Shown here piece by piece: positions 1 through 59,443 of a DNA stretch of 59,443 nucleotides. This DNA is from a virus (Duplodnaviria > Caudoviricetes), in the IMG/VR virus record IMGVR_UViG_3300042195_000136, positions 1 through 59,443 of that record, one strand, 5' to 3'. The notes under the pieces are model-generated. The model made no database searches, was not told the origin of the DNA, and was given only the letters and a program-made list of their open reading frames with translations. A program made the position numbers and the translations under genes. How positions within the stretch are numbered: the stretch's first letter is position 1; each line of letters begins with the position of its first letter.

Positions 1-127
1 AGGCGCCGACGGCCACTCCCACCGACACCAACCGCCGCGCCCGCCTCCTCCACGAAATCACCTTCGACGGCGGCCGGTGGAAGTCCGGCGACGTCGCCCG
101 CTGGTACCAGACCCAAGGCCTCACCGG
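1..127 (+). repeat. Terminal direct repeat copy 1 (circular assembly overlap)
   Basis: Identical to 59317-59443; an ORF reads through the junction. Confidence 0.95.
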
Positions 128-257
128 CCTCGACGTCCGGGCGGCACGCCACGACCTCGCGACCCTCCGCGACTCCGGCGCCATCACCCAACACGACACC
201 GCCGGCGTGAGGTTCTACACCCGCGCCTCCCACACCACCCGGAAGGACCGCACGTGA
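1..257 (+). CDS. 3' part of hypothetical protein that starts at 59052 and spans the junction
   Basis: Frame continues ...RWKSGDVARWYQTQGLTGLDVRAARHDLATLRDSG...KDRT*; TGA overlaps the next GTG (GTGA). Confidence 0.75.
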   Translation, partial: APTATPTDTNRRARLLHEITFDGGRWKSGDVARWYQTQGLTGLDVRAARHDLATLRDSGAITQHDTAGVRFYTRASHTTRKDRT

Positions 258-1135
258 GCACGCCGACACGCTTCACCGATCAGCAAATCGGATTCCTGCT
301 GACGCCCATCAACAACAACCGCGTCCGCAACCTGCGCGGCATGTCCCACCTCGAAGCATGGGACGTCCGCCGCCAACTGATCCGCATCTTCGGGTTCGAA
401 GGATTCACCGTCGAGACCCTGGCCCTGGACCTGGCGTACGAGAACGGCAACCCGAACTACCGCAAGAAGAACAAGGCGGGAGAGGAGTACGGCCCCACCT
501 ACACCGCATGGACGATCGTGTACCGGGCCCAGGTCCGGCTCACGGTGAAGACCCCGAGCGGCGAGACGATCGCAATGTTCGAGGACGCCGCAGCGGGCGA
601 CGCCGTGAACCAGCCGTCCGTGGGCGACGCGCACGACCTCGCGATGAAGACGGCCCTGTCGCAGGCGCTGAAGCGGTGCGCGGTCAACCTGGGCGACCAG
701 TTCGGGCTGTCGCTTTACAACGACGGCTCACGGGATGCCGTGGTGATGCGGTCGCTGGCCTACATGGGCGAGCCCGTGAAGGAGTCGGAGGACGGTCCCG
801 TCGGCGGGGAGCCGACGCCGCAGGGTCAGGCTTCCGATCCCGAGCCGGACCCGACGCCCCCGGCCAGCACTGCCACCCCGGCGCAGCAGGCGCCACCCGC
901 GCCCATCGCCGTTCCGGACCCGGCGCAGCAGCAGCGTCCCGGAGCGATGCCGCCCGCCGGCCCGAACGAGCGGCAGACCGCCCTCGACGCGATGTGGGCC
1001 GCCGCGCGCGACGCCGCCTTCGTCGACGGTCTGCCCGCGCAGTTCGCCGAGGCGTTCAGCCATCCCATCGAGCAGGGCACCGCTGCCGAGTTCCGTCAGG
1101 CCACCGAGCTGATGCGCGGCTCCGTCGCCGCCTAA
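254..1135 (+). CDS. Rad52/Rad22-family (Sak-like) single-strand annealing recombinase
   Basis: SHLEAWDVRRQLIRIFGF and AMKTALSQALKRCAVNLGDQFGLSLY motifs; GTG start overlaps upstream stop. Confidence 0.85.
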   Translation: MSTPTRFTDQQIGFLLTPINNNRVRNLRGMSHLEAWDVRRQLIRIFGFEGFTVETLALDLAYENGNPNYRKKNKAGEEYGPTYTAWTIVYRAQVRLTVKTPSGETIAMFEDAAAGDAVNQPSVGDAHDLAMKTALSQALKRCAVNLGDQFGLSLYNDGSRDAVVMRSLAYMGEPVKESEDGPVGGEPTPQGQASDPEPDPTPPASTATPAQQAPPAPIAVPDPAQQQRPGAMPPAGPNERQTALDAMWAAARDAAFVDGLPAQFAEAFSHPIEQGTAAEFRQATELMRGSVAA

Positions 1136-1196
1136 TCGCCCGCACACGACAGGGCCGCCCCGCGGGACTCGGGGCGGCCCCCCTCAAGGAGACCAT

Positions 1197-1736
1197 ATGA
1201 GCCTGCGAGATCTGGCCCTCGAAGAGGCCACGCTCAAGGCCCTCGCCGACATGGTGAAGGACCGCCTCACCGCCGTGCGTTCCGAACTCCAAAGCGGCCT
1301 GGACGCCGCCGAGAAGGAGAGTGGCACCCGGCAGATTGCTGCCGCCCTCCCCGACGGCACCCCTGTCGCCACGCTGTCCCTGACCGACCCGAAGCCCGAA
1401 GCCCGGATCACCGACCCGGACGCCTTCAAGGCGTGGGTGATGAAGGAGTACGACGGCGAGATCGAGCGGCGGTTCGTCGCCGAAGTCCGCGGCGCGTTCG
1501 CCGACAAGCTCCTCGCCGAGATGACGGCGGCCGGAGTGCCCCGCGTCGTGGACAAGGAGACCGGCGAGCTGCATGACGTGCCGGGTGTGTCGGTGAAGGC
1601 GACCCGGGCCAGGAATCACAGCTTGCGGTTCAAGCCGACGGGCCGGGCCGACATCGCCGCGGCGTGGCAGTCGGTCGGGCTGGAGTTGCCGGGCATCACC
1701 GGCCCGGCGCAGATCACCGCCGGGGGTGCCGAGTGA
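1197..1736 (+). CDS. Hypothetical protein in recombination module
   Basis: AAGGAG RBS, high GC3, GTGA coupling to next gene. Confidence 0.7.
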   Translation: MSLRDLALEEATLKALADMVKDRLTAVRSELQSGLDAAEKESGTRQIAAALPDGTPVATLSLTDPKPEARITDPDAFKAWVMKEYDGEIERRFVAEVRGAFADKLLAEMTAAGVPRVVDKETGELHDVPGVSVKATRARNHSLRFKPTGRADIAAAWQSVGLELPGITGPAQITAGGAE

Positions 1737-2458
1737 AGTTCGCCGACTTCCGCCGCGCCTCGTGGGATACGGAGACAACTGGCATCAGCGTGCACGAGGA
1801 CCGCATCGTCACCGCGGCGATCGTCGTACGCGGCGGCAGCCTGGACGACCGCACGTTCTCGTACCTCATCAACCCGCAGGTGCCTATCCCCGTCGGCGCG
1901 AGCGCCGTGCACGGGATCACCGACGAGCGAGCACAAGCCGAGGGCACCGACCTGAAGACCACGCTCGACGAGATCGCCGGACGCCTCGCCGAGGCCCTGG
2001 CCTACGGCATGCCGGTCATCGCGTTCAACCAGTCGTTCGACTGGAGCATCCTCCACTACGACCTCGTACGGCACGGCCTGCCGACGATGGCCGACCGTCT
2101 CGACGGCGAGCCGCTCACGCTGCTGGACCCGCACGTCATCGACCGGCAGTGCGTCCAGCGGCTTCGCGGTGCCGGGCTGCGGAAGTTGAAGCCGACGTGC
2201 GAACGCTACGGCGTCGCCCTCACCGACTGGCACACCGCGGAGGCTGACGCGCTCGCCGCGCTGCTGCTGACGGACGCCCAGTTCGACTACCACCCGCAAC
2301 TCGCAGCGATGGGCCCGCAGCAGTTGTATGCGGCGCAGAAGGCGTGGCGAGCGGAGCAGCAGACCGGGTTGCAAGCCTTCCTGCGGAAGTCGGATCCGGA
2401 GGCGTACTGCGCACCGGAGTGGCCACTGATTCCGGCTCAGCGTGGGGGTGCGACGTGA
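1733..2458 (+). CDS. DEDDh 3'-5' exonuclease (DnaQ-like)
   Basis: WDTETTG (ExoI), AFNQSFD (ExoII), HTAEADA (ExoIII). Confidence 0.9.
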   Translation: MKFADFRRASWDTETTGISVHEDRIVTAAIVVRGGSLDDRTFSYLINPQVPIPVGASAVHGITDERAQAEGTDLKTTLDEIAGRLAEALAYGMPVIAFNQSFDWSILHYDLVRHGLPTMADRLDGEPLTLLDPHVIDRQCVQRLRGAGLRKLKPTCERYGVALTDWHTAEADALAALLLTDAQFDYHPQLAAMGPQQLYAAQKAWRAEQQTGLQAFLRKSDPEAYCAPEWPLIPAQRGGAT

Positions 2459-2760
2459 TCGTGTCCCGTCGCCGCCTCGAAGAACGCGTCCGCAGCCTCG
2501 CCACCCGCAACGAGGCACTCATCGCAGACCGGGACGCCTGGAAGGCGGACGCCGACGCGACCGGCCGCGCGCTCGGTCAGGTGGCCGGGGAGCTGTCCCG
2601 CGCGAAGGACGTCATCGCCTCCGTCATCACCGCAGCCGGCCACCCCGACACGGCAGTGCAGGACGTCCGCGCATTCGCGGCCGCGCTCACCGAGCAGCTC
2701 GCCGCAAACCGCGTCGACATCCGTCTGGAGCTTGACCGCCTGGAAGGAGCCGGACTGTGA
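2455..2760 (+). CDS. Hypothetical coiled-coil protein
   Basis: GTGA overlaps at both ends. Confidence 0.6.
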   Translation: MIVSRRRLEERVRSLATRNEALIADRDAWKADADATGRALGQVAGELSRAKDVIASVITAAGHPDTAVQDVRAFAAALTEQLAANRVDIRLELDRLEGAGL

Positions 2761-3047
2761 CGAGTCCTCTGCGTGTCCTGCGGCAGATCGTCGCCCCCAA
2801 CGGTAAACACCGGCCGCGGCGTCCCGTGCTGCTGCTGCCTGATGAGCCGCTCGTCGAACAGACGGTGCCGATCCCGCACGTGGTCCTCAACGAGACGGAG
2901 CTGAGCCAGCTCCTCGACGCGGATGAGATCGCCACTCACGAGGACGCCGACTGCCCGCGCTGCGAGCGGGCCACCGCCCACGCCGTCAACCGCGACACGT
3001 CCCGGCGCTGCTGGGACTGCGGCACCACCACCCTGGGGGACTCATGA
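2757..3047 (+). CDS. Hypothetical protein with C-terminal zinc ribbon
   Basis: CPRC...CWDC; 4-bp overlaps. Confidence 0.6.
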   Translation: MTSPLRVLRQIVAPNGKHRPRRPVLLLPDEPLVEQTVPIPHVVLNETELSQLLDADEIATHEDADCPRCERATAHAVNRDTSRRCWDCGTTTLGDS

Positions 3048-3853
3048 CCGTCCTGAGATCCATCAGCTACGGCGGTGGCGTCCAATCCACCGCCCTCCTC
3101 GTCCTCGCCGCACAGGAGCGCATCGACTTCCGCCTGTTCCTCATGGCCAACGTGGGCGACGACTCCGAGAACCCCAGCACTCTCCGGTACGTCGAGGAGT
3201 ACGCCCGGCCGTTCGCTGCCGAGCACGGCATAGAGCTCGCCGTCCTGGACCGGGTGAAGCGCGACGGCAGCGTCGAGACCCTCATAGGCCGACTCACCCG
3301 GCCCGGCTCCCGCTCGCTGCCGATCCCGGTCCGCATGTCCAACGGGGCGCCCGGCCAGCGGTCGTGCACCGCCGACTTCAAGATCAAGGTGATCGGGAAG
3401 GAACTGAAGCGGCGCGGCGCAACTGCCACGGCCCCGGCCGTGATCGGCATCGGCATCAGCGTCGACGAGATCCACCGGGCAAACAACCGGCGCACCGAGC
3501 CGCACGAGGTCATCACCTACCCGCTGCTCGACCTCGGCCTGAGGCGCACCGACTGCGCGCGCATCATCCGCGAGGCAGGCCTGCCGGTGCCGCCCAAGAG
3601 CTCATGTTTCTTCTGCCCGTTCCACCGCCCGGAGACGTGGCACGACCAGCGGCGCGACGAGCCGGAGCTGTTCGAGAAGTCGTGCCAGCTCGAAGAACTC
3701 CTCAACGAGCGCCGCGACGAGCGGGGCAAGGACCACGTCTATCTGACCCGGTTCAACAAGCCGTTGCGGCAGGCCATCCCGGACGGCGTCGACCTGCTGC
3801 CGATGTTCGACGAAGCCGATGGTGCCTGTGACTCCGGGTGGTGCATGACATGA
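3044..3853 (+). CDS. PAPS-reductase-like (PP-loop/adenine nucleotide alpha hydrolase) protein
   Basis: SYGGGVQS PP-loop variant, GISVDE, YPLLD, KSSCFFCPF Cys cluster. Confidence 0.8.
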   Translation: MTVLRSISYGGGVQSTALLVLAAQERIDFRLFLMANVGDDSENPSTLRYVEEYARPFAAEHGIELAVLDRVKRDGSVETLIGRLTRPGSRSLPIPVRMSNGAPGQRSCTADFKIKVIGKELKRRGATATAPAVIGIGISVDEIHRANNRRTEPHEVITYPLLDLGLRRTDCARIIREAGLPVPPKSSCFFCPFHRPETWHDQRRDEPELFEKSCQLEELLNERRDERGKDHVYLTRFNKPLRQAIPDGVDLLPMFDEADGACDSGWCMT

Positions 3854-4437
3854 CCACCCCGACCCTGTTCACCCCGCGGGTTCCGGTCGCCACCACGGCG
3901 GCCGGGCCCCGGCCCCTGGTGATCGTGGCACTCGATGTCAGCCTCACCTGCACCGGCATCGCCGGAGTCGGCTGGACCGACCGCATCCGCACCAAACTCC
4001 GCGGCGACGAACGCCTCGCCTACCTCGAAACGGAGATCGCCTCCTTCATCCGGTCCGCCGATCTCGTCGCCATGGAAGGCCCCTCCTACGGGCACAGCGG
4101 CCCCCGCTTCCACGAAGACCTCGCCGGGCTCCGCGTCCTCGTCCGCCGCTACTGCCACCACCACCAGATCCCGTACGCCCTCGTCCCGCCGTCGAACCTG
4201 AAGCTCTACACGACGGGCCGTGGCAACGCCGGGAAGGGCGAGGTGCGTTCGGCGGTCGCCGACCGGTACGGCATCCACACGGAGGGCGTGGGCCGGTATG
4301 ACATGGCGGACGCCTACGGGGCGCTCGCTGCTGCGTCCGAGTGGCTGGGCCAGTCGCTGGCTGATGTGCCGGAGCGGAACCGGAAGGCGCTGGCTGGTTG
4401 CGCGTGGCCGGAGCGCGAGCAGGTGATCGCGCGGTGA
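3850..4437 (+). CDS. RuvC-like Holliday junction resolvase
   Basis: ALDVSLTCTG, VAMEG, GNAGK, ADAY acidic motifs. Confidence 0.8.
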   Translation: MTTPTLFTPRVPVATTAAGPRPLVIVALDVSLTCTGIAGVGWTDRIRTKLRGDERLAYLETEIASFIRSADLVAMEGPSYGHSGPRFHEDLAGLRVLVRRYCHHHQIPYALVPPSNLKLYTTGRGNAGKGEVRSAVADRYGIHTEGVGRYDMADAYGALAAASEWLGQSLADVPERNRKALAGCAWPEREQVIAR

Positions 4438-4682
4438 GTACCAGTCAGGCCCTCACCGTCACCGTGGCCGCCACCCTCGGCGCCCTCGCATGCGCTTGGC
4501 AGGCCATCCGCGCCTGGCGCGCCGACGACCGGTATGACGTCGGCCCGGATGCGCTGCGCCTCTTCGAAGACCTCGACGCGCACCTCGACGAACACGTCGC
4601 CGCGAACCCGGAGCTGGCGGCCGGCTTCGACCGGCTCCGCACCGCCATCCACGAACACCGAGAGGAGGACGGCACCCGATGA
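4434..4682 (+). CDS. Small hypothetical protein, N-terminal TM segment
   Basis: Coupled overlaps; hydrophobic N-terminus. Confidence 0.55.
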   Translation: MSTSQALTVTVAATLGALACAWQAIRAWRADDRYDVGPDALRLFEDLDAHLDEHVAANPELAAGFDRLRTAIHEHREEDGTR

Positions 4683-5932
4683 TCCTCGACGGCTTCGCCG
4701 GCCCCGGCGGCTGGTCCGAAGGCCTCCGCCTCCTCGGCCTCCGTGACATCGGCCTGGAGATGGACACCGCGGCCTGCCAGACCCGGGCCGCAGTCGGACA
4801 CCTGACGATCCAGTGCGACATCGCCCAGTACCCGACCACACCCTTCAAGGGCCGCAGCAAGAAGCAGATCTGGTCCCCGCCCTGCCAGGCCTGGTCACGG
4901 GCCGGCAAGGGCCTCGGCCTGGTCGACCAGCCGCTCGTACACCAGGCCGTCCATGACCTCGCCCACGGCCGCGACACCCGCACCGGGCTAGTCGCCGCGT
5001 GCAAGGACCCGCGGTCGCTGCTCGCCGCCGAGCCGATGCGCTGGCTGTATGACCTGCGCCCCGAGTGGGTGTGCATGGAAGAAGTCCCCGACGTCCTCCC
5101 GCTGTGGAAGCAGTACGCGCTGCACCTCCAGCAGTGGGGGTACAGCACTTGGGCCGGGATCCTCAACGCCGCCGACTACGGAGTCCCGCAGACCCGGCGC
5201 CGGGCAATCCTCATCGCCTCCCGGATGCGGCCCGTGACCGCGCCCGAACCCACGCACGCCGAACACGGCGAGGAAGCCGGCCTGTTCGGTCCCGGCCGGG
5301 CCCGTTGGGTGTCCATGGCCGAAGCCCTCGGCTGGGATGGCGGGCTGTTCGTGAACACACGTGGCGAGCGGAAGACGCCCGGGGGCAACGAGTTCCCGGC
5401 GGACGGCCCGGCCTGGTGCCTGACGGAAAAGACCCGATCGTGGGCACTGCGCAATGGCACGCAGAAGAACGCCGCCGTCCGTGAGCTGGACGAGCCGGCC
5501 GGGACGCTGTTCTTCGGGGCCCGCTGCAACGACGTCTCGTGGGTTCTGAGGAACGGCAATCAGCCGAATGCGGCGATACGCGAAGCAGGCCAGCCCGCGC
5601 CGACCATGGCGTTCGGCAACAACTCGGCCCGGATCGAGTGGGTTCAGCGGCGGCCGGCGACCACCGTGTGTGCCACCGACCGGATCGCGCCGCCCGGCCA
5701 CCGCGACCGGTCGCCGAGGGGCGAGTCGCAGTTCGCCAGCCCGGAAACGGTCCGCATCACGCAGGCGGAGGCCGCTGTCCTCCAGTCGTTCCCCGCCGAC
5801 TATCCGTGGCAGGGCAGCAAGACGAAGCAGTTCGAGCAGATCGGCAACGCGGTGCCGCCGCTGCTCGCCGCGCACATCGTGTCCGTTCCGACCGGCATCC
5901 CCGTGGGCGAGCTGCTGGGGGTGGCGTCGTGA
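4679..5932 (+). CDS. DNA (cytosine-5) methyltransferase
   Basis: FAGPGG (I), SPPCQ (IV), EEV (VI variant), PQTRRR (VIII), QIGNAVPP (X). Confidence 0.92.
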   Translation: MILDGFAGPGGWSEGLRLLGLRDIGLEMDTAACQTRAAVGHLTIQCDIAQYPTTPFKGRSKKQIWSPPCQAWSRAGKGLGLVDQPLVHQAVHDLAHGRDTRTGLVAACKDPRSLLAAEPMRWLYDLRPEWVCMEEVPDVLPLWKQYALHLQQWGYSTWAGILNAADYGVPQTRRRAILIASRMRPVTAPEPTHAEHGEEAGLFGPGRARWVSMAEALGWDGGLFVNTRGERKTPGGNEFPADGPAWCLTEKTRSWALRNGTQKNAAVRELDEPAGTLFFGARCNDVSWVLRNGNQPNAAIREAGQPAPTMAFGNNSARIEWVQRRPATTVCATDRIAPPGHRDRSPRGESQFASPETVRITQAEAAVLQSFPADYPWQGSKTKQFEQIGNAVPPLLAAHIVSVPTGIPVGELLGVAS

Positions 5933-6372
5933 GCCACTACTCCGGCGCCGTCCCCGACACCGAACCCGCAGGCCAGTGGGTGAAACAAGGCGCCTGCCGC
6001 GAAGATCCGGAAGCCATGTTCCCAGGCACCAACGATGCCGACATCGAGGCCGCCAAAGCGATCTGCCGGTCGTGCCCCGTCATCCAACAATGCGGCCAGT
6101 GGGCGCTCGCCACCCGCGAATCGACCGGCGTCCTCGGCGGCATGTCCGAGGCGCAACGCCGCAACCTGCTCCGCCAACGCGGACGAGGCAAGGGCCGCGG
6201 ACCGAAGAAGGCGGTGCCCTCGCAGCCTCGCAAGCCCGCCGAGTGCGGCACCCGCGGCGGCTACCAACGCCACCGCAAGAACGGCCAAGAGGCGTGCGAC
6301 GCCTGCAAGCAGGCGAACACGGACGCGGACAACCGGCTACGCCGCACCGGCACCACCAAGGCCCTGGTGTGA
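5929..6372 (+). CDS. WhiB-family Fe-S transcription factor with extra C-terminal Cys/His module
   Basis: C...CRSCPVIQQC...GVLGG (GVWGG variant); CGTRGGYQRH...CDAC tail. Confidence 0.88.
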   Translation: MSHYSGAVPDTEPAGQWVKQGACREDPEAMFPGTNDADIEAAKAICRSCPVIQQCGQWALATRESTGVLGGMSEAQRRNLLRQRGRGKGRGPKKAVPSQPRKPAECGTRGGYQRHRKNGQEACDACKQANTDADNRLRRTGTTKALV

Positions 6373-6612
6373 GCGGCCGCCAGCGCCGCCGCGCCCCGCC
6401 CGAGCCTGTGTATGTGCCCGGGACGCTCCTCAACTGGAACGGACTCCCGCCACTGGAACTACGACGGCCCGCAACCGTGCCGGTACGAGTGCGGCGGCGT
6501 CACCCAACTCCGCGACTCCCACGGCAAAGCAGCCCACAAAACCTGTGCCGAAGCCGCCCTCGCCCAACAGCACGCAGAAGCAGCCGACGCCTACCAGAAC
6601 GGAACCACCTGA
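6369..6612 (+). pseudogene. Small Cys/His protein apparently frameshifted near 6438
   Basis: GTGA-coupled start (MSGRQ...LLNW) joins the +1 frame TDSRHWNYDGPQPCRYECGG...HKTCAE, which ends in a TGATG overlap with the next gene. Confidence 0.55.
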
Positions 6613-6746
6613 TGGCCGCCACCTTTACCGCCCGCTACGAGTCCGAATGCGCCGAGTGCGGCGACCCGATCGAGCCGGGCGACGAGGCCGGATACCTCGA
6701 CGACGAAGTCTGCTGCGAAGAGTGCGTCGAGACCGCCCAGCACTGA
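6612..6746 (+). CDS. Small zinc-finger protein
   Basis: CAECG...CCEEC; TGATG coupling. Confidence 0.6.
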   Translation: MAATFTARYESECAECGDPIEPGDEAGYLDDEVCCEECVETAQH

Positions 6747-6815
6747 CCCACCGCCCGACAACAGCGCCCCGCCGACCCGAATCCGGCGGGGCACCCACCA
6801 CAAGGAGAACACCAA

Positions 6816-7502
6816 ATGATCAACCTCGCCAAGGTCGAACAGCAGGCCCCCGGCCTCGTCAACCTCGCCAAAACCGCCGCCGTGTCCCTGGAAAAGCAAG
6901 GCCTCGCCGGGCAGCGCGCAGCCGTCCAACTCGTCCTCGACCACTCCGGCAGCATGCACCCCTACTACAACAACGGCGCCGTCCAGCGCCTCGCCGAACA
7001 AGCCCTCGGCCTGTCCGTGAACCTGGACGACGACGGCGCCGTGCCCGTCATCTTCTTCGGCTCCCACGTCGAGCAGTACGACGACGCCCGCCTCGACAAC
7101 TACGCGGGGATCATCGACCGCACCCACCCCAAGGTCCACTGGGGCTCGACGGACTACGTCGCCGGAATGCAGGCCGCGATCACCGAGTACCAGCAGTCCG
7201 GTGCCACCGATCCGGGCCTCGTCATCTTCCAGACGGACGGCGAGCCCGATGACCGTAAGGCCGTCGAGCGGCTGTTGCGGGAGGTGTCGACGCTGCCGAT
7301 CTTTTGGGCGTTCGTCGGGTTCGGCGGGCGCGTCGACTTCTTGGAGAAGCTCGACGGCCTGCGCCGCCGGGCCGTCGACAACGCGTCGTTCTTTCATGCC
7401 GCGAACCCGCACGCCGTCACCGACGCCCAGTTGTACGACGGCATCACCGCCGAGTTCGCCGGATGGCTGACTGCCGCGCGCACGGCCGGGATCCTCCGCT
7501 GA
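6816..7502 (+). CDS. vWA domain protein (TerF-associated vWA type)
   Basis: MIDAS DHSGSM, GSTDY, FQTDGEP, PIFWAFVGFG, VDNASFF. Confidence 0.85.
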   Translation: MINLAKVEQQAPGLVNLAKTAAVSLEKQGLAGQRAAVQLVLDHSGSMHPYYNNGAVQRLAEQALGLSVNLDDDGAVPVIFFGSHVEQYDDARLDNYAGIIDRTHPKVHWGSTDYVAGMQAAITEYQQSGATDPGLVIFQTDGEPDDRKAVERLLREVSTLPIFWAFVGFGGRVDFLEKLDGLRRRAVDNASFFHAANPHAVTDAQLYDGITAEFAGWLTAARTAGILR

Positions 7503-7547
7503 CCCTCTGACCGGCGGCCGGCCCGCACCCCCACGCGCCGACCGCCA

Positions 7548-7632
7548 CCGGGAGCCCGCCACCTCCCCGGCGGGCTCCCGGACCCCCAGCCACAGCAGCA
7601 GCACGAAGCCCCGCACCAGCACGGTGCGGGGC
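7548..7632. terminator. Two GC-rich hairpins between convergent genes
   Basis: CCGGGAGCCCGCC-N8-GGCGGGCTCCCGG (7548-7581) and GCCCCGCACC-N5-GGTGCGGGGC (7608-7632). Confidence 0.7.
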
Positions 7633-7657
7633 GAACGGAGAGGAGGACGAGGTGCGA

Positions 7658-7864
7658 TCAGGTATCGCTGAGTGCCACCCGCGCCCGCTCGTACCACTCG
7701 GGCGTGACGACGTACGCCCGGCGCTCGCCGCGCTCGGTGAACGCCGCGACTTGCGCGTCTTCCCTGACTCGCCGGATGAGGCGCGTGAGGTTCGCGCGGG
7801 CGTCGGTCATCGAGACCTCGGCGACGCCGTCCTCTGCGGTCTGGATGCCCTGCTCAACAGCCAT
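7658..7864 (-). CDS. Phd/YefM-family antitoxin-like DNA-binding protein (orphan)
   Basis: EVSMTDARANLTRLIRRV...FTERGERRAYVV; TACACT -10 six nt upstream suggests a leaderless start at 7864. Confidence 0.75.
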   Translation of the reverse strand: MAVEQGIQTAEDGVAEVSMTDARANLTRLIRRVREDAQVAAFTERGERRAYVVTPEWYERARVALSDT

Positions 7865-7870
7865 GGCAAG

Positions 7871-7921
7871 AGTGTAAGTCATAGCCAATCTCTCCATTCT
7901 TTCCAATCTTTAAAGTAGTAT
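7871..7921. promoter_or_regulatory. Divergent promoter region with three 9-bp direct repeats
   Basis: CCAATCTCT CCATTCTTT CCAATCTTT (7885-7911); TAGTAT (7916-7921, +) and TACACT (7876-7871, -). Confidence 0.55.
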
Positions 7922-7967
7922 GGCAGTACGCCGGACAGACCACCAGACCGAGCAGAAAGGCCGCTCC

Positions 7968-9815
7968 ATGGCCAGGCGCTTCTCGCAGCGGCAACACATC
8001 GCCCTCTACCTGGCGGCCGACGGCCACTGCGAGGGGTGCGGCGCCGAACTCCAACCCAGCTGGCACGGCGACCACATCACGCCCTACTCGGCCGGAGGCG
8101 CCACCGACGTCATCAACGGCCAAGCCCTCTGCCCCACCTGCAACCTGAAGAAAGGCAACCGCCACATGCAGCTCCGCGGCTGGCAGGAAGACGCCATCGG
8201 GCGCTTCCTCCGCAACAACGACGACTTCCTCACCGTCGCCACACCCGGCGCGGGTAAGACCACCTTCGCCCTCACCTCGGCCAAGATGCTCATCGACCGA
8301 GGCGACATCACCCGTGTCATCGTCGTCGTCCCCACCGCGCACCTGCGCAACCAGTGGGCCCACGCCGGAGCAAGTGCCGGGATCCAGCTCGACAACACCT
8401 TCGCCAACGGCAACACCGTCATCGCGAAGGACTACGACGGCACGGTCATCACGTACGCAACCGTCGCGGCGCAACCCCAGTTGTGGCGCAAGCTCGCCAC
8501 CCAGCAACAGAGCCTGATCGTCCTCGACGAGGTACACCACGCCGGAGAAGCCGACCACCTCAGCTGGGGCCCCGCCCTCACAGAGGCGTTCGGCCCGGCA
8601 TACCGGCGGCTGCTCCTATCCGGCACGCCGTTCCGCTCCGACGGCCGCCCCATCCCCTTCGTCACCTACGAGCAGGGCAAGTGCGTGCCCAGCATCAACT
8701 ACGACTACGGAACCGCTCTCGCGGACCGAGACGTCGTGCGCCCCATCGCTTTCCCGGCGCTCGACGGGACGATGCGCTGGCGCGACGCCGGCACCATCGT
8801 TGCCGCAGACCTGGCCACCGTCGATGAGGAGCGGCTCGCACGCGCGCTCGACACTGCGTACGACCCGACCGGCGAGTGGATCCGCTCAGTACTCCGGCGC
8901 GCCGACGCCGAGTTGACCCGGCTCAGGGAAGAAACCCCGGACGCCGGAGGCCTGATCGTTGCGTCCAACCAGTACAACGCCCGCCAGTACGCCGCAATCC
9001 TCAAGCGCATCACGGGCGACGCACCCACCGTGGCCATCTCCGACGAGCCCGACGCCTCCGACCTCATCAAGGCCTACGCGAAGGGCAGCCAGCGATGGAT
9101 CGTCGCAGTGCAGATGGTGTCCGAGGGCGTCGACATCCCGCGCCTCGCCCTTGGTGTCTACGCCTCACGGATCTCCACGGAGATGTTCTTCCGGCAGGTC
9201 GTTGGCCGTTTCGTCCGGATGCGCGGAGCCGAGGACGAGACGACAGCCACTCTGTACATCCCTTCCATCGAGCCGCTCCTGTCGTACGCCCGAGACATCG
9301 AGCGGACCGTCGAGGCCGTCCTCGCCGAGGAGGAGCGCGAACTCCGTGAGCGTACGGAGAAGGGCCCGCAGCAAACAGCGTTGACCTTGGATCTGGTGGA
9401 ACCTCTTGACTCCACCGAGGCGACCCATCACTCCACGATCTTCCGGGCCGAGGCCTTCAGCGACATCGAGCTGCGCCGCGCCGAGAACGCCGCGCGGCAG
9501 GCCGGGATGCCGGTCGCGGTAACGCCGGAGATGATGGCGCACGCCCTGCGCCTGGCAGGCGGAGGACGCGTCGTCGGTACGGCCACGGTCGCCGCTCCGG
9601 CGCCGGAGCAGGCACGGCCGCTCGCGGAGGAGAAGGCGTCTCTGCGGAAGCTGATCATGCGCAAGGTCGGGCAGCTTCAGCGCCGGACCGAGGTCGAGTT
9701 CTCCCACATCCACTCGCAGTTGAACCGGCGTTGCGGTGACACCGCGAAGACCGCGACGACGGAAACCTTGAACAGGCGCCTGGAGCTGCTGGACCAGTGG
9801 CTGGAGGAGGCGTGA
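7968..9815 (+). CDS. HNH endonuclease fused to SF2 (DEAD/ResIII-like) helicase
   Basis: CEGC..DHITP..GG..N.QALCPTCN; ATPGAGKT, LDEVHH, SGTP, SEGVDIP, QVVGR. Confidence 0.88.
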   Translation: MARRFSQRQHIALYLAADGHCEGCGAELQPSWHGDHITPYSAGGATDVINGQALCPTCNLKKGNRHMQLRGWQEDAIGRFLRNNDDFLTVATPGAGKTTFALTSAKMLIDRGDITRVIVVVPTAHLRNQWAHAGASAGIQLDNTFANGNTVIAKDYDGTVITYATVAAQPQLWRKLATQQQSLIVLDEVHHAGEADHLSWGPALTEAFGPAYRRLLLSGTPFRSDGRPIPFVTYEQGKCVPSINYDYGTALADRDVVRPIAFPALDGTMRWRDAGTIVAADLATVDEERLARALDTAYDPTGEWIRSVLRRADAELTRLREETPDAGGLIVASNQYNARQYAAILKRITGDAPTVAISDEPDASDLIKAYAKGSQRWIVAVQMVSEGVDIPRLALGVYASRISTEMFFRQVVGRFVRMRGAEDETTATLYIPSIEPLLSYARDIERTVEAVLAEEERELRERTEKGPQQTALTLDLVEPLDSTEATHHSTIFRAEAFSDIELRRAENAARQAGMPVAVTPEMMAHALRLAGGGRVVGTATVAAPAPEQARPLAEEKASLRKLIMRKVGQLQRRTEVEFSHIHSQLNRRCGDTAKTATTETLNRRLELLDQWLEEA

Positions 9816-10396
9816 GTACGCCGAAGGGGAACGCGGTCCTAGTGGAGGCCCTCGGCTCGGCGCTGCGCCGTGGCGGGAACGCGCTGGAGGACGTGCCGGA
9901 CCTGCTGAAGCGGGTGCTGGAGGAGGAGTCGTGGCGGGAGTTCGTCACGCCCCGAGGTGAACTCGTACGGCACGGGCGGTTCGTGGACTTCGTGACCACG
10001 GCCCCCACTCAGGGGATCGGCGCGTCGGTGGACCTGGTGCGCCGGATCGTGAAGGACGACCCGGAGTCGCTCGACCTGCTCGACCGCGCATTGCAGAACG
10101 CCGATGGAGGGTCCCCCGAGCAGCGAGCCACTGTAGCTAATAGCAACAGTGGGCGTCCGTCCGGAACGACCCAAGCTGCTGCGCTGCGCCGCCTCCGCAA
10201 GGACGCGCCGTCCCTCCACTCCGAAGTCCTCGCTGGCCGTCTCTCCGCGCACGCCGCCATGGTCCAAGCCGGGTTCCGGCCCAAGACCATCAGCGTCCCC
10301 GTCAGCCGACCCGAGTCGATCGCCGCTGCCCTGCGCAAGCACCTCGGCCCGGACGACATCGCCCGCCTCATCAAGCTCCTCCTCGACGAGCCCTAA
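9812..10396 (+). CDS. Hypothetical DNA-binding protein (ParB-like HTH tail)
   Basis: GTGA-coupled to helicase; GTTQAAALRRLRKDAPSLHSEVLAGRLSAHAAM. Confidence 0.6.
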   Translation: MSTPKGNAVLVEALGSALRRGGNALEDVPDLLKRVLEEESWREFVTPRGELVRHGRFVDFVTTAPTQGIGASVDLVRRIVKDDPESLDLLDRALQNADGGSPEQRATVANSNSGRPSGTTQAAALRRLRKDAPSLHSEVLAGRLSAHAAMVQAGFRPKTISVPVSRPESIAAALRKHLGPDDIARLIKLLLDEP

Positions 10397-10465
10397 AACG
10401 CCCCGGGCCGTCCACCGCGGGCGGCCCACCGCAGTCCTCAACCAGCACGATCGAAAGAAGTGCAG

Positions 10466-11434
10466 ATGCCCTGGGTCAAGCTCGACGACCGGTTCCCGTC
10501 GCACCGCAAGATCGCCTTGCTGTCCGACCGGGCGTTCCGGCTGCACATCTCCGCGATCTGCTGGTGCTCCGAAAACCTCACGGACGGACGCATCACCGAC
10601 CGCGAGTTGACTCTCGTCGCACACATCCGGGGCCTGAAGGCGACCGCGAAGCAGCTCGAAGACGCCGGCCTGTGGGACCGCACCGACGACGGCTGGGCCA
10701 TCCATGACTTCCTCGACTACAACCCGTCCCGCGACCAGGTGATCGCCGAGCGGAAGAAGAACGCCGAGCGGCAGGAGAAGTTCCGCCGCCGCAAGAACGG
10801 CAAGCCGGTCCCACCGGGCCCCGGCACCCCGTCAAGTAACGGCGTTAGTAACGGCGTTACGCGAACCGCAGAAACGCACGACGGCGACACGAACGCAGCA
10901 CGACGGCGACACGACGGCGACACGACGGCGACCGGAAACCGTCACGAATCTCAGACAGAACCGCAGGTCACAGAGATTCGTAACGGCGTTACTAACGGCG
11001 CCCCGTCCCGTCCCGTCCCGACCCCAACCCCTTCTATGGCTGATGTAGGTGGGGAAAGTGCCGGTAGTGAGGCGCCCGAGGCCGACGCTTTCGCGCCCTC
11101 CCCGATCGACATCGACGGCTTCCAACTCACCGACGCCATGCGCGCCTGGTCGCTGCGAACCTTCGGCCCCGGCCTCGACCTCGACTACGAGACCGCCCAA
11201 TTCCTCGACCACTTCCGCGCCCAAAACGTCCGCCGCCCCAACTGGCCGACCGAATGGCAGAAGTGGATCCGCCGCTCCGCGAAGTACGCGTCCGAGCGCG
11301 CCACCCGCCCCAGCACCAACGTCGTGCCCTTCACCCAGCCCCGCCCCTCCACCACCGACGCCCGCGTCCAAGCCGCCCTCGACCTCGGCCGCCAAATGCA
11401 AGCCGAAGCCGACGCCGCCCAGGAGGCCCAGTGA
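10466..11434 (+). CDS. Phage replication initiator
   Basis: MPWVKLDD..HRK N-terminus, WAIHDFLDYNPS, C-terminal FLDHF..W..W..W; internal iterons. Confidence 0.75.
   Translation: MPWVKLDDRFPSHRKIALLSDRAFRLHISAICWCSENLTDGRITDRELTLVAHIRGLKATAKQLEDAGLWDRTDDGWAIHDFLDYNPSRDQVIAERKKNAERQEKFRRRKNGKPVPPGPGTPSSNGVSNGVTRTAETHDGDTNAARRRHDGDTTATGNRHESQTEPQVTEIRNGVTNGAPSRPVPTPTPSMADVGGESAGSEAPEADAFAPSPIDIDGFQLTDAMRAWSLRTFGPGLDLDYETAQFLDHFRAQNVRRPNWPTEWQKWIRRSAKYASERATRPSTNVVPFTQPRPSTTDARVQAALDLGRQMQAEADAAQEAQ
10836..11000 (+). repeat. Iteron-like repeats, putative origin inside initiator gene
   Basis: Five tandem 11-bp units (four CACGACGGCGA) at 10877-10931; GTAACGGCGTTA at 10836, 10848 and 10980. Confidence 0.7.
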
Positions 11435-12159
11435 TCACCTACGAAGACGCCTCAACACTCCTCGGCCTCGCCGCCGCCCGCGACCAACGCACCGTCGGCC
11501 GAGCCGACATCCTCGCCTGGCACGCCGACCTCTCCGCCGCAGGACTCACCCGCGCCGACGCCGAAACCGCACTCACCGCCTTCTACCAAGAAATGGCCCG
11601 CCGTCAGCCACAAGACCGCTACCGGGCAACCGCCGTCGATTTGATCGACATCGCCAAGCGGGCCCGCCGTGAACGCGTAGCCAACCTCCGCTACGACGGC
11701 GACCCCGACGAAACCCCGCAGCAGTACCTCAACCGGCTCCGCGCCCGTACCGCCGCCCTCGCTGACGGCCGTATCGGACCGGACACCGGACTTCGCGCCC
11801 TCGGCCCCGGCACCCCTGATCCGCGGCTGCTCCGTGAACTTGCCGCCGTCGGCCACGACGTACCCGACGACACCACGAGCGGTCGCCGGCCGGTACGTGT
11901 CGGCCCGCTCACCGTCGAGTGCCCCGCCTGCCTCGCACCCCTCGGCAGACACTGCCGCAGCAACGGCCACCCGCGGACCGTCCCGCATGCCGTCCGCCGC
12001 CGTGCGGCACGCGACGCCCACGACCTGCCCCGCGAAGACACCGACCAGATCGCCGCCCGCAAGGAAGCCGCAGCCGCCTACCTCGACCAGCTTCCTCCCG
12101 AGGAACGCGCTCAGCTTCAGGAGTTCCAGGACCAGATCCGCGAGACCGAGACGTCGTGA
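11431..12159 (+). CDS. Putative helicase-loader-like protein with zinc finger
   Basis: Follows initiator; AARDQRTVG..DILAW motif; CPAC...C...H. Confidence 0.55.
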   Translation: MITYEDASTLLGLAAARDQRTVGRADILAWHADLSAAGLTRADAETALTAFYQEMARRQPQDRYRATAVDLIDIAKRARRERVANLRYDGDPDETPQQYLNRLRARTAALADGRIGPDTGLRALGPGTPDPRLLRELAAVGHDVPDDTTSGRRPVRVGPLTVECPACLAPLGRHCRSNGHPRTVPHAVRRRAARDAHDLPREDTDQIAARKEAAAAYLDQLPPEERAQLQEFQDQIRETETS

Positions 12160-12323
12160 CCCAGCTCCCCGAGTGGGCGATCCGCTGCCCCTGGTGCCAG
12201 GCCCCGCCCGGCCAGCGTTGCACCAGCCCCCGCGGCCGGAAACTCGCCATCGCCAGCCACGACGCACGCAAAACCGCACACACCGCCCGGCAAGCCGAGG
12301 AGACACCCGATGAGCCCTCGTAA
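12156..12323 (+). CDS. Small zinc-finger protein
   Basis: CPWCQAPPGQRC...H. Confidence 0.6.
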   Translation: MTQLPEWAIRCPWCQAPPGQRCTSPRGRKLAIASHDARKTAHTARQAEETPDEPS

Positions 12324-12699
12324 GGGCAACGCCCACGACCACGCGTACGACACCGAGACGCTCCAGGAGAAGGCCGACCGGATCCGCGCCGAGCAGGGCC
12401 TCCCGGCCGAGGCCGAGCACTCCGGCCCGCGCCCCTGCCAGTGGTACGACGACGGGCACGGCGGACGCTTCCTCGTCCCCGGCTGCATGACCCGCGTCGT
12501 CAACCCCGACGTGGAGGCCTGCGCCTGCAAGACCGTCGAGGAGGAACTCGCCGCCGCCCGCCGCGAGATCGAGTCGCTGAAGAAGAGCCGCAACGGCCTC
12601 CAGAAGTGGCACGACCACGTGACCCGCGCCGTCTACGACCACGCCGACGGCATCCAGATCATGAAGACCGCCGCCGACCGAGCGGAGATCGGCCGATGA
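12310..12699 (+). CDS. Hypothetical protein
   Basis: GAGGAG RBS, ATGA coupling. Confidence 0.6.
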   Translation: MSPRKGNAHDHAYDTETLQEKADRIRAEQGLPAEAEHSGPRPCQWYDDGHGGRFLVPGCMTRVVNPDVEACACKTVEEELAAARREIESLKKSRNGLQKWHDHVTRAVYDHADGIQIMKTAADRAEIGR

Positions 12700-13088
12700 C
12701 GCGCCGCTGCCGCATCACCAACTGCCCCAAACCAGCCCGCCCAGGCCGACACCTCTGCGACCTCCACCGCGTCCGCCTCTACCGCCACCGCAACCCCGAC
12801 TTCACCCAGTGGACGGTGGCCGACCCTCACGACGTCGCCGCGATCATCCGCGAACAGCGGCCCGCTGAGGGACTGACCCGCCTCGAGCGCGTCCAAGTCG
12901 CCCAAGGCCTCACCGCCCACGGGCTCCCCGCCGACGAGATAGCCCGAATCCTCGGCGTCACCCCACGCACCGTCTACCGGTGGCGCTCCAAAGCCCACAC
13001 AGACCCCCAGACGACCCAAGACCACACCCAGACCCCCGCAGGCGCTCACACGGGCACACAGGGGCCACGACAGGCGTACGCAGCCTGA
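12696..13088 (+). CDS. HTH DNA-binding protein with N-terminal Cys/His motif
   Basis: ADEIARILGVTPRTVYRWR. Confidence 0.75.
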   Translation: MTRRCRITNCPKPARPGRHLCDLHRVRLYRHRNPDFTQWTVADPHDVAAIIREQRPAEGLTRLERVQVAQGLTAHGLPADEIARILGVTPRTVYRWRSKAHTDPQTTQDHTQTPAGAHTGTQGPRQAYAA

Positions 13089-13138
13089 CCGCCACACCCA
13101 CACCCAACGGATCACTACCTCGCGCGAGGAGCCACACC

Positions 13139-13444
13139 GTGACCACAACACCCCAAACCCACGACACCCAGCAGGACGAGACGCTCGTCGCCTTGGAGGC
13201 CGAAGGCTGCACCACGTGGCGGCTCACCGAGCGCAGCTACCCGCGCGTCAACTCCGAGCTCGACCGGCTCGGCGTGTTCACGAAGCAGTACACCGAGTGT
13301 GACGAGATCGACGGCCACATCGTCACCGTCGGCATGCGCATCGGCGTGAAGCCCGGCCATGTCGTTGCCTGCTTCGGCGACACGGTCGTCCGGCATCCCG
13401 ACGGCCGCTGGTCGGTCCACCCCACACCCGTCGCCGCTGTCTGA
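13139..13444 (+). CDS. Hypothetical protein
   Basis: GAGGAG RBS and GTG start. Confidence 0.6.
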   Translation: MTTTPQTHDTQQDETLVALEAEGCTTWRLTERSYPRVNSELDRLGVFTKQYTECDEIDGHIVTVGMRIGVKPGHVVACFGDTVVRHPDGRWSVHPTPVAAV

Positions 13445-13481
13445 CCGTCCGACCCCGCACACCCACCGAAGGAGCAGCACT

Positions 13482-15032
13482 GTGAGCCCGCCCCCGTACT
13501 ACGCCGCCGACGGAGTAACCCTCCACCTCGGCAACAGCCTCGACGTCCTACCCACCCTGCCCGACGCGTCCGCCGACGCCGTGATCACCGACCCGCCCTA
13601 CGAAATCTCGATGATGAACCGCTCCTGGGACTCAACAGGCATCGCCTACAACGTCGACCTGTGGCGCGAGTGCTGGCGGATCCTCAAGCCCGGCGGGCAC
13701 CTGCTCGCGTTCGGCGGGACCCGCACCTACCACCGCATGACGGTCGCGATCGAGGATGCCGGGTTCGAGATCCGCGACTCCCTGCACTGGATCTACGGCT
13801 CGGGCTTCCCCAAGGGCCAGGACATCGCGAAGTCCATCGACAAGCGGCGCGACGACCGCGAGCAGGTGCTGCAGGTGACGGTCTGGCTCGCTGAAGCAGT
13901 TCGGTCCGCTGGCTGGACCACGCGCCGTATGAACGACCTGTTCGGCTTCGAGAGCATGGCGGCCCACTGGGTAACACAAGGTGTTGCCGCTGCAGTTCCT
14001 ACGCCCGAGCAGTGGGACCAACTACGTGAGGCGCTCGGTTTCGACGACGCCGCCATTCGGCCGCTGGTCGCCCAGCTCAACGGCCGTAAGGGCACGCTCG
14101 GGGAAGCGTGGGCGCAGCGCGAGGTCATCGGCCAGCGCACCACCGGCCTGGGCACCGGGCATGGAACTGTTCCGGTTATCCAGGGCAGCGAGAACCGCGA
14201 CCTGACGGCCCCGGCGTCCGCGGAGGCGCAGCGGTGGCAGGGCTGGAACACGTCGCTGAAGCCCGCCCACGAGCCGATCGTGATGGCCCGCAAGTCGACC
14301 GGCTTCAACACGACCGCCGCGAACGTACTGGAGCACGGCACGGGCGCGCTCAACATCGCGGCAACGCGGACCGCAACGCAGGACAAGGCTTCCAGGGTTC
14401 GGCGAACCGCCCTAGGGATCATGAATGACGACGGGTGGCAGCCGTCAGTAACGTCGTACGAGACTCACGAAGCAGGCCGTTGGCCGACGAACGTGATCCT
14501 CACGCATCCGCCGCTCCTCGACGCCCACTGCCAACCCGTCGGGGACGCCTGCACCAACGGCTGCGTGCCCGGATGCCCCATTGCCGAGATGGACCGGCAG
14601 AGCGGCGTGCGCACGAGCGGCAAGATGCAGGCCGGTGTTGAGCGCAGCAACCGTGACGGCTGGGCCGGGCCCATGCCCGCGACCACGGGCGCCGAGACCT
14701 ACGGCGACAGCGGCGGCGCGTCCCGGTTCTTCCCCGTCTTCCGCTACGAAGCGAAGGCCCCCGCGTCGGAACGCCCGCGACTGTCGGACGGAACCGCGCA
14801 CACCACGGTCAAGCCGCTCGCCCTCATGCAGTGGCTGGTCCGTCTCGTCACCCCGCCCGGAGGGACCGTCCTGGACCCCTTCGCGGGGTCTGGCACCACG
14901 TTGGAGGCCTGCGTCATCGAAGGGTTCCCCGTCATCGGTATCGAGCGCGAGGAGGCCCACGCCGAACTGTGCCGCGCCCGACTGACGAAACCGATAGCTC
15001 CCGCGCTATTCGGCGACGACATCCCCGCCTGA
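13482..15032 (+). CDS. DNA N4-C/N6-A methyltransferase (beta class) with large insertion
   Basis: DPPY near N-terminus; HTTVKP and VLDPFAGSGTT near C-terminus. Confidence 0.92.
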   Translation: MSPPPYYAADGVTLHLGNSLDVLPTLPDASADAVITDPPYEISMMNRSWDSTGIAYNVDLWRECWRILKPGGHLLAFGGTRTYHRMTVAIEDAGFEIRDSLHWIYGSGFPKGQDIAKSIDKRRDDREQVLQVTVWLAEAVRSAGWTTRRMNDLFGFESMAAHWVTQGVAAAVPTPEQWDQLREALGFDDAAIRPLVAQLNGRKGTLGEAWAQREVIGQRTTGLGTGHGTVPVIQGSENRDLTAPASAEAQRWQGWNTSLKPAHEPIVMARKSTGFNTTAANVLEHGTGALNIAATRTATQDKASRVRRTALGIMNDDGWQPSVTSYETHEAGRWPTNVILTHPPLLDAHCQPVGDACTNGCVPGCPIAEMDRQSGVRTSGKMQAGVERSNRDGWAGPMPATTGAETYGDSGGASRFFPVFRYEAKAPASERPRLSDGTAHTTVKPLALMQWLVRLVTPPGGTVLDPFAGSGTTLEACVIEGFPVIGIEREEAHAELCRARLTKPIAPALFGDDIPA

Positions 15033-15072
15033 GTCCGGTTCCGTCCGGCCCGCACACACCCCTGGAGCAGCA

Positions 15073-15558
15073 ATGACCACCAACCCGAGCGTGACCACAG
15101 ACCGCGTCCTCCAAGAGATCCTCGCCGAACGCATCGCCCAAGACACCAAGTGGGGCGAGCAGAACCACCCCGACGGCACAGGCGGCCCCGTCATGCGGCA
15201 GAAGGCCGACGAGGCCCGCGCGCAGTGCCAGTACCTCGCCGCGAACGGCGGCCCGGACTGGCGCGCCGTGCTCCTGGAGGAGGCCTACGAAGCACTCGCT
15301 GAGGACGACCCGGCAAAGCTGCGCGCCGAGCTCGTTCAGGTCGCAGCCGTCGCCGTCAACTGGATCGAGGCCATCGACCGCCGCGCCCCTGTCGAGGAGC
15401 AGCCCGCCGCCGACGCGTCCGAGGCGTGCGGCAAGTGCCGCCGACCGTTCGACCCGGCCGACAACGCCCGCTACCACCTGACGCCGTACTGCCGCGGCTG
15501 CGTCAACCGCTGCACGGACAGCGAGATCGCCGACCACCGATGCGTCATCTGCGCCTGA
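15073..15558 (+). CDS. MazG-like nucleotide pyrophosphohydrolase
   Basis: LLEEAYEA...RAELVQVAAVAV; C-terminal Cys cluster. Confidence 0.65.
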   Translation: MTTNPSVTTDRVLQEILAERIAQDTKWGEQNHPDGTGGPVMRQKADEARAQCQYLAANGGPDWRAVLLEEAYEALAEDDPAKLRAELVQVAAVAVNWIEAIDRRAPVEEQPAADASEACGKCRRPFDPADNARYHLTPYCRGCVNRCTDSEIADHRCVICA

Positions 15559-15570
15559 CCACGCATGAGA

Positions 15571-15605
15571 CCGGCAGCCCCGCGTTCGACCCGCGGGGCT
15601 GCCGG
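15571..15605. terminator. Perfect 14-bp hairpin
   Basis: CCGGCAGCCCCGCG-N7-CGCGGGGCTGCCGG. Confidence 0.55.
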
Positions 15606-15642
15606 CCCGCCCATCCTCCCGCACCGATCAAGGAGCCACACC

Positions 15643-16287
15643 GTGACCGAGACACCCGACCAGCCCGCACTCCCTCCGCTCCTCGCCGCAGCCCGCGCGC
15701 TGGAACTCGACCGTGACGCCGCGTCCAGCGGGGAGAGCGATGACTACCGGCGCGGCATGACGCGCGCCGTGAAGCTGCTGCGTCTCCTGAACGAGGACGA
15801 GCCTGCCGCTGCCTCGTCTGCCGTGCCTGCGCCTGCCACAGACCGGGCCGCAGGCGTGGCCGAGGCAATCCGCACCTTCCCGTTCGACAACTTCGGCATG
15901 GACGACGTGTCGTTCGCCCTCGAAGACGACCCCGAGGCGCAGGAGTGGGTGCCCGCGCTCGCCGACGCGGTGCTCGCCACTCTGCCCGCGACCACCGCAC
16001 GGGCCGTCGAGCTACGGGACTACTGGCACGCCGAGGCGATGAGCGCGACCACTCGCATCATCGAGTTGGAGGGCCAGTTGGAGGAGCTGCGTCGCATGGC
16101 CGACGAGACGCCACAGCAGCCCGAGGCCGAGGAGCCGACCGAGGAGCAGATCGTCCGCGAGCACGTCACCACCGTGCACCTCATCGGCGAGCAGCTCGCG
16201 GCCGTCGAGTCGTGGATGTGGGAACGGCTGGCCGAGATCCGCGCCGTCGCGCCCGCTGTTGTGGCGCAGCCCGACGAGGAGGCCTGA
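15643..16287 (+). CDS. Hypothetical protein
   Basis: AAGGAG RBS and GTG. Confidence 0.6.
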   Translation: MTETPDQPALPPLLAAARALELDRDAASSGESDDYRRGMTRAVKLLRLLNEDEPAAASSAVPAPATDRAAGVAEAIRTFPFDNFGMDDVSFALEDDPEAQEWVPALADAVLATLPATTARAVELRDYWHAEAMSATTRIIELEGQLEELRRMADETPQQPEAEEPTEEQIVREHVTTVHLIGEQLAAVESWMWERLAEIRAVAPAVVAQPDEEA

Positions 16288-16289
16288 CC

Positions 16290-16466
16290 GTGGCCATCGA
16301 CCCGAACACCGGTGGCTCCACCGGCATCAGCCTCGCAGGCAGCTGGGAGTGCGGCGGCTGCGGCGCGACCGGCGACGGCTGGTACGACGAAGACGACGGA
16401 CTCGTCCTGCACGACGAGAACGGGCAGCCCTTCGCCCCTGACGATCACGTCTGCGGGGAGGCCTGA
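16290..16466 (+). CDS. Small Cys-containing hypothetical protein
   Basis: GGAGG RBS; WECGGCG. Confidence 0.5.
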   Translation: MAIDPNTGGSTGISLAGSWECGGCGATGDGWYDEDDGLVLHDENGQPFAPDDHVCGEA

Positions 16467-16468
16467 CT

Positions 16469-16813
16469 ATGGCCCTCCCGTGGAAGACGCCGTGCGCGAA
16501 CCGCCGCTACACCGCCCACTTCGGCATCCTCGTCGACCCGTGGCTACTCGACGAATGCGTCGAGTGCGAGTTCTGCGGCAGTTGCGTCACGCACATCTGC
16601 TACCGCGACGACGCGTCAACGCTCCTGCACCTCGACCACTTCAAAGACTTCGCCAATCCCGGCGAACCCGAGTGCGGGTCAGTCGGCGGCCCGAAGCATC
16701 TGCCCGAGTACGAGCCGCGCCCCTGCAACCTCCCGGCCGGGCACGGCGGGAAGTGGCATCGGGCACGGATGGGCTGGCACTGGCCCGCCGCCCGAGCCGA
16801 GGAGCCGTCGTGA
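16469..16813 (+). CDS. Cys/His-rich hypothetical protein
   Basis: GGAGG RBS; multiple Cys pairs. Confidence 0.55.
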   Translation: MALPWKTPCANRRYTAHFGILVDPWLLDECVECEFCGSCVTHICYRDDASTLLHLDHFKDFANPGEPECGSVGGPKHLPEYEPRPCNLPAGHGGKWHRARMGWHWPAARAEEPS

Positions 16814-17067
16814 TCGTCGACGTGTACGAGGCCGTCGACCGCATGCTGTGGGCGCTCCTCGCCTGGATTGCCGTCTTCGCGGTCGTGGGCACGCTGCTGC
16901 TCCTCAGCATGGCGGCGGGCATCGCGTGGGCGTGGCGTGCCGCACGGAGACGCCCCAGGCGTCCGCTGTGGGCCCGAGGGCGGCTCCGGGCACGGATCCT
17001 TGCCCGCACCCGCGCCAGAGGCTCACAGGAGCTCTCAGAGACTCCGGACTTCGAGGAGGCCGCGTGA
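16810..17067 (+). CDS. Small membrane protein
   Basis: Long hydrophobic segment; GTGA overlaps. Confidence 0.55.
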   Translation: MIVDVYEAVDRMLWALLAWIAVFAVVGTLLLLSMAAGIAWAWRAARRRPRRPLWARGRLRARILARTRARGSQELSETPDFEEAA

Positions 17068-17189
17068 ACCCCGGCTACGCCCTCGGTATCGGCATCGTCC
17101 TCGCCCCGTTCATCTCCGCCATCCTCCTCGCCCTCCGCTGGGCAGGCCGCACCCTCTACCGGACCGCACGCACCCGGAGCAGCCGATGA
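17064..17189 (+). CDS. Small membrane protein
   Basis: One TM segment; 4-bp overlaps on both sides. Confidence 0.5.
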   Translation: MNPGYALGIGIVLAPFISAILLALRWAGRTLYRTARTRSSR

Positions 17190-18418
17190 CCGTGCCGAAG
17201 CGGAACTTCGACGCCGAGGAACCGGCAGCCCGCGCCCACCGCCGCCGTGTTGAGTTCCACTGCGTCTCCGGCCGCGTCATCGACTGCTGCGAGACCGGCG
17301 AAACCGACTGCCCTTGCATCTGCCACAACGACACGGACGGCGACGAGCAGCCGTGAGCAACCTGTTCGCCCTCGACTGGGCCGACTGCGAACCCGACTGG
17401 GACGACGACGAAGACACGCCCCTCCTCCCGCCAGACCTCCGCGGCCAACACATCACCGCCGCACAGTTCTTCACCCTCACCGACATCCAACCCGCCGGGA
17501 GCTACCTGTGACCACGCCCGCCGACGAATTGCACACCGCCGCCGCCGAGATGCGCCGCTGGCCCGGACCCGCCGCCGAACCCCTCGCCCAACTCCTCGAC
17601 GCCCTCACCGACCTGGCCCGCGAATACCCGGACCTCGCCCACGACCACAACCGTCCGGCCTGCGACGACTACGCATGCGACGTCATGGGCCGCGCCATCA
17701 CCCTCGCCCGCGCGATCAACGCCGGAGGCCAGCCGTGACGCGTCTCCTCCCTCCGAGGTGGCGGCCCTGGCGCTGCCACTGCGGAGCCCGACACTCGCCC
17801 ATCGACACCCTCTGCCCGTACACCGGCATCCCCCGGGAGACCCGTTGACCGACCAGCCCGAACCGACCGCCCGCCAGCGCCTCATCCGCACCGGCCTCTC
17901 CCACGCCTTCGCCGACCTCGTTCTCAACCAGCACGCCCACCAGCTCGCCGAGGAGCAGCGTTCTGCCGCGCGTGTGGCGGCGGACGCCGAACACCCGAAG
18001 CTCGACCGGCGCGCCCCTGTCGGGATCCTCGTCGCTGAAGGCATCTACCAAGGCGCCGACCTCATCGACCCCGAGGCCAAGCCGTGACCGGCCGTCTGTG
18101 CGGCCTCCCGCACTACGACTATCCCGAATCCACCTGCACCCAGCCCGCCGGCCACTACCGCCGCGAACGCGACCCGCACGCTGCGCCGCTCATCATCGAC
18201 GGCCGAGAGTGCGGAGCCGTCGCCTGGGACGAACCGGAGCAACCCGCATGAGCGGCCCGTCGTCCGCGCCGAGGCCGGAGCACACACCCCGGCCCGGCGC
18301 CCTCTGGAACACCGAACTCGTCCGCGTCGAGCAGCTCGTCGACGACGACACCCCCGACCCGCAGCCGAACCGCGCCACCCGCCGCGCACTCAAACGCGCA
18401 GCACGGAGGAACCGATGA
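17186..18418 (+). other. Chain of small coupled ORFs (17186-17356, 17353-17511, 17508-17738, 17735-17848, 17845-18087, 18084-18251, 18248-18418)
   Basis: Each start overlaps the previous stop by 4 bp (ATGA/GTGA/TTGA). Confidence 0.6.
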
Positions 18419-19380
18419 CCGACCAGCCCAACACCCATCCCAACGAGCCGTGCCGCCAGACCGCGGGAATGGCCCCGCACCCGCCCCACAAGTTCATGCG
18501 CAGCCGGACCGTCTACCAGTGCCCCGGCGACTCGACACCCGCCATACCCGCAGCCGACGCCGCCCAGCTTCAAGCACAGCTCGCCGAAGCGCGCCAGCAC
18601 GCCGCCGCCATCGCCGCCCAACGCGACCGGCTCCGCCAGCGCATGAACACCCTCGCCGACCGCTGGGACCACGCCCTCCCCGTCGACAAGCCCTACGCCC
18701 GCACCCTCCGCGCCGAGATCAGCGTCGACCCGTTCGATCCCGACGGCGCCATGACTGTGCAGGAGTACACCGAGCGCGGCCGCCGGCTGTGGGTGTTCCG
18801 CTGCTGGGGCACCGAGGCGTGCGATGGCTGGCTCGGCCTGGGCCATCACACGCAGACGTCGGCACTGTTGGAGCGGGAGCGGCATGTGGCCGAGGCGCAC
18901 GCCGCGCCTGGCCCGGCAGCGACCCAAGCGGCCGACTCCACGGCCGCGCGAACCGCCCGCATCCGCAGCCTCACGCTGCCCGCATCAGGCCGCCAACTCG
19001 ACCCACACCTCAGCCGCCGACTGCCCGGGATCCTCCATCTCGGCCACCGCCCCACCAGCCTCGACATGGCGCTCATCGCCGAAGCGGCAGATGTGTCAGT
19101 GGACTGGCTGCTGTACGGCGACGCGGCCACGCCCGAGCCCGACCCGGCCGGGCTCCGCGAGCAGCCCGCGCCCACCGTGGACCGGCAGACCGCCGCAGTC
19201 CTCGCCGCTCTCCACCGCAGCGCCGAAGCCGACGTCACCCGCGTCATCGACCTGTACGAACGCTGGGTCAAAGCCGGGCCACCGCTCGGCAAGTCCATGA
19301 CCGGCTACTTCCAGTGGTGGCACGAGCACCTGGCCGAACTGCACGCCGCGATCCTCAACCCGACCAAGGAGCAGCCGTGA
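18415..19380 (+). CDS. Mosaic hypothetical protein with XRE-like HTH remnant
   Basis: PTSLDMALIAEAADVSVDWLLYG. Confidence 0.55.
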   Translation: MTDQPNTHPNEPCRQTAGMAPHPPHKFMRSRTVYQCPGDSTPAIPAADAAQLQAQLAEARQHAAAIAAQRDRLRQRMNTLADRWDHALPVDKPYARTLRAEISVDPFDPDGAMTVQEYTERGRRLWVFRCWGTEACDGWLGLGHHTQTSALLERERHVAEAHAAPGPAATQAADSTAARTARIRSLTLPASGRQLDPHLSRRLPGILHLGHRPTSLDMALIAEAADVSVDWLLYGDAATPEPDPAGLREQPAPTVDRQTAAVLAALHRSAEADVTRVIDLYERWVKAGPPLGKSMTGYFQWWHEHLAELHAAILNPTKEQP

Positions 19381-19643
19381 AGATCGTCCGCCGTTACGGC
19401 ATCAGCCCCGCCGACCGCTGCACCGGACAGAGCAGTTGCCCGGCCGTCCTCGCCCTCGACAACGGCGACTACCTCATCATCGGCAAGGCGCCCGGCGTAC
19501 CGAACATCTCGGCCCGCGAACTCGCCCAGCACGGCGCGGGCATCGGCCCCGGGGAGCAGGCCATCATCCTGCCGGCCGACGTACTGCACGCCGCCGCCCG
19601 CGCAATCGCCGAGGAGCAGCAGCGCCCGTCCGTGGCATCCTGA
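19377..19643 (+). CDS. Hypothetical protein
   Basis: AAGGAG RBS, GTGA overlap; SCPAVLALDNGDYLIIG. Confidence 0.55.
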   Translation: MKIVRRYGISPADRCTGQSSCPAVLALDNGDYLIIGKAPGVPNISARELAQHGAGIGPGEQAIILPADVLHAAARAIAEEQQRPSVAS

Positions 19644-19747
19644 AGCCGTCTGCCGGGACAAGGCCGGGACCAGGTGACTGGACCCTCCCGCCGAGCGGCG
19701 CCCCACACCGGGGGATCACGTCGCGCGGGTGAGAGGCCCCCGGAGAC

Positions 19748-19876
19748 CGGGCGCCTGCTCCCCCAGAGCAGGCGCCCGTTGTCGTACCCGCGTCGTACGC
19801 TGGGCGTTGCCCCGGTCGACCCCGCTGGCTCGGACCGGGCATGGCGAAGGCCCCGTCGTCCAGGTCGACGGGGCCT
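19748..19876. terminator. Hairpins at convergent junction
   Basis: 13-bp stem 19748-19778; 11-bp stem 19848-19876. Confidence 0.65.
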
Positions 19877-19891
19877 CGCTACACGCCGGGG

Positions 19892-20542
19892 CTACTCGGA
19901 CGGCGCGTTGACGCCCTTACGCTCCCAGTAGCGGTTGCGCTGCCGCTCTCGGTGGCATGTTCGGCAGTGCCGCTTGTTCTTGCTGTCTACATACGTGTTG
20001 GCCTCGTCGAACACGTGACCTTGCGGGCACCGAGTCCAATCGCGGTCCGGGTTGCCCTTGCCGCGAAGCACGTCACAGGCACGGCAGTACCGCGCTCCCG
20101 GGCGGGATGCAATGACCCGCGTATTCGCAGCGTCATACGGGTGGCCCTGCGGGCAGTGCGTCTTGGATGCGTTGTGGTCCGTCCCGTGCGCCCGCTTGTC
20201 GAGATTGTTCTCGCTACGGGTTCCGTACGCCAGGTTGGCCAGATGTGGGTTCATGCGGTTCCCGTCGAGGTGCCTCACCTCTTGGCCGATTGGGCGTGGA
20301 CCGAGGAAGGCCGCCGCAACGAGGGCGTGGACGGGGCGCTTCTTGGGCTTGCCGTCGCGCCACAACTCCACCGCCGCATATCCGTGTGTGTTCTTTCGCC
20401 AGTTCACGAAGATCGGGCTGCCGTCGTGATTGCGCCGCTTCATGCTTCGCACGCGCCCCTCAGGCGATACGAGGTAGTGACCCTCGAATCCGGGTATGGC
20501 CACCCATTGCTCGTCGCCACAGGTCTGGTTCTGTACGCTCAA
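19892..20542 (-). CDS. NUMOD4/HNH homing endonuclease
   Basis: WVAIPGFEGHYLVSPEGRVRS; VHALVAAAF..VRHLDGNRMN..NL..T.SEN; two CPQGH..D.ANT..C..C repeats. Confidence 0.88.
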   Translation of the reverse strand: MSVQNQTCGDEQWVAIPGFEGHYLVSPEGRVRSMKRRNHDGSPIFVNWRKNTHGYAAVELWRDGKPKKRPVHALVAAAFLGPRPIGQEVRHLDGNRMNPHLANLAYGTRSENNLDKRAHGTDHNASKTHCPQGHPYDAANTRVIASRPGARYCRACDVLRGKGNPDRDWTRCPQGHVFDEANTYVDSKNKRHCRTCHRERQRNRYWERKGVNAPSE

Positions 20543-20614
20543 CGGAGCGCCTCTCTCTTGCTTGGGTCGGGTGCTTCTCAGCCCGAGTGGCCTCTCACGC
20601 CGCTCGGGCTTCTC

Positions 20615-20911
20615 TCATTCGGCCTGCTGTTCAGGGTCCTTCTTCGGGCGCTTCGCCCACCGCGAGTACTCCGAAGCGATGTCCTGCAACGTGCTCGGCT
20701 TCACGCCCAACTCCTTCGCGATTCCTCGGAAGGTGGCTCCCTCCGGGGCGAGGAGTTCGAGTACGGCCTGACGCCTGATCTCGCGGAGTGCCTTGCTGTG
20801 GTCGGGCCACTCCTTGAGCACCCTCGCCACAGCGAGCGCGCGTACCTTCGGGTCCTCGATGTCGGCAAGACCTGCGAGAGCGTCGAACACGCGCTGCACC
20901 TCCTCTTCCAT
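20615..20911 (-). CDS. HTH repressor divergent from transfer operon (Kor/TraR-like role)
   Basis: TFRGIAKELGVKPSTLQDI. Confidence 0.75.
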   Translation of the reverse strand: MEEEVQRVFDALAGLADIEDPKVRALAVARVLKEWPDHSKALREIRRQAVLELLAPEGATFRGIAKELGVKPSTLQDIASEYSRWAKRPKKDPEQQAE

Positions 20912-20939
20912 GCCCTGTCCCTTCCGTGGGCAGGCCGCG

Positions 20940-20968
20940 TTGCCAGTGTACGGGGTATCCCGTACAGT
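20940..20968 (+). promoter_or_regulatory. Sigma70-type promoter with overlapping operator for the spd/tra operon
   Basis: TTGCCA-N17-TACAGT; inverted repeat TGTACGGG-GTAT-CCCGTACA (20947-20966). Confidence 0.7.
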
Positions 20969-21073
20969 CGGTACTGCGCAGCCCACGCTGCTCGCCAATG
21001 AAAACGGCCCGGCGGGAAATCTCACCTTCCCGCCGGGCCAGCCATCCACCTGCCGTGTACAGGAAGGACAGCC

Positions 21074-21244
21074 GTGCAAGAGCGTAACGGCCAACCATCT
21101 GGCCAGCCCACCCCCGCGCCTCTCGCGCCACGCCCGAACCAGATCCTCGCCACCCCCGCCACCGTCGAGCAATGCCAAGCCGACTACCAGGCCGCCGAGG
21201 ACGTACGCCGCGTCATGGACCAACAGGCCACCCAACGCCGCTGA
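21074..21244 (+). CDS. Small hypothetical protein (transfer module)
   Basis: AGGAAGGA RBS and GTG; 56 aa. Confidence 0.5.
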   Translation: MQERNGQPSGQPTPAPLAPRPNQILATPATVEQCQADYQAAEDVRRVMDQQATQRR

Positions 21245-21314
21245 CCCCCACACACCGCCGCGCCCCGGCACATCCCCCAGCCGGGGTGCGGCCACACATC
21301 CGATGGAGCACCCC

Positions 21315-21488
21315 ATGTGCCGTGACACCCGCACCACCGAACAAATCCAAAACGCCATCACCGCCGAGGCCACCCTCGCCCGCCAGATCGAAGACGACCC
21401 CATGTCCACCCCGCAGCAGCGCGACCTCGCCGACAAGCTCCACGAGCAGATGAACGCCGAACTGGAAACGCTCGACTGCCGCCGCTGA
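21315..21488 (+). CDS. Small hypothetical protein (transfer module)
   Basis: GGAG RBS and ATG. Confidence 0.5.
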   Translation: MCRDTRTTEQIQNAITAEATLARQIEDDPMSTPQQRDLADKLHEQMNAELETLDCRR

Positions 21489-21578
21489 CCGGTAGCCCTC
21501 GGCGCGCGTCCCCACCCGGTACGCGCGCCCTGGAGATCCGGCCAGACCCATCCGCCCCGACCACACCCGGAGACCGCA

Positions 21579-21818
21579 ATGCGAAGCCACCTGCTCCGCA
21601 ACCTCCTCATCGGCGCCCTCCTCGTCCTCGCCGCCATGCACCCCGAAACCGCCAACACCATCGCGCAACTCGCCGCCGGGATGGTCCTCGCCATCGTCAC
21701 CGGCATCGCCGAAGCCGCCGCCCACCAGCCCGAGGCCGCGCTCCTCACCGCCGGCGCCTGCTACATCGCCCACCAGATCCGCACCCACCGCCCCCGCACC
21801 GCCCGCGCCCGCCACTAA
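21579..21818 (+). CDS. Small membrane protein (Spd-like)
   Basis: Hydrophobic, 79 aa, upstream of Spd/TraB genes. Confidence 0.6.
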   Translation: MRSHLLRNLLIGALLVLAAMHPETANTIAQLAAGMVLAIVTGIAEAAAHQPEAALLTAGACYIAHQIRTHRPRTARARH

Positions 21819-21833
21819 CCTCGGAGCCTCGAA

Positions 21834-22715
21834 ATGAACCGCGACGACCTCTACGCCCGCGCCACCGCAGTCATCGACGCCAAGCACGACAAGAGCACCG
21901 CCCGCAAACGCGGCGCCCTCGACACCGCCATCCTCGGCACCGTCCCCGTCCTCGCCGTCGCCGTAGCCTTCGCCTCCGGCTGGTCCCTCTACGACCTCGG
22001 CCGGCACTTCCACATGCCCGGCTGGGCCGCGTGGGCCGTGTTCGCGCTCATCGACGTCGTGTGGTTCCAGTCCGCGATCGTCGTCATCAAAAACCAGCAG
22101 TCACCACACCGGGCGATCGAAGCCCACAAGCGGATGCAAGGTATGTTCGCCGTGTCGGTCGCCGCGAACTTCGCCCACGGCCTGATCCTCTTCGGGGCCA
22201 CCGTGAACGGGTTCGTTGCGGGCGCGGTGTTCGCGCTGTTCCCGATCGGGTTCAAGGCGGCGTTCTCCAACGCCTTCCCCGACTACGTCAAGCGCGCCCG
22301 CAACGCCGGGTACGGGGGCGAACTGGAGAAGGCGTTCCACACCGAGGCGCTGATGTTCATCATGGCGGGCGTGGACCAGGTGAAGGCCGAACTCGGCCAA
22401 GCGCCGGACCGGCCGCAGGTCACCGTGGACCGCACACCGGACCGCCCCGAGTCCACGCTGGTTAAGCCTCCTGACCAGGCGGTGAACCAGATCGAGGCCA
22501 TCCCTGAACCGGCCCCGGTTCAGCCGGTCCAGGCCGCGGTGAACCGGCCGGATCAGCCGGTTCAGATCGACGACCAGGTCAACGAACTCCTTCGTCGTCT
22601 CAAGCTCGGCGAGCACATCACCAAGCCGACGGCAGCCAAGATCCTCGGCATCCCCGAGTCCACCGCGTACCGGCGTCTCACTGCCGCCCAGGCGCTCCTG
22701 AACCAGTACCGCTGA
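21834..22715 (+). CDS. Spd-like spread protein: 4 TM, Pro-rich linker, C-terminal HTH
   Basis: Four hydrophobic helices, SVAANFAH motif, TKPTAAKILGIPESTAYRRL. Confidence 0.7.
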   Translation: MNRDDLYARATAVIDAKHDKSTARKRGALDTAILGTVPVLAVAVAFASGWSLYDLGRHFHMPGWAAWAVFALIDVVWFQSAIVVIKNQQSPHRAIEAHKRMQGMFAVSVAANFAHGLILFGATVNGFVAGAVFALFPIGFKAAFSNAFPDYVKRARNAGYGGELEKAFHTEALMFIMAGVDQVKAELGQAPDRPQVTVDRTPDRPESTLVKPPDQAVNQIEAIPEPAPVQPVQAAVNRPDQPVQIDDQVNELLRRLKLGEHITKPTAAKILGIPESTAYRRLTAAQALLNQYR

Positions 22716-22778
22716 CCGTCCGGCCGCCCCGGCCCCCGCTACACGCGGGGGCTCGCCTGTCTCTGCGGAGCCCCCACC

Positions 22779-24539
22779 GTGAAGATCGACCGCGTCGACA
22801 TCATCACCGCCATCACCGTCCCCAGCATCGTCTCCGCAGCAGCCCTGACCGCCGACGGCGTCTACGGCACCACCGCAGCCGCCATCGAGTTCGGCACCGC
22901 CCTCGCGGCAGGGAAGCTGTCGTTCGTGTCCTTCGCGAAGAAGTGGCCAGCCTCGCTCGCCTGGGGCAGCCTCGCTCTCGCCGGCGTCTCCACGCAGGCG
23001 TGGCTCACCGGCACGGTCGGCGGGTTCGCCGCCCTGTACGGGTACGCCATCAGCGCGGCCGCCGTGTTCGGGGCGATGGTCAAGCACCGGCACGACGCCC
23101 GCCACGACCAGGTCAAGCTGGACCACGAGTCGGTGAAGCTGAACACCGCGCTTATCCGGCAGCAGATGGCCCACCATGCCCTGGTTCAGAAGACCGCGCC
23201 CGAACCAGTCCAGTCCGGACCGAACCTGACCGGCCGGACCGTGGAAGAAACGCGCCTGCGGACCGTGGTCCATGAACTGTTCACGGCCGAACTGCCGGGC
23301 TGCACCGTGGAACGGACCCGCACCGGCTGGACCGCCGTCCTGGACCTGCCGGTGAACCTGGACCGAAACAAGCTCAAGTCCGCCTGGCCCAGGGTCGCCT
23401 CGGGGATGGGCGTGGCCGGGGAGTTCATGCTGGAAGACGGGGCGCTCACGAACCAGCTCATCGCCCGGTTCATCGACGGCGACCCCCTCGAAGCCGTGGT
23501 CCCGTACCAGCGGTTCACCGCAGGCCGGTTCACCGACCCGATCACGCTCGGCGTGGACCGGTTCCTGAACCCGGTCACCGTTGAACTGGCCTACGCCCAC
23601 GCCCTCGTCGCTGGTTCATCCAAGTTCGGGAAGTCCACCCTGGTTCGGTCCATCGTCCTCCAGCTCGCGGACCGGCCCGACATCGTGGTCTACGGCGTCG
23701 ACCTCAAACCGGGTGCGCCGGAGATGACGCCGATGCTGCCGATCCTCCAAGATCTCGCGCAGACCCCGGAGCAGGCGCACGCCTTCCTCGACTGGCTGAA
23801 GGCCGAGTTGCAGGAGCGCGGCGAGATCCTCGCCGCCGCTGGTGACCAGGAGTGGGACCCGGTCAAGCACGGTCGGCCTGCACTGTGGGCGGTGTTCGAC
23901 GAGCTGGGCGAGCTGGTCCGGCAGGCCGACGTGGGTGAGTGGAAGAGGGATCCGGCGTCGAAGAAGCTGGAATCTCTGCTCGCTTTGGCCCGGTTCGCGG
24001 GCATTCATCTGATCGCCGCCACCCAGCAGCCGTCCCGGAAAGTCTTCGGCGGGACCACCGACGCCCGCGGCAACTACAGCGTCCGCATCAGCACGCGCAT
24101 GGCGGACCGCGACCACCGCCGGTTCATCTTCGGCACCACCCCCGGATGGGAACCCGGCGACCTCGACGCGCCCGGAAAGTTCCTCCTCCAGTCCCCGGAC
24201 CACCAGCAGCCGGCCCCGTACAAGGGCATGTGGCTGACGAAGGACGAGTTCACGGCGGAGGTCGCCCGGATCGGCGCGGATACGGTGAAGGCGCCGGTGG
24301 GGAAGCGGCTGGTCCTGCCCGTCAGCGGGGGGACGAATCAGGACAAGGTGAGGGCCGCGCTGGCGAAGTACGGGAACTGCACACGCCGCGAGCTGGAGGC
24401 CGCGACCGGGCTCACGGAGAAGCAGGTACTCGATGCGGCCCGTGCGCTCGGCCCGGAAGTGGAGCGCTGCGCCGACACCCAGACGTGGCGGATCCTGCCA
24501 GCGAAGGCGTGGGAGGCGCAGGCCATAGCGACGCAGTGA
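22779..24539 (+). CDS. traB: TraB-type FtsK/SpoIIIE conjugative DNA translocase
   Basis: N-terminal TMs, GSSKFGKS Walker A, VDLK, VFDE Walker B, ARFAGIHLIAATQQPS, C-terminal wHTH (TRRELEAATGLT). Confidence 0.85.
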   Translation: MKIDRVDIITAITVPSIVSAAALTADGVYGTTAAAIEFGTALAAGKLSFVSFAKKWPASLAWGSLALAGVSTQAWLTGTVGGFAALYGYAISAAAVFGAMVKHRHDARHDQVKLDHESVKLNTALIRQQMAHHALVQKTAPEPVQSGPNLTGRTVEETRLRTVVHELFTAELPGCTVERTRTGWTAVLDLPVNLDRNKLKSAWPRVASGMGVAGEFMLEDGALTNQLIARFIDGDPLEAVVPYQRFTAGRFTDPITLGVDRFLNPVTVELAYAHALVAGSSKFGKSTLVRSIVLQLADRPDIVVYGVDLKPGAPEMTPMLPILQDLAQTPEQAHAFLDWLKAELQERGEILAAAGDQEWDPVKHGRPALWAVFDELGELVRQADVGEWKRDPASKKLESLLALARFAGIHLIAATQQPSRKVFGGTTDARGNYSVRISTRMADRDHRRFIFGTTPGWEPGDLDAPGKFLLQSPDHQQPAPYKGMWLTKDEFTAEVARIGADTVKAPVGKRLVLPVSGGTNQDKVRAALAKYGNCTRRELEAATGLTEKQVLDAARALGPEVERCADTQTWRILPAKAWEAQAIATQ

Positions 24540-24564
24540 ACGTGCAGGTCAGCGGCCAGTTTCA

Positions 24565-24643
24565 GGGGGTCGGATAGGGGGTCGGCTCGGGGCGTGGTCA
24601 CGGTCGGGTTGAGGGTCGGCCGCTCGCCCCGGGTTCCGACCCC
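24565..24643 (+). repeat. clt-like short direct repeats after traB
   Basis: GGGGGTCGG at 24565 and 24577; GGTCGG variants near 24602 and 24614; inverted CCGACCCC at 24636. Confidence 0.5.
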
Positions 24644-24760
24644 GAACTCCCGGCCGGCCTGCCACACTGAGTCTGCGCGCCGGGTCACGCCCGGCACCCC
24701 CGAGGAGGCCTCGCTGTTCGTCCCCCCGACGGCGAGGCCTTCGCCTGTTTCCGCCCGCAC

Positions 24761-24782
24761 TGTCGGTGCCGGCCGCTACGAT
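24761..24782 (+). promoter_or_regulatory. RecA-NDp/PafBC-type promoter motif
   Basis: TGTCGG-N10-TACGAT, 30 nt upstream of the lipoprotein start. Confidence 0.5.
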
Positions 24783-24812
24783 CCGGCGCATCATCACGTC
24801 CTTGGGGGGACC

Positions 24813-25154
24813 ATGCGCCGTACCGCTACCGTCGTGTTCGCTGTCGTCGCGCTCGCACTCGCGGGCTGCTCCTCGGGCGGTGAGGATGATCCCCCGAAGA
24901 CCGTCACGGTCACTGCGTCGCCGTCGTTGTCTGAGGCTGAGGCGCGGCAGGCGTGCGTGGACGAGTGGCTGGTGGTGCTTCAGGAGACGCCGGATGATGC
25001 GCCGGATGTGGAGGATAAGCCTGCCGTGTGCGAGGGGTTGTCGGGGCAGGCGGCGATGTACGCGGAGGCGCTGATGGCGCGGAATCAGGCGAACCGGGAT
25101 AAGCATGATGCGTGCACGAGGGACCCCGCATGCACGAGCTGGCCGGCGCCGTAG
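24813..25154 (+). CDS. Lipoprotein
   Basis: Signal peptide MRRTATVVFAVVALA followed by LAGC lipobox. Confidence 0.8.
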   Translation: MRRTATVVFAVVALALAGCSSGGEDDPPKTVTVTASPSLSEAEARQACVDEWLVVLQETPDDAPDVEDKPAVCEGLSGQAAMYAEALMARNQANRDKHDACTRDPACTSWPAP

Positions 25155-25167
25155 CCGTACACGAGTT

Positions 25168-25201
25168 GGCCCCGCTCCGGGAACTGTCCGGGCGCGGGGC
25201 C
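25168..25201. terminator. Hairpin between convergent genes
   Basis: GGCCCCGC...GCGGGGCC. Confidence 0.5.
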
Positions 25202-25205
25202 TTCG

Positions 25206-25610
25206 TCATGCGGCGGGTGCGTCGGTTGGTAGGCGCCAGCAGGCGTCCGTGCACGCATCACCATCGTGCGGATAGCCCTGCTGATCGAGGTCGTCGAATT
25301 CCGCCGTCCGCATAGCGGCCAGGCACCACGTGCCCTTTTCTGTGAGCCACGCCCCGCTCTGGCTCGATCCGTGCTCGATCAGCCCGGCTCGGTCCATGGC
25401 GCCGAGGACGATGTGGTGGGCGCCGGGAATGTTCCCGGTCAGGGCTTCGGCGGTCTTCCAGCGGGAGTCTTCGTAGAGGGGTGCGAGGCTGAGGAGGTCT
25501 CGGATGAGGTCGTAGGCGGCTTCGGGGTTGCCGCATCCGCAGAGGCCGAGGCCGTGGGTGTTGTCGTAGAAGATGACGTAGAGGTGGGAGAGGACGTCGT
25601 TGCGGCTCAT
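25206..25610 (-). CDS. Hypothetical protein (wHTH-like C-terminus)
   Basis: LCGCGNPE; GLIEHGSS..GAWLTEKG. Confidence 0.65.
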   Translation of the reverse strand: MSRNDVLSHLYVIFYDNTHGLGLCGCGNPEAAYDLIRDLLSLAPLYEDSRWKTAEALTGNIPGAHHIVLGAMDRAGLIEHGSSQSGAWLTEKGTWCLAAMRTAEFDDLDQQGYPHDGDACTDACWRLPTDAPAA

Positions 25611-25981
25611 GGGGTGGTCTCCTCACCCAGGCACGACACGCTGCCGAACCATTCCGAGTAGCGGACCCCGCAGCGCACACACCGCCGCTCCAGCCCAGAC
25701 CCCGGGCGCTGAAAATCATGCTGCCCGTGAGGCGGGTCGCCCATCTGTTGGCGGCGCCACTCCAGCTCGGCGAGCAGGCTGCGCGTCGTGTCGTAGTCGA
25801 CGGCGCGCGCCGCGCCTTGCTCGCTGATGGTCTGCAACATGCTGTCGATGCGCTGTTGCTGGCGTTGCTGTTCACGCTTCTCTCGGTGCTCTCGCAGTTG
25901 GCGTGAGGCTAGGGCGCGTTGTGAGGGGTGGAACTTGTCGAGCCAGTCGGCCTCTTCACGGGGTGTCATGCCGTCGCTCAT
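25607..25981 (-). CDS. Hypothetical protein
   Basis: ATGA-coupled; CVRC motif. Confidence 0.55.
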   Translation of the reverse strand: MSDGMTPREEADWLDKFHPSQRALASRQLREHREKREQQRQQQRIDSMLQTISEQGAARAVDYDTTRSLLAELEWRRQQMGDPPHGQHDFQRPGSGLERRCVRCGVRYSEWFGSVSCLGEETTP

Positions 25982-26223
25982 GCGTTCTTCTCCTCGCCCG
26001 GACGCACCGGGCCTGCGGGCGGGTCGATCAGGTCGGCGGCTTCCCGCGCTCCGTCGGACTCGTGCCGCTCCACGGGTCCCAGGATCTCGGTTTTGTCGGC
26101 GTAGGCCCGGATCTTCTCGGCGAGGGCGTGGTCGTAGGCGTTCATGTGCTGCTCGAACTCCTCGCGGCTGATCCGGTCGGGGTCGATGCCGAGGCTGTCC
26201 CATAGCTCGTCGCGGGCGCTCAT
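25978..26223 (-). CDS. Hypothetical protein
   Basis: ATGA-coupled. Confidence 0.55.
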   Translation of the reverse strand: MSARDELWDSLGIDPDRISREEFEQHMNAYDHALAEKIRAYADKTEILGPVERHESDGAREAADLIDPPAGPVRPGEEKNA

Positions 26224-26999
26224 CCGCTGGTCTCCTCGCTGCTCACCGGGCGCTCTCCGTATACCTCGTCGTGCTTCAGCACCTCCATGTCCAGGGCCGT
26301 GTGCATGACCGCGAAGCCCTTGTTCTCATCCGATGCCTTCCCGGCCTCCTGGTCGAGCTTCTTCGCCTGCATCTCGCTCGCGCGGGACCGGGCGAGAACA
26401 GCGAACTCCGCCGCTTCCTCTGCGGTCACCGAGCGGTCGGCGCGGAGTCGCGGGCGCGATTCCGCAGCCAGCTCCGGCGGCTTGCGGCCGTACCGAAACC
26501 CCACGTTGACGATCAGGTAGTTGAGCCGGAGTTCGTCCGCGTCGGGGTACTCCTGCCGGATCTCCTCGACCCACTTCGGCTGCCGGGCTTCCGCGGTCTC
26601 CGCCAGCTCCTTGATCCGCGCGTACGGCAGGGCGGCCACCTCCGGGAAGATGCCGGTCAAGTCAGGCGGATCGGGGACGACCTGCGCGACCTCTTGGCGC
26701 GGCGCAGTGGCAGCGGCGGGACGGGACTCCTCGGTGGCGGTCGCCTTTGCTCGGCCGACGACGGTGGCCTCCCGCAGGGGCGGCACCCCGGCCTTCTTCG
26801 CGATCCGGGCCACGTGCTGCCGGTCGTACTGGACACGGCGGGCGACTTCGGACGGCCCGAGGGTGCGGGCCATGAGGATGTCCACGATCGCGTCGTGGGT
26901 CTCCTTCTGGACATCGTCCAGCTTGGCCTCCAATCCCTTGCGTTCGGTGCCGAGCCTGTCGAGTAGGGCCTTCGCGTCGTCTTCCTTCTTGGTGGTCAT
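26220..26999 (-). CDS. HTH DNA-binding protein
   Basis: GPSEVARRVQYDRQHVARIAK. Confidence 0.7.
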   Translation of the reverse strand: MTTKKEDDAKALLDRLGTERKGLEAKLDDVQKETHDAIVDILMARTLGPSEVARRVQYDRQHVARIAKKAGVPPLREATVVGRAKATATEESRPAAATAPRQEVAQVVPDPPDLTGIFPEVAALPYARIKELAETAEARQPKWVEEIRQEYPDADELRLNYLIVNVGFRYGRKPPELAAESRPRLRADRSVTAEEAAEFAVLARSRASEMQAKKLDQEAGKASDENKGFAVMHTALDMEVLKHDEVYGERPVSSEETSG

Positions 27000-27144
27000 G
27001 TAGCCGATGATGCCACGCCGAGCGGCAATCCCGGTAGACACGGTTAGTCCGTAACCCATGAAAGCAACCTTGTAGGACCACTTGACTACGCAAGCATGAG
27101 TTGTAACCATAGGAGACATCAGAACGAACAAGGGGGAAGTCCAG

Positions 27145-27528
27145 ATGAACGCCGCCACCCGCACCCGCCGCAACACCCTCCGAGTAGCCGTCCGCACCAC
27201 CAAGGCCCTCGGCTACCGCACCCTCTCCGGCCACATCGCCGCAGCCGTCGAAGCCGGTCGGCTGGTACGGACCGGAGACTTCCTGGAGCGGGTCGGCGGC
27301 GGCGACCTGAAGGACGGCCAGAAGGCATGGTTCGGCCGGCACGTCGCCAAGGCCTACCGCAAGGCCACCGGCACCGAGCCCGTCCGGGTGTGGACGCAGC
27401 ACCGCACCACCGGCAAATGGCTCCACGTATTTGCCTACGGGGTCGTCGACGACGCCCTGTACACCGGGCTCTTCAGCTACAAGGGCACGCAGCACCTGCT
27501 CGCCGCCAACTTCACGGAGGCGGCCTAG
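27145..27528 (+). CDS. Hypothetical protein
   Basis: AAGGGGG RBS; high GC3. Confidence 0.65.
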   Translation: MNAATRTRRNTLRVAVRTTKALGYRTLSGHIAAAVEAGRLVRTGDFLERVGGGDLKDGQKAWFGRHVAKAYRKATGTEPVRVWTQHRTTGKWLHVFAYGVVDDALYTGLFSYKGTQHLLAANFTEAA

Positions 27529-27942
27529 ACCAACTTCACGGCGCAGCAGACGACCCAGACCACCCCCACCCAAACCCGCCAAACCCGCCACGCCCTCACC
27601 GCCCTCACCCACACCACCCCAGGCCGCCGCCGCATCATCCAGGCCGCCGCCGACAACTACCTCTCCCAGATCGACCGCCGCCGCCTCCCCGTCGGCTACA
27701 ACCAGCCGATCCTCAACGACCGCGCCAACCGGGCCGACGCCTACCGCATGCGCCAGGGCGACACCTTCGCCCGCATGCTCGGTATCGCCTGCCACCCCGC
27801 CGACGAGCACCTGCCCGACACCGCCCGCGCCGTCCTCGCCACGATCGATGCCCCCGTGCGCGAGCTCACCGCAGCGGCCTACGCCAGCGGACAGCCGGTC
27901 CTCGTCGCCGTCCTCTGGCTCGCCACCGCACTCGCCGCCTGA
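27529..27942 (+). CDS. Hypothetical protein, start uncertain (open frame begins directly after the TAG at 27526-27528)
   Basis: In frame with upstream ORF; first ATG only at 27748. Confidence 0.4.
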   Translation, partial: TNFTAQQTTQTTPTQTRQTRHALTALTHTTPGRRRIIQAAADNYLSQIDRRRLPVGYNQPILNDRANRADAYRMRQGDTFARMLGIACHPADEHLPDTARAVLATIDAPVRELTAAAYASGQPVLVAVLWLATALAA

Positions 27943-27954
27943 GGAGCCCCGCTC

Positions 27955-28158
27955 GTGCTCACCTACCCGTACACCGAAGGCCAGCCCGTCACCTACCACG
28001 GCTCCGTCACCGAACGACACGGACGCACCTACCGGGCCTGGCTCTGCCCCTGCCGCCGCGCCCACGCCATCGACCAACCCCGCTTCAAACTCACCGACCC
28101 CGACACCGGCCGCACCGCGGCCTGGCACGTCCGACCCACCTCACTCACCCCCACCTGA
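27955..28158 (+). CDS. Hypothetical protein
   Basis: GAGGAG RBS and GTG. Confidence 0.55.
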   Translation: MLTYPYTEGQPVTYHGSVTERHGRTYRAWLCPCRRAHAIDQPRFKLTDPDTGRTAAWHVRPTSLTPT

Positions 28159-28175
28159 ACCCGAAGGAGACCCCC

Positions 28176-28658
28176 ATGGACTTCCACACCATCCTCAACC
28201 AGGTCACCGCCGAACTCACCCCCCAACCCTGGGACTACACCGACACGTCCGGGACAACGCTCACCGTCATCCCCGCCGGCCTCCCCCACGCCGAGCCCGG
28301 CGCCGCCGAGGTGTACCTGCGGGTCACCCGAGACAAGACCCACGCCGCCGAAGCCGCCATCACCACCACCGACCTACCCGCACTCATCACCGCGCTCGCC
28401 GAGCCGATCACCGGACACTGGGAGCACCAGCCGCACTGGCCGGACGGCACCGAGAAGGGCCGCATCGGCACGTGGCTGGGTGACCTGTACGGGCTCGCTC
28501 TCAACCCGATGCAGGACGGGTTTTCCCTGACCGCGTTGGAGGACGACGGGCACGGCGGCATCACGGCGGCGTCGATCACCCTGCCGGAATCCCAGCGCCT
28601 GCCGTTCGCGTCCGCGCTCCGCCGCGCCCTGGACGTCGCCCAAGGCTGGGAGAGCTGA
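28176..28658 (+). CDS. Hypothetical protein
   Basis: AAGGAG RBS and ATG. Confidence 0.65.
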   Translation: MDFHTILNQVTAELTPQPWDYTDTSGTTLTVIPAGLPHAEPGAAEVYLRVTRDKTHAAEAAITTTDLPALITALAEPITGHWEHQPHWPDGTEKGRIGTWLGDLYGLALNPMQDGFSLTALEDDGHGGITAASITLPESQRLPFASALRRALDVAQGWES

Positions 28659-28679
28659 CCGTCTGACCCCGCGCATGAC

Positions 28680-28711
28680 GAAGGCCCGCCCCCACCCGGG
28701 AGCGGGCCTTC
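28680..28711 (+). terminator. Hairpin terminator
   Basis: GAAGGCCCGC-N12-GCGGGCCTTC. Confidence 0.55.
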
Positions 28712-28798
28712 ACCGCGTGCACCACCATCCACCAGTTGCACACCCTCGTTACCATCAAACCACGACCAGCAGTAACCGCACGAGAAAGGGCGGGCGCC

Positions 28799-29311
28799 AT
28801 GGCCAACCCCAACCAACACGCCCGCAGCGGCAAAGGCCAATACATCCGCACCCCCCAAACCGCCAAGCGCGACGCCCAAGCCGCCGAACTCCGCGCCGAA
28901 GGATGGACCTTCGAAGCCATCGCCGCCGAACTCGGCTACGGCGACAAGAGCACCTGCCGCAAAGCCATCCGCCGCGCCCTCCGCGAAATCGTTCAAGGGC
29001 CGGCCGAACAGCTCCTCGCCCTGCACATGGAGCGGCTGGAAACCCTCTACGAGGCCGCCCTCGAAGTCCTCGAAGCGGACCACGTCGTCGTCTCCCACGG
29101 CAAGATCATCACCGGCGAGGACGGCCAGCCACTCAAGGACAACGGGCCCAAACTCGCCGCCATCCGCGAAGCAAGGGCCAGCCTCGAAAGCTTCCGGAAA
29201 CTCACCGGCCTCGACGCACCCTCCCGCGTGAGCGTCGACGCCCAGCAGCTCGGCGACGAGATCATCAGCCTCCTCGACCGCGCCGTCGGCAATGACAGCA
29301 CCGACGGATGA
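28799..29311 (+). CDS. terS: Terminase small subunit
   Basis: HTH (WTFEAIAAELGY), KLTGLDAP; directly upstream of large subunit. Confidence 0.75.
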   Translation: MANPNQHARSGKGQYIRTPQTAKRDAQAAELRAEGWTFEAIAAELGYGDKSTCRKAIRRALREIVQGPAEQLLALHMERLETLYEAALEVLEADHVVVSHGKIITGEDGQPLKDNGPKLAAIREARASLESFRKLTGLDAPSRVSVDAQQLGDEIISLLDRAVGNDSTDG

Positions 29312-30815
29312 CGTCGCGCGGGTCCGTGCCCAAGTCGGCCGGCTCGTACGCGCAGGCGACACCCGCCAACTGAAGGAGCTGCGGGACCAACTACAGGGCG
29401 CCGTCGACGAGCGCGAGTTCGCCAGCCGCGCCACCGCGTACGGCACACAGCCCGCCCGCTGGGCGTCGGAGAGACTGGGCGTGCACCTGTGGTCGAAGCA
29501 GGTGCAGATCGCCGAGTCGGTACGCGACCACCGGCAGACGGCCGTTCAGAGCTGTCATGGGGTCGGGAAATCGTTTCTGGCTGCGCAGTTGGTGGCGTGG
29601 TGGCTGGACATTCATCCGCCGGGTGAGGCGCGGGTGGTGACGACGGCCCCGACCGGGGATCAGGTGAAGGCGATCCTGTGGTCTGAGATCAACGGAGCCT
29701 TCACGAAGGCCGAGGCGCGGGGCCGTCCGTTTCTGGGGCGGATCAATGAGACGGACTGGAAGCTGGGGAAGCGACTGATCGCATTCGGCCGCAAACCGTC
29801 CGACTACAACCCGCACGCTTTCCAGGGCATCCACGCGAAGTACGTGCTCGTCATCCTCGACGAAGCATGCGGCGTGAACAAGCAGTTCTGGACCGCGGCA
29901 CGCGCCATCGCCACCGGCGAGCACTGCCGCGTTCTCGCTATCGGCAACCCGGACGACCCGGGCACGGAGTTCGCTCGCGTCTGCGGGAGTGGACGCTGGA
30001 ACACCATCAAGATCTCCGCATTCGACACCCCCAACTTCACGGGCGAGGAAGTCCCGGACGAGCTGCGGGAGATGCTCGTCAGCCACGCGTACGCGGAGGA
30101 GATGCGCCTGGAGTACGGCGAGGAGTCGCCCACCTACATCTCCAAGGTCCGCGGCGATTTCCCGTCGGACGCGGAGGACGGGGTGGTGCGCCTGTCGAAA
30201 GTCCGCGCCTGCTGCCGGCCGCGCGACATCCCGTGGCCGCCGGACCAGCTCACGCCGGTGGAGCTCGGGATCGATATGGGCGCCGGCGGTGACGAGACGG
30301 TGATCCGCGAGCGGCGTGGTGTGGTGGTGGGCCGGGAGTGGCGGTTCCGTGAGCGGGACCCGGTGAGGTCTGTGGCCCGGATCGTGGAGGCGATCAACCA
30401 GTCTCAGGCCGCGATCGTGAAGGTGGATGCGATCGGGATTGGGTGGGGCGTGGTCGGTTCGCTGCGGGAGAAGCGGTCGCAGGGCTTGCATCGGGCGCAG
30501 GTGGTGGGGGTGAACGTGTCGGAGGCGTCGTCGAATCCGGCCCGGTTCAAGAATCTGCGGTCGCAGTTGTGGTGGGAGGTGGGCCGGCAGTTGTCGGAGG
30601 ATCTGGCGTGGGACATGTCGGGGCTGGAGGAGAAGGATCGGGAGCGGTTGGTGTCGCAGTTGACGGCGCCGAAGTACACGACGGACAGCGCGGGGCGGAC
30701 GGTGGTGGAGCCGAAGGATGAGACGAAGAAGCGGATCGGCCGTAGCCCCGATAACGCGGATGCCCTACTTTTGGCATATTTTTCCGTTGGTCGGGCGCGG
30801 GTGAGGTGGATGTGA
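29292..30815 (+). CDS. terL: Terminase large subunit
   Basis: SCHGVGKS, TAPT, ILDEA, IGNP, GIDMG, SPDNADA. Confidence 0.93.
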   Translation: MTAPTDDVARVRAQVGRLVRAGDTRQLKELRDQLQGAVDEREFASRATAYGTQPARWASERLGVHLWSKQVQIAESVRDHRQTAVQSCHGVGKSFLAAQLVAWWLDIHPPGEARVVTTAPTGDQVKAILWSEINGAFTKAEARGRPFLGRINETDWKLGKRLIAFGRKPSDYNPHAFQGIHAKYVLVILDEACGVNKQFWTAARAIATGEHCRVLAIGNPDDPGTEFARVCGSGRWNTIKISAFDTPNFTGEEVPDELREMLVSHAYAEEMRLEYGEESPTYISKVRGDFPSDAEDGVVRLSKVRACCRPRDIPWPPDQLTPVELGIDMGAGGDETVIRERRGVVVGREWRFRERDPVRSVARIVEAINQSQAAIVKVDAIGIGWGVVGSLREKRSQGLHRAQVVGVNVSEASSNPARFKNLRSQLWWEVGRQLSEDLAWDMSGLEEKDRERLVSQLTAPKYTTDSAGRTVVEPKDETKKRIGRSPDNADALLLAYFSVGRARVRWM

Positions 30816-30883
30816 TGACGAGATGGCCACGGTCCCGAGCCAACAGGGACAATGCTGACAGCCCCACCACTAGGAGGTAAGCG

Positions 30884-31060
30884 ATGGCCAGCCTCATCGC
30901 CAAACTGAACGCGGCCCGCACCGCGGTCCTCACCGTCGCCGGGTTCTCCAGCCTCACCGCGTCCGCCTGGACTGTGTGGGGCACCGGGGCCGGGCTCGCC
31001 GGCGCGGGTGCGTCGCTGCTGCTGCTGGAGTTTCTGTCCGGCGAGGAGGCCAAGCGATGA
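30884..31060 (+). CDS. Small membrane protein upstream of portal
   Basis: AGGAGG RBS; 58 aa hydrophobic; ATGA overlap with portal. Confidence 0.6.
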   Translation: MASLIAKLNAARTAVLTVAGFSSLTASAWTVWGTGAGLAGAGASLLLLEFLSGEEAKR

Positions 31061-33102
31061 GGTCACCACTAGGTTCGCTGCTGCGCAATAAGACGCCGGT
31101 GCCGTTTGTGTCCGCTGCCCGGGCCCTGTCGCTGCCGTGGGTGCAGCCGATGGGGCAGGAGGCGCAGATGCGCGCCATGGGCTCTGTCGGGACGCTGTTC
31201 TCCATCGTCAACCGCACGTCGAATGCGACGGCGCAGGTGAACTGGAGGCTCTACCGCAAGGCCGCGTCGGGGTTGAAGGAGGACCGTGTCGAGGTCACCC
31301 GGCATGCGGCGCTCGACGTGTGGAACCATCCGAACCCGTTCATGACCCGTCAGGAACTGGTCGAGGTCGGGCAGCAGCACATCGACCTGACGGGCGAGGG
31401 CTGGCTGACGGTCGCCTACAATCCGCGGTCCCCGATGCCGATGGAGCTTTGGCCGGTACGCCCGGACCGTATGGCGCCGGTGCCGCACCCGACGGATTTC
31501 ATCGGCAGGTACGAGTACACGGGCCCGTCGGGCGAGAAGATCCCCCTCAAGCTCAACGAGGTCATCTTCATGCGCACCCCCAACCCGCTGGACCCGTACC
31601 GGGGCATGGGCGCGGTGCAGACGATCCTGATCAGCCTCGACTCGGCGCAGGCCGCCGAGGAGTGGAACCGTAACTTCTTCCGCAACAGCGCGGAGCCCGG
31701 CGGGATCATCGAAGTCCCCAACGGCCTGCAGGACGACGAGTTTGATGAGATGACGGCCCGCTGGCAGGAGCAGCATCAGGGCGTGTCCAACGCGCACCGC
31801 ATCGCCGTGCTGGAGCACGGCGCGAAGTGGGTTGAGCGCAGCTTCACGATGCGCGACATGCAGTTCGTGGAGCTGGGTAAAGCCAGCGACGAAAAGATCA
31901 TGCGGGCGTTCGGTGTCCCCGCGTTCGTCCTCGGCGAGGTCGGCGACGTCAACCGCGCCACCGCCGAAGCGAGCAAGGTTCTCTTCGCCGAGCTGCTGAC
32001 CGTACCGCGCCTGGAACGCTGGAAGCAGGCACTCAACGGTGACCTGCTGCCCCTCTACGGCCAGGCCACCGCAGACAGCCTGGAGTTCGACTACGACGAC
32101 CCAGTCCCCCCGGACGCCGCGGCCCGCAACGCTGAACTCATAGCGAAGACCACGGCGTACAAGACACTCATCGAAGCCGGCGCTGATCCGCGAATGGCGG
32201 CGGAGTATCTGGGGTTGCCGGATCTGGGCTCCCTGCCACCCGCGCCAGCCGCGCCTGTTGTGCCTGCTGCGGTGTCTCGTCTGGACATTCACCACCACGC
32301 GCCGCAGGTGACCGCACGCACTGCCACCCGCCGGCCGCTGGCACTCCCCCCTGCCGTCGCCGCGGCCGGAGACGAGGAAGCGGACGCGGAGGAAGTCCGC
32401 GAGCCCCTCGAAGACGCACTCGAAGTACTCCTGGAGCGGTGGGAGGACATCGCCGACGCCCAATACGAGGAACTCGCCGCCCAGATCAAGAAGGCCGTCG
32501 ACAAGAAAGACCCGGCCGCGCTGGCCGACCTGACGGTCAGCACCGAGGACGCGGCGGATGTGCTGCGCGCCGCGCTGGCGCAGATGGCCGAGGTGGGCGC
32601 CAAGCAGGTGGTGGCGGAGGCCGCCGAGCAGGGCGTGAAGGTGCGTAAGCCGCAGTTGTCGAAGAGGCTGCGGAACGCGTTCGGGTCGGAGCTGGTGGAG
32701 ATAGCGCAGGCCACTGCGACACTGCTGGGTTCGGATGCTGCGGGGTCGGCGGGGCGTGAGGCGATGCGGTTGATGGTGCCGGGCGCGGACGGTGAGGGTG
32801 TCGCGGGGCGGGTTGTCGGATTTTTGAAGGGGTTGAAGAACTGGTTCCGCCGGGATCAGTTGGGTGGGGCGTTGCATCGGGCGCAGAACGCGGGTCGTGT
32901 GGCGACGCTGGAGGCCGCACCGAAGGCCGTGTATGTCTCTGACGAGAGGCGAGATCGTAATACCTGCTCGCCGTGCCGTGAGATTGACGGCACAGAGTTC
33001 GAGGACCTGGCCGCGGCGAACGCGGCATATGCGACGGGCGGCTATCAGCTGTGTGAGGGCGGTGTGCGCTGCCGGGGCACGGTTGTGGCCCGTTGGGAGT
33101 AG
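31057..33102 (+). CDS. HK97-family portal fused to a C-terminal MuF-like domain
   Basis: PNPFMT, ELWPVRPDRM, FFRNSAEPGG, DMQFVE, AFGVP; C-terminal DRNTCSPC..DG...C....CRG. Confidence 0.88.
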   Translation: MRSPLGSLLRNKTPVPFVSAARALSLPWVQPMGQEAQMRAMGSVGTLFSIVNRTSNATAQVNWRLYRKAASGLKEDRVEVTRHAALDVWNHPNPFMTRQELVEVGQQHIDLTGEGWLTVAYNPRSPMPMELWPVRPDRMAPVPHPTDFIGRYEYTGPSGEKIPLKLNEVIFMRTPNPLDPYRGMGAVQTILISLDSAQAAEEWNRNFFRNSAEPGGIIEVPNGLQDDEFDEMTARWQEQHQGVSNAHRIAVLEHGAKWVERSFTMRDMQFVELGKASDEKIMRAFGVPAFVLGEVGDVNRATAEASKVLFAELLTVPRLERWKQALNGDLLPLYGQATADSLEFDYDDPVPPDAAARNAELIAKTTAYKTLIEAGADPRMAAEYLGLPDLGSLPPAPAAPVVPAAVSRLDIHHHAPQVTARTATRRPLALPPAVAAAGDEEADAEEVREPLEDALEVLLERWEDIADAQYEELAAQIKKAVDKKDPAALADLTVSTEDAADVLRAALAQMAEVGAKQVVAEAAEQGVKVRKPQLSKRLRNAFGSELVEIAQATATLLGSDAAGSAGREAMRLMVPGADGEGVAGRVVGFLKGLKNWFRRDQLGGALHRAQNAGRVATLEAAPKAVYVSDERRDRNTCSPCREIDGTEFEDLAAANAAYATGGYQLCEGGVRCRGTVVARWE

Positions 33103-33105
33103 AAC

Positions 33106-33137
33106 GGCCGCCCGGGGTGGGGGCTGCCCGGGCGGTC
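33106..33137. terminator. Hairpin between portal and inverted cassette
   Basis: GGCCGCCCGGG...CCCGGGCGGTC. Confidence 0.5.
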
Positions 33138-33153
33138 TGCTAGGTCGGGCGGG

Positions 33154-33498
33154 TCAGTTGGTGGTCATGTCGAGGTCGTTGAGGGTCCAGTTGCCGTCGC
33201 CCTTTGTGCTGATGGTGCACACGTAGTCGTTGCGGACCTTCGCGCCGAATCCGTTCTGGCTGTCCACGTAGGCGTTGACCTTGTATTTCCAGGGCTTGCT
33301 GTCGCTGACGGTGGTGGTGTCGGTGTTGCTGGGGAAGTCGGCGCTGCTGGGGGACTTGAGGCGCTTCTTGACGAACTCTTGGCACATGGCGGCTGCCATT
33401 TGGTCGCTGGTGTCGGGTTCAGGGTCGCCGCAGGCGGTGGCGGTGAGCAGCAGGACGGCGGACACTGCTGCTGTGGCGGTGGTGGTGTGGGTTCGCAT
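33154..33498 (-). CDS. Lipoprotein
   Basis: Signal peptide ending ATAC; CQEFVKKRLKSPSSADF, VDSQNGFGA. Confidence 0.75.
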   Translation of the reverse strand: MRTHTTTATAAVSAVLLLTATACGDPEPDTSDQMAAAMCQEFVKKRLKSPSSADFPSNTDTTTVSDSKPWKYKVNAYVDSQNGFGAKVRNDYVCTISTKGDGNWTLNDLDMTTN

Positions 33499-33597
33499 GT
33501 TGTGCAGGGTGTCGGTGCCGGTGGTGGTTACCGGCGTGTAAGGCGCGACTGTTACACGCCTACGACCCTGCTGTTACGTCCTGCCACGACCACGCGC

Positions 33598-33936
33598 TCA
33601 CAGCGTGATCTCCGGGAGTCGCACCAGCATGTACCGGCCGTCCGGCGTCTGCCCGTCACGCACGTACGTGCCGAACGCCCGGCAGTAGATCAGCGCCTTC
33701 CCGGCAGGTACTTCCTCGGAGGCGCACACCTCGTAGCCGAGGACCCGGCCGCCGATGAGTACGGTGGCTCCGTGGTCGCTGGGGTTGAGCCAGAGTTCGT
33801 CGTCGGACCGCATGGGTGGCCAGTGCTTCCGCGTCCAGATGATGACGTCGTAGATGGCTTGGCCGAGCGGGCCTTCCATGACTTCGGCGGCCCGGTGTTG
33901 GCGGATCTGCTCGGGCGTCATCCACTCGCCGCTCAC
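33598..33936 (-). CDS. Hypothetical protein
   Basis: Coupled overlap. Confidence 0.55.
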   Translation of the reverse strand: MSGEWMTPEQIRQHRAAEVMEGPLGQAIYDVIIWTRKHWPPMRSDDELWLNPSDHGATVLIGGRVLGYEVCASEEVPAGKALIYCRAFGTYVRDGQTPDGRYMLVRLPEITL

Positions 33937-34682
33937 GTCGTCTCCTCGGTCAAGCCCATGTCCTGCTTCGCGATGTGCTGCGCCCGCTGCTCCGAGTACA
34001 CCTTCCGCACCCGCTCAACATCCCAGCCCTCGACCGTGAGCGCGGTCCGGGGAGGGCTGCCGACATCACCGCGCAGCCAGGCGTACTCGAAACGGCCAGG
34101 CTGACCATCGAAGTCCTTCTCGACACACGACTCATAAGGCTCCATCTGCGGCACCCAGAAAATCTTGTGCCACGGGCGCGTCTTCACTGGACCATCGCGA
34201 ACCTCCAGCGCTAGAACATCGGCCCCGATGGAGTAGGCGTGCGCGTCTTCGGCTCGGGTGAAGGCGTAGCGGGGTTCGTGGTCTGCCTCGGCGTCTTGGC
34301 CCGGCAGGGGCACGTAGACGATGCGCGGTTCGGGTTGGCCCAGCGACACCACCCGTGGCGGGACGCCGTCCGTACCCTGGTCTTCCTTGTGTGACCACAC
34401 CGTGATGTGCGTGAAGCCGAGCCCCCTCAGGTGATCCTCCAGCTCTTCAGGGCGCCCGTAGTTCCAGCCGATCCACAGGGCCGCGCTGGATGCGTACTTG
34501 TTGCCGCCCTGGATCAGGTTGATGTCGATGTCTTCGCGTTCGAGGGAGAGCACCGGGATCGGGTTGTCGGGGTGGAGCCCGATGAACGCGTGGACGGCTA
34601 CGGCGACCTTGGGCGCGATCTCCTCGGCGGAGGCGTCGAAGGTGTCGCCGATGATGATGAACAGGTCGGTCACATAGCTCAT
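33933..34682 (-). CDS. Hypothetical protein
   Basis: 249 aa, coupled overlaps. Confidence 0.6.
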   Translation of the reverse strand: MSYVTDLFIIIGDTFDASAEEIAPKVAVAVHAFIGLHPDNPIPVLSLEREDIDINLIQGGNKYASSAALWIGWNYGRPEELEDHLRGLGFTHITVWSHKEDQGTDGVPPRVVSLGQPEPRIVYVPLPGQDAEADHEPRYAFTRAEDAHAYSIGADVLALEVRDGPVKTRPWHKIFWVPQMEPYESCVEKDFDGQPGRFEYAWLRGDVGSPPRTALTVEGWDVERVRKVYSEQRAQHIAKQDMGLTEETT

Positions 34683-34963
34683 GTCATCACCACCGCGTCC
34701 GGTGCGAGCTGCAGCCCCGTCCGGTGCAGGAACTCGTCCAGCCCGATGTCGATCGCGGGCGGCTCATCATCGTCTTCGAACCGGGCCACGGCCCCGTCTG
34801 GCGGCACCGTCCATCCGTTGGGGCCGGGCGCGTCGTAGGCGTCGACTGTGCCGATGCCGTGCCGGTAGCGGAGGTACAGGTATTGGCCGTCGAGGTGTCG
34901 GGCGGCGAGGATGACCATCTCGCTGGGCGGGTCGATGGTGATGCGTTTGCGGGTGTCGCTCAC
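34679..34963 (-). CDS. Hypothetical protein
   Basis: Coupled overlaps; YLYLRYRHGIG. Confidence 0.55.
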   Translation of the reverse strand: MSDTRKRITIDPPSEMVILAARHLDGQYLYLRYRHGIGTVDAYDAPGPNGWTVPPDGAVARFEDDDEPPAIDIGLDEFLHRTGLQLAPDAVVMT

Positions 34964-35241
34964 GCCGTCTCCTCTTCCGGGTCGAGCGCTCCACGGACCT
35001 TGTTCAGCAAGTCCGCATACGCCACCGCATGATCAGTCTTCGGGTCCGCGTCGCCGATCTCCCACCGGTACACGGTCGTTGCCGTCACGCCCAGGACCTG
35101 CGCGAACTCCCGCAACGTGATGCGGGCTTCACGACGGATACGCGCCCGCTCAGCGGGTGGCGGAAGCTTCGCGGCACGAATGCGCCGCGCCAACTGCTCT
35201 GCCGGTGTAGCACCTTCATCGAGTGTCGTGTATGGCTCCAT
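34960..35241 (-). CDS. XRE-family HTH regulator
   Basis: RREARITLREFAQVLGVTATTVYRWEIG..P. Confidence 0.85.
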   Translation of the reverse strand: MEPYTTLDEGATPAEQLARRIRAAKLPPPAERARIRREARITLREFAQVLGVTATTVYRWEIGDADPKTDHAVAYADLLNKVRGALDPEEETA

Positions 35242-35448
35242 ACAGAGGCACGTTACGCGAATGTGGCACAACATGCATTCCTGGGTGTACTAGCCAAGTA
35301 AAAATGCGCAACACAAAAGGGACGCCAGCGTTAGAGAAATGGCAAACCGGCGTTATCGCAGGTCAGAGGCGGCGCAAGCCGCAACGCATAGTGCACAATG
35401 ACCCTGCCTGGACAATGCGAAAACCCGCACCGGGGAGGGCGAAACCCA

Positions 35449-36753
35449 ATGAGCCACACGCGGCAAAGCTGGAATACCGCCGCCCCCGAAACCATCGCCG
35501 AACGCGGACGAGCCATGCGACCCACACTCCCAACACCCGACGGCGAACAGACCTGGTACCGCATCCGCAACGCCCTCGACGAAGGCGGCACCCCCTACGC
35601 ATCCATCTCCATCTACGGAGACATCGGCTCATGGGGAATCACCGCCGCATCCTTCATGGAAGAACTGAAGACCGTCGACGCGCCGGAACTCCGGCTCAGC
35701 GTCAACAGCCCTGGGGGAGACGCCTTCGACGGGCTGGCGATCCACAACGCGCTCCGCTCACACCGCGCCCGCGTCATCGTGCAGGTCGACTCCCTCGCAG
35801 CCTCGATCGCTTCCGTGATCGCGATGGCTGGGGACCGCGTGATCATGAGCCCGCATTCGCAACTGATGATTCACGATGCCGCGACGGTTGCTCAGGGCAA
35901 TCCGGAAGAGCTGCGGGAGATGGCGGACTTCCTCGACCGCCAAAGCGACAACATCGCCGCCGTATACCAAGAGCGCGCGGGCGGAACCGTCAAGCAGTGG
36001 CGGGCGCGGATGGTCCAGGAAACCTGGTACTTCGCCGACGAGGCGGTTGAGGCCGGGCTCGCGGACGAGGTCGCCAAGCCCGAGCGGCAGATGGAAGAGA
36101 TGCCCGACGACCGGGCGGTCGCCGCATCGTGGGACCTGAGCGTGTACAACTACGCGCACACCAGCCGCGAGCTAGCACCCGCACCGGACGTCACCCCAAC
36201 ACCCGCACCCGCCGCCCCCGCTGCTCCCACGCCCACGCCGGTGGCTGCTGCGCCGGCCCCGGTGTTCGACCCCGACGCGTTCCGCGCCGCCACCCTCGCA
36301 TCCCTCGACCCGATGCCCGGCTACCAGCCCGACCAGCTCCGCGACCTCATGGCAGGCGTAGCCGGAGACGCACCCGCCGCACCCGCCGCCGAGCGTCCGG
36401 CCGCCGCATACGAGCCGCAGCCCGCTGCCGGACAGGCGCCCGCCCCGGCACCGCAAGACGTCGCGGTCGGCTACTTCCGGTCCCTGTTCACCGCCGCCGC
36501 GAACGACGCACCCACCGCACCCACCACCGCACCGGCCCCGGCCGCACCAGGCCCGCAAACGGTGTACGTGCCCACACCACCGCCGCCCGCCTCGCAGGTC
36601 GTCGGCGACTACCTGCGCGCCGTCATCACCGACGTCGCCAACCACGCACCCGCACCACCCGGGAGCCCCGAGCCCGAACCGGCCGCGCCCGAGCCGGTAC
36701 CCGCGATCGACCAGACCACCGTACGACGTGCCCTTTGGGAGGCAGAGCTCTAA
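35449..36753 (+). CDS. ClpP-type prohead protease with Pro/Ala-rich C-terminal extension
   Basis: NSPGGD, AASIASVIAMAG, MIHD, ETWYFADEAVEAGLAD. Confidence 0.9.
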   Translation: MSHTRQSWNTAAPETIAERGRAMRPTLPTPDGEQTWYRIRNALDEGGTPYASISIYGDIGSWGITAASFMEELKTVDAPELRLSVNSPGGDAFDGLAIHNALRSHRARVIVQVDSLAASIASVIAMAGDRVIMSPHSQLMIHDAATVAQGNPEELREMADFLDRQSDNIAAVYQERAGGTVKQWRARMVQETWYFADEAVEAGLADEVAKPERQMEEMPDDRAVAASWDLSVYNYAHTSRELAPAPDVTPTPAPAAPAAPTPTPVAAAPAPVFDPDAFRAATLASLDPMPGYQPDQLRDLMAGVAGDAPAAPAAERPAAAYEPQPAAGQAPAPAPQDVAVGYFRSLFTAAANDAPTAPTTAPAPAAPGPQTVYVPTPPPPASQVVGDYLRAVITDVANHAPAPPGSPEPEPAAPEPVPAIDQTTVRRALWEAEL

Positions 36754-38261
36754 TGAATGCGACCATCACCCGGGGGCGCGAGGCTGTCGTGTCCGGCATG
36801 CGCCACCGCATGATCCTGCGCGCCGGATTCGACCCGGCCACCATCGGCAAGCCCTACAACCGGGTCACAAACCCTGCCACCCCGGCGGCTGGTGCTGTGG
36901 ACCCGGAGCGTATGACCATCCCCACCACGCAGGCCGCGCTGGAGGAGATGCTCGGCGACTCGACGAAGATGCAGAAGGTGTTCGCCGACAAGAACGGCGC
37001 GTTCGGCGAGTTCATCACCAACTACGCCCGCTCCGTCCACGACCGCGACCTCAGCATTGCGACGCAGGTCAAGGAGCAGACCGAGGCGGTCCTCGCGAAC
37101 TGGCTGCGGGAGAACCAGCCCGAGGGCGTGGACCGCCTCGACTTCACCCCGCGCGCGGTCGCCGCGACGGGGAACGCCCGTAACCATCTGCACAACCCGC
37201 GGGCGATGGGCGCCGTCCTGGACCGCGAGTTCACCGGGTCCGCCGACTACTTCCGCACGATCTGGCACAACACGAACCGCACGGCGGACATGCAGGCGAA
37301 GCTGACCCGCATCCGCAACGCCTTCTCCAGCACGGTGCCTTCCGAGGGCGGGTTCCTGATCCCGGAGGTGCTGCGCTCGGAGATGCTGTCGGTGGCGCTG
37401 GAGATGTCCGTGGTCCGGCAGCGGGCCCGCGTCATTCCGATGGAGACGTTGCGGGTGCCGTTCCCCGCGATCGACGCCACCTCCAACGTGTCGTCCGTGT
37501 ACGGCGGTGTGGTCGGCTTCTGGACCGAGGAGGGTGCGGCGCTCACCGCGTCGCAGGCGGCGTTCTCCCGCATCGTCCTCGACGCGAAGAAGCTGACCGC
37601 GTACACGGAGGTCCCCAACGAGCTGATCTCCGACAGCGCCATCTCGTTCCAGGCGTTCCTCGACCAGATCTTCCCCGAGGCCCTGAACTTCTACGAGGAC
37701 ATCGCGTTCCTGAAGGGGACTGGTGTCGGTGAGCCGCTGGGTGCCCTGTCTTCGGGCAACGGGGCGATCGTCGAGGTGGCCAAGGAGACCGATCAGCCGG
37801 CCGACAGCATCGTGTGGGAGAACATCGTCAAGATGTACTCCCGCATGCTGCCCGGGTCGCTGGACCGGGCGGTGTGGGTCGTGTCCCCGGACGTGTTCCC
37901 CGAGCTGGCCACGATGGCCCTGTCGGTGGGTACTGGCGGTTCGGCGATCTGGTTGAACAACGGTGTGGCTGGGCCGCCGATGACGATCCTCGGTCGGCCG
38001 GTCATCGTCTCGGAGAAGGCCCCCGGCGTCCTCGGCGACGTCGGCGACATCAGCTTCGTCGACTTCGGGTTCTACCTGATCGGCGACCGGCAGGTCATGT
38101 CCGCCATGTCGTCGCCGCACTTCAAGTTCCAGAACGACCAGACCGCGTACAGGATCATCCAGCGCGTCGACGGCCGCCCGTGGCTGCAGAGCAGCATCAC
38201 GCCGCAGAACAACTCGCCGGCCTTGAGCCCGTTCGTGCAGCTCGCCGAGCGCGACACCTGA
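36753..38261 (+). CDS. Major capsid protein (HK97 fold)
   Basis: EGGFLIPE, LDAKKL..Y..V.NELI.DS, GTGVGEPLG, TILGRPV, F.NDQTAYR. Confidence 0.93.
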   Translation: MNATITRGREAVVSGMRHRMILRAGFDPATIGKPYNRVTNPATPAAGAVDPERMTIPTTQAALEEMLGDSTKMQKVFADKNGAFGEFITNYARSVHDRDLSIATQVKEQTEAVLANWLRENQPEGVDRLDFTPRAVAATGNARNHLHNPRAMGAVLDREFTGSADYFRTIWHNTNRTADMQAKLTRIRNAFSSTVPSEGGFLIPEVLRSEMLSVALEMSVVRQRARVIPMETLRVPFPAIDATSNVSSVYGGVVGFWTEEGAALTASQAAFSRIVLDAKKLTAYTEVPNELISDSAISFQAFLDQIFPEALNFYEDIAFLKGTGVGEPLGALSSGNGAIVEVAKETDQPADSIVWENIVKMYSRMLPGSLDRAVWVVSPDVFPELATMALSVGTGGSAIWLNNGVAGPPMTILGRPVIVSEKAPGVLGDVGDISFVDFGFYLIGDRQVMSAMSSPHFKFQNDQTAYRIIQRVDGRPWLQSSITPQNNSPALSPFVQLAERDT

Positions 38262-38351
38262 CCCGACATCCAGCTCTGCCAGGGCAGTAACGCCCCCTGG
38301 CGGAGCCACAACAGGGTGGCACTAACACCCCACCCCGAAGGAGGAATGAAC

Positions 38352-38783
38352 ATGGAATGGCTCGGACGAGGCGGCAACGTCGTAGCCCTCGCAGACAACA
38401 TCTGGCTCCCCATGAAGGACTGCTCCGGCATCACCTTCATCTGCTACGAGGATGGCGGCGCCACAGACATCACCATCCAGGAGGCCACGGACGGCTCCGG
38501 TTCCGGCAACGTCGACCTGGACGTGGTGGATCGGTACTACACGTCCAACGGTGTCGGCGGCGCGTGGTCGCTCCAGACTCAGCCGGCCGACGCCCTGGTC
38601 GAGCCGACCGACGTGGCGGCGCAGGACGCGGCCGCGATCTATGTGGGCGCGGACCAGATGTCGGACGGTTTCACCCACATCAGGTGCGACTCGGACTCGG
38701 CTGACACGCCGCCGGTTGTGATGGCGATCCTGCACGACCTTGTGGTGCAGCGCGCGCCCGAGAACCTCGCGGCTCTGGTCTGA
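38352..38783 (+). CDS. Putative head decoration/accessory protein
   Basis: Acidic, follows capsid, GGAGG RBS. Confidence 0.6.
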   Translation: MEWLGRGGNVVALADNIWLPMKDCSGITFICYEDGGATDITIQEATDGSGSGNVDLDVVDRYYTSNGVGGAWSLQTQPADALVEPTDVAAQDAAAIYVGADQMSDGFTHIRCDSDSADTPPVVMAILHDLVVQRAPENLAALV

Positions 38784-38795
38784 GGAGGACACGAG

Positions 38796-39281
38796 ATGAC
38801 TGTCATTCTCAAGCCCGACCAGTTCAACCCGGTTTCGCGGGAGTTGACGACCGGTATCCGCGTGAACCGTGCTGCGGACACGCTGCCGCAGTCCACCGAC
38901 GAGGCGATCTTCACCATCACTGGTGGGCGGGTCCTCGTGGTGGGGCTGATCGGGGAGGTCACCGACACCATCGGTGCGGGCACGGATCCGGACCTGACCA
39001 TCAAGTTCAACCCGACAGAGACCGGCGCGGACACCGAACTCGCAGCCGATCTCGATATCGGCGATGACGCCATCGGCACGCTGTACTCGCTCACCGGCGA
39101 CTTCTCCGATGCGGTGACTGAAGGGCTTCTGGTTCTGGGGTCCCCGGCCATGGTGCAGACCCCGTTCGTCCTGTCCGAGGGCGACATCGAAATCGAGATG
39201 AACGAGTCCGTCGCGGGTTCGGTGTCGTGGTCGATCATGTACGTGCCGTGGGACACCGGTGCGGAAGTGGCGGCTGCCTGA
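38796..39281 (+). CDS. Putative structural protein
   Basis: Acidic, beta-rich, GGAGG RBS. Confidence 0.6.
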   Translation: MTVILKPDQFNPVSRELTTGIRVNRAADTLPQSTDEAIFTITGGRVLVVGLIGEVTDTIGAGTDPDLTIKFNPTETGADTELAADLDIGDDAIGTLYSLTGDFSDAVTEGLLVLGSPAMVQTPFVLSEGDIEIEMNESVAGSVSWSIMYVPWDTGAEVAAA

Positions 39282-40063
39282 TGACTGTGTACCGGCGTGG
39301 GACTGAGGGCCGTCTGAACGACATCATGACGGTCCTCGGTACCACCAAGGCGCACCTGTGGCCGTTCTGGGAGGCCGAGGGCTCGCTGATCTCCGGGATC
39401 AGCGTCGGCGATCTGACGTCGTCGGACGAGGCGGCCGCACGGACCTTGCAGAGTGAGTTCGCGCCCATCGCGCTGCCGTCCGGGCTGCACTCGTACCACT
39501 TCAACCCGGCCGGGAATCAGCACCTGGCCGGAGTGGACAACGGCGATTACACCTTCGGCAACAGCACGACGGACTCCCCGTTTTCGGTGGGTGCGTGGAT
39601 CCGGCCGAACGCCATCGCCACCAAAGTGATCATGGGGAAGTACGACTCCGCGGGAAACCTGGAGGAGTGGCGGTTCTTCATCAACTCCAGTGGCCTGCTG
39701 TCGCTGGAGCTGCATGACGCGTCGGCGTCCGCCACGGAGATCGCCGTCTCCGATGCGGCGCTGACGCGTGGGCAGTGGGTGATGGTCACCGCCACCTACG
39801 ACGGTGACGAGGAGGGACCGGTCGTTGAGCTGTACGTCAACGGCGCCTCGGTCAATGACGGTTCGACGACTGAGTCCGGCTCGTACGTAGCCATGCAGAA
39901 CACCGCCGCGCCGTTGACGGTCGGCTGCTCCGGGGTGACCGCCACACCCGTGGCTGAGTTCCATGGCCGGATCGCGCTCCCCTTCATCACCGGCAAGGAA
40001 CTGTCGGCCGCCGAGGTCACCACTCTGCACAAGTACACGGCTCCGATGGTGGGGGTGGCCTGA
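39281..40063 (+). CDS. LamG/concanavalin-like domain virion protein
   Basis: FSVGAWIRP, QWVMVTATYDG, LYVNG, F.G.I, LSAAEV. Confidence 0.75.
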   Translation: MTVYRRGTEGRLNDIMTVLGTTKAHLWPFWEAEGSLISGISVGDLTSSDEAAARTLQSEFAPIALPSGLHSYHFNPAGNQHLAGVDNGDYTFGNSTTDSPFSVGAWIRPNAIATKVIMGKYDSAGNLEEWRFFINSSGLLSLELHDASASATEIAVSDAALTRGQWVMVTATYDGDEEGPVVELYVNGASVNDGSTTESGSYVAMQNTAAPLTVGCSGVTATPVAEFHGRIALPFITGKELSAAEVTTLHKYTAPMVGVA

Positions 40064-40722
40064 TGCCCAAAACGACACGCGCCCGCGGCGGCACCATCAA
40101 CGGCGTACCCCAGAACCAGGCCCCCGAGCCGCTGCTCCTGGGCGAGCGGCTCATCGTCCGCGATGGCCGCATCGAGTTCCTCAACTCATCGGGCGTCGTG
40201 GACGCGACCCTGTCCCGGGACGCGGCGGGAGTGGTGCGCCTGACTGGGGCGTGGACGCTGGAGGGTGCCACCTCGGGCACGGATGTCATCACCTCCCGGG
40301 TGACGGGGGACGACGTCGCCCAGTTCGTCGTCAACGCGAACGGGCAACTGGAGTGGGGGCCCGGGTCGGGTGCAGTCGACGTCAACCTCGCCCGCGACGG
40401 CTCGTCTCGCCTGCACACGGTGAACACGTTCGTCACCGAAGGCGATCTGCACTGCGATGTGGCCGGCGGCGGTCTGAACCTGAAGGAGGGCGACAACGCC
40501 CGCTCGGGTGTGGCGACGCTGTCGTCTGGTGCGGCGACCGTGGCGACGACGGAGGTCACAGCGTCCAGCCGGATTCAGTTGACGGTGCAGTCGCTGGGGA
40601 CGGTGTCGGATCCGCAGGCGGTCGGAGTGACGGCCCGGAACGCGGCCCAAGACTTCACGATCACGTCTGCTGATGGCACGGACACGAGTGTCGTGGCCTG
40701 GATGATCGTGGAGCCTTCCTGA
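40063..40722 (+). CDS. Putative structural/fibre protein
   Basis: Gly/Thr-rich beta protein; TGATG coupling. Confidence 0.55.
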   Translation: MPKTTRARGGTINGVPQNQAPEPLLLGERLIVRDGRIEFLNSSGVVDATLSRDAAGVVRLTGAWTLEGATSGTDVITSRVTGDDVAQFVVNANGQLEWGPGSGAVDVNLARDGSSRLHTVNTFVTEGDLHCDVAGGGLNLKEGDNARSGVATLSSGAATVATTEVTASSRIQLTVQSLGTVSDPQAVGVTARNAAQDFTITSADGTDTSVVAWMIVEPS

Positions 40723-41255
40723 TGGCGCTGTGGGTGTGTGCGGGTGAGGGCGGTTGCGGAACGAAGTACGCGGTCGGTTTGTTCCGGTGTCCGCGCTGTC
40801 ACAACACACAGTTTTTCGAGGATGGAGATCCCATGGCGAAGATCACTCGCCACGGCGGGGCCAGCGATAAGACGCTGCCCGCAACCGAGAGCGCCGCTGC
40901 CGCCGAGACCGATCCCACGCCCGCAGCGGCAGCGGACCAACCCGAGGCGCGTGTGGCCGTCGACGCCCCGGCGCCCGAGCCTGAGGACGCCGAGCCGCCC
41001 GACGTCACGGACGACCTGACAGGCCCGCCCGTACCGGTAATGGAGGGAGGCGAACCGTCATCGCCTGGGAACAGCTCATCTCCATCTACCGAGAAGCCGC
41101 CGACGACCTCCGAGCAGAGCAGCAAGCCGACCCCCAAGCGTGCCCGCGGGACGGGGAGCCGCTCAAGTCGAAGCCGCACGGAGACGGACTCTTCTGCCCC
41201 TTCGACGGCTACCGATGGCCAGAAGACGGACGGTTCTGACGATGCCCGTTCGTAG
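40722..41255 (+). CDS. Zinc-ribbon plus disordered protein
   Basis: C..C...CPRC N-terminus; low-complexity tail. Confidence 0.55.
   Translation: MALWVCAGEGGCGTKYAVGLFRCPRCHNTQFFEDGDPMAKITRHGGASDKTLPATESAAAAETDPTPAAAADQPEARVAVDAPAPEPEDAEPPDVTDDLTGPPVPVMEGGEPSSPGNSSSPSTEKPPTTSEQSSKPTPKRARGTGSRSSRSRTETDSSAPSTATDGQKTDGSDDARS
41060..41239 (+). CDS. Overlapping small zinc-ribbon-like protein with probable ATC start
   Basis: GGAGG 9 nt upstream; IAWEQLISIYRE...CPRDGEPL...FCPFDGYRWP; stop 2 nt before the next ATG. Confidence 0.55.
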   Translation: MAWEQLISIYREAADDLRAEQQADPQACPRDGEPLKSKPHGDGLFCPFDGYRWPEDGRF

Positions 41256-41616
41256 AGGCGCGGAGTCGAACCTCCACAAGCACGGCCTGACCAAGCTGCC
41301 CGACGGTCGTCGGCGCCCGGAGTACAAGATCTGGGAGTCGATGATCCGGCGGTGCGAGAACCCGAACAGTCACGCCTACGCGGACTACGGCGGCCGGGGG
41401 ATCAAGGTCTGTGAGCGGTGGCGGAAGAGCTTCGCCGACTTCTACGCCGACATCGGCAACCGCCCCGAGGGCATGACCCTCGATCGCGTCGACAACGACG
41501 GCAACTACGAGCCAGGCAACTGGCGTTGGGCCACCCGCACCGAGCAGAACCGCAACCGCCGCCAGCCAGCCCACGACAGCCAAACGGGCCAGTTCATCCC
41601 GAGCGGCGCCCGCTGA
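41242..41616 (+). CDS. HNH homing endonuclease
   Basis: W.SM..RC.NPN...Y..YGGRGIKVC.RW...TLDRVDNDGNYEPGN.RWAT..EQ.RN. Confidence 0.85.
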   Translation: MPVRRGAESNLHKHGLTKLPDGRRRPEYKIWESMIRRCENPNSHAYADYGGRGIKVCERWRKSFADFYADIGNRPEGMTLDRVDNDGNYEPGNWRWATRTEQNRNRRQPAHDSQTGQFIPSGAR

Positions 41617-41647
41617 GCACGCCACAACCACCTGGAGAGGAGGAGCA

Positions 41648-42703
41648 GTGCAGCGCGACGGCATGACCTACGCCAACGTCGAGGACATCAAGAACGCCCT
41701 CGACGTGCTGGAGACCGCCCGCGCCGAAGCGCAGATCTACCGTGCACTGCACTCCGCCAGCGACTCGGTCGAGGGCCTGTGCCACCGCCGCTTCTACCCC
41801 GAGATCGCCACCCGCTTCTTCGACTGGCCCAACCGGCAGTACGCCCGCCCGTGGCGGCTGTGGCTCGACACCAACACCCTCATCTCCGTCACCACCCTGT
41901 CATCCGGCGGCACCACCATCGACGCAGCAGACTTCTTCCTGCGCCGCTCCGACCGACGCGATGAACCGCCCTTCACCCATGTGGAGATCGACCTCGACTC
42001 CAACGCGGCCTTCGGCGGCGGAGACACCCACCAACGCGACATCAGCATCACCGGACTCTTCGGCTACTGGGACGAAGACGAGACCGCTGGTGCACTCGCC
42101 GAGGAACTCGACGCGTCGGAGACCGGTGTGGATGTGACGGACGGCTCCCTGATCGGGGTGGGGGATCTGATCCGCGTCGATGATGAGCGGATGGCCGTGA
42201 CAGGGCGGGCGTTCCTCGACTCCGGCGAGGACCTGACCGACGCGGTGTCCTCAGCCTCGACGACGACGATCCCCGTCGACGACGGCACCACGTTCAACGA
42301 GGGGGAGACGATCCTCATCGGCGGGGAGCGGATGCTCATCGTCGACATCGCCGCCAACGACCTTGTGGTGAAGCGGGCCTGGGACGGCACCACCCTGGAA
42401 TCCCACCTGGACAACGCGAACGTGTTCGTATCGCGGCGGCTCACCGTCGTACGCGGCGCGCTGGGCACCACCGCCGCCGCGCACCTGACTGCCGCCCCGG
42501 TCACCCGGCACCACGTACCGCCCCTCGTCCACGACCTGACGATCGCCGAAGCCATGGCCCGCCTCGTACAGGAACGCACCGCCTACGCCCGCACGATCGG
42601 CGCGGGCGAGGGCGAGCGGGAAGTCCGCGGCGTCGGTCTGGCTGACCTGCGCGAGCAGGCCCGCACCGAGTACGGCCGCAAGGCCAGGAAGAGAGCGATC
42701 TGA
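41648..42703 (+). CDS. Head-tail adaptor protein
   Basis: YANVEDIK..L, ASDSVEGLCHRRF, ITGLFGY; position. Confidence 0.65.
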   Translation: MQRDGMTYANVEDIKNALDVLETARAEAQIYRALHSASDSVEGLCHRRFYPEIATRFFDWPNRQYARPWRLWLDTNTLISVTTLSSGGTTIDAADFFLRRSDRRDEPPFTHVEIDLDSNAAFGGGDTHQRDISITGLFGYWDEDETAGALAEELDASETGVDVTDGSLIGVGDLIRVDDERMAVTGRAFLDSGEDLTDAVSSASTTTIPVDDGTTFNEGETILIGGERMLIVDIAANDLVVKRAWDGTTLESHLDNANVFVSRRLTVVRGALGTTAAAHLTAAPVTRHHVPPLVHDLTIAEAMARLVQERTAYARTIGAGEGEREVRGVGLADLREQARTEYGRKARKRAI

Positions 42704-43047
42704 TGGCGCGCGGTAAGCGGCTGAACGTGAAAGGCGCGGTGGGCAAGCTGCGCCGCGGTATCGACGACAAGCTGGTACGCGGCGAACGGGCCCTGAACAA
42801 GGGCGCGGACGGTCTGGTGAAAGACATCAAAGCCAAGACCCCGGTGGACACGGGCGCGCTGCGGGACTCGGTGCGTAAGGAGCCTGCGGGGGACAAGGTC
42901 CGCGTGGTGGCCGGCGGCGTGGATGACCCGCGGGTGGGCCGGGTCGACTACGGCGAGTTCGTCGGCATGGAGGAGATCATCGATCAGGTTCTGGCCAGGT
43001 CCAGGCGGCGGCTGGTGCGGCAGGTTGAGACCGAGGTCAGGAAGTAG
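42703..43047 (+). CDS. HK97 gp10-like neck protein
   Basis: TPVDTGALRDS. Confidence 0.75.
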   Translation: MARGKRLNVKGAVGKLRRGIDDKLVRGERALNKGADGLVKDIKAKTPVDTGALRDSVRKEPAGDKVRVVAGGVDDPRVGRVDYGEFVGMEEIIDQVLARSRRRLVRQVETEVRK

Positions 43048-43052
43048 GCGTC

Positions 43053-43490
43053 ATGGTCACGGTCGATCCGTCGCAGGCGGTGCAGAAGGGTTTGTGGGAG
43101 CTGCTGCGCTCCGATCCTGAGGTCATGCAGACGGTGCGGGATGTTCTGGATGAGGTGCCGGATCTGAATGCCCGCCAGTATCCGTTTGTGGTGGTGCCGG
43201 AGACGTCGTCGACGCCGGACGGCACGCACGATGATCCGGGCCGGGTGGTGCGCGCCCGGATTCACACCTACGCGCAAGGCGATGTGCGGGCACGCAATGG
43301 CCGCCCGGAGAACACGATCGGCGCGCGTCTGGTGGCCCTGCTCGATCACGGGCACAAGGCGCTGGATACGCATGTGGCCGACCACACGGTGTGGATGGTG
43401 CGGCACGCCGAATCCCGGAAGGTCCCTGACCAGGACCGCAGCGTCCGCCATCGGGTGGACATCGTCGATATCTGGACCTCACAGAAGTAA
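43053..43490 (+). CDS. Tail terminator (DUF3168-like)
   Basis: V.DEVP...YPFVV; position before tail tube genes. Confidence 0.7.
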   Translation: MVTVDPSQAVQKGLWELLRSDPEVMQTVRDVLDEVPDLNARQYPFVVVPETSSTPDGTHDDPGRVVRARIHTYAQGDVRARNGRPENTIGARLVALLDHGHKALDTHVADHTVWMVRHAESRKVPDQDRSVRHRVDIVDIWTSQK

Positions 43491-43500
43491 GGAGACTGGC

Positions 43501-43845
43501 ATGGCGGCCCTCGACACGATCACTATCGCGACCGTAGACGGACAGCCCGACCTGGACGGCGACTTGGATGCGGCGGCTTCCGGTGGTGACACGGCTGAGG
43601 TGGGGCCGGGGCATTTCCTCCTCGTCCTCAACAGTCACGTCTCCGAGACGCGGACCGTCACCATCGATACGCCGGGCACCGTCGACGGGCACGCCATCGC
43701 GCAGGCAACGCTGGTCGTCACCACGGAAAATTACGGGATCATCCCGCTGACCACTTTGTTCCGGGGTACGACCGGCCGGGCCTCGATCACCTACAGCGAC
43801 TCTGCGGCGGACATCACCGTCGCCGTCTACAAGCTGGGGAAGTAG
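43501..43845 (+). CDS. Tail-associated structural protein
   Basis: AAGGAG RBS; beta-rich. Confidence 0.6.
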   Translation: MAALDTITIATVDGQPDLDGDLDAAASGGDTAEVGPGHFLLVLNSHVSETRTVTIDTPGTVDGHAIAQATLVVTTENYGIIPLTTLFRGTTGRASITYSDSAADITVAVYKLGK

Positions 43846-43851
43846 GTAGCC

Positions 43852-44283
43852 GTGGCAGGCAAGGACGCTTTCGGCAGCGAGTTCAAGCGGGACAGTGACG
43901 GCGCCGGCACGTTCACGACGATCGCCAACGTGTCCGACCTCTCCGGGCCGGAGCGGGAGCGGGAGGCCATCGAGGTCACCGCCCACGACTCCCCGGATCA
44001 GTACCGCGAGTTCGTCAAGGGCTTGAAGGACGGCGGCGAGGTCACCGTCACGTTGAACTACGACCCGGCCAACAACTCGCACAGCGCGCTCGACGCCGAC
44101 TTCGAGGAAGACGAACTGCGGGACTACCAGGTGGTGATCCTCCCCGGTGACGACGATGAGTACACGTGGGAGTTCTCCGCGATGATCACCAGCCTCGGTG
44201 ACAGCTTTCCTGTGGATGACCGCATGGAGCGCGACGTCACCGTCAAAATTTCCGGGAAGCCGACGCTGACTGCTACCGGCTGA
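43852..44283 (+). CDS. Major tail tube protein
   Basis: IEVTAHDS...REFVKGLKDGGEV..TLNYDP, KISGKP. Confidence 0.85.
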   Translation: MAGKDAFGSEFKRDSDGAGTFTTIANVSDLSGPEREREAIEVTAHDSPDQYREFVKGLKDGGEVTVTLNYDPANNSHSALDADFEEDELRDYQVVILPGDDDEYTWEFSAMITSLGDSFPVDDRMERDVTVKISGKPTLTATG

Positions 44284-44299
44284 CAGAAAGACAGGCACC

Positions 44300-44704
44300 A
44301 TGGCGCTGCTGGGCAGGTCACAGATTGATGCGGCGGTCGACCGCAAGTGGGAAGACGTCCCTGTCCCCGAGTGGGGTGGGGACGTGCGCCTCATAGAGTT
44401 GTCGGCCGCCGACCGCGGCTACCTCGACGCGGGGTCGGTGGTCGCCAAGGGCGAAGGTGTTACCGCACGGGTGGACGCCATCAAGTCCTACCGGGACAAG
44501 CTCGTGGCGTTCGCCCTGGTAGACGAGAACTTTCAGCGCCTGTACTCCAACAAGGACATCGCCAAGCTGGGCGAGAAATCCGGTGCAGTGATCGAGCGGC
44601 TGGCGACGCGGGTGCGGGAGATGTCCGGGATGGACAAAGAGGCTGTACGGGCCGCTGAGGGAAACTCCGCAGCCGCCCAGAGCGGCTCTTCCGATTCCGA
44701 CTAG
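44300..44704 (+). CDS. Tail assembly chaperone (G)
   Basis: VPVPEWGGDV; ends just after slippery site. Confidence 0.85.
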   Translation: MALLGRSQIDAAVDRKWEDVPVPEWGGDVRLIELSAADRGYLDAGSVVAKGEGVTARVDAIKSYRDKLVAFALVDENFQRLYSNKDIAKLGEKSGAVIERLATRVREMSGMDKEAVRAAEGNSAAAQSGSSDSD

Positions 44705-45018
44705 CCGAGCATCTCGGCATGACTGTCGCCGACCTGGATTCACGGCTCGGGGGCGCTTCGGAGCTGACCGAGTGGATCGCTTTCGAGAAGATGACCGGCC
44801 CGCTCGGAAGGCGCCGTTCGGATATTCAGGCGGCGACGATCGCGGCGACGATCGCCAACGCCAACCGAGGGAAAAAGGGCAAGAAGCTCAAGATCCGGGA
44901 CTTCCTGATCCCGTACGGCGAGAAGGACCGGCCGAAGACCGGCCGGGAGATGCTCGATCTGGTCAGAGGGATCAACGCGGGGCTGGGAGGTGTAGAGCGT
45001 GGCAGATCTGACGATTGA
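44659..45018 (+). CDS. -1 frameshift extension of tail chaperone (GT)
   Basis: G GGA AAC at 44659-44665; -1 frame LRSRPERLFRFRLAEHLGMTV...ELTEW. Confidence 0.8.
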   Translation, partial: GKLRSRPERLFRFRLAEHLGMTVADLDSRLGGASELTEWIAFEKMTGPLGRRRSDIQAATIAATIANANRGKKGKKLKIRDFLIPYGEKDRPKTGREMLDLVRGINAGLGGVERGRSDD

Positions 45019-46501
45019 TCTCGGTGTCAATGCGGGCAACAGTGAGAGCGTCCTCGGGTCTGTCGCCGGCAGTCTCGGGGACTTGTCGAGCAGTGCGCTG
45101 GATGCGACGTCCAGCCTCGGCGATGTCGGTGTGTCCGCTGATGAAATGTCCAGCTTCCTCGACGTTGGGGAGCGGCGGGCGGACGATCTGGCCAGGGCCC
45201 AGAACGCGGTGGAGCAGGCCTCTTTGGATATGGAGCAGGCGTCGCTGGATGCGGCGCAGGCGCAGCTTGATGTGAACCAGGCGCAGCGTGATGGTGCTCA
45301 GTCCGCGATCGATGTGGAGCAGGCGCTCCTCGATCAGGAGCAGGCGCAGGCCGACTACAACGACGCGGTCAAGGAATCCGGTAAGGGCTCGATCGAGGCC
45401 CGCCAGGCAGCCTTGGATTTGAAACAGGCTGATGAGGATCTGAAGCAGGCGAAGGAGGATTCCAAGCAGGCCACGGAGGATCTGAACCAGGCGCAGCTTG
45501 ATGGTAAGCAGGCGACGCTGGACAGTTCAGAGGCGCAGCTCGACCTGAATGAGGCGCAGCGCGGTGTGGTGGGGCCCGCGATTATGAATTCGTGGATCGG
45601 CACCGTATCAACACTTGTATCCACCGTCTTCGGCCTCGTGGGAGCGTTCGCTTTCCTGGGGACCGGGATGCTCACGACTGCCGCCACGGCCGTCGCCACC
45701 GCAGCCACGACTGCATTCTCATGGATTGCCGGATGGGTGTCCATGGGCATCGCGGCTCTGGCAGGAGCCGCTCAAATGGCTCTGGCATGGATCATTGCTT
45801 CCGGCGGAACAATCCTCATCATCGCTGCGATCATCGCGCTGGTCGCCCTCGTGATTGCCAACTGGGACACGATCAAGGAATGGACGGTCAAGATCTGGAA
45901 TGTTGTGTGGGGGTTCCTCGTGGACCTCTGGAGCAAGATCGTTTCAGTGGTGAAGACAGGCATCGGCTTCGTCAAAGACATCTTCTTCCGCTTCGCTCCG
46001 CTCGGGATCATCATCAGCAACTGGGGGTCGATCACCGGGTGGGTCAAGCGCCAGTGGAACAGGATCAGCAGCCTGGTATCCGGCGCGGTCGACCGGATCG
46101 GCGGGTTCTTCTCCGGCATGTGGAACGGCGTCACATCCGGTTTGAAATCGGCGCTGAATGGCGCGATCGGCCTGATCAACCGTGGAATCAGCGGTATCAA
46201 CGTGCTGATCCGCGGCGCCAACAAGGTGCCCGGGGTGAGCATCCCTCAGATCCCGTTCATTCCGTTCCTCGCCGCGGGCGGGATCACCACTGGCCCGACG
46301 CTCGCGATGATCGGTGAGGGGCGTGAGCAGGAGACGGTCCTGCCTCTGTCGAAACTTCAGGGGCTGATCGACATGGGTCGTGGCGGCGGGCAGATGACGG
46401 TCGGTTTCGAGCCCGGCGGCGGGGACGCGTTCACCGATTGGTTCATGGAGCACATCAGGATCCGTTTCGGCGGCGACGTCTCACAGCTCGGGGAGGGGTG
46501 A
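44999..46501 (+). CDS. Tape measure protein (short)
   Basis: Ala/Gln coiled coil, hydrophobic block, periodic Trp repeats, LAAGGI..GPTLAMIGE. Confidence 0.85.
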   Translation: MADLTIDLGVNAGNSESVLGSVAGSLGDLSSSALDATSSLGDVGVSADEMSSFLDVGERRADDLARAQNAVEQASLDMEQASLDAAQAQLDVNQAQRDGAQSAIDVEQALLDQEQAQADYNDAVKESGKGSIEARQAALDLKQADEDLKQAKEDSKQATEDLNQAQLDGKQATLDSSEAQLDLNEAQRGVVGPAIMNSWIGTVSTLVSTVFGLVGAFAFLGTGMLTTAATAVATAATTAFSWIAGWVSMGIAALAGAAQMALAWIIASGGTILIIAAIIALVALVIANWDTIKEWTVKIWNVVWGFLVDLWSKIVSVVKTGIGFVKDIFFRFAPLGIIISNWGSITGWVKRQWNRISSLVSGAVDRIGGFFSGMWNGVTSGLKSALNGAIGLINRGISGINVLIRGANKVPGVSIPQIPFIPFLAAGGITTGPTLAMIGEGREQETVLPLSKLQGLIDMGRGGGQMTVGFEPGGGDAFTDWFMEHIRIRFGGDVSQLGEG

Positions 46502-46506
46502 AAAAC

Positions 46507-49500
46507 ATGGTCAGTCTTCCGCCGGGCATCACCGCCGAGATCTTCTACGACGGCCAGTACAACAGCATCACCGGCGACGTACGCCAGACGGCTCCGCTCA
46601 CGGTCAAGCGGGGCCTGTCGTCCGAGGGAAACCGGGCCAAGCCGGTCCAGGGCGGCCTGACTATTGACAACCGCAGCGGCGACTACAGCCCCCGCAACCC
46701 GAACAGCAGCCTGTTCGGGAAGATCGGCCGGAACACGCCGATCCGGATCGGCGTGAACGCGGGTGAACCGGACCTGGCGGTGTCCGCCGCCGGCGACCGC
46801 GCCACAACACCGGACACTGCGGCCCTGGATATCACCGGTGACATCGACATCCGCGTCGACGCCCGGCTGGACAACTGGGGCCAGGAGACATTCCTGGAGA
46901 TCGCCGCCAAGCAAGAGTTCACCACCGACGAGCGCTCCTGGCGGCTGGTGCAGCTCGGCGACAGCGACGCCGTGGTGGAACTCGTGTGGACCACGGACGG
47001 TACCGGCGGCACCGGCACCGCCGTCCAGTCCACCGTGCCGCTGCCCGCGCTGCGGGGAGAGCGCATCGCGATCCGGGTCACCCTGGACGTCGACAACGGT
47101 GCGAGCGGCCACACCGTCACCTGGTACACCGCCCCCACCATCGACGGTCCGTGGCAGCAGCTCGGCGACGCGGTCACCGGCGCCGGGACCACCTCGATCT
47201 ACGACAGCAACGCGCCGCTCGACGTCGGCGACGTCGCCGGGATGCTGCTCGACCCACCGGTCGGCCGCTACTACGCCTTCCAGCTGCTGGACGGTATCGA
47301 CGGCACCCTCGTCGCCGACGTCGACTTCACTGCCCAGAGCGTCGGCGACACCCAGTTCGACGACGACGTAGGGCTGACGTGGACCCTCGAAGGTGATGCG
47401 GAGATCACCGACAAGAAGATCCGGCTGGCCGGCGAAGTGCCCGCATGGCCGGCGCGCCGGGACCTGTCCGGCGTGGACGTCCGCGCCGAGACCAGCCCGG
47501 CCGGGATCCTGCGGCGCCTGGGCGCGGGAAAAAAAGCGCTGCATTCAGCGATGCGGCGCGAGCTGGAGAACCCCGAGCGGGCCGGGATCGTCGCCTACTG
47601 GCCGGGCGAGGACGGGTCGGACGCCCAGCAGATCGCCTCCGCGATCGAGGGGCATCCGGCGATGGTGGTGAGCGGCGGCGCAGACCTGGCCGCCTACAGC
47701 GACTGGGCCGCGTCCCGGGCTCTGCCGCTGATGAAGGACGGCACCCTGACGGCGGCCGTGCCCGCCTACACCGTCACCGATCACGCGTTCCTGCGGTTCT
47801 TCCTGCGCGTGGATCCCGACGGCGTGGCGGACGAGACGCCGCTGCTGACCCTGGACACGACCGGCACCGCGGCCCAGTGGCGGGTGACGGTCAACGAGGA
47901 CGGCAACCTACGCGTCCTGGCCTACGACGACGAGGGCACCGAGATCTACACCTCGCCATTTCTGGTTTTCGACCTCGACGGGCTGCTGCTGTCGACCGCT
48001 TTCGAGCTGACCCAGAACGGCGCGGATATCGACTGGGTCCTGCGGCCCTTCGACATCGCCGCCTCCACGCTGGCCGTGGCGGTCGATATCGGCCTGGCCT
48101 CCGACACGGTCTCCGGTGAGACGTTCGGCCGCATCACCCGTATCCGCATCGGCACCGGCGGCGGCCTGGCCGACACCGCGGTTGGCCACATCGCGCTGGC
48201 CAGCGACGACGACGCCTACGCCAATACCAACGGTGCGATCGTCGGCTGGGCGGGCGAACGCGCCGGGACCCGCTTCCTGCGCATCACCGAAGAGCAGGGC
48301 ATCACCAGCTGGCTGGTCGGGGACGAGGACGAGGGAATTCGGCTGGGCCCGCAGCGGCCCCTAAAGCTCCTCGACATCCTGGACGACCTCGTGGTGTCCG
48401 AGGGCGGGTTCCTCACCGAGTCACAGACCATCCGGGCGCTGGTCTGCCGCCAGCGCTCCACCCTCTACAACCAGTCCCCCGCCTTGACGCTGGACTTCTC
48501 GCAGGGCCTGATCAGCCCGCCGTTCCAGCCGGTCGACGACGACAAGCTGTCCGAGAACGATGTCACGGTCAAGCGGGAGGGCGGCTCCCACAGTCGCCGG
48601 GTCCGCTTGAGCGGCCCCCTGTCCGTCCAGGACCCGCCGGACGGCATCGGCCGCTACGACGTCGAGCACCCGCGCAGCCTTGAGGACGACGCGCAGACAG
48701 CGCAGCTCGCTAGCTGGCTGCTGCACCTGGGGACCTTCGACGGGATGCGGTACACCAGCCTGACCCTGGACTTGGCCAATGAACGGGTCAACGCGCTCGT
48801 CGACGACATCCTGCGGACCGGCGTCGGTGACCTGATCCGGCTCACCGATCTCCCTGAGGATCTGCCGCCCGGCGACGTCGACCTCATCGTCCGGGGATCC
48901 TCCGAAACCATCGGCCCCAAGGGATGGAAGATCACGTTCACCTGCGTGCCCGGCGAGCCCTACACCGTGGCCGAAACGGCCGAGGACGACCCCGACGACG
49001 ACGCCGCCGCGGTCCGGGCGGACACCGGCGAAAGTGAGCTGGCGGCCGGCATCGACTCCACCGACACCGAGATCCTGGTCCACACCCCCGGCGGGCGGTG
49101 GGTCGCCTCCGACGGTATCGAGGTCACCGACGACGACGACCTGCCCTTCGATGTGCGGATCACCCCCGACGGCGGCACCTCCGGCGAAATCGTCACCGTC
49201 ACCGCCGTGGAGGACGCGGTCTGGGACGAGTTCGGCCGGACCGAGACCGGCTCGTGGGGCGACGCCGACTCCGGGCAGACGTGGGCGCTCACCGGGGCTG
49301 CCGCGGACTTCGATGTCACCGGCGGGTACGGGTCGGCCACGCAGCCGGCCACGGGTATCGCACACCTGACCGCGATCACCGCACCCGGCCCGGACATCGA
49401 CCTGCACGTCGACATCGCCACGGACGTACTGGCCGCCGGGGCGTCGCTGTTCGCGGGGCCCACCATCCGCATGGACACCAACGCGAACTTCTACATGGCC

Positions 49501-49923
49501 CGCCTCGAGTTCGACACGTCGGCCGGTATCGCGATGACCATCCGCAAACGCGTAGACAACGTCGAAGCCCAGCTCGCCCCCTACACGAGTCCTCTCACAC
49601 ACGTCGCGGGCACCTTCTACCGCGTGCGCTTCCAGGTGGAGGGCTCCACCCTGCGGGCAAGGCTCTGGGAGAGCGGCGCCCGCGAGCCACGCGTGTGGCA
49701 TGCCGAGGCAGACGACACCGACCTGACCGACGCCGACACGGTCGGCACCCGTTCGTTCTCCAACACCGGCAACACCAACACCGACCCGGAACTACGGTTC
49801 GACAACTTCCAGGTGCGCACCCCGCAGCGCTGGACCGTCACCCGCAGCACCAACGGCGTCAGCAGGACGTGGGACGCCGGGGACGACGTACGCCTGGCCA
49901 TACCGCCCATCGTGCCGCTGTAG
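46507..49923 (+). CDS. Large minor tail/tail-tip protein
   Basis: TIDNRSGDYSPRNPNS.LFGKIGRNTPIR; follows tape measure; about 1140 aa. Confidence 0.8.
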   Translation: MVSLPPGITAEIFYDGQYNSITGDVRQTAPLTVKRGLSSEGNRAKPVQGGLTIDNRSGDYSPRNPNSSLFGKIGRNTPIRIGVNAGEPDLAVSAAGDRATTPDTAALDITGDIDIRVDARLDNWGQETFLEIAAKQEFTTDERSWRLVQLGDSDAVVELVWTTDGTGGTGTAVQSTVPLPALRGERIAIRVTLDVDNGASGHTVTWYTAPTIDGPWQQLGDAVTGAGTTSIYDSNAPLDVGDVAGMLLDPPVGRYYAFQLLDGIDGTLVADVDFTAQSVGDTQFDDDVGLTWTLEGDAEITDKKIRLAGEVPAWPARRDLSGVDVRAETSPAGILRRLGAGKKALHSAMRRELENPERAGIVAYWPGEDGSDAQQIASAIEGHPAMVVSGGADLAAYSDWAASRALPLMKDGTLTAAVPAYTVTDHAFLRFFLRVDPDGVADETPLLTLDTTGTAAQWRVTVNEDGNLRVLAYDDEGTEIYTSPFLVFDLDGLLLSTAFELTQNGADIDWVLRPFDIAASTLAVAVDIGLASDTVSGETFGRITRIRIGTGGGLADTAVGHIALASDDDAYANTNGAIVGWAGERAGTRFLRITEEQGITSWLVGDEDEGIRLGPQRPLKLLDILDDLVVSEGGFLTESQTIRALVCRQRSTLYNQSPALTLDFSQGLISPPFQPVDDDKLSENDVTVKREGGSHSRRVRLSGPLSVQDPPDGIGRYDVEHPRSLEDDAQTAQLASWLLHLGTFDGMRYTSLTLDLANERVNALVDDILRTGVGDLIRLTDLPEDLPPGDVDLIVRGSSETIGPKGWKITFTCVPGEPYTVAETAEDDPDDDAAAVRADTGESELAAGIDSTDTEILVHTPGGRWVASDGIEVTDDDDLPFDVRITPDGGTSGEIVTVTAVEDAVWDEFGRTETGSWGDADSGQTWALTGAAADFDVTGGYGSATQPATGIAHLTAITAPGPDIDLHVDIATDVLAAGASLFAGPTIRMDTNANFYMARLEFDTSAGIAMTIRKRVDNVEAQLAPYTSPLTHVAGTFYRVRFQVEGSTLRARLWESGAREPRVWHAEADDTDLTDADTVGTRSFSNTGNTNTDPELRFDNFQVRTPQRWTVTRSTNGVSRTWDAGDDVRLAIPPIVPL

Positions 49924-49942
49924 AGAGAGAAGGGAGAAGGCC

Positions 49943-50455
49943 ATGCCGTTCCCCGAGTGGGAAGCCGGAATGCGCATCACACACGACCGGCTGGATGACC
50001 GCAACGTCCACTTCGTGGAGCAGGCCGCGGACCAGACCGAGAACAGTAACGAGACACTCGTCGACACCAGCCTCACCTTCGAAGGCGAAGCGGACGCCGA
50101 GTACTGGTACATCGCGCTGATCTCCTACAGCGCCGACACCGCCGCGGACATGCACTTCGCCTGGGACGTCCCCTCCGGCGCCGGGGTACGGCGTTTCACG
50201 CAGAGCCTTATCGAAGGCGCCGCAAGCGGCGTCAACACCGGCGGCGACCTCATCATGCGCACCCCGGCCACCACCACGGAGATCACTGCCGGAGGCGCCG
50301 GCGACGGCGCTTTCAACCTGGCCCGTGACGAGGGAATCATCACCATGGGCGGAACAGCCGGCGACGTCACACTCCAGTTCGCGCAGCAGGCCTCCGACGC
50401 GGGCGACACCATCTTCCGCGCCCAGTCCCGCCTCATCTACCAGCGCATCGCCTAA
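49943..50455 (+). CDS. Minor tail protein
   Basis: W.AG.RIT..RL N-terminus; G.VTLQFAQ. Confidence 0.65.
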   Translation: MPFPEWEAGMRITHDRLDDRNVHFVEQAADQTENSNETLVDTSLTFEGEADAEYWYIALISYSADTAADMHFAWDVPSGAGVRRFTQSLIEGAASGVNTGGDLIMRTPATTTEITAGGAGDGAFNLARDEGIITMGGTAGDVTLQFAQQASDAGDTIFRAQSRLIYQRIA

Positions 50456-50464
50456 GGACCCGTC

Positions 50465-50917
50465 ATGGCCACCCAGTGCAAGCTCCTCACCAACGAGCCG
50501 CAGACCATCGAGCCGGGCACCTGGACTGCCGTCCGCTTCGACCAGGTCCTGCGCAATGACGGCGGCATGTATCAGGGCACCGGAGACGTCACCGACCCGG
50601 AGTCCGCGCTGATCATGCCGCCGGATGACGGGGACTTCCTGTGGCTGCGCTTCGTGCACTGGGCCGCCGTCACTGTCCCGGACGGGGATTGCCGGGAGCG
50701 GCAGTTCCTCGCCCAGTTCGCCCGCGACCCGTACACGGTGCCGGACACGACGGGCACGACCGACGCCGACCACACCGCGGGCAAGCAATTCCACCTCGCC
50801 TCATGGGCGTTCTACGGCCGCGACGGCCAGCCGGTGGCCGTGCGGGTGTGGCACGACCATCACGAGCCGGTGGACATCGTGCACGCGCAGTTCGTCGCGA
50901 TGACGTGGGACTACTGA
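50465..50917 (+). CDS. Putative minor tail protein
   Basis: Position, beta-rich composition. Confidence 0.5.
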   Translation: MATQCKLLTNEPQTIEPGTWTAVRFDQVLRNDGGMYQGTGDVTDPESALIMPPDDGDFLWLRFVHWAAVTVPDGDCRERQFLAQFARDPYTVPDTTGTTDADHTAGKQFHLASWAFYGRDGQPVAVRVWHDHHEPVDIVHAQFVAMTWDY

Positions 50918-50927
50918 GGGGGTTGTT

Positions 50928-51869
50928 GTGGCCACACCACCAGGCGCGGCGAGGTTCGCGCAGTTGTTCCGCGATGAGGGTCTGACCGTTGTCGAGGTCG
51001 GCGACTGGCGCCACCACAACCGTAACCATGTCGGTGCGTGGGGTCCGGTGCACGGCGTGATGATCCACCACACCGTGACCTCCGGCTCGGCTCGCACCGT
51101 GCAGATCTGCCGCGACGGGTACAGCGGCCTGCCCGGGCCGCTGTGCCATGGCGTCATCACCAAGGACGGCCGCGTGCATCTCGTCGGCTACGGCCGCACC
51201 AACCACGCCGGATCCGGTGACGGCGACGTCCTGCGCGCGGTCATCGCCGAGCGTGCGCTGCCAGCGGACAACGAGGCCACCACCGACGGCAACCGACACT
51301 TCTACGGCTTCGAATGCGAGAACCTCGGCGACGGCAAAGACCCCTGGCCGCAGGCGCAGCTCGACGCCATCGAGAAGGTGTCGGCGGCGATCTGCCGGTA
51401 TCACGGCTGGGGCGCGGGTTCAGTGATCGGGCATCTGGAGTGGCAGCCGGGGAAGGTCGATCCGCGCGGCTTCTCCATGCAGACGATGCGCGGCCGGATC
51501 GCCGCACGCTTGGACGGCAACCAATCCGAGGAGGACACCGTGGCCCTGACGGACAGCGAGATCGAGCGGATTGTGGACGGCGTATATGAAGCCGTCTGCT
51601 TCCGGGACGGCCGGATCAAGGCCCCCAACCCGCAGGCCAAAAACCGGTTCTGGATGGCCTCCAGCTACTGGCGCGACACATACATATCGGTACGCCGCAT
51701 CGAGACCGCCGTGAATGAGCTCCTCGCCCAGGGCGCCGCCCGCGATGCCGTCCTCGCCCGCCTGGCCGAGGGCGGCGGGCTCGACGCTGCGGAGATTCAG
51801 GCGGCGGCCGAGGCTGGCGCACAGGCTGCGCTCGACCGGCTCGGCGATGCGCTGCGGGATGACGTGTGA
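50928..51869 (+). CDS. Endolysin, N-acetylmuramoyl-L-alanine amidase
   Basis: MIHHT, NHAG, GFECEN, IGHLEW..GKVDP. Confidence 0.9.
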   Translation: MATPPGAARFAQLFRDEGLTVVEVGDWRHHNRNHVGAWGPVHGVMIHHTVTSGSARTVQICRDGYSGLPGPLCHGVITKDGRVHLVGYGRTNHAGSGDGDVLRAVIAERALPADNEATTDGNRHFYGFECENLGDGKDPWPQAQLDAIEKVSAAICRYHGWGAGSVIGHLEWQPGKVDPRGFSMQTMRGRIAARLDGNQSEEDTVALTDSEIERIVDGVYEAVCFRDGRIKAPNPQAKNRFWMASSYWRDTYISVRRIETAVNELLAQGAARDAVLARLAEGGGLDAAEIQAAAEAGAQAALDRLGDALRDDV

Positions 51870-51954
51870 GAGCGCGGCTGTGGTGCCCCGCGTGTCTGTT
51901 GGCGCGTTGGTCGCCGGGGCATCTGCTGCGTGTCGCGATAGGGGTGTGTGCCCT

Positions 51955-52368
51955 GTGACCAGGCACGTTCAGACGGTGGCCGTGGACTTCGACGGCGTCC
52001 TGCACTCCTACGAGCGCGGCTGGCACGACGGCACGATCTACGGCGACTTCATGCCCGGCGCCGTCGTCGCACTGTCGCAGCTCATGCAGCAGTACGCCGT
52101 GTTCGTACACACCACGCGGGACGCAAAGGCGGTGGCCCGCTGGATTGAGCAGTCGTCGGGCTACGCCTTCGAGTGCACGACCCGTCTGCCGCGCACCTGG
52201 TACGGGCGGCGGAAGCCGTTCTGGAACGCGCAAGAGCTGCTGCTGGTCACCGATCGGAAGCTGCCCGCGATCGCGTATGTCGACGATCGCGGCGTGCGGT
52301 TCGAGGACTGGTGGCAGTCCCTGCGCGCGCTGGGCATCGAACCGCTCCAGCGGCAGGAGACGGCATGA
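51955..52368 (+). CDS. HAD-superfamily phosphatase-like protein
   Basis: VDFDGVL, HTTR, K..A..YVDDR. Confidence 0.75.
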   Translation: MTRHVQTVAVDFDGVLHSYERGWHDGTIYGDFMPGAVVALSQLMQQYAVFVHTTRDAKAVARWIEQSSGYAFECTTRLPRTWYGRRKPFWNAQELLLVTDRKLPAIAYVDDRGVRFEDWWQSLRALGIEPLQRQETA

Positions 52369-52706
52369 TCCTGAACCTGACGCCGCACCCGATCCGTCTC
52401 TACGCGAACGAGCGCGAGGACGGCTGCGACGACCTCGAACCGCACCTGCGCGAGGTCATCGAACCCGAGGCGACGCCCGCCCGGCTGGCCACGTTCGAAG
52501 TCAGCAGCGGCATGTGGCCCGAGTTGGTCGAGTTCGGGCACGCACAGAACCTGTCACCCAAGCGCGACGGCGTCCAGTACATCGTCTCCCTCGTCGTCGC
52601 CCTCGCGCTCGCTGACCGGCGCGGCGACCTCCTTGTCCCCTACCGCGAGGTCCGCAATGCATCCGGGACCGTCATCGGCTGCCGCTCGCTCGCGCAGCCC
52701 GTCTGA
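52365..52706 (+). CDS. Hypothetical protein (NLTPH N-terminal motif)
   Basis: ATGA-coupled; MILNLTPHPI...YIVS...DLLVP...VR...G.VIGCRSL. Confidence 0.65.
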   Translation: MILNLTPHPIRLYANEREDGCDDLEPHLREVIEPEATPARLATFEVSSGMWPELVEFGHAQNLSPKRDGVQYIVSLVVALALADRRGDLLVPYREVRNASGTVIGCRSLAQPV

Positions 52707-52720
52707 GAATCGAGAACCCC

Positions 52721-52909
52721 ATGAAGATCTCGAAGTACTGGAAGGCGCTCGTCGCCGGAGCCGTCGCCGCCAGCGGGGCCCTGTCCACCGCGGCGGCCGA
52801 CAATGTCATTACGAGCGGCGAGGTGTGGCTCATCGTCGGGGCGCTCGTCGGGGGCCTGGGTCTGACGTGGGCGGTGCCGAATCGGCCGGCCGACGACAGA
52901 GGCCTGTGA
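52721..52909 (+). CDS. Holin
   Basis: 62 aa, two TMs, ends TWAVPN. Confidence 0.75.
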   Translation: MKISKYWKALVAGAVAASGALSTAAADNVITSGEVWLIVGALVGGLGLTWAVPNRPADDRGL

Positions 52910-52918
52910 GCGTCCCTC

Positions 52919-53167
52919 ATGCACCTGCTGGAATGGCTCGGAATCGGGGCCGGTTCTCTGCTGGCCCTCGGCGCTCTGGTCCGCGCGTTGTGGCGGTTCA
53001 ACCGGCGGATTGTGAAGATTGTGGATGCGGTGCAGGAGCTGTCACCGAACGGCGGCCGGTCGATGAAGGACACGGTCACCAGGACGGAACGCAAGGTGGA
53101 CGAGACGGCGCGGGAATTGTGCGAGCTGAAGACGCGGTTCGATGAGCACCTGTCCGGCGGCCCGTAG
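52919..53167 (+). CDS. Lysis-cassette membrane protein
   Basis: One TM, PNGG.S.KD motif, coiled coil. Confidence 0.65.
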   Translation: MHLLEWLGIGAGSLLALGALVRALWRFNRRIVKIVDAVQELSPNGGRSMKDTVTRTERKVDETARELCELKTRFDEHLSGGP

Positions 53168-53184
53168 AGTGACGAGTCCGCAGG

Positions 53185-53228
53185 CAGCCAGGTTCCCCGC
53201 ATGGGGAAGCTGGCTGACCGGGCTTTTT
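53185..53228 (+). terminator. Intrinsic terminator ending the late operon
   Basis: CAGCCAGGTTCCCC-GCAT-GGGGAAGCTGGCTG followed shortly by TTTTT. Confidence 0.7.
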
Positions 53229-53245
53229 CGTGACAGCACGAAAAG

Positions 53246-53425
53246 CTACGCCGCCTTCACCACCTCGGCCCGTACCGCAGCCGCCCACTCCGTGATGAGC
53301 CGCTCATACTCCGCCCGCTGACCGTCGTCGAGCCGCACCGACGGGTGCGGCCACAGCGCACGAATCTCCTCGTTGAGCACGGCAGCAGACCGCACGGAAC
53401 CAGAGGCGGGAAAGTTCAGGGGCAT
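53246..53425 (-). CDS. Small hypothetical protein downstream of integrase
   Basis: MPLNFPASGSVRSAAVLNEEIRALW...YERLITEWAAA. Confidence 0.5.
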   Translation of the reverse strand: MPLNFPASGSVRSAAVLNEEIRALWPHPSVRLDDGQRAEYERLITEWAAAVRAEVVKAA

Positions 53426-53443
53426 GCAGACAGCCTACGGCGA

Positions 53444-54337
53444 TCAAAGATCACCCAGATTCAGCCCCCGCGCCTCATCGGCAGCACGCTTCGCCGCCGT
53501 TGCCCGCGTATACCGATCAATCATGTCCCGCCGCGACCACCCAGCCACCGCCATCAACCCCCCCTCCGACCCACCCCGCTGAAGCCACCTCCCAGCCGCC
53601 GTATGCCGCAAAACGTGCGGATGAAAATCAGGGATGCCAGCCAGGAAGGCGCGCCGCACGAGACTGTCGTACAAGCCCGAGTAGCCGATGGTCTTACCGC
53701 GGTCCCCGAGCCACAGATCCGGGCCGGAAGCCAGCCGGTGGGCCCGACGCAGACGCAGATACCGGTCAACCGCCCGGCACGTCTGCGGGCCGATCGGGAT
53801 GGTGCGCCCCTTCCCCCCCTTGCCGCGGCGCACGACCGCGGTACCAGCGGACAAGTCGATGTCGCCTACTTCCATCGCGACGACTTCACCGATCCTCACC
53901 CCGGTCTCGATCATCAGTCGAATGATTGCCTCGTCGCGGCGTTCCCAGAAGTCCTTGCCGGCGCACGCCTTGACCAACGCGCGGAGCTGGTCGTCGGATA
54001 GTTCAGGGATAATTTTGCTATCAAGCTTGGGCGGCTTCAGACCCACCAGCGGGTCGCTGTCGAGCTCTCCCTCCTCGGCCAGCCATGCGGAGAACCGGCG
54101 GAGGGACAACTGCCGGGAGCGGGCTGTGGCAGCCTCTGCGCCGTCGTCGAGGAGATCTGCGACGAAGGCGTTCACTACGGCTCGTGCGAGGTCAGGCTCG
54201 CGGCCGGTGCGCTCGCACCAGGCGATGAAGCGTTTGATGCCGTCGGTGTAGGTCTTCACGGTCTGCTGGCTTTTGCGTTCGGCGCGTAGGTGGAGGGTCC
54301 AGGAGTCGAGGAGTCTGCGCATGTCGTCGGTGGTCAT
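53444..54337 (-). CDS. int: Tyrosine integrase
   Basis: RDEAI..L..TG.R..E, GKGGKGR, HVLRHT, AGW, RY. Confidence 0.95.
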   Translation of the reverse strand: MTTDDMRRLLDSWTLHLRAERKSQQTVKTYTDGIKRFIAWCERTGREPDLARAVVNAFVADLLDDGAEAATARSRQLSLRRFSAWLAEEGELDSDPLVGLKPPKLDSKIIPELSDDQLRALVKACAGKDFWERRDEAIIRLMIETGVRIGEVVAMEVGDIDLSAGTAVVRRGKGGKGRTIPIGPQTCRAVDRYLRLRRAHRLASGPDLWLGDRGKTIGYSGLYDSLVRRAFLAGIPDFHPHVLRHTAAGRWLQRGGSEGGLMAVAGWSRRDMIDRYTRATAAKRAADEARGLNLGDL

Positions 54338-54387
54338 GGTCGCCCCCTGCGCATGGTCTTTCGTCCGAGTGGTATTTCCACTGGGAG

Positions 54388-54541
54388 CGCCATGCTTCGG
54401 ACAGCAAAGTGCCCCCGACCGTGTTTGTAAAGGTCAGGGGCGCTTTCCGTGACGTCACTCAGTCGAGGTAGTCGCGCACTACACAGCGATTAACGCCATG
54501 CTTAAGCCTATCGTTGGGGGTCACAAAGAGCCGCCATGCTT
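54388..54541. other. Putative attP
   Basis: Core 54459-54478 (reverse complement TGCGCGACTACCTCGACTGA); inverted repeat 54406-54446; CGCCATGCTT x3. Confidence 0.7.
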
Positions 54542-54763
54542 TGCAATACCCTCGACTGAACTTCTTTCTCGGCCACCCGCCGCACACACCTCCAGCGCAT
54601 CCGGGCAGCCCTTGGCAACCAGCCCGATCGCCCGAACCGCATCCGCCTCACTGATCTGCGCCGGGTCGTACGACGCGTACACGCCGCGGCCGCCAGGGTG
54701 AAGCGCGACAGCCGTGCCGGGCGCATGCTCGCGCGCCTCAAGATTGAGCGTCAGCGCGACCAC
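54521..54763 (-). CDS. Hypothetical protein downstream of repressor
   Basis: AGGGGA RBS and GTG; 80 aa. Confidence 0.45.
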   Translation of the reverse strand: MVALTLNLEAREHAPGTAVALHPGGRGVYASYDPAQISEADAVRAIGLVAKGCPDALEVCAAGGRERSSVEGIAKHGGSL

Positions 54764-54926
54764 AGGATCCCCCTGTCTCGTGCGTGCTGGCCGCACAACG
54801 TCCGAAAAGCCGCACGCACGTCCGTTGTCGAGCCAGGAACTGTACGCCGCATCCCGACCGCCACAGAACCCGCAATGCATAAATGCATGCCCTTTCAACA
54901 CATGTCGGTTGTATGTAAACAGGCAG

Positions 54927-55385
54927 TCAGTTCGAGTCGTCCTCCCCCTCGTTCCGTGCGCGCTCGGCCTGCCGTAGTACTGCGTCCGCGTCCGGATCTC
55001 TGGTGCCGGGCGTGGTGAGAGCGATCCCCTCGGCGGTCTGGGTGACGACCAGGCCGAGGAACTGGTAAGCCGCAGCCGCCTGCACCCGATGACGGGGGAG
55101 GTCGAGGCCGGCCGCCACGGCGCGGATGACGGACGGCTCCACCCGGATGCCTTTACCGTGACGGAGTTTCCAGAGGACGTCACGGCTGGGACGATGGCCT
55201 GTTTCGGGGTCGACGGCACGCTCCTCGAATGCGCGATAGGTGAGCCTGCGGCCCTCACCAACGCGCTCGGCAACCAACTGTGTAAGCGTCTCCGCTTCCT
55301 GTGTCATGGGTGGCTCCGTGTCCCTGCGCTCCGGGTCGGGCGTGTCGGCGTCACCTGATGGGGCCCGGTCGCGCGCGGTCGTCAT
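54927..55385 (-). CDS. Immunity repressor (XRE-like)
   Basis: LTYRAFEERAVD...SRDVLWKL..G...IRAVAAGLDL; divergent from Cro-like gene. Confidence 0.75.
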   Translation of the reverse strand: MTTARDRAPSGDADTPDPERRDTEPPMTQEAETLTQLVAERVGEGRRLTYRAFEERAVDPETGHRPSRDVLWKLRHGKGIRVEPSVIRAVAAGLDLPRHRVQAAAAYQFLGLVVTQTAEGIALTTPGTRDPDADAVLRQAERARNEGEDDSN

Positions 55386-55817
55386 TGTCCACGTTCGCCG
55401 ACACGTACGGATAGCTGGCCTGCAAAGTTCACCGGCGCATGCCGAAGAAACGGGGACAAAGTAAGTTTCTCGTTCGCGCACTGGACACAACGTGAACGCC
55501 ATGCTTAGCTTGTCAGTGTTCGCGGACACGGACAGCATGGAGGTAGCAACACGTGCCCGAATCGGGCCAAGAGCCGACCTACCGCCTCACCGACGGCGCC
55601 CTGCTGAGACGCCTGATGAGGTGCCCTGACACGGGAGGGCAACGCCACACAGTGCGCAGCCTCTCTGCCGTCACCGGCATCAGCAAAAGCAAGATCAACT
55701 GCATGCTGCGCGACCAGCAGACCAAGCTCCCCGGAAGCAAAGCATCAGCAACCGCCGAAGCCGTCGGCGTACACCGCAAGGCCCTTTTTATGCCCATCGC
55801 GTCCGCGTTCGCGGACG
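55386..55817. promoter_or_regulatory. Three related 18-bp operator-like sites
   Basis: TGTCCACGTTCGCCGACA (55386), TGTCAGTGTTCGCGGACA (55511), CGTCCGCGTTCGCGGACG (55800). Confidence 0.55.
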
Positions 55818-55846
55818 CAGACACCTCTAGGAGGGAAGTCAGATGA
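55553..55846 (+). CDS. Cro-like XRE regulator
   Basis: TVRSLSAVTGISKSKINCML...AEAVGV...LF; GGAGG RBS. Confidence 0.75.
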   Translation: MPESGQEPTYRLTDGALLRRLMRCPDTGGQRHTVRSLSAVTGISKSKINCMLRDQQTKLPGSKASATAEAVGVHRKALFMPIASAFADADTSRREVR

Positions 55847-56100
55847 ACGCCGAAGAACGCCGGCTCCGCGCCCAGCTCGGCGCAGAGATGAGCTGGGCGA
55901 AAACCCCCGACCGCACCGCCCGCACCGCACCCGGCTCCCGCGCCGCCGAAGCCCGCTTCGAGAAGCAGGCCCGCGAACTGCACCCGGACGCCGGTGACGA
56001 GTTCATCGCGAAGGTCGCCGAGAACCTGCGGCGGGCGCACTTCAGGCGGATGGGGCTGGAGTCGGCGCGTAGGCGCCGGGAGCGCACGTCGGCCGCCTGA
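55843..56100 (+). CDS. Hypothetical protein
   Basis: SWAKTPDRTART.P; ATGA overlap. Confidence 0.65.
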   Translation: MNAEERRLRAQLGAEMSWAKTPDRTARTAPGSRAAEARFEKQARELHPDAGDEFIAKVAENLRRAHFRRMGLESARRRRERTSAA

Positions 56101-56186
56101 CCAAAGAAGACGGGGCCGCCCGGACCAAGCCCGGTCCCGACGACCCCTCGGCAATGCACCAGATCCCAACGAAGGAGTGCATCACC

Positions 56187-56486
56187 TTGAGTAATCCTAC
56201 TGATCTCCCCGGCGTATCGATCGCCGTGATGACGCTGGCGCAGAAGCCGCAGGCGCGGCCGAAGGCTGTCCCGCCGGTGGAAGCGCTGTATCAGCCGCTG
56301 CCGTCCGACGCGTATGCGCCGCCGCTGGACCTCGCGGTGCGTCTTGCGCGGGAGGACTTGGCCGTGCAGCAGGGTGCGAACATTCACGACCGCGAGGCCA
56401 TGATCCGGGCGGCGGTGACGTTGGAGATCCGGCTGCGGATGTTGCTGGCGGCGCTGGACGCGGACGCGGCGGGGGTGCCGGCATGA
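56187..56486 (+). CDS. Hypothetical protein
   Basis: AAGGAG RBS and TTG. Confidence 0.55.
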   Translation: MSNPTDLPGVSIAVMTLAQKPQARPKAVPPVEALYQPLPSDAYAPPLDLAVRLAREDLAVQQGANIHDREAMIRAAVTLEIRLRMLLAALDADAAGVPA

Positions 56487-57136
56487 GCGCCGAGCACCTG
56501 AAGCGGACGGTCGCGAACACGATCGCGGGCGTGAGCCTGCACTGGAACGGCTACAACAAGAAGCCGTCCGATCTGTACGCGGCGATGGCGGATCGGCTCG
56601 CTGACGCGCAGTTGGTGCAGTCGCCGGAGACGGCGGCCGAGCTGGAGACGCTGCGGGCTCGGGTCGCCGAGTTGGAGGCCGCGGCGAAGGCAATCCGGCA
56701 TCTGCACACTGACTCGCCGATGGGTCCGTGCCCGGTGTGTGTCGACGCGGATGCGATGGGCCGGGGTGAGGACTACACGGTTCCGTTCCCGTGTCCGACG
56801 GCGCGGTTGGCGGGGGCGAAGGACTGCGACCCGCCGTACGTCAGTCGTCTGTTGCCGCCGCGTGATGCGGTCTGCGCGGGGTGTGGTCACTCCGGTGCCG
56901 AGCATCACTACGGGGGCACGAAGTGCTGGGCTCATCTGCCGAAGCAGCACGGTGACCCGATCACGATCTGTGGGTGTGCAGGGTTCGTCGCGGGCCGGGA
57001 CGTTGAGGTGTCGGCGGACAAGCTGACGCAGATCTTCGCGCCGTCGCAGGCGTTGCGTGAGGACCCGCACGATGGGCCGCTGTCTCACCCGTATCGGGTG
57101 GGCCGTGACCTGCCCGAGACGGGCGGTGCGAAGTGA
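56483..57136 (+). CDS. Cys-rich hypothetical protein
   Basis: CPVC, CAGCGH, CGC; overlaps. Confidence 0.6.
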   Translation: MSAEHLKRTVANTIAGVSLHWNGYNKKPSDLYAAMADRLADAQLVQSPETAAELETLRARVAELEAAAKAIRHLHTDSPMGPCPVCVDADAMGRGEDYTVPFPCPTARLAGAKDCDPPYVSRLLPPRDAVCAGCGHSGAEHHYGGTKCWAHLPKQHGDPITICGCAGFVAGRDVEVSADKLTQIFAPSQALREDPHDGPLSHPYRVGRDLPETGGAK

Positions 57137-57519
57137 GTGGCATCGAGTGGTACGAGCGCAAGACCGTCGCCGAGATCATCTTCCCCGCCGCAGGGCGAGG
57201 CAGCGACCTGAACGACCCCATCACCCGACGCAGTCTGCGGGCCGAATGGGTTCGGCTGGAGCTGGTCCGGAAGGAGACGCCCGACGAAGGCGCCTGCGAG
57301 TGGGCGCACGTCGCGGTGTACGGGCCACGCCGACTGAAGTCCGGCGCGCTGGGCAAGGAGATCAGCTCGTTCGGCTGGGAGTCCGCCTACGTCTACGGCT
57401 CGGCGCCGGGGACGGGTGAGGCTCGGCCGGAGTGGCTTTCGGCGGCGCTCGCGGAGCAACTGCCGGAGGGATGGAGCCGGGCACTGGTCGGGCTGCCTCG
57501 AATGGGTGGTGGCGCATGA
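57133..57519 (+). CDS. Hypothetical protein
   Basis: GPRRLKSG motif; overlaps. Confidence 0.6.
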   Translation: MSGIEWYERKTVAEIIFPAAGRGSDLNDPITRRSLRAEWVRLELVRKETPDEGACEWAHVAVYGPRRLKSGALGKEISSFGWESAYVYGSAPGTGEARPEWLSAALAEQLPEGWSRALVGLPRMGGGA

Positions 57520-57827
57520 GCCACACCCACGACCTCACCGAGTGGGCGGCGTTCCTGTCGCTCGGCACCGGTATCACCGCTACCGGCTGGCTGCTGTGGC
57601 TGCTGCTGTTCGAGCCGCTGCTGGACTGCGACCTCGACCCGCGCCCCGCACTGCAACGGGCGATCGAGTCCGGCCGTGTCGACCCGCTGCTCGTCGCGGT
57701 GGCCAACGCGAAGTACGACACCCGCGCCGCCGCCGACCGCGCGAAGCACATCCCGCGTGATGCCGCGATCACCACGGCCGCGCTCCTGATGCTCCTCTCC
57801 GCTCCTCCGAAGGGCCACCTCCGATGA
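57516..57827 (+). CDS. Membrane protein
   Basis: Hydrophobic termini; ATGA overlaps. Confidence 0.55.
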   Translation: MSHTHDLTEWAAFLSLGTGITATGWLLWLLLFEPLLDCDLDPRPALQRAIESGRVDPLLVAVANAKYDTRAAADRAKHIPRDAAITTAALLMLLSAPPKGHLR

Positions 57828-58276
57828 ACGAGACCAATGGGCCCGTGCGTGGGCCGCTGTACGTGGACGCGACGCCGCTGATGGTGACCGCTGACGTCAC
57901 CCCCCTCGTTCACGCGAACGTCGCCGAACTCCTCGACCTGCTGAGCAGCGAGTTTTACGACGACTTCCGTGAGGTCGCCGACCGGGAGCCGACCGGTCAC
58001 GACGGGCACGCGGTAGAGCGTCTCGGGTTCGAGCGGCTGACGGAGCTGCTGGTGGAGCGCATGTCGACGAAGGTCGCGTTGACCGGACCGCAGGCGGTTC
58101 GGGCCGCGGGCCGGATGCACAAGCTGGGCTTGCCGTTGGCGGCCGCGGCGGAGCGTACGAAGGCGGCGGTGACGCGTGGCGCGTCGCTGATCAAGCATCC
58201 GTCGCATGCGGCGACCCGCCGTCACCTCGCCGCGAACCCGCTTCCGGAGCAGCGCGGGATCGGCGGCGCCGCGTGA
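57824..58276 (+). CDS. Hypothetical protein
   Basis: Overlaps on both sides. Confidence 0.55.
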   Translation: MNETNGPVRGPLYVDATPLMVTADVTPLVHANVAELLDLLSSEFYDDFREVADREPTGHDGHAVERLGFERLTELLVERMSTKVALTGPQAVRAAGRMHKLGLPLAAAAERTKAAVTRGASLIKHPSHAATRRHLAANPLPEQRGIGGAA

Positions 58277-59055
58277 GTGCCGAACCCATCATCACCCGCC
58301 TCCAAGCCGCCTGGCAGGAGCCTGGCGCAGGACACCGCCTCTACAACAGCGCGGGCATCCCCAACTACAGGCCCATCGCAGGCAGCGCCGAAGACCAGAC
58401 CACCCCAGACGGCGTCAGCAACCCGCTGTGGGACGTCGTCCGCTGGATGCCCGCCGAGGCGTACTGGCCGGGCAGCGCCCTGGAGCCCACCTTCTCCACC
58501 ATCGCGTTCCCGCAGGAAACCGGCCTGGAGCTCGACGCGATCGGCGCCGGACGCCACCACCTGACCCAGCGCTACGCCTGGTCGATCATCTCGCCCGGCG
58601 ACGTGACGTGGATGGCCGAGCAGCTTGACGGCCGCGCGGTCGTCGAGATCGGCGCCGGGTCCGGCTACTGGGCCTGGCAGTTGGAGCAGGCTGGGGTCGA
58701 CGTCGCCGCGTACGACCCGAACCCGCCCGCCGACGACAACCAGTTCTGCAAAGCGGGCCCGTACACCACGGTCCTCGCCGACGACGCGACCGCGGTCAAG
58801 CACCACCAGGACCGCGCCCTGTTGATGGTGTGGCCGCCGTATGGCGGGGAGCACGCGCGGCATGCGATGTCCGTGTACGAGGGCGACCTGCTCATTTATG
58901 CGGGCGAGGACTGGGGCGGTTGCACGGCGGATGACGGCTTCTACGAGCTGTTGGAAGCCGAGTGGGACGAGGTGTCGGTCGCGCCCCGGCATGTGACGTG
59001 GTGGGGGACGCATTGCCGTCTGGCCTCGTACGTCCGGAAGGGCGGTACGGCATGA
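58273..59055 (+). CDS. Class I SAM-dependent methyltransferase-like protein
   Basis: VVEIGAGSGYWA, AYD, LLMVWPPY. Confidence 0.75.
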   Translation: MSAEPIITRLQAAWQEPGAGHRLYNSAGIPNYRPIAGSAEDQTTPDGVSNPLWDVVRWMPAEAYWPGSALEPTFSTIAFPQETGLELDAIGAGRHHLTQRYAWSIISPGDVTWMAEQLDGRAVVEIGAGSGYWAWQLEQAGVDVAAYDPNPPADDNQFCKAGPYTTVLADDATAVKHHQDRALLMVWPPYGGEHARHAMSVYEGDLLIYAGEDWGGCTADDGFYELLEAEWDEVSVAPRHVTWWGTHCRLASYVRKGGTA

Positions 59056-59443
59056 GTGTCCGTCGTCAGATCATCGCCGCGCTCTCCGAAGACAGCTACG
59101 GCGGAATCGCCACCCTCCACGACGTGGCTCACGCCGAGCAGCTCGTCGACGCCTACAAGGCCGAGATGCTCGCCGAGGCCGCCGACTACTTCGAGCAGCG
59201 GCGTCCCTCCCGAGCCGACGCAGTCAGTGACTTCGACCGAGGCCGCAGGGCCACCGTCGGCTGGGTCGTCGAGGAACTCCGCGACCAGGCCGGGGCCGGG
59301 GAGAAGGCCAGCGCCCAGGCGCCGACGGCCACTCCCACCGACACCAACCGCCGCGCCCGCCTCCTCCACGAAATCACCTTCGACGGCGGCCGGTGGAAGT
59401 CCGGCGACGTCGCCCGCTGGTACCAGACCCAAGGCCTCACCGG
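59052..59443 (+). CDS. 5' part of hypothetical protein continuing across the junction to 257
   Basis: ATGA overlap; open frame MSVRRQIIAALSED... Confidence 0.75.
   Translation, partial: MSVRRQIIAALSEDSYGGIATLHDVAHAEQLVDAYKAEMLAEAADYFEQRRPSRADAVSDFDRGRRATVGWVVEELRDQAGAGEKASAQAPTATPTDTNRRARLLHEITFDGGRWKSGDVARWYQTQGLT
59317..59443 (+). repeat. Terminal direct repeat copy 2
   Basis: Identical to 1-127. Confidence 0.95.

Follow-up and report, generated by a model that had tools for sequence, protein, structure and literature searches.

A clustered 8-bp word in the spd-like and traB coding DNA of a temperate phage varies in class with the C-terminal helix-turn-helix of the Spd-like protein

Why should a short DNA word be written many times over into the coding sequences of two neighbouring genes of a tailed phage, and what reads it there? 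The question is raised by positions 22370-23655 (the field) of the window, by which we mean the whole stretch of 59443 bp of DNA that was analysed. The element is a phage: gene scans agree with the assignment made in an earlier note on this DNA, and a tyrosine integrase gene on the minus strand (53444..54337; Pfam Phage_integrase, 91.6 bits) marks it as temperate. No nucleotide similarity to the window was found among deposited phages, and its relatives are embedded in Streptomyces contigs, the largest of which measures 634 kb.

The field lies in a conserved three-gene module on the plus strand. The first gene (21579..21818) encodes a small hydrophobic protein of 79 aa with a single transmembrane (TM) peak (Kyte-Doolittle) and no Pfam match; among 11 relatives examined, 9, drawn from all three word classes A, B and C described below, have a homologue (49-99% identity) directly 5' of the Spd-like gene. 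The second, the Spd-like gene (21834..22715), encodes 293 aa comprising about four TM segments (aa 28-135), a P/Q/V/D-rich linker and a C-terminal three-helix helix-turn-helix (HTH) coded at about 22566-22712, and the AF2 model of aa 225-293 consists of three helices with pLDDT above 90. Foldseek with this HTH model returned HTH domains as its best rows, none of them at E<=0.001. Against DUF2637 (PF10935) the Spd-like protein scored 20.4 bits, under the Pfam cut-off of 22.8 (the protein of the related locus L047 scored 19.7), and tblastn with it (P0001) against plasmid and phage collections gave no match. Its 145 homologues are mostly labelled "hypothetical protein", with a few generic automatic labels and no functional family name among them; PF10935 is recorded on one database homologue and PF27080 on several. 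The third gene, traB (22779..24539), encodes an FtsK/SpoIIIE-type dsDNA translocase (Pfam FtsK_SpoIIIE, 53.3 bits; PHROG FtsK/SpoIIIE-like) that is 38% identical to Streptomyces plasmid FtsK/SpoIIIE proteins and has the architecture of Streptomyces TraB, namely N-terminal TM segments, an FtsK/SpoIIIE motor (Walker A near 23613) and a C-terminal winged HTH coded at 24300-24536. The AF2 model of its last 79 aa runs helix-helix-helix-strand-strand with pLDDT above 90, and the best Foldseek rows for this domain were winged-helix regulators at E of about 0.02, none reaching E<=0.001.

Counted on both strands, the strict word YGRACCRG occurs 53 times in the window, 17 of these copies being located in 22370-23655, which corresponds to 13.2 per kb in the field versus 0.89 per kb in the whole window, a 15-fold local enrichment. 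All other 1.3-kb stretches of the window hold at most 4 copies, no further cluster was found elsewhere in it, and the 35 copies observed outside the field compare with 37.4 expected under a third-order Markov model. The clustered, centromere-like field described in the earlier note, including its enrichment over the rest of the genome, is thus confirmed, and all the copies quoted there were found at their coordinates; the run that it reported near 23341-23366 stands as a series of GRACC core matches, none of which is a strict 8-mer. De novo ranking of k-mers recovered the same word (TGAACC, 13 in the field versus 25 in the other 58 kb; TGGACC, 10 versus 38). Altogether, 36 GRACC cores lie in 22373-23673, so that the clustering of 7-9-bp repeats beside a tra gene, a feature of clt loci, is found here. 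They comprise array 1a, with 10 cores (8 of them strict YGRACCRG) at 22373..22563 in the DNA coding for the Spd-like linker (orientation ++++++--+-), a single extra copy beyond it at 22699-22706, and array 1b, with 25 cores on mixed strands at 23120..23673, i.e. in traB codons ~114-298. Position -1 is Y at 35 of 37 field sites (background 0.59) and position +5 is R at 31 of 37 (background 0.58); these positions flanking the core are informative inside the field only. The palindromic full site GRACCGGTYC is present as a single copy, at 23555.

The words could in principle be a by-product of a repetitive proline/glutamine-rich peptide together with codon bias, with no DNA function. The amino-acid sequence alone does lift GRACC about 2.7-fold above the genome average (9.6 per 600 bp in the shuffled null versus 5.9 per kb in the window), and 9 of the 10 linker sites share one codon phase. 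Codon-shuffled nulls (500 resampled and 500 permuted) nevertheless left a clear surplus: in the Spd-like linker (22370-22600), 10 GRACC were observed where 4.6 and 4.9, respectively, were expected, a number reached in 1/500 and 0/500 shuffles, and in traB (23100-23700) 25 were observed where 9.6 and 12.0 were expected, a number reached in 0/500 for both nulls. Elsewhere counts agreed with the null, both in the TM-coding portion of spd and, within traB, in the N-terminal and 3' portions. When the window and 14 relatives were shuffled in the same manner, 0/300 shuffles attained the observed count for 14 of the 15 traB fields, the excess beyond synonymous shuffles amounting to 2-2.6-fold in 14/15 loci, and the rest of the traB gene was at the null in 15/15. 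Furthermore, the traB sites use all three codon phases and both strands, other lineages hold a different word at the same place with the peptide altered to fit, and the linker peptide is kept across unrelated membrane domains. A protein-only origin of the words is rejected on account of the synonymous shuffles and the spread over codon phases, and a by-product devoid of any DNA function is scarcely credible. The array is real, DNA-level and conserved, as the earlier note had proposed from the occurrence of the words on both strands, and the field stands above the codon-shuffled null in the linker and in traB alike. Synonymous diversity at third positions is lower in the motifs (0.119 versus 0.282 and 0.355), a difference which, being confounded by codon bias, lends weak support only. 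Conservation of rare codons was dropped as a proof of DNA-level selection, 32 of 90 being conserved inside motifs and 119 of 415 outside, with no clear difference.

The locus was compared, with about 5 kb of flank on each side, among 35 related rows consisting of Streptomyces prophages and soil viral contigs. The YGRACCRG field (class A) is present at the same places in 27 of the 35, its site positions being kept among relatives at 71-97% TraB identity, while 7 relatives display arrays of GTCCGGAC (class B) or GGCTCAG (class C) at the same place. For class B, GTCCGGA/TCCGGAC was counted 17 times in the field versus 0 in the rest of the locus for L024, 13 versus 1 for L044, and 18 versus 1 for L046; for class C, the corresponding counts of GGCTCAG were 8 versus 1 (L025), 10 versus 2 (L043) and 7 versus 0 (L045). 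In each of the 7 loci of classes B and C, the spd gene contains its class word more often than any of 500 codon permutations does. Common to the three classes is the linker array, with a differing word: class B and C arrays occupy only the last 160-390 bp before the traB start, and traB in these classes has few or no own-class sites, the expansion into array 1b being specific to class A. The peptides shift with the word (VDQ/PDR/PVQ; QDSPD/SGRP; AQ/LS). A further locus, L047 (class D), shows weakly enriched words of its own, CGAACACG and TCGCGAAC (4 versus 0 each), and no convincing comparable array was found in two more distant TraB contexts, the 130-kb Streptomyces plasmid NZ_CP070374 and phage Gilgamesh.

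Across this collection, word class matches the C-terminal HTH of the Spd-like protein in 32/32 readable rows, with the helix STAYRRL in 25 A-fields, RLRPDL..DSxRR in 4 B-fields, and ATAKRYL in 3 C-fields; the 3 unscored rows are two without upstream DNA and L047, whose C-terminus fits none of the three patterns. The recognition helix S-T-A-Y-R-R-L is invariant in 18/18 class-A sequences. The membrane domain is shuffled independently of class, in that the type-2 N-terminus occurs in all three classes and type 3 in classes A and B. Comparison of motifs with HTH sequences across homologous spd genes is therefore in keeping with the co-diversification of site and HTH that had been suggested, three word classes going with three C-terminal domains. 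These classes correspond to some 3-4 independent events, not 32, and the covariation could partly be simple linkage, since the HTH-coding DNA is only 0-300 bp from the array.

One relative, L032, is a natural mosaic. Its sequence matches that of the window at 98.9% identity as far as 21831 and again, at 93-100%, from 23636 onwards. Between these flanks, the spd gene and the sites are of class B and the 5' half of traB has diverged; the exchanged block begins at the spd start codon, ends with the field, and leaves out the TraB winged helix. The field of L032 holds three YGRACCRG copies. A MUG113/T5orf172 ORF has also been inserted at this locus, and it encodes an A-like STAYRRL helix, yet no A-type array is present. 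The mosaic bears on the proposal that the words are read by some other lineage-variable factor, such as a phage protein encoded farther away, a protein of the host, or a system of restriction-modification or methylation. Such a reader could lie beyond the ~5 kb compared on each side, the genome encodes at least two DNA methyltransferases, and the words of classes B and C are full or near palindromes, TCCGGA and GCTNAGC resembling type II palindromes. However, a reader encoded elsewhere would be mismatched in L032, as the flanks are window-like and the spd-to-field block alone was exchanged; in addition, the strong local enrichment is the opposite of restriction-site avoidance, and word counts outside the field are at expectation. 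We consider a reader of this kind improbable.

TraB is the other potential reader within the module, and its winged HTH had been named as such in the earlier note. The field would then be a classical clt, with TRS 8-mers loading the translocase through the TraB winged helix. Plasmid clt loci are indeed described as short 8-bp words clustered beside or inside traB (PMC4447253, PMC4170104, PMC3583192), and the TraB of the window has a predicted winged helix. Against this, the same TraB helix 3 and wing occur in loci with YGRACCRG (L038, L013), GTCCGGAC (L024) and GGCTCAG (L025), both main TraB helix types are found with A, B and C, and L032 keeps the winged helix of the window beside a class-B field; the covariation with TraB alpha-3 expected of a clt is thus absent from the YGRACCRG field, and a better candidate clt, co-varying with helix 3, lies downstream. 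This distribution argues against the TraB winged HTH as the reader of the field, identical recognition helices occurring with all three word classes, and makes it highly improbable that the field is a classical clt. It is the class of the Spd-like HTH that the word class follows, and not the TraB winged helix; co-diversification is accordingly supported for the former only.

The array that the TraB helix follows instead is array 2 (24566..24643), a non-coding stretch directly 3' of the traB stop with GGGTCGG-type repeats, 4 direct and 1 inverted. Its 78 bp contain 4 of the window's 32 copies of GGGTCGG/CCGACCC, and 3-5 such 7-8-mers lie within 80 bp 3' of the traB stop. The downstream word class co-varies with TraB helix 3 over 33 rows (GGTCGG in 16/16 rows, GGTCCC at no fewer than 2 copies in 11/12, GGGTG[GA]A in 4/4, and GGTCTC in 1/1), the TraB helix types including EKQVLDAARAL, ERQVLKAIEGL and DKQVRDAAGAL. 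From its classical clt/TRS layout, we regard 24566-24643 as a candidate clt, a clt being an element that TraB-dependent transfer needs in cis. For TraB of plasmids pSVH1, pJV1, pIJ101 and pWTY27, alpha-3 is described as reading repeats at the tra 3' end (PMC4447253, PMC4170104, PMC3583192); the FtsK-like TraB of the window, with its winged helix, and array 2 resemble this arrangement, whereas the YGRACCRG field differs from it in being upstream and in the traB 5' half, in mixed orientation, and without winged-helix covariation. No clt on a phage genome was found in the literature searched.

We think it rather likely that the field consists of cis-acting sites for the membrane-anchored Spd-like HTH, which would hold the DNA at the membrane beside TraB. 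The HTH would read the array inside its own linker-coding DNA, an array that in the lineage of the window would have extended over the first half of the following gene, traB. The Spd-like protein would be lodged in the membrane, its HTH facing the cytoplasm, and numerous copies of it would cover the array and keep phage or prophage DNA beside the TraB pump, the membrane-held array acting as a handle by which the DNA is spread or segregated. A separate address would serve TraB, its winged helix reading the GGGTCGG repeats 3' of traB. What we infer in this scheme is that the HTH physically binds the array, that it faces the cytoplasm, and that the array works as a tether or handle. Alternatively, the array might serve not as a tether but as a set of operators at which the Spd-like HTH represses the spd-traB operon or sets the timing of its expression, a kil-kor-like brake on a potentially toxic TraB. 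A traB promoter could sit where the class B and C arrays lie, no TraR/GntR-type gene was seen next to traB here, and plasmid traB is reported to be kept under a dedicated repressor, unregulated traB being toxic (PMC4447253). On the other hand, 10-36 sites over up to 1.3 kb of coding DNA are far above the usual need of an operator, class A has 25 sites 3' of the traB start codon, a membrane-fixed repressor would be unusual, and no sigma-70-like promoter was found in 21400-24700 by a scan that covers Streptomyces promoter diversity poorly. Overall, we hold an operator function to be somewhat unlikely.

The proposed tethering by the Spd-like HTH can be set beside SpdA2 of pIJ101, which binds a palindrome repeated in its own coding region (Thoma et al. 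2014, PMC4170104). That SpdA ties DNA to the translocation apparatus is offered by these authors as a speculation (PMC4170104; PMC4447253), the role put forward there being a DNA link to the TraB/Spd apparatus or plasmid stability, and for its site, sps, the synonymous-recoding test is reported as already done, in pIJ303 (PMC4170104). The likeness is that of a transfer or spread DNA-binding protein whose sites are repeated in its own gene and which therefore has a recurrent peptide (SRDD/E in SpdA2; V/P-D/N-Q/R and P-V-Q here). The published description of SpdA sets it apart, in that SpdA measures 117-163 aa with an N-terminal DNA-binding region, whereas the proteins considered here are of ~290-450 aa (293 aa in the window), membrane-anchored and with a C-terminal HTH, and in that sps comprises 1-3 copies of a 12-bp palindrome conserved between plasmids, whereas here 8-36 copies of a class-variable 8-bp word, split into at least 3 classes, form an array that spills into traB; moreover, the host element is a tailed temperate phage. 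In plasmid centromeres (ParR/parC, SopB/sopC, ParB/parS), many close short sites are bound by an HTH protein encoded by a neighbouring gene. The field shares with them the iterated sites and the adjacent HTH gene, and its specificity classes could act as incompatibility determinants; it differs in that no ParA/ParM-type motor was found in the gene scans, that the putative binder is an integral membrane protein, and that the sites are in coding DNA.

FtsK-like genes of actinophages are routinely annotated, their function being merely guessed at in the accounts given in PMC11536984 and PMC13587820. The present locus provides such a gene with a clt-like cis address co-varying with its winged helix and with a partner membrane protein that has a co-evolving DNA array of its own, and with this combination it can be tested directly whether phage DNA in mycelial bacteria spreads independently of virions or segregates while anchored to the membrane. 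Tentatively, and with considerable doubt, we suggest that a family of temperate Streptomyces siphophages carries a complete, self-addressed conjugation-type DNA-spreading module with two independently evolving address labels. In this reading, the parts would be the small TM protein, the membrane HTH protein, TraB and the clt, and the two labels would be the coding-embedded membrane-tethering "centromere" (Spd-like HTH) and the TRS/clt (TraB). If true, the phage genome would pass as naked dsDNA, with no need of virions, from one hyphal compartment to another or into adjacent mycelia, and the 3-4 by 4 specificity classes would sort co-resident prophages and AICEs into groups of incompatibility or exclusivity. 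The two recognition pairs, as judged from the sequences compared, seem to reassort as separate modules. The locus also offers a clean natural example of a DNA-binding code that overrides protein sequence: the word shapes the linker peptide as well as a portion of TraB, and both change when it changes.

The arrangement of the sites invites a last comparison. FtsK/KOPS and SpoIIIE/SRS rely on 8-bp words that are read by the winged helix of the pump and are distributed genome-wide with a strand skew. The words of the window are gathered in a single local cluster, occur outside it about as often as expected, and do not pair with the winged helix of the pump; the likeness resides in the 8-bp words and in the orientation bias of the traB part of the field. 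Among the linker sites, a period of 11 bp was found (R=0.80, n=10), which is suggestive only, given the scan of many periods and the constraint of codon phase, and array 1b has no helical period. The sites of array 1b are mostly on the plus strand up to 23450 and mostly on the minus strand after 23467, a bias followed by 20 of the 25 (permutation p=0.015).

The window is a single contig of 59443 bp, amounting to the full record, with a G+C content of 65-72%. It carries structural and lysis genes (terminase large subunit, portal, head protease, major head protein, lambda-like tail tube, and endolysin), DNA-metabolism genes (replication initiator, Rad52-like recombinase, exonuclease, helicase, and DNA methyltransferases) and a tyrosine integrase gene (53444-54337, minus strand). 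These genes, together with relatives of its traB gene that lie within Streptomyces contigs as long as 634 kb, identify the window as a temperate Streptomyces siphophage. Its three-gene module encodes a hydrophobic protein of 79 aa (21579-21818), a Spd-like protein of 293 aa (spd; 21834-22715) in which about four transmembrane (TM) segments are followed by a P/Q/V/D-rich linker and, at the C-terminus, a helix-turn-helix (HTH), and TraB (22779-24539), a 586-aa FtsK/SpoIIIE-type protein whose N-terminal part contains TM segments and whose C-terminus is a winged helix. None of the 145 database homologues of the Spd-like protein bears a functional family name, and searches of the plasmid and phage record collections gave no match for it. 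Between spd and traB, the spacer (22716-22778) contains an inverted repeat, GCCCCCGC...GCGGGGGC, that is G+C-rich and lacks a T run; the terminator scan did not call it. Elsewhere, a tRNA-Arg(CCG) gene (2398-2478) overlaps the 3' end of an ORF provisionally assigned as the exonuclease (1664-2458), and the stop given for this ORF is probably wrong.

The earlier note had proposed that an 8-bp motif, YGRACCRG, written into spd and traB forms a centromere-like field for the Spd HTH or the TraB winged helix, and every copy that it quoted was found in place. Strict copies number 53 in the window, 17 of which lie within 22370-23655, a density about 15 times that of the window; outside the field, 35 were observed versus 37.4 expected, and none of the other 1.3-kb stretches of the window holds more than 4. 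An unbiased k-mer ranking recovered TGAACC (13 copies within the field, 25 outside) and TGGACC (10 and 38, respectively), and the motif positions that flank the core (Y, R and G) are informative inside the field only. In the codon-shuffle test called for in the earlier note (synonymous-codon nulls, 500 shuffles), GRACC cores were in excess in the spd linker (10 versus 4.6-4.9 expected) and in traB 23100-23700 (25 versus 9.6-12.0), the observed count being reached by at most 1 of 500 shuffles, while the remaining parts of both genes were at null level. The traB sites occur on both strands and in all three codon phases. As the protein sequence of the field is already enriched in motif-compatible dipeptides, on top of the codon excess, residues and codons are both bent towards the word. 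The centres of the 10 linker sites (22373-22563) fit an 11.0-bp period, as if placed on one helix face (R = 0.80, uncorrected for the period scan and the codon-phase constraint). Along traB (23120-23673), site orientation flips from mostly plus to mostly minus near 23460, a convergent arrangement with which 20 of the 25 sites agree (permutation p = 0.015).

When the shuffle test was repeated on 14 IMG/VR relatives (TraB identity 71-97%), the traB-field excess was present in 13 of them and in the window (23-28 sites versus 10.5-14.0; reached by 0 of 300 shuffles), and the rest of traB showed a GRACC excess in none of these 15 sequences. Linkers were enriched in 12 of the 13 tested (nine at 0/300 and three at 1-7/300), the exception being locus L006. 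Field site positions and orientations are largely common to the relatives. Third-position synonymous diversity was lower in the cores (0.119) than in the field (0.282) or outside it (0.355), a comparison confounded by codon bias, and rare codons within the cores were not clearly better kept; we give this result little weight.

Other words occupy the place of the field in L006 and in more distant relatives from the genome and viral collections. The class B word, GTCCGGAC, was found in L024 (17 copies in the field versus 0 in the other 10 kb), L044, L046 and L006/L032, and the class C word, GGCTCAG(C), in L025, L043 and L045 (7-10 in the field versus 0-2). In spd, the class word exceeded all 500 codon permutations in 7 of 7 class B and C loci, whereas its excess in traB is marginal in class B and absent in class C. 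What has been conserved across the lineages is therefore an array in the linker-coding DNA, immediately 5' of the stretch that encodes the HTH, and traB has been colonised only in the YGRACCRG lineage (class A).

Covariation was assessed in 35 rows, comprising the window and 34 loci (two pairs of which are probably one prophage seen twice), the relatives being compared with about 5 kb of flank each. In every readable row, the word class equals the C-terminal domain class of the upstream protein: class A (25 rows) goes with the C-terminal helix STAYRRL, class B (4 rows) with RLRPDL..DSxRR, and class C (3 rows) with ATAKRYL. Site and Spd-like HTH thus co-diversify, as the earlier note had anticipated, and the membrane domain of the protein assorts independently of word class. 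Because the word changes between lineages along with the C-terminal domain, this domain of the Spd-like protein is the likely reader of the field, although linkage of the HTH-coding DNA to the array could yield part of the covariation, and the classes represent few independent events.

L006/L032 is a natural swap. Compared with the window, it is 98.9% identical as far as 21831, which is three bases short of the spd start; across spd the two share no nucleotide similarity, in the traB field they are 61-78% identical, and from 23636 (the field end) on the identity is 93-100%. The exchanged block brings a class-B spd with six TCCGGA sites in the linker and four more in traB; the TraB winged helix lies outside this block and is the same as that of the window. 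On the contig that L032 shares with L006, the class-B spd and traB are separated by an inserted extra ORF (L032 3923-4945); it encodes a MUG113/T5orf172 domain together with an A-like HTH, and this HTH occurs without an A-type array. Class-C Spd-like proteins also have a T5orf172 domain, between membrane part and linker.

The TraB C-terminus is a predicted helix-helix-helix-hairpin (pLDDT >90), whose helix 3 and wing fall into few types. Each main type was seen in combination with all three field classes, so the specificity of the field cannot come from TraB, which speaks against the winged helix as its reader. A search for words clustered at one common position across all classes found GGGTCGG repeats that begin about 26 bp downstream of the traB stop; in the window, this array occupies non-coding DNA at 24566-24643, with four direct and one inverted copy. 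Over 33 rows the word after the traB stop follows TraB helix 3: EKQVLDA[AT]RAL with GGTCGG (3-5 copies; 16/16 rows), ERQVLKA..GL with GGTCCC/GGGACC (at least 2 copies; 11/12), DKQVRDAAGAL with GGGTG[GA]A (2-4 copies; 4/4) and DKQVLRALQGL with GGTCTC (4 copies; 1/1). Given this covariation, the 24566-24643 repeats are probably the true clt of the phage. Their layout is that of the plasmid clt, described in PMC4447253, PMC4170104 and PMC3583192 as 8-bp repeats at the end of the tra gene, for which the TraB winged helix uses its helix alpha-3 in recognition. Together, the two covariations indicate a module with two putative recognition pairs that reassort independently.

These comparisons establish two arrays, each with a covariation of its own. 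The Spd-like C-terminal domain is confidently predicted as a three-helix HTH with a recognition helix invariant in class A, and we infer that it binds the field. It should face the cytoplasm in the putative topology, because the TM segments are even in number and the N-terminus is basic. The main rival reading keeps this binding pair and makes the field an operator array controlling traB, which fits classes B and C, where the array lies immediately 5' of that gene. In the reading that we prefer, multiple Spd-like copies would coat the field and keep the phage DNA membrane-bound beside TraB, thereby providing a handle for its spreading or segregation, and TraB would load at the clt downstream of its gene.

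Among known systems, SpdA2/sps of pIJ101 comes closest. According to PMC4170104 and PMC4447253, SpdA2 binds a 12-bp palindrome that is repeated in its own coding region and has a matching peptide motif, and the protein affects segregational stability; SpdA has TraB and Spd proteins as interaction partners and is speculated to connect DNA with the translocation apparatus. In comparison with this system, the phage protein differs in architecture, being membrane-anchored with a C-terminal HTH; the sites differ in length and number, have diversified into classes and have invaded traB; and the whole resides on a tailed phage. The literature searched yielded no account of a phage with a clt or an Spd-type array, and FtsK-like genes are mentioned only in passing in the phage papers PMC11536984 and PMC13587820.

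Downstream of traB, the 11-mer CTGCCACACTG (24659-24669) is unique in the window. In 20 of 32 related loci, irrespective of array class, either CTGCCACACTG or CTGCGACACTG is located 105-155 bp downstream of the traB stop, and in many of them a CCGGG...CCCGG hairpin comes next. The ORF 3' of the clt-like region probably starts at ATG 24813, with a lipoprotein-like signal (MRRTATVVFAVVALALAGCS), rather than at 24594. In phage Gilgamesh (L049), GATGGGAT, absent elsewhere in the 8-kb stretch, occurs in five copies in about 400 bp (7454-7850), a few kb from an FtsK-like gene.
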